Source: Eledone cirrhosa
Lineage: Eukaryota
DNA: 64,000 nucleotides
Assembly: GCA_964016885.1 (NCBI GenBank)
Contig: OZ024743.1
Span: 314,650,001 to 314,714,000, forward strand
Reading direction: 5' to 3'
Each line of letters opens with the position of its first letter. Positions within the stretch are counted from its first letter, which is position 1. Both the position numbers and the translations under genes were made by a program. Shown piece by piece: positions 1 to 64,000 of this stretch. Below the pieces are notes generated by a model. That model ran no database searches. It worked only from the letters and a program-made list of their open reading frames with translations, and was not told the DNA's origin.

Positions 1-20398: not shown

Positions 20399-21814
20399 TT
20401 TCTTACTCTTTTACCTGTTTCAGCCATCCGGCTGAGGCCATGCTGCTACACATTTTATCTCCAGCTTGTATATGTTGGCCACTGGTGTAAGGGGGAGTTG
20501 CTGCTGCCTTTAGTTTTCCCTCGAGTCTTGCTGTGGGCTCATCCGGGATCCTGGATAACCAGGTGTCGAGATGTTTCTTGAAGACATCCACCTCCACGTC
20601 ATGCAAGTCTCTCAGATCCCTCGGCAGCCTGTTGAAGAGTTGAGGGCCCTTGAATCCCAGGCTATTTCAATACCTGCTACTTATTCTAGATGTGGAAGAC
20701 GGGACCTTTGGCACCACACAGTGACGTCCTGTTCGACGTTTGGTCCAGCTCCCAATGCCAAAGTTTGGTGCTAGTCCTCCAGGATTTTACACATGTACAT
20801 CACTGCGTATCTCTCCCGTCTTCGCTCCAGGGAGTAGAGGTTCAGTTCCTTCAGCCTCTCCCAGTAGCTTGTCTCCCTCATCTTGGCAATCCTCTTGGTG
20901 TAGCTTCGCTGGATTGCCTCAAGCTCCGTGTTTAGTTTGACACTATGGGGTGACCACAACTGTGAGCAGTAGTCCAGACGGCTTAGGACAAATGTCCTCC
21001 ATAGTGTCAACATGGTGTCTCGATCTCTTGTCCGGAAAGTCCTCAAGATCCAGCCAGCGAGTCATCTGCACATTGTCGCCAATTTTATGATGTTTAAGGA
21101 AAATATGCATCATCGCTCATGTCTATGCCCAGCTCTCGTATCGATTTTGACACGGGGATATCAGTCCCTCCTGGTCCTGTGTAGTTGTGTTCCACTATAT
21201 TTGTGTTTGCAGGTTTGTTTGGAGGTTTGTATTGTAGGGCTTGGAATTTGCCAGCATTAAACTGCATGTTGTTTTCTTCCGCCCATTTGTATATGGCATC
21301 CAGATCCTGCTGTAAAAGAGCAGCGTCAGCCGGGTTTTTGATTGCCTGTGCTACCTTAGTGTCATCAGCATAGCTAGTGAGGGATGTTGTTGTATGTACT
21401 ACAGAGGGCATGTCTGAGAGAGCCACCAAAAACCGTAGTGGTTCCAGGACTGTCCCCTGAGGCACCCCACTTGTTAGTGGTGTTTCCTTTGAGAGGGCCC
21501 CATTTGCTGCGACTGCCTGGCTTCTGTCCCTTAGGAAGTCATGCAGCTACTCACCTACTTTTCCAGTTATGCCGAGTCCGTGTAGGTTCTGACATATCAT
21601 TCCGTGGTCGACCTTGTCAAAGGCCTTCGCAAAGAAAGATATATCACGTCCACATGTGAGCTGTGTAGTAGTTGTCTCAGTACCCAGTCGTAGTGATGTA
21701 GCAGCTGTGTAAGGCAGCTTCTTCCTGTGCGGAAGCCATGTTGCGTGCTAGTCAGGCGGTCATTTTCCTCGTGGAAAGTGATCAGTTTCTTTCTGACGAC
21801 TCGCTCCATGACCT
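20397..21814 (-). mobile_element. 5'-truncated copy of the same CR1-group LINE (RT C-terminal half + 3' UTR)
   Basis: [49 protein letters not shown]; near-identical to 42340-43565; keeps a segment (about 20585-20800) that is deleted in the long copy. Confidence 0.93.
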
Positions 21815-21856
21815 TATATACATATATATTTATATATTTATATATTTATATATATA

Positions 21857-21944
<88 letters not shown>

Positions 21945-21964
21945 CATATATATTTGTATATAAA

Positions 21965-22040
21965 ACGTGATATATCTTGACTTTGCGAAGGCCTTTGACA
22001 AGGTCGACCACGGAATGATATGTCACAAACTACACGCACT
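21965..22040 (+). mobile_element. Short inverted piece of the CR1 RT region ([23 protein letters not shown])
   Basis: Reverse-complement match to 21575-21649, embedded in (TA)n. Confidence 0.85.
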
Positions 22041-22051
22041 ATATTTATATA

Positions 22052-22095
<44 letters not shown>

Positions 22096-22149
22096 TATGT
22101 GTATATATATATATATATAAATATATGTGTATATATATATATATAATTA

Positions 22150-22181
<32 letters not shown>

Positions 22182-22183
22182 AA

Positions 22184-22301
<118 letters not shown>

Positions 22302-22331
22302 AGATCAAAAGATGGTTAAAAGTGTTCCATG

Positions 22332-22402
22332 TATTTTATTATGCGCATTTCAAAAGCAAATATCATCATGCGATGACATTTGCGTTTTCGTCAGATAAAA
22401 TA
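22332..22402 (-). ncRNA. Type I hammerhead ribozyme motif
   Basis: Minus strand: TATTTTAT-CTGACGA-AAACGCAAATGTCAT..ATGATATTTGCTTTT-GAAA-TGCGCA-TA-ATAAAATA; perfect 8-bp stem I, palindromic stem III. Confidence 0.85.
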
Positions 22403-22424
22403 GGGAGACATGTATATATATTCA

Positions 22425-22507
<83 letters not shown>

Positions 22508-22601
22508 CAGGATGTTTTCATTATGAGGATTGCAAGCAAAATTTTTTGCTTCTAAGAAACCACTGGTAAATGGAATAATTGCCTTATGTTGTTTATTACA
22601 T

Positions 22602-22663
<62 letters not shown>

Positions 22664-22672
22664 TATAAATAT

Positions 22673-22703
<31 letters not shown>

Positions 22704-22740
22704 AATACACATATATATATAAATATATATATATATATAA

Positions 22741-22821
<81 letters not shown>

Positions 22822-22846
22822 AATATACACACATATATATATATAT

Positions 22847-22885
<39 letters not shown>

Positions 22886-22896
22886 AATATACACAC

Positions 22897-22940
<44 letters not shown>

Positions 22941-22954
22941 ATAAATATACACAC

Positions 22955-22997
<43 letters not shown>

Positions 22998-23006
22998 TAT
23001 AAACAC

Positions 23007-23077
<71 letters not shown>

Positions 23078-23231
23078 TATACACACATATATATATATAT
23101 ATACATATATATACACATATATATATATACATATATGTCCAGGTGGATTTCTTGTACATTCTGTCGTTTCACGCCATGAAACCGGGTTAAGCACTGGCCA
23201 AATCACCATTCTGGCTTAAGATAGACCTTAG

Positions 23232-23279
<48 letters not shown>

Positions 23280-23290
23280 CTATATATATA

Positions 23291-23343
<53 letters not shown>

Positions 23344-23353
23344 TCAAATATCA

Positions 23354-23390
<37 letters not shown>

Positions 23391-24159
23391 TTTATATATA
23401 TATATATACTGTTCATTGTTTGCGGAATGAAATTGACAGGTAAATAATGCGTTGGAAGGTAGGTAGATTTAAATGGTATATTCTCAATCGAGGGCCTTCT
23501 CCGTTTCGATTTAATGTAACTTGAGAACATCAAGTGGAAAAGAAAGGGCTTAATGTTAGTACTATACCTTAAGATTAATATGTTTGTGTCTGTTTGTACG
23601 TGTGTTTGTAATGTGATTTAGGAGTATATATTACTGAAAATATAACTACACACACTCATACGCATATATATAATTATATTTATATATATACATACATATA
23701 GGAACTATACACACACACACACACACACTCTCTCTCACATATATATACATACATACACACATACATGAATTGGCTTCTCTCCTCCGCTTCTCTCTTCCAC
23801 ATAAAATCTTAGTGACGTACAGTTATCAATGACGTAAATGAGAATATGTAGATAATAATGTGGGGATAGAAATAATATTCTCACTTTACGACAAAGTTAT
23901 AACGTCATCGACGCATTTATCAACATCATCACCTTTATCATCGTCAACATCGTTCATTTCATTCTCATAAACATCTTCTGTCGTTAAGAAACGTTATTAC
24001 CACCATTATCACAACCATCACTATTACCAAGAGCATCATCAACGCAAACCTCACTAATATTTTCTCATTACACTACTCATCATAATCATCCTAAATACCA
24101 GCGCTGTAAACACCATTTTTATGATCTCACAATCGCCCTCCTTTTACTCAAAATAATAA

Positions 24160-24607
24160 TAATTGTTTCTTCTTTAAGCACAAGGCCAGCAATTCGAACG
24201 TGAGGGGAAGGTCGATTAAATCGACCTCAGTGTGTTACAGGTACTTTATTTTATCGACCCCGTAAGGATGAAATCCTAAGCCAACCTCGGCGAGATAGGA
24301 TCTCAGAATGTAAAGGGCCGTAACTATATGCATAGAGCATATTGACCGAAGCTTTGCCGATACTGCCATTTAACCGTCCATAATAATATTGATTTCTTGT
24401 ATAGGCACAAAGCCAGTAATTTAGGGGAAGGGGAAATTCGATTAAATCGACCCCAGTACGTTGCCTGTGCTTTATTTTATCGATCTCGTAAGGATGAACG
24501 TCAAAGTTATCCTCGGCGGGATTTGAACGCAGGCCGTAAAGGGGTGTAACTCTAAGCTGCAAAGCATGGCGTCCGACTCTCTACGGATACTGCTAATCCA
24601 CTGCCCA
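24160..24607 (-). mobile_element. Two tandem SINE copies
   Basis: Two reverse-complement cores, each with CCGATACTGCCA-like A-box ends. Confidence 0.85.
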
Positions 24608-24743
24608 TAATAATAATAATAATGTTTTCCTTTTGTACGGTTTCTCTAGCAACCGGTTGCTAGGCGAGGCGTGTCAAGTTGCCTCAGATCAGTCCCTGAT
24701 CTCAGTGGCTCAGGATATCATGTGATAATAATATTAATAATAA

Positions 24744-24782
<39 letters not shown>

Positions 24783-25567
24783 CAGTAGTAATGAGCAGCA
24801 GCCACAATAGGTCTTTCCATGGGGAAATTATTATGTTTATTACTGTTAACATTCCTATAATCCTAAAGTTATTTTAACCATTGTGTTAATTTCTACAATA
24901 TCACTGTATGTAACTCAATGTTTCATATGGAGTGTGCTTTTTTATATTTATGTATTACATCTGTTTCATCTTTGTGCGGTTTGCATTGGTGTTCTTTGTT
25001 TTATTTTAGTGCGTCGTTTGTTGGTTGTAGAGTTGTGTCATTTCGTTTGGTTGTAATTTTATGTTCTGTATGGGCTGTTTGTGGTATTTTTATCCTTTTG
25101 TCCTTTGGTCGGTCTGCAAGTGTGTAGTGAGTGAGTTGCGTGTCTTGTAGTATTGGGTGTGTATTAGCTAAGTCTATGGGTATTATTGGGTGGGGAAGTA
25201 TATCATATTTGTGTTCGATTTGATATGTGAATTGTGGTATACTATTAGGTGGCGATTCATTAGATTATTTACTCTGTGAGATGTATTATTTTACTAAGTG
25301 GCGATTATATAGATCCCAATCAATGTAGGTTGGAGAGTAATGATTCCATAGAGATCGTTGTGTGGCTTGTGTTATTGCTGTTGTTAATGTTTAACCTCAT
25401 GTAAGCCCAGATCAAGCAGATCTAAAATTACATGTCTTTGAGTTTTGTTCCTATCATCAAAGTCATTTTTCATAGGGAGGGTGTGCTGGTTTTTCTAGCA
25501 ATTGGCATGAAGAGTACTATTCTATAGAATATACTATGTGCTATGCACAATAAAGTATTATTATCAT

Positions 25568-25905
25568 GGCGGTGGATTGTCACTATCGGTAGAGGGTCAG
25601 ACGCCATGCGTTGCAGCATAGAGTTACTCCCATTTATAATGTGAGTTCAAATCCTGCCGAGGTGTTATTACATGATCAAAGTATAGGTGTTGAATTTACA
25701 GAATCAGTAGAGTGTCGCACAACATGCTCTGTGGTGTATAGTTACGTCCCTGTGTGTTATGAGTTCAAATCGCACCGTGGTTACCATTGCATATCCTCCT
25801 AACGGAGTCGATAAAATAAAGTACCAGTCATGCACTGGGTTCGATTTAATCAACATTCCCCTATCACAAAATCGTTGGCCTAGCGCCTAAATTTGAAACA
25901 ATTAT
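25568..25905 (+). mobile_element. SINE head plus second SINE copy
   Basis: GAGTTCAAATCC-like B boxes twice; GTCGATAAAATAAAGTACCAGT. Confidence 0.8.
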
Positions 25906-28900
25906 TTGATCAAATAGATTGCGGCCATGACTATCCCATAACTTTTTCTACATGCAATTACGGCTGATGGTCATTACCTAACATTATCCATTTAAAACCA
26001 TAGGGTGGAATTGGAGAGTTATTTGACTGCTAATTTTAACAGTTTGATTGTGCATGTTGAAACAGTATCATTGACTCAAATACTAATCATTTCTGAAATA
26101 GGAGCCGCGAGAAAGTTTGTGGCTCAGAAAAATGACATTGCGTATTTAATTACATTCTTTACACCCTTTTCACGTGTAAATACCCGGCCACTGTTCATCT
26201 CTACATATATTTCCATTTGATGATTACAAGTTTTGTAGTAGTTATCTTGTTACATCTCACGCTATGTATCATGATCTTCTATAAGACTACCACTTTCGAG
26301 TTTTATTGGCTGTTATCCAGTCCTGTTATAAGGGGTTAACCCTGGTGGTAGTCATTCGTTTCAGCGGAATGCATTGGATTAATATGAAATGAAGTGTTTT
26401 GTTCAAGATTATAGCAAGCAACACGGTCGCGTTAATTGTTCTCTCTTTGACTAACACGTTAGTAATTAAGCCTGGTTTCTATCTCTACTAATTTCAATCT
26501 AGTAATAGTAGTAGTGATAGCAATGAAAGAAATTATCTTGTTGCTCCTCCGAATTATTTGATTCTCTGCCAACGAGAAATTAATATTTCATATAGAATTA
26601 TATTATTAGTGCAAAATAAACTGTCATACATATTTGACGTGTTTTCAAATGGTCATGATGTGTAACTGAAACCAAATATCAACCAGGTTTCTTCATTAAA
26701 TGTCTACTACACGATCTATATTCCTTCTATGCTCTTGTCACATCATATTAAGAATACTACGCAGACGTTTAGTACTTCTTCTTTCCTCCTGTCACGATCC
26801 TGAACCAGAATATCGATATCCTCAGGATAATCCGGTTCGTTTCTATATCCTAGTTTTACACTTCAGCCGGTCTCACATTATGTCAGGGGACGTTATAACT
26901 ATCAGTTTTTGGCTGCTGCTCTTCAGACATGTTTAGAGTTTCCATCTACCTGGCATAAATCTGAGTCAGGCCGGTGATATTCTCTGGTGTAACCACATCT
27001 TATCGTCCCTCCTATCTCCTGGATATATTTTAAATAAATTTTCTTCTCTCGCCTAGCAGCACCTGGGTGTGTTCCAGATAATCTTCTTTTGGCCTGACTC
27101 TCCTGAGAAAAACTGGTGATGTCCTCTGGGCTCAACAGCTGACCTGGTTTATATAGCGACTATTCTGTCGGTGCGTTTCATAATCAACACTTTTATACCC
27201 AGTTTGTTAATGTATCAGTACTTTGCTCTACTACAACTCACAGTAGAAGAGCTGATTCTACCGACGAGGAATGGTGATGGGGAAGGCATAGCCTTAATAC
27301 AACACTTACTGGATAAGTTTACTTTAGTGACGAGGAGTATTTAGCTCTACTAAACCCAGTGGGAGATTCTACAGTAATGGCGGGGAGTCAGTTCTACTGA
27401 TGGGGTTCTAATCACATACGAAGCCGAAGGAGGGCGTAGGAATATGATCACACACACCCGACGTGTCGATTCTACTAACGGGTTGAGTGTTACTCTATCC
27501 TTACGCAACTGAAGCATCTATTTTATGGACAGGGGCATGGTGTATCTCTAATCTCATTCTCAACAGGAGAGTTTGTTCTAGTGAGGGGGAGAGTATAACT
27601 GCATTATTTCCGTCAACCGGAGCATCGATTCTGGTGACACGTACCTGGTTATAATGAATGTGTACCGCCCACTAATATCACATCGAAAGTCTCCTATTAT
27701 CAATGAAGCTAAAATATTATATAACATCTTGGTAAACATCTCCCCCTCCGTTGCATACACTTCTATTAACATGGACGTCACGGATGTGAACACCAATATC
27801 ATCATCACCATTATCACCAACACCATAATGTTCGATATTATCAGCACCACCGCCAACAATGCCATTATCACCATTACCAGCACCACCATTATCATTGCCA
27901 TATCAATATCATCTTTATTAACAACATCATCACTATCATCATCATCATCATTGTCGTTATTTCCCCCCACTTTCACTACATTTATCATTGCCGTTACCAT
28001 AATCATCAATTTCAACCCCACTCACACTGTCACTACCATTGTCATTAACATTATCACCGTCAATAACTTTTTTCGGTATTATTCTGTTTTATAAGATGTA
28101 ATTACATCCATTTTATTACACACACACAAGCACGCACAACTCATGCACAAGTCTTTGACTGTATGTGAGACCTAGCGTGTATTTGTCTAGGTTTGCCGTT
28201 GTCAGATTCTCTCTGTGTGTATGTATGAGAATGTGTGAATGAGCGTATGTTTGTGTACGTTTGTCGGTGTAAAAAGCGTATGTGCGTGAATACATGCGCG
28301 TGTGTGTATGTATATGTATGTGTGTATATATTTGATGTTATCTGTTTTTATATATATGTACCTATATATGTTTGCATGCGAACATGTGTGACTGTGTATT
28401 AGCGCATGTTTGTGCAAATTTGGAAGTGGCAGTTCCTATATGTGTATGTTTGCAAGTATTTGCTTGAAAATATGTGTGGATGCCTGTGTATATGTTTGAC
28501 TATATTTCTGTCTCAACTACTGTATGTGTGTGTCTATGTGTTTGCTTGAGAATGTGTGTTTATATATCATGCCACTCGAATATATGTTTGAATACATTAA
28601 TGTTTATAATAAATATTACTAGCTTTCAAACATTTCCCTAAAAACACCTGCCCTTAATAATTATTGATATATTGTGAATAATTTATTAATTTTTCAACAA
28701 AATAATTAGCACTTACGACCATGTTTTATAAACATTAGTAATTTCTTGTGAAAATATCTCTACTTAAGAAAATAAAGAAACTTGCAAAGGAATGCTAGAA
28801 CTAGTGTAATCTGGATTGTTTAAATTATTGTGTTTTGCTAGATTAATCGAAAGGCAGATCCTTGGCCATTCCTTTATCTGTTGTTTCCAGAGACTAGTTA

Positions 28901-29119
28901 GAGGGCAAGGATATGGTGTACTTAAACACAATATTTCTGTTTTTATTCCGTGTTTCCAGATGGAGTCGTTGGGGCGCCACATTGACATACAGCGTATCGT
29001 GAGGCATTTTAAGCCTAGCAGAATCCATGTATTCTCAAGTCTGAATACAATAGTTTTCTTCCAGAGAAGAATAGAGAGTGATATGGAGGAAGTAAGAAGG
29101 AAGAAGAATCGGTCCAAAT

Positions 29120-29422
29120 TCTTGACTGGTACTTTTTATCGATCTTGAATGGATGGAAGGCAAAGTTGGCCCTGGCAGGATTTGAACGCAGGGCATTCAG
29201 AGAGCCTAAACTCTTATAGTAAACACTTATAAATAACTGTTTCTACTTTTTGGCACAAGGCCAGCAATTATTCCAGTACATTACTGGTACTTTATTTTAT
29301 CGACCCCGTAAGGATGAAAGGCAAAGTTAACCTCGGCGGGAATTGAACTCAGATCGTAAAGGGACGTAACTATGCTGGAAAGCATAATCCAACCCTCTAC
29401 CGATACTGCCAATTCACCGCCC
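29120..29422 (-). mobile_element. Partial and full SINE copies
   Basis: Family core and A box on the minus strand. Confidence 0.85.
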
Positions 29423-30309
29423 TAAACACTTATAAATAATGAACCGTACATAGTAAATTTATTTATAGAAATACTTTTACTTTCAGAACCGGCACGAAAT
29501 TGTAGAGTATTCTTAGAAGTGGTTGTATCTGGATTAACGAAATTGCATATATTTGTTTATAGAAATAGTAGTACCCGAAACACAGCAGACACTACAATTA
29601 GTGGAAAGTAATGAGAATGGTATTCTCAAAAACACAAAAATATACTCTCCAGACAAAATAATTTATACATATTGATAGTTTTGTGCGTAGAAGTTCATGT
29701 ACTTGTATGGAACAAAACACTTGAAAATGATTGGTTGAAGTGATGGAACCTAGTTGATTTAAATTGTTGATTTCTTTATACCGGTTAATCAGGAATAAGG
29801 TCAGTGTTCATAGCTCTTTCCAAGACATCCGAGACTGACGGGATGGACTGAAAAATGTATCCTCCATCCGTAGAACTGGGTCAAGAGTTTGCACAATTTA
29901 TGACTTTGCCAAATGATTTAAAATGCGTTGTGGGGTAGCTAAAACGGGTGACTCATTAAATCTGCCTCCAAGGCATTTAATTTTGATTTCAACATTCTGA
30001 TTTAACTCTTGTTATACCAAACTACTTGCAACCAGTACCTAGTTATACGATACATCAACATTTGCTTTAAGATTTCGTATCTATTTATATATTAACACCC
30101 TCCATATATTTTCTGAATGTACGTTTATTAAATTATGTTTCAATTATATTGAAAAATAATTAATATATTACACAATTCTAAAAAATTCATGAATACTTTC
30201 AAAATGACTTGACGATCACAGTAGCGCCTTTCATTAGCACATATGGTAAGGAGAGGGTTAATTATGCGCCCGATGTCTACTTCTGGCTTGACGTTATACT
30301 TGATATACT

Positions 30310-30708
30310 GATTACTAATTTAGGCACAAGGCCAACATTTTGTTGGGAAGAGGATATCTGATTATACTGACGCCAAAACATTACTGTTACTTTATTTGAT
30401 CGTCCGTGAAAGGATCGAATGCAAAGCTGACCTCAGAGAGTAGAATCGGAACAAATAGTACTATGTGTTTGTCAAACGATCTCACCACTATGGAAAATCA
30501 CAGTCCTTTATACTTAATATAATTGTTTCTACTTTAGGCACAAGGCCAGCAATTACCCAGTGCATTACTGGTACTTTATTTTATCGACCCCGTAAGGATG
30601 AAAGGCAAAGTCAACCTCGGCGGGATTTGAACTCAGATCGTAAAGGGACGTAACTATGCTGGAAAGCATGGCGTCCGACCCTCTACTGATACTGCCAATC
30701 CACCGCCC
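30310..30708 (-). mobile_element. Diverged SINE and a near-consensus SINE (30520-30708)
   Basis: Family core, B box GGATTTGAACTC and A box on the minus strand. Confidence 0.85.
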
Positions 30709-31388
30709 TTATACTTAATATAATACGTGCAAGGCATGTATTGATGTTGATTCATAATGCAATTCATATAAGTTACCATCGGCTATGTGGTTTGTATTTT
30801 CAATGGTTACTAAAAAAGATAAATACGATTCAACTATAATTAGCATATGTATGATATTTAAATGGTTACAAAAATGACCGTAGTAATAGTAGATCATAAA
30901 TTACCCTAAGTCAACCTCTTTGTTTAGACAACTAGCTACTTGCTTACATTTTTCTATTATATGAAAAGAAAAAAGAAAAAGAGTAAAAATGACCGCGGTT
31001 CTTTGTCGTAGCGGTTAACACACTCGCTCAGCATTTGTGAGATGTGAGGTTCGCAAGACCCTCTGTCCACCTCTGCCGTCCTTAGTAGTAGTTTACCCGA
31101 GATTCCCAACTAGTGTTTATCAACATGGACATTTGCCTTGGCATGCACATATTTCAAATTATCCCAGAGTTTAATTCAACAGCTGTGTTTATATACAGGA
31201 GAGAGAGAGAGAGTGTTTGTGTTTGAACCTGAGGGAGAGAGATAAGACAGGGGCATTTGTGAGGGGTTTTGGAAAGGAAAGATAAATCTGGAGAAAAATG
31301 TATTCTGAGTAAATAAATAAAGAATTAGAGAAATACATAATATGAATGAGGAGTAAGGCAAATAGAAACAGGGTGAGGGAGGTATTAT

Positions 31389-31483
<95 letters not shown>

Positions 31484-31585
31484 AATATATATATATATAT
31501 AATCTGTAGGTTCCCAAATTGTGTCGGGAGGTAAACCCAGTTATGTTGGTAGAGTATAGGCAGCTTTATTACATATAGTAATGAA

Positions 31586-31676
31586 TTCTACCTGACTAGA
31601 ACTGTTTCATACGTATGAAATCACCGGGAATGTCCTGATGATTTCAAACAAATGAAACAGTTCTAGTCAAGTAGAA
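31586..31676. repeat. About 90-bp imperfect palindrome; diverged relative near 5490-5565
   Basis: TTCTACCTGACTAGAACTGTTTCAT..ATGAAACAGTTCTAGTCAAGTAGAA; shared centre TCATCAGGAATATCCTGATG at 5514. Confidence 0.75.
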
Positions 31677-31908
31677 GACACACACACACACATATGCATG
31701 CGCGCACACACGCGCGCGTGCACAAACACACACACACACACACACACACATATGCATGCGCACACACACACGCACGCGCGCAGAAACACACACACACAGA
31801 CACACACACACACATATGCATGTGCACACACACACACACGCACGCGCGCGCACAAACACACACACATATACACACACACACACACACATATATACGCATG
31901 TGCATGAC

Positions 31909-31956
<48 letters not shown>

Positions 31957-32254
31957 TGTGTCGTTTTGCCTGCACAATGAAAGTGAGAAAGATGTGTGTA
32001 TGGATTAATAAGTGAGAGGAAATTTTAGAATGAAAGAGAGAAAATGAGGTAGTCATAGAGAGACGTTTGTACAAAAGTCTGTTATAAAAAAGGAGGAGAG
32101 AACTGGAGAGATTGATAGAAATATACACATATATAATTATATATATATATGTGTATGTGTTAGAAAGAGTCGGGTCCCAACGACTGAGCACTCACCGTTT
32201 CGACACCTAATTACAGACTCATTTATCTAACTATCTATCTATCTATCTCTCCCT

Positions 32255-32725
32255 ATGTAAGCAAAGGCGGTTTTTCTGTGCGTAATAGCCATGTTGAAAG
32301 AGGTTGTTTGGTGGACACGATTGAAAGGTCTGAGGTCAGGCAACTTCCTCTCTGACCATAGTCTGGTCTACTTCTTCCGATATAACTTAGGAAGAAGGAT
32401 AAGAATGGAGAGAGAGGTGCTTGGCCACAGGCAGTTCTATGAAAGGTGGGTGATAGTGGCGAGAATGGCTCGTGTAAATGGGCCTTCTCTGTATACCATC
32501 CTGTAGGTAAAGAAGTGAAGGAGAGGGGAGCACCTTCTCCATGTCCTCCCCGGGCAAAGGATTGCACACTTTTTCGGGGGTGTGTGCAACCCACATCACG
32601 TCCCCTCCCTTTTGAGGTTGTTTTCGATTATTTTCATTTTATACCCTTTTTACTCGGTTTTATGTAAACTCCCCCTTTGTATTTGTCCCTTCTTTTTATG
32701 CCTTTAAGGTAAATAAAGAAATATA
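32255..32725 (+). mobile_element. L1/Tx1-like LINE 3' end with UTR and AATAAA
   Basis: LKEVVWWTRLKG..FFRYNLGRRIRMERE..FYERW C-terminus, T-rich UTR, AATAAA; inserted in (CTAT)n with ATCTCTCCCTAT on both sides. Confidence 0.6.
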
Positions 32726-32763
32726 TCTCTCCCTATCTACCTATCTACCTATCTATCTATCTA

Positions 32764-32852
<89 letters not shown>

Positions 32853-33931
32853 CGAGAGATTGATTGAGAATGAAGCAGGGAGGAAGAAATGAAGAGAGAA
32901 ATGGAGAAAGAGAGAATTATCGAGACATATATGGGATACAATCCACAAACGATTAAGTGACGTGGAGACGGTGAGAGTGAGAAAATGTGAGAGAGAAAGC
33001 GAGAATGGTAGTCTGTAAGAAAATGTAAGTATATATGTATGTAATGCACATATCTGTACATGAGTGCGTGCATATGAGTGAATGCGTGTGAATGTGAGAG
33101 GATTTATGTGTGCATGAATAGATGGTGATTGCTTTAATGTAGTGGCGTTATTTTACCTATAGTATAAACGTTGTGGATTTGTACATAATATAGGTAAGTG
33201 GTATTTTCACAATTATTTTACAGTATTGTTGATGACCTGTAATACAAAATGTTTGGGGATGCACGTACACAAGTTTGAGCATGCTGTTGCATGTTAACAA
33301 AAAATAGAATGAGATTAATTCTAACACTCATTGTCAAATGCTATGATAACGTGTTGCTGTCGAAATATTTATGATATCTAAGATATAACATTTGATTTAA
33401 CGGAAATATTCATATACTTTCTAAAATACGTGAGACAAAAGTTTCTTTAGAAAAATGATATTATTTATAATAAAGCAAATATATTTGATATCAGACGATC
33501 ATCCTACAATTATGTTAAAGTTTTCAATATATTTATGGTGGAATTTATGTAACAGAGGCAAAACATTAAAAAGGGTTATTGATGTAAAGTGAAAATAATA
33601 CCTAGAATAACAAATCCAAAGGTTAGAATATTGGCTGTGTAAGATGATTTTTTTTCTTTCCTTACCAACTTAAAAAAAACTTTAATAATGTGTCTGTCGT
33701 GGTCAAATGTAAGATTTACACTCATAAACACAGCACACATATGTGCATACACACTCACACGTATATGTATTATATATAAATGAATATATATATATATATA
33801 TACGTATATATATATATATATACGTATATATATATACGTATATATATATGTATACATATATATATACGTATATATATATGTATACGTATATATATATGTA
33901 CATATATACACGCAAACACACACGCACGCAC

Positions 33932-33965
<34 letters not shown>

Positions 33966-34006
33966 ATATGCATGTATATACATCTATGTATATATATATG
34001 TATATA

Positions 34007-34043
<37 letters not shown>

Positions 34044-34131
34044 GCTTTCAAATATATATATGCATGCTTATATATAGGCATATATATATACATGCTTATA
34101 TATATATATACATACATACTTGCTTATATAT

Positions 34132-34201
<70 letters not shown>

Positions 34202-34469
34202 GTAAATATATATATATATATTTATACATACATATATATGAGTGTCGCGTTAAATCGTGCACAACCACAGTTAGTAAGTTACTCAATACATTATTAGTGT
34301 GTAAATATCACGTGTCATTTGAATAGAACAACAGAAAAAATATATTGGTATCCTACATACACCTGGCACAATTTTACGCCTTGGCCAATTCAATAAAAGT
34401 ATCATTAATATATATCGTGACAACTCTCTGTCCTTCCCTAGTTGTCTTTATATATATATATATATATGC

Positions 34470-34504
<35 letters not shown>

Positions 34505-34599
34505 TATACAGGCACACACATACATATCTCTCTCTTCTGTCTCCGCTATCCGTCGCCCCTCTCTCTCTCTCTATCTCTCTCCTCACTCAATTTCTCTCT

Positions 34600-34700
<101 letters not shown>

Positions 34701-34728
34701 AATATATAAACATAAATATATTAAAATA

Positions 34729-34759
<31 letters not shown>

Positions 34760-34882
34760 TCATATATATATTCATATAAATATATTTATATATATAAATA
34801 TTTATGTGAATATATATATATGTATATATTTATATTTATATATTTATATATATATATATATATGTTTTAATATATTTATATT

Positions 34883-34980
<98 letters not shown>

Positions 34981-35015
34981 TATATATTCATATAAATATA
35001 TATATATATAAATAC

Positions 35016-35056
<41 letters not shown>

Positions 35057-35080
35057 TATATATATAAACTTCAATACTCT

Positions 35081-35135
<55 letters not shown>

Positions 35136-35197
35136 TATATACGAGAGTATTGTAGTTTGCTTGAAGCATTGTGGAATAATAAGGTAAATTTCTTTAA

Positions 35198-35420
35198 GTC
35201 GTTTGGAAACCTCGACAATGCAGATGGGTAAATCTTCGGGTAACAAGATCCGGTGGGGGAGAGAGAGATGTAAGTGGGTGTACAACGAGATGCGTAGCGT
35301 ACGTTACAGTCTTATACACGCTACGCATCTCAACGTACACCCATTTACATCTCTCTCTCCACCACCGGATCTTGTTACCCGGAGCTTTACGCATCTGCAT
35401 TGTTGAGGCTTCCAAACGAC
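35198..35420. repeat. Long hairpin, 103-bp arms with 17-nt loop (MITE/foldback-like)
   Basis: 35198-35300 vs 35318-35420 about 90% complementary; mirror ORFs METSTMQM/MEASTMQM. Confidence 0.9.
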
Positions 35421-35427
35421 ATATATA

Positions 35428-35492
<65 letters not shown>

Positions 35493-35649
35493 TTATATAT
35501 ATATATAAATTTATATATATATATATATATATATAAATTTATATATATATATATATATATATATAAATTTATATATATATATATATAAATTTATATATAT
35601 ATATATATATATATAAATTTATATATATATATATATATATATATAAATT

Positions 35650-35742
<93 letters not shown>

Positions 35743-35913
35743 TTATATATATATATATATATATATATAAATTTATATATATATATATATATATATATAA
35801 ATTTATATATATATATATATATATATAAATTTATATATATATATATATAAATTTATATATATATATATATATATATATAAATTTATATATATATATATAT
35901 ATATATATAAATT

Positions 35914-35978
<65 letters not shown>

Positions 35979-36117
35979 TAAACAAGTAAATTATTAACAT
36001 AAACATGTAAGTATGTTTTTTAAACGGTGCGCGAGTTTGAAATTAGAAATTAGAAATTATAAGCTTTCACCGTATTTTACATTCGTAAATTAAACTTGAT
36101 AAAAACTTAATTTACGA

Positions 36118-36492
36118 ATGTTAATTTACGAATGTAAAGTTATAACTGACACCAATTCCTTCACCTATTTTGGCTCCACTCCCACCTCCTTTAAAGCTCG
36201 TCTTTATAATCATCTTTCGTCTTTTAAATATAAACTTAAAAGAACCAACACGGCTCTCTCAGAACTCATATGGTCCTTGAAAGACACAAGTATTAAATAT
36301 AACATCTCTTGGAAAAAGGTTTCCTCTGCTTACTCATACTTGAACAGTTCTCTATCCAAGACTTGCAATCTCTGTCTAAATGAAAAATTTACCATTATAT
36401 CTAATTTAGATTCTATAATAAATAGACGCAGTGACTTGTTTTCTATCTGCTTGCATAAATTTCACAGAACTTTCCATAAAGTATACAGCTAA
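36118..36492 (+). pseudogene. PLE GIY-YIG endonuclease C-terminal fragment
   Basis: LIYECKV..TYFGSTPTSFKARLYNHLSSFK..TALSELIWSLK..CNLCLNEKFTI..INRRSDLFSICLH; followed by a pyrimidine-rich 3' region and an HHR at 37351. Confidence 0.88.
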
Positions 36493-37350
36493 TATCCTAA
36501 ACTTTATCAATTCCGAATCCTCTTCTCAAAGCCACATATATATACATATATACTTCTTTAAAAATATACCCATCTTTCTAGCTTATTTCAAAGTTATTTA
36601 TTATATTCTATATCACTCCTATTCATCACTTCCCTTTTTTATTTTTATTTTCTTTTCTTTTTCTTTTAATTTCTAACCTCTATTCCGTACCTTTTCTCAC
36701 TGTGCCTAACATAGAAACAATTATTACACAATACACTATATTTTTACCTTATATCACGTTCAAAAAATCCTTCGTAAACATAAACATTTTTTTTTTTACG
36801 TTAGGTTATTCATCCTCAATTCATTATTTTTTTCTCACTTTCATCTAACTTATTCATGCTCATCTCACAATATATCCTTACTTACATTACTTCTGTTCTT
36901 TTAATAATACATATCAACATTTTCTTTCCATCGCACATATTATTAAACGCTTATATATTATTCTTAATACATATTAACAATTTCTTTTCATCGCACATAT
37001 TATTAAACCCTTCAATATACAAACCTTAACTTTACATTATTTTTCTCTTGGTTAATTTTCAAATTCTTTTAATTTATACATTATCTTCCAACGGTTTTTC
37101 AACCTCTCTATGTAAAACAATATATTTTTCTCAGTTATAAAAGCTATCTCTCTCTCTCTATCAGCCATCTCTCCTCCTATCTCATGCTTACTCATTATAC
37201 TCCCCCCCCTCCACTTTTTACTCTCATCTCCTCCTCTTTTTCATCCTTTCCAACCCCCCCCCTCACATTTTTTTCCCCAAATATTGATTTAAAACTGATT
37301 TAAAACTGCACTATCCACAAGTGTTTTTAACCTTCATATCATGTCCTCCT

Positions 37351-37410
37351 ATTTTTATCTGATGAAAACACAAATGTTATTGCATGATGATATTTGTTTT
37401 TGAAACTAAT
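37351..37410 (+). ncRNA. Hammerhead motif of the same family as 22332, 3' part lost
   Basis: TTTTAT-CTGATGA-AAACACAAATGTTATTGCATGATGATATTTGTTTTT-GAAAC, then (TA)n; ends the PLE 3' region that starts at 36118. Confidence 0.65.
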
Positions 37411-37925
37411 TAATATTTATATATATATATATAAATATATATAAATATATATATATACAATATATATATATATATATAACTAACCACATTCACTGAACCA
37501 GAACAATTCTCCCATCCCTTTCTCTTGACCATTATCTTTTACTTATCAAAAAATTCTCTAAAAAGGCTACAGAATGGATTTCCAAATAAGGGCACAAAAA
37601 TTTAATGAAAATTTGTTCACGTGACAGCCATAATTTCATTTATAACCAACCAAAAAAAAGCCTTCGTGAGCCTCCTTTTTTCAAGTAAAAAGAAATTCAA
37701 ACACTCACTCATATATGAAAAAACAACCTGTGACAACCCCCCCCCCTCTGATTTGAAGAACTATTGTAACGCGAACTGGCGCGAAATTTATTATAATTAT
37801 TGACAAACCAATCAAATTACTTCTCGAAAAACCTGGCATTACGAGCCACTTTTTCCATATAAAACAAGTAACATTCAGAGACCAACCAGATGTGAGAAAA
37901 ACCACAGACCCTCCATCTCAACTCA

Positions 37926-37963
37926 CCTTTTGAAAAGCAGAAGAACTGCGAAACCGGTAAAGG
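37926..37963 (+). ncRNA. Minimal type I hammerhead, U3-A8 core variant
   Basis: CCTT-TTGAAAA-GCAG(AAGAA)CTGC-GAAA-CCGG-TA-AAGG, followed by AATAAA. Confidence 0.82.
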
Positions 37964-38047
37964 AACCAAATAAATATATATATTTATAAAAAATAAAAAA
38001 TAAAAAAATAAGACTCCAGTTGCATTTTCGATTTCATCTCTTTTTCT

Positions 38048-39842
<1,795 letters not shown>

Positions 39843-40037
39843 TAGATAAATCTACCAAGAGTTTACGGTAGTGTCCAATCCGTATGAAGAACTCAATGTA
39901 ATCCGGATATCATGGAAAGAAGAGATGCAATGAAAAATCACTTTCGGTGAAAGATAACCGGAAAACAGAGTCAAGATAAAATATTAAAAAAATAATGAAT
40001 AAAACAATGAAACAGTTCCTTATATTAAACAAAAAAA

Positions 40038-40245
40038 GTTCATTATTTAACGATCGTTTCTAGGATATATATGTGTTAGAATTGGCATGCATATTCAACA
40101 GATCTATGTACAAAATTATACAAAATTATACAAACTATCAAAATTAAATATACATACCAAACACATACCAAACACATATATATGCATAATATACATAAAT
40201 ATACATACCAAACACATATATATGCCGTCTTCAGAAATAATGAAC
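40038..40245 (-). ncRNA. Type I hammerhead with giant stem II insertion
   Basis: Minus strand: GTTCATTATTT-CTGAAGA-CGGCATATATATGTGTT..(about 130 nt)..AACACATATATATCCTA-GAAA-CGATCG-TT-AAATAATGAAC; perfect 11-bp stem I. Confidence 0.8.
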
Positions 40246-40314
40246 ACACACACAGAAACAAAATGGTGTAGGATAGAAGAAAGAAAAGGCACAGAAACGA
40301 AGAAAGGAATCCCC

Positions 40315-40359
40315 AGTCACTGAAGAGGTCACAGAGTGTGTGACGAAAGGACTATGACT
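40315..40359 (+). ncRNA. Minimal type I hammerhead motif
   Basis: AGTCA-CTGAAGA-G-GTCACA(GAGTG)TGTGAC-GAAA-GGAC-TA-TGACT. Confidence 0.72.
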
Positions 40360-40525
40360 ATATATATAAACAACTATCTGGTTGTGGAACCAACCAACCA
40401 ACCAGAAATTTATAATTTATAAGTTTGTAGATTTGTAAATTTATGATTTATAAATATATAATAAATTGAAGTGAAAGCAACTGGTGCGTGTGTTTCTTAT
40501 TGGCAACATGACCCTCCCAAAGTAT

Positions 40526-41783
<1,258 letters not shown>

Positions 41784-41784
<1 letters not shown>

Positions 41785-42186
41785 ATTAAGTTAAAAGTAT
41801 ACATCCACATATGTATACTGAAATACTAGTATGCATATAAATACACACACGTATACATATGTACATGTACCGAGTTTTTCACTGGACACTTTACTGTGAG
41901 TGTCTAGCCGGAGGATGGGTATATATTGCTGATGAGATGTAATAACATCGAAACTAGTCCAATATTCCTGTCTGGCTCTCTGGAGAATAGAGGAAAGGTG
42001 TTTCCTTGAAAACCCGTATGACTCTAAAACCCGGTTTGTCTGTTTGGTTACATACAGACTAGCTAGACACTCACAGTAAAGTGTCCAGTGAAAAACTCGG
42101 TACATGTACATATGTATACGTGTGTGTATTTATATGCATACTAGTATGTCAGTATACATATGTGGATGTACACTTTTAACTTAATT
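41784..42186. mobile_element. 403-bp element with 125-bp inverted arms around an HHR-containing spacer
   Basis: 41784-41908 vs 42062-42186 reverse complement, with 2 mismatches seen. Confidence 0.85.
41923..41965 (+). ncRNA. Minimal type I hammerhead with a perfect consensus core
   Basis: ATATTG-CTGATGA-GATGT(AATA)ACATC-GAAA-CTAG-TC-CAATAT; GUC cleavage triplet; palindromic ACTAGT stem III. Confidence 0.92.
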
Positions 42187-42253
42187 GTTTAAGCGTCAGT
42201 CATACAAAAGTGAGTTACAAACGAAACGAAATTTAATTTCGTTTCGTTATTTG

Positions 42254-42309
<56 letters not shown>

Positions 42310-42386
42310 TGTGTGTGAGTGTGTATATACCTACGTATATACTCTTTTACTCTTTTACCTGTTTCAGCCATCCGGCTGAGGCGATG

Positions 42387-45218
42387 CTAGGGCAGCACCA
42401 TTGTTGCTACACATTTTATCTCCAGCCTGCATAGGTTGGCCACTGCTGTAAGTGGGAGTTTGTTGCTTTCTTCCCTTAGGTTTCCCTCCTGCATTGCTCT
42501 GGTCTCATCCGGGATCCAGGATAACGAGGTGTCAAGATGTTTCTTAAAGATCACTGCGTATCTCTCCCGTCTTCGCTCCAAGGAGTAGAGGTTCAGTTCC
42601 TTTAGCTTCTCCAGTAGCTTGTCTCCTTCATCGTAGCAATCCTCTTGGTGTAGCTTTGCTGGAGTGCCTCAAGCTCCGTGGTTAATTTGACACTATGGGG
42701 TGACCACAACTGGGAGCAGTAGTCCCGGCGGCTTAGGACAAATGTCCTTCAAAGTGTCAACATGGTGTCTCGGTCCCTTCTCCGCAAAGTACTGAAGATC
42801 CAGCAAGCGAGTCGTCTGCACATTGTCGCCACTTTCATGATGTATGAGGAAAAAGATGCATCATCGCTCATGTCTATGCCCAGGTCTCGTATCAATTTTG
42901 ACAAGGGGATATCGGTCCCTCCTGGTCCTGTGTAGTTGTGTTGTACTATATTTGTGTTTGCAGGTTTGTTTGGAGGTTTGTATTGTAGGGCTTGGAATTT
43001 GCCAGCATTAAACTGCATGTTGTTTTCTTCCGCCCATTTGTATATGGCTTCCAGATCTTGTTGTAAAAGGGCAGCGTCAGCCGGGTTTTTGATAGCCTGT
43101 GCTACCTTAGTGTCATCAGCATAGCTAGTGAGGGATGTTGTTGTATGTACTACAGAGGGCATGTATGAGAGAGCCAACAAAAGCAGTTGTGGTCCCAGGA
43201 CTGTCCCCTGGTGCACCCCACTTGTTATTGGTGTTTCCTTTGAGAGGGCCCCATTTGCTGCGACTGTCTGGCTTCTGTCCTTTAGGAAGTCATGCAGCCA
43301 CTCACCTACTTTCCAGTTATGCCGAGTCCGTGTAGTTTGTCACATATCATTCCATTGTCGACCTTGTCAAATGCCTTCGCACAGTCAAGATGTATCACGT
43401 CCACATCTGAGCTGTCTACTAGTTGTTTCAGTACCCAGTCGTAGTGATGTAGCAGCTGTGTAAGGCAGCTTCTCCTGGGCGGAAGCCATGTTGCGTGCTA
43501 GTCAGGCCGTCATTTTGCTCGAGGAAAGTGATCAGTTTCTTTCTATCGACTCGCTCCATGACCTTACTGATATGCGACGTCAGGGAGACAGGCCTATAAT
43601 TTGTGGCCTTCGCTCTGCTACCTCCTTTATGGATAGGGCATATTGTGCCTTCTTTCAGCTCCCTGGGTAGTACACCGCTAGCCAAGGAGCTTCTGAAGAG
43701 CATCTTCAGTGGAGTTGCTAAGGCCCGCTTACATTTTTTAAGAGAACTGCTAGGAATCCCTCAGTTCCAGCAGCTGAGTCTCTTCTAATTTCATCTATGG
43801 CGTACACCACATCCTCCTCCCTTATGTCTATGTGGTTGATAGTTGCCATTTCTTCATGTAGTGTTGTGGCATCAAATAACTCCTCTGGCTTCGTTATTTG
43901 CATGAGCCTCAGTGGACATATGAACACACTTTTGTACTGTTCGTTCAGTATTTCACATATCTCTTGGGGGTTTTCGGTTAATTTTCGGTTAATGGAAGAG
44001 TGGCCCAATCTTGCAGTGTACCGAGGCAGTTTCTTTTTCAAATTTAAAGAAGGCCTTAGGGTTTGTTTTGATGTTTTCTATGGCCCTGTTCTCTTTCTTT
44101 GCCCTCTCATTCTCATGGGAAAGCTTGAGTGCAATCTCGGTGCCAAGTAGTGCACATTTCAAATAGGATTCCTTCTTGCTTTTGTTTTCTTGTTGACTAT
44201 TCAACTGGTTTGAGAACTTGGTTCTACATCTCATAAGGATTTTCCTATCTCTGGGAATAAGATTTTTGTGTCTGTTTGTTTTTTTTTCTCCGGGACAAAC
44301 TTTTTGCATATAGTGTGTATCGTTGTCATGAAGTGTTGAAATTGTATGTTAGTCTCTGGTGTGGCAGTGTTTTCACTCCATGTTTGCTTCCGGATTTCTC
44401 TCTTAATCTTTTTCCAGTTAGCCTTGTAGAAGTTAAGGCTGGATAACGTCCCAAAGCTTCTTGGTGGTTTTGTCTCTGTTGGTTCTCTCGGACCACATAT
44501 CATTAGCTCTACTAAGTTATGATCCGAGAGAATTGTTGGTGCCACCTTTACATTGTGGATGAGCATTTCGTTGTTTGTAAAACAGAGGTCCAGGACATTT
44601 TCGCCTCTTGTTGGGAGGAGTATTGCTTGCTCCATGAACAGCCTGTATGTGAGGGCCAGCAGGGATTCCGTCTGTCTCTGTTCTATTGACGTCATTCCAG
44701 GGAGGTAGGTTGAAGTCTCCCAACAGTAGAATGTTGAGACCCTGGTCCAGTTTGTCAAGGAGCTCTTCTATCCTACTTAGGCTAATCTCAAATTTACCCT
44801 CATGACTGGGGGCATCGGGCGGCCGATATGTGACACATATTACTGTCTGTAGTTGTTTCATATGTACTATCAGTGTGTCACAGACTGAGTTTGAATGTGT
44901 CAACAGTACAATTGGTGTGACATCTTCACGGATATATAGAGCAACCCCACCGTGAGTTCTCTCCTTCCTGTCCGAACGAAATACAGTATATTTTGGTATA
45001 TGTATTTCTGTATCTGCTATAATGCTTATCAGGTGCGTTTCGGTTAGTGCCATGCATAATGCTTGATTGCTTATGGCTAAGTCTCCCAGGTAGGACATTT
45101 TACTCATGTTACTGAGATTCACCAGGCCTCTGACATTCAGCAGCAGCACTGGTGTGACTTTTGGGGTGCCAGTAATGGCTGTCGGTATGACACCTGGTCT
45201 GGCGTCAGCGGCGGCCAC
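42387..45218 (-). pseudogene. LINE ORF2 (APE + reverse transcriptase) broken by several frameshifts and an internal 3' deletion
   Basis: ORF pieces 44517-45218, 44231-44758, 43989-44309, 43718-44041, 43428-43703, 42749-43216 and 42387-42581 are collinear parts of one EN-RT protein. Confidence 0.9.
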
Positions 45219-46009
45219 TCTGGGTCCCTTAGCTGTGGTGGTCTCGAGTGCTGGTGTGGGTGAACCTGGCTCTGGAAACGATGCAGCCAGATCAGCTGTC
45301 CCAAAATCTTCTCCGCCATCACTAAAAAATGTTTCTGCTCTGCTGCTGCCATCTGTATTTCGTCGGCATGTGCGTGCCTTCTCCTTGTTGGTGCGGCACG
45401 CGCGGCATCAGCATACTTCTGGAGCGGCTTATTTCGGCTTTGGCTGGGGCATGTAGCGCGAGTAGGATGGGCATAGTTCGTTTGAGACCTGGGGTGGGCG
45501 AATCTGCATCCCATCCCTGACTCTCCATGCCAGCAGGTTCTGTTCTTGAAAAACTTGCACATTATTTGGGTTTTTTTGCTCCCAGTGTCTTGGTGCTTTC
45601 TGTTCTTCCTTAGAACAGTTGTCCACTGGTCCCTCTGCGCTTGGTTCTCCTTCGGAAGGTGATTTCGCTTTTCACCTTTACCTTTTGCTTGTTGGTTGCC
45701 CGGCCTGCCCTCCCTGATTGTGGCAGAGAGTATCTCCTCTCCCTTCTCTTCGGTTTTCTCCTCCCCGAGGACACGGCTTAGCATCGCCATATGTGGCACT
45801 ATGAGGACATACGCCTTCTCAATTTCTTTTCTCTTTCTCTCTATCTGTGCCAGGGTCCTCAGAAACCCATGGCTTTTCAGGTTCTCCGCCATCATTTTGT
45901 TTGGTGGAGACCCATCAGCCATGGTCCACCCCTTGATCAAAACCGCTAGTTCCATCTTTGACCAGTTTCGCTGACTCCTAATTTCACCTTTTTCCTGTAT
46001 GCAGTCCAT
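45137..46009 (-). CDS. LINE ORF1 (about 290 aa, open) with Myb/SANT trihelix-like N-terminus and CCCH zinc finger
   Basis: ATG at 46009 (MDCIQEKG); NWSKMELAVLI...MAENLKSHGFLRTLAQIERKRKEIEKAY; CKFFKNRTCWHGESGMGCRFAH; lies directly upstream of, and overlaps, the APE frame. Confidence 0.7.
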   Translation of the reverse strand: MDCIQEKGEIRSQRNWSKMELAVLIKGWTMADGSPPNKMMAENLKSHGFLRTLAQIERKRKEIEKAYVLIVPHMAMLSRVLGEEKTEEKGEEILSATIREGRPGNQQAKGKGEKRNHLPKENQAQRDQWTTVLRKNRKHQDTGSKKTQIMCKFFKNRTCWHGESGMGCRFAHPRSQTNYAHPTRATCPSQSRNKPLQKYADAARAAPTRRRHAHADEIQMAAAEQKHFLVMAEKILGQLIWLHRFQSQVHPHQHSRPPQLRDPEWPPLTPDQVSYRQPLLAPQKSHQCCC

Positions 46010-46056
46010 TTCGCTGTGGAGGGGAGAAAGAGAGATAGTGGGAAGTGTAAGGTAGA

Positions 46057-46256
46057 NNNNNNNNNNNNNNNNNNNNNNNNNNNNNNNNNNNNNNNNNNNN
46101 NNNNNNNNNNNNNNNNNNNNNNNNNNNNNNNNNNNNNNNNNNNNNNNNNNNNNNNNNNNNNNNNNNNNNNNNNNNNNNNNNNNNNNNNNNNNNNNNNNNN
46201 NNNNNNNNNNNNNNNNNNNNNNNNNNNNNNNNNNNNNNNNNNNNNNNNNNNNNNNN
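46057..46256. other. Assembly gap (200 N)
   Basis: Run of N. Confidence 1.
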
Positions 46257-47160
46257 GTTGTTTGTTCTATGTGCGTGTGTGTTTTCATTTTGTCCTTAAT
46301 TGTAAGTTGTGATGTTGCTGTTCCACTCATGTTTTCTATTTAATTTTGGTTGTAATTCTTTTATGTTTATTGCCTCTGTGATTTGTCTAATGATTGCGTC
46401 TTTTCTGTGTGTAGATTCTATTTTTATTTCTATGTTCTCTAATTTATCCTTATGTTCTATTTTAGCATGTTGGTAGAGTACAGATGATTCTTTACTATCT
46501 TAAATGTCTCGCCAGTGTTCATTTATCCGTTCCCCTATACTACGATCTGTCTCACCTATGTACACATATTTTTATCTCTACATTGTCCTTCAGTACATCT
46601 TATGCTATATACTACATTTCTAGTTTTACAGTTAATATGGGTGATTAATTCATAGGTTATACATTTCTTATCTATAGAGGGGGTCTTTGAAAAGGGTATG
46701 TCTTGCAAATAAGTGTTTTTATGGAGGTACCTGGTCTTTCTACTATCTCAATATTGAGTTCATGTTTATCTAGGGCCCTTCTAAATTTGTAAGCTAATTC
46801 ACCTCTAGGGGTTGTATCAATGAACATTACACTCTGGTATTTATTGCTATCATACCATGAGATATTATATTAGCCTTATTCCTAGTTCTTTCTATTCTAT
46901 TCCAAAATTTGCTCCTATACAAGGTGCAGGTCCCATTTGTGTCATTATTTACCATTTTTTCCCATTTGGTTCTGGCTCCTCTATACACTCTGATTTTATC
47001 TCTCTGATTGTAACCAGAGAACTGCATACGGTGGATGAAGTGTTGTATGTGTCTCTCTAGTTCTTCGGGGTTGCACATGCGGGACACGTTTCTCATCACC
47101 CGTACTAAATCCGCAATCAGTATGTTGATTTTGGTATGGTCCGAGACAGCTCCCAAAGTA
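46257..47160 (-). mobile_element. Penelope-like element remnant of a different family (RT thumb + GIY-YIG)
   Basis: RMQFSGY, LYRSKFWNRIER, FIDTTPRGELA, CKTRNVVYSIRC, VYIGETDRSIGERINEH, IRQITEAINI, PKLNRKHEW read on the minus strand. Confidence 0.85.
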
Positions 47161-47222
47161 TAACAATATCGGTTTCACATACGTTTCCAGATAAAGAAAC
47201 TTGCTAAACAAATTCAGAAACG

Positions 47223-47301
<79 letters not shown>

Positions 47302-47653
47302 TATATTTATATATATATATATATATATTATTTATATTTATATATATATATATATATATTATTTATATATATATATATATATTATTTATATATATACATA
47401 TATTAATTATATATATATATATATACATATATAATTTATATATATATATACATATATTATTTATATATATACATATATTAATTATATATATATATATATA
47501 CATATATAATTTATATATATATATACATATATTATTTATATATATATATATATTATTTATATATATATATACATATATTATTTATATATATATATATATA
47601 TATTATTTATATATATATATATTATATAAATATATATATTATATATATATTTA

Positions 47654-47785
<132 letters not shown>

Positions 47786-47863
47786 TATATATATATATAT
47801 ATATATTATATAAATATATATATTGTATATATATATATATATATATTATATAAATATATATAT

Positions 47864-47939
<76 letters not shown>

Positions 47940-47967
47940 ATTATATATATATATATTATATAATAAA

Positions 47968-48010
47968 TTATTTCTGAAGACAGCATATATATGTGTAGGT
48001 ATGTATATTC
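47968..48010 (+). ncRNA. 5' half of a giant-stem-II family hammerhead
   Basis: TTATTT-CTGAAGA-CAGCATATATATGTGTAGGTATGTATATT matches the 40245 copy; no GAAA half found; lies just upstream of the PLE at 48280. Confidence 0.55.
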
Positions 48011-48238
48011 CCTCTGATAGTTTGTATATATATGTGTAGGTATGTATATTCCCTCTGATAATGTGTATATATATTTTTTGCATATACATTATATACATTA
48101 TATTTATATATATTATATTCATATGTATATATATTATTTATATAAACATTATATACATCATATATATATATTATACATATGTGTATTTATATTCTTTATA
48201 TATACATTATTTACATTATATATCTACGTATAAATATG

Positions 48239-48279
<41 letters not shown>

Positions 48280-48280
<1 letters not shown>

Positions 48281-49930
48281 TCCTCTATAACATTAATGAC
48301 TCATTTCCCCACCACAAAGGAGGTCTTTATCGGGATGATTGTCTATTGTTATCTTACAATCTTAGCAATTCCAATATAGAGAAGAACAAAAAGCAAATTA
48401 GAAAATTCCTGAAGGACTATTACAGCCTTAACATTACTTTTGAAAACATTTCAAAATTAGCTAATTTCCTTCATGTCACCTTAGATACCTCTACGAATAC
48501 TTATCAACCCTACCACAAACCTAACCAGAATCTACATTATGTACATTCACGATCTAACCACCCAGGCTCTATACTCAAGGACTTAGTATATAACATTTCT
48601 CTTAGACTTTCTAAATTATCTTCCAATGAAGATATATTTTAAAATAATGCACCCTTCTACAACGAGGCCTTAACTAGAAGTGGATATAAAGAAAAAAATC
48701 TAATATATCTACAACACTACTATGGAGCAAAACATAAAACCTAACAAAAACTACAAACACCAAAAAATACCATTGAAACGAATAACTAAAGTGGTTATTC
48801 CTATTACACCAAATAACCGAAAAACCACAACCACTATTACTACACGATCTATGACCAATTTTATCAACCCACATGTGAATACCAAGCACTCAAACTCTCA
48901 TATCTACCCCAAAATAACACCAAATACAACCACGATGATTTACCAAATTCCACAAATAAGGACACTAACCATAGGAACTCTTCTACAACACAACACAATA
49001 ATATAAGGGATAATAAAAACTTAACTAAAAACCATAAAAGAAACATAACATCGTACAACGCACCCTTCAACCTGCAAACTATTGGACAAATTCCCCCCAA
49101 AATTCTTTGAAATACTACATAAACATTTTCCACCAAACCACAGATACCACCAAATATTTAACAAATATACTGTTAAATTCTCATACTCTACATCAAACAA
49201 TCTCAAACAAAAAATAAGCAACTACAACATTTATAAACTTAAAAATAATATGACTACACCACCGCAACATAATTTAAATAGGACTGCACCTTTTAAAAAG
49301 ACAAATAAGACAATCCTTCAACCTAGAAAACACAATCACCCAAATCACCAACACAAAAACAACAGATCACAAAATTACAATACAACTCTAGCACCAAACT
49401 ACCCACAAAGCAACCTTCATTATCCTGCTATCATTAATTACAATAGGAATAGCTCAAGGATAAATGAGAATACTATAGACACCCCCCAAAACCATCTTAC
49501 GTATGGCTGTAATTGCAGAAATAGAAGCATTTGCCCCTTAAATGGAAACTGTTTGATTAATAATGTAATATATAAATGCATTGTGTCTACTACAGACTCC
49601 AACAAAACATATAGAATCGACATCAAACACATATAAGAAAAGATTTTTTGCACACTCTAGTAGTTTTAACAATACTAAACTAGCAAACACCACATCTTTA
49701 GCTGAAGCGGTAAATAATTATAAAAAGAAAAAAAATAGATTTTAAGTTATCGTGGAACACCATTCTACAAAAAAATCCATATCTTGGGAACAGGAGGGAA
49801 TGCAGATTATGTTCAGGAGAGATCTTGGAAATTACTAAATCTAAGGACGATTTATTAAATAAAAGACAGGAATTGATCATATTCTGTAATCACCGTATAC
49901 GAAAAACATTTAAAAACTATAAACCTAGTT
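48280..49930 (+). mobile_element. Penelope-like retroelement remnant (RT C-terminus + Cys linker + GIY-YIG endonuclease), 5'-truncated and frameshifted
   Basis: GLYRDDCL, FLHVTLD, YHKPNQNLHYVHSRSNHP, RLSKLSSNEDIF, HKHFPPNHRYHQIFNKYTVKFSYS, CNCRNRSICPLNGNCLINNVIYKC. Confidence 0.88.
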
Positions 49931-50325
49931 AAATACTATAAACCTAATTAAATATTCTAAATAACAACTCACTATAATTCCGTATAGAATAACATTTATT
50001 AGTACCTCTTTCCCCTAATTATATGCTTTCATGCTTATTATTGCCTCTTAATGTTTTAACTTCCTTATATTTATGCGTTAATGGTTAAAGGCAACAAGAT
50101 ACACAGCCACTCGTAATTGCATGAGTAAAGATAAACATCTATGTATGATATGCAAATATATTTATGTGTATATATATATATATATATATATGGATAGTAA
50201 TATATATATATATATATAGGATAGTAATTAATGACTATCTTTCACTATTTATGGTTTGTGTATATATAATATATTACCATTAAAGGTTTTATTGCATACA
50301 TAGCCATAAATAGTACCCTTAATAC

Positions 50326-50358
<33 letters not shown>

Positions 50359-50596
50359 GTGTTTGTGTATTTATATATGTGTATATATGTATATGTTTGT
50401 GTATGTAAGTGTGTATGTGTATATATGTATGTGGATATGTATATGTATATACATATATACATATACATACATATATGTATATGTATATACATATATACAT
50501 ATACATACATATACACATACATTCATACACATACACACTTACATACACAGACATATACATATATACACATGTATCTGTATGTATGATGTGTATATG

Positions 50597-50663
<67 letters not shown>

Positions 50664-50898
50664 ATATATATATATATATAGTATTAATTAATTATTAATT
50701 ATACTATTTATGGTTATGTAAATACAAAAACCATATGCAGTTATATGTATTTTTTATACAAACCCTAAATTGTGGTAGGCAGTAATGTATTACTACCTTA
50801 TTACCAGTAAGTTAAGTAGCTCAATGTAAAAACATCAGATGATTTACAGAGCAGTTATATGAAATATAAGAATCAAAGAGCTGTTCAAAACATTATTG

Positions 50899-50945
50899 TG
50901 CTTACAGCTGTTTCCTCCAAACCGAGGTTTGGATTCTTCGGAGCA
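50899..50945 (-). ncRNA. Type I hammerhead with a U4C change
   Basis: Minus strand: TGCT-CCGAAGA-ATCCAAACCTCGGTTTGGAG-GAAA-CAGCTG-TA-AGCA. Confidence 0.7.

Positions 50946-64000: not shown

Follow-up and report, generated by a model that had tools for sequence, protein, structure and literature searches.

A hammerhead-bearing foldback between (TA)n arrays in Eledone cirrhosa, read as a truncated, partly inverted retroelement insertion

Structure of the foldback unit

The locus lies in a 64,000-nucleotide stretch of Eledone cirrhosa DNA (the window), about 30% of which is simple repeat (19183/64000 bases masked). Two 125-base arms (41784-41908 and 42062-42186) form an ungapped alignment at 123/125 identity, with two mismatches (41799/42171 and 41822/42148; 1.6% divergence), and enclose a spacer of 153 bases, just as an earlier note on this DNA had described them. 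The left arm has no tail and directly adjoins a 1.2-kb (TA)n-type microsatellite (40530-41783), the left target flank. Past the right arm come 71-73 bases of non-repetitive sequence (42187-42257, + strand), which contain a 13-bp hairpin at 42220-42248 with a folding equalled in 2 of 500 shuffles; from about 42258 the sequence is again (TA)n and then (TG)n (42258-42330, the right target flank). (TA)n thereby encloses the unit on both sides, and the extension past 42186 occurs on its right side only. The element limits proposed earlier, 41784-42186, hold at the left edge, which abuts (TA)n, but the insert continues for about 72 bases beyond the right arm.

The simplest unit is accordingly 41784-42257, consisting of (i) a sense copy of about 350 bases (41909-42257, + strand), in which the hammerhead region, the right arm and the tail follow one another, and (ii) a shorter inverted copy of the end of that sense copy (41784-41908, - strand), which is tail-less and apparently 5'-truncated. 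Six-frame translation of 41784-42257 gave frequent stops and no coding frame, and tblastn with PLE proteins found no match in 41784-42259, where the RT and GIY-YIG coding frame required of an autonomous PLE was likewise not found. An ORF start crossing the tail, as in some PLE pLTRs, is missing from the unit. The locus holds a single unit with no tandem hammerhead units of 170-400 bases, and the arms have no further copies within the window. Because the unit lacks both an ORF and tandem copies, it was assigned neither to the autonomous PLEs nor to the retrozymes; we infer that the noncoding sense copy is the 3' end of either a pLTR or a retrozyme unit.

The hammerhead motif and its predicted transcript

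The core of a type I hammerhead occupies 41923-41965 (+ strand), inside a larger domain with an extended helix I and an internal loop (41913-41974; Rfam HH9 alignment and folds). It is composed of a 6-bp helix I, the core CUGAUGA, a 5-bp helix II with a 4-base loop, GAAA, CUAG and UC, with a predicted cut after 41959, and helix III is a single pair capped by the palindromic CUAG. All the type I features are present, namely CUGANGA, GAAA, NUH, helices I and II and the G10.1-C11.1 pair. A strict motif scan, with thresholds chosen after this motif had been seen, matched the window once, at 41923-41965, against 0.0 in 100 Markov surrogates, and loose hammerhead-like matches numbered three against a surrogate mean of 0.03 (100 Markov surrogates). 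In a 106-base Rfam scan, Hammerhead_HH9 (RF02275) aligned over the whole model at 41911-41981, sharing the core, helix I with its internal loop and helix II (E 2.8e-7), but the 33.2 bits lie below the gathering score of 52 and helix III is five bases shorter than in the family; Rfam at gathering scores gave no matches across the whole window. This is the motif that the earlier note had called the cleanest hammerhead in the window.

ViennaRNA, in which tertiary contacts are outside the model, placed the open-core hammerhead fold 2.2 kcal/mol above a fold that sequesters the core by pairing it with CUAGU, and gave the open core with helices I and II 0.5% of the ensemble. The helix III pairing of two hammerhead copies was calculated at -6.2 kcal/mol. 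Dimer cleavage is reportedly the subject of a study by Lunse et al. For metazoan type I hammerheads in which helix III is short and palindromic, PMC4209133 and the review PMC6765202 describe activity as dimers, and single minimal motifs are reported to show no cleavage; the helix III of the shrimp PLE hammerheads in the former is likewise small and palindromic. In the axolotl retrozyme hammerhead, which has a one-pair helix III and a palindromic tetraloop, tertiary contacts are kept and 6% of the monomer is reported to be cleaved per hour (PMC7229834). A lone hammerhead with a one-pair helix III would be expected to cleave poorly unless two transcripts pair via CUAG, and the copy at 41784-42257 is probably inert.

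An extra base between positions 9 and 10.1 is given as a mark of minimal PLE hammerheads (PMC4209133), and the motif at 41923-41965 does not have it. Because this base is missing and the helices are of canonical size, the motif appears to lean towards the retrozyme type over the minimal PLE type. The available accounts of metazoan non-LTR retrozymes (axolotl HHR_Amex1, PMC7229834; preprint 10.64898/2026.07.22.740005) offer further likenesses: a noncoding unit of about 350 bases with low GC, canonical-size helices I and II, features of a loop-loop contact, a palindromic tetraloop on a helix III of one pair, and solo monomers comparable to the single unit here. The present locus differs in having no tandem copy and in carrying an inverted end, which those descriptions do not mention.

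The earlier note had further suggested that self-cleavage opens the transcript into a dsRNA with defined ends, a possible Dicer or ADAR substrate. A read-through transcript is predicted to form a 125-bp duplex of -208 kcal/mol with or without cleavage. A cut at the predicted site, 51 bases away from the left arm and 102 bases away from the right one, would leave long structured overhangs of these lengths, and the outer end would be set by transcription. The duplex ends would thus not be defined by the cut, which leaves the "defined ends" without support. Since a single hammerhead is also expected to cleave poorly, the case for a Dicer/ADAR substrate is weak, and the longer foldbacks nearby would yield more dsRNA than this unit.

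Other foldbacks, repeats and searches beyond the window

From the cut site at 41959 to the arm end is 227 bases, more than the 125 bases that the inverted copy covers, and this is why the hammerhead falls in the loop. Two long foldbacks of the window contain a hammerhead-like 3' half that is 53 bases from the arm end in one (552-base arms) and 106 bases from it in the other (504-base arms), and so falls within the arm in both. With such differing distances and arm lengths, loop versus arm placement comes down to the length of the inversion. The earlier contrast, a hammerhead in the loop here and in the arms of the other foldbacks, is right about the loop, but the arms of the two others hold no intact hammerheads, only the 3' half (GAAA, a palindrome, UC) without CUGANGA.

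Three of the four (TA)n-embedded foldbacks examined have a one-sided extension (41784-42257, 54396-56134 and 35141-35423), a count from which the foldback at 61274-61565 was excluded as lying outside (TA)n and belonging to a dispersed repeat family. The foldback at 54396-56134 has 504-bp arms (500/504), a microsatellite-rich loop of 690 bases and a one-sided tail of 33-40 bases with a small hairpin, the same layout as at 41784-42257; its hammerhead-like 3' half, GAAA CCGG UC, is present in both arms without CUGANGA. That at 17444-18632 has 552-bp arms (529/551) around a loop of 86 bases and no clear tail; a degenerate motif resembling a hammerhead is seen about 50 bases from each outer end. 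At 35141-35423, between (TA)n arrays, arms of about 106 bp (95/106) are accompanied by a one-sided extension of about 56 bases, and no hammerhead was found. The foldback at 54396-56134 is itself flanked by two direct copies of a unit of about 330 bases (54040-54375 and 56185-56510; 91% identical), each between (TA)n arrays. Both copies have a CUGANGA core and a helix I of 8 bp, but their helix II is atypical; they are possible retrozyme monomers. A 50-base end in common (90%) was also seen beside microsatellite at 14512-14561 and 37917-37966, with a TTGAAAAG...GAAACCGGTA motif resembling that in the 54396 foldback.

PLE coding fragments were detected in the window at 36121-36459 (E 4e-18) and 48319-49923 (E 2e-15) by tblastn with P0001, a protein taken as PLE RT plus GIY-YIG from its motifs. 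Pfam returned no families on three PLE fragments of the window, and their identity therefore comes from the tblastn match to P0001. The fragment at 48319-49923 is a broken coding region with the RT end, a cysteine-rich linker, which we take to be of the Neptune type, the endonuclease and an asparagine-rich stretch; upstream of it, 47970-48045 matches 40163-40238 in reverse. At 36076-37407, a PLE endonuclease fragment is inverted over a short stretch at its 5' end; its 3' region is long and AT-rich and terminates in a hammerhead-like motif whose helix II is very long. A second copy of this motif lies at 22332-22404 (- strand). A LINE at 42351-45407 (- strand), with AP endonuclease and RT (Pfam), is directed at the foldback on the strand opposite to the hammerhead, and a 1-kb second copy of it, 93% identical, occupies 20407-21811. 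There is also a SINE-looking dispersed family of 200-250 bases with many copies, some as inverted pairs (473-667, 9058-9305, 24152-24624, 29225-29440, 30512-30724, 53403-53597, 61183-61565 and 63571-63813). Compared on both strands with 10 other parts of the window that are PLE-like or bear a hammerhead, the sense copy gave weak AT-rich alignments only and no parent element. Two of the 20 comparisons were equalled by just 2 of 100 shuffles and were dismissed as AT-rich low-complexity alignments.

Beyond the window, the strict motif was found at no locus in contigs from metagenomes, viruses and prokaryote genomes, collections ill suited to a search for an animal repeat. A relaxed core motif occurred at eight metagenome loci, none of which, by eye, had flanks resembling 41784-42257, and seven of which, again by eye, had no reverse-transcriptase frame. 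At the remaining one (L002), the core motif follows the reverse-transcriptase coding region by about 260 bases on the same strand. Positions 1-2240 of L002 hold an RVT_1 match (E 3.2e-10), then CCCTAA repeats and the hammerhead core, and the locus looks like a telomere-associated, endonuclease-free PLE. At L004 and L005, the core sits within direct repeats of at least 624 and at least 458 bases (spacing 1902 and 727) without an RT frame; these are possible non-autonomous pLTR elements. Among 23 listed sequencing runs, 20 appear to contain part of 41870-42250, as judged by shared words (39 in all); the word fraction is 0.51 in one run and 0.46 to 0.08 in the others, and no RNA runs are among these listed holders.

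Origin of the unit and its meaning

The unit at 41784-42257 is best explained as a single truncated insertion for which a Penelope-like retrotransposon supplied the proteins, a reading to which we give a probability of roughly 0.7, and it is likely an ordinary truncated, partly inverted insertion and no new kind of element. The PLE GIY-YIG endonuclease would nick the AT-rich (TA)n target, and the PLE reverse transcriptase would then start at the tail end and copy the 3' end of an RNA that was uncleaved or had been re-ligated. This RNA would be either the pLTR of an autonomous PLE or a retrozyme unit, itself non-autonomous. Reverse transcription would halt 51 bases beyond the ribozyme cut site, and a second, shorter cDNA, beginning about 72 bases further in, would join head to head and become the left arm. 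That the insert covers the cut site is consistent with a template of either sort, uncleaved or re-ligated.

Three traits of PLE insertions are present at the locus: an adjacent inverted copy, a microsatellite target and a terminal hammerhead whose helix III is short and palindromic. The one-sided extensions on three of the four (TA)n-embedded foldbacks, the two PLE coding fragments of the window and the core motif behind the reverse-transcriptase region of L002 also speak for the PLE reading. PLE insertions are described as often 5'-truncated, with an adjoining inverted 5'-truncated copy and a tail of 30-40 bases at one end, and as carrying hammerheads in their pLTRs and preferring microsatellites in a way that obscures TSDs (PMC8557442). 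In rotifer and fly elements, the inverted pLTR is reported to be shorter than the direct one and the tail to be optional on one copy (PMC3846280), and the inverted repeat is said to differ in size among copies (PMC2377424). An anole PLE studied in vitro cut AT-rich DNA and mainly used uncleaved RNA as the template, with two RT start sites bounding the tail, according to PMC11167929. PLEs are reported as abundant in one microsatellite-rich shrimp genome (PMC3124438), and the preprint 10.64898/2026.07.22.740005 traces animal retrozymes to PLE pLTRs and reports solo monomers. The closest known systems are truncated EN+ PLE insertions (Penelope/Poseidon, Neptune), which, as far as PMC8557442, PMC3846280 and PMC2377424 describe them, share with the unit a sense copy with a shorter adjoining inverted copy, an extension at one end, a type I terminal hammerhead, an AT-rich or microsatellite target and no discernible TSD. 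The unit differs from them in having no ORF remnant and no tie to a named PLE, and two differences count directly against the PLE reading: the tail of 71-73 bases is about twice the published 30-40, and the extra base of minimal PLE hammerheads is missing. The failure to find a parent, the unclear tail at 17444-18632 and the seven core-motif metagenome loci that lack a reverse-transcriptase frame count against it as well, as does the inversion junction (41908/41909), which falls just 4 bases upstream of the extended helix I, a margin that retains the whole ribozyme domain and is not required of a random truncation. Of the element proposed earlier, "young" and "PLE-derived" agree with the 1.6% arm divergence, the hammerhead type, the microsatellite target and the one-sided tail; the scenario that the earlier note had named as its refutation, a 5' inversion of a pLTR-type end, is now favoured, and a fixed arm-hammerhead-arm unit is disfavoured.

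Such a fixed unit would be a recurring non-autonomous foldback retroelement, with arm, hammerhead, arm and tail transcribed together and re-inserted by PLE proteins in trans. The position of the junction 4 bases upstream of a full ribozyme domain, the intact retrozyme-type hammerhead and the low arm divergence speak for it, and pLTR sequences alone are reported to direct insertion in trans (PMC3846280). We nevertheless consider it unlikely, given the single copy in 64 kb, the unrelated arm lengths of the other foldbacks (106, 504 and 552), which fit one-off inversions, and the 125-bp duplex, which would presumably be a poor RT template. Still less probable is its fuller form, a fixed multicopy foldback retrozyme moved by PLE proteins, whose 125-bp hairpin transcript would be opened in the loop only when the helices III of two transcripts pair, making it a concentration-dependent switch for dsRNA pathways.

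A TSD of 41784-42257 is not resolvable because (TA)n lies on both flanks, and if the unit is taken from arm to arm, the TSD candidates are limited to the palindromic TA, AT, AATT and TTAA within the arms. A MITE with terminal inverted repeats of 119-125 bp around a captured hammerhead fragment, inserted at TTAA or TA, would explain the long near-perfect inverted repeats around a short noncoding core, and trimming the ends by 5 or 6 bases does place TA or TTAA on either side. However, these candidates arise automatically, being palindromes inside the inverted repeat, and the trimmed ends start with AGTT or GTTA and not with the CAG/CCC-type starts of Tc1/mariner and piggyBac. The 72-base tail would moreover be left as an orphan between two TA arrays, and the arm sequence does not recur elsewhere in the window. 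The MITE is therefore very improbable, and the suggestion that a TIR element had captured the ribozyme gained no positive support; a literature search on hammerhead ribozymes in MITEs turned up plant papers.

Least probable of all is an element with split or subterminal inverted repeats, of the DIRS-like or Helentron-like type, or else a foldback that arose locally in repair or in the assembly. The asymmetric inverted repeat with a 3' extension and 3' hairpin does resemble those groups, and a window with so much simple repeat is error-prone in assembly. However, the loop holds no stretch that could pair with the arm end or with the tail (94-262 of 300 shuffles score equally), as the internal region of DIRS-like elements can with their outer ends; hammerheads are not known from either group, and the arms differ by two clean substitutions.

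Read as a truncated PLE insertion, 41784-42257 is one more small PLE-type insertion in a PLE-rich genome and has little wider import, and it offers a compact example of the inverted-copy-plus-tail signature. Its long hairpin tail could help to map RT start sites if the family were collected. If the unit did prove to be a fixed multicopy one, it would represent a new form of animal retrozyme in which self-cleavage is tied to dsRNA, relevant to specialists in RNA and transposons.
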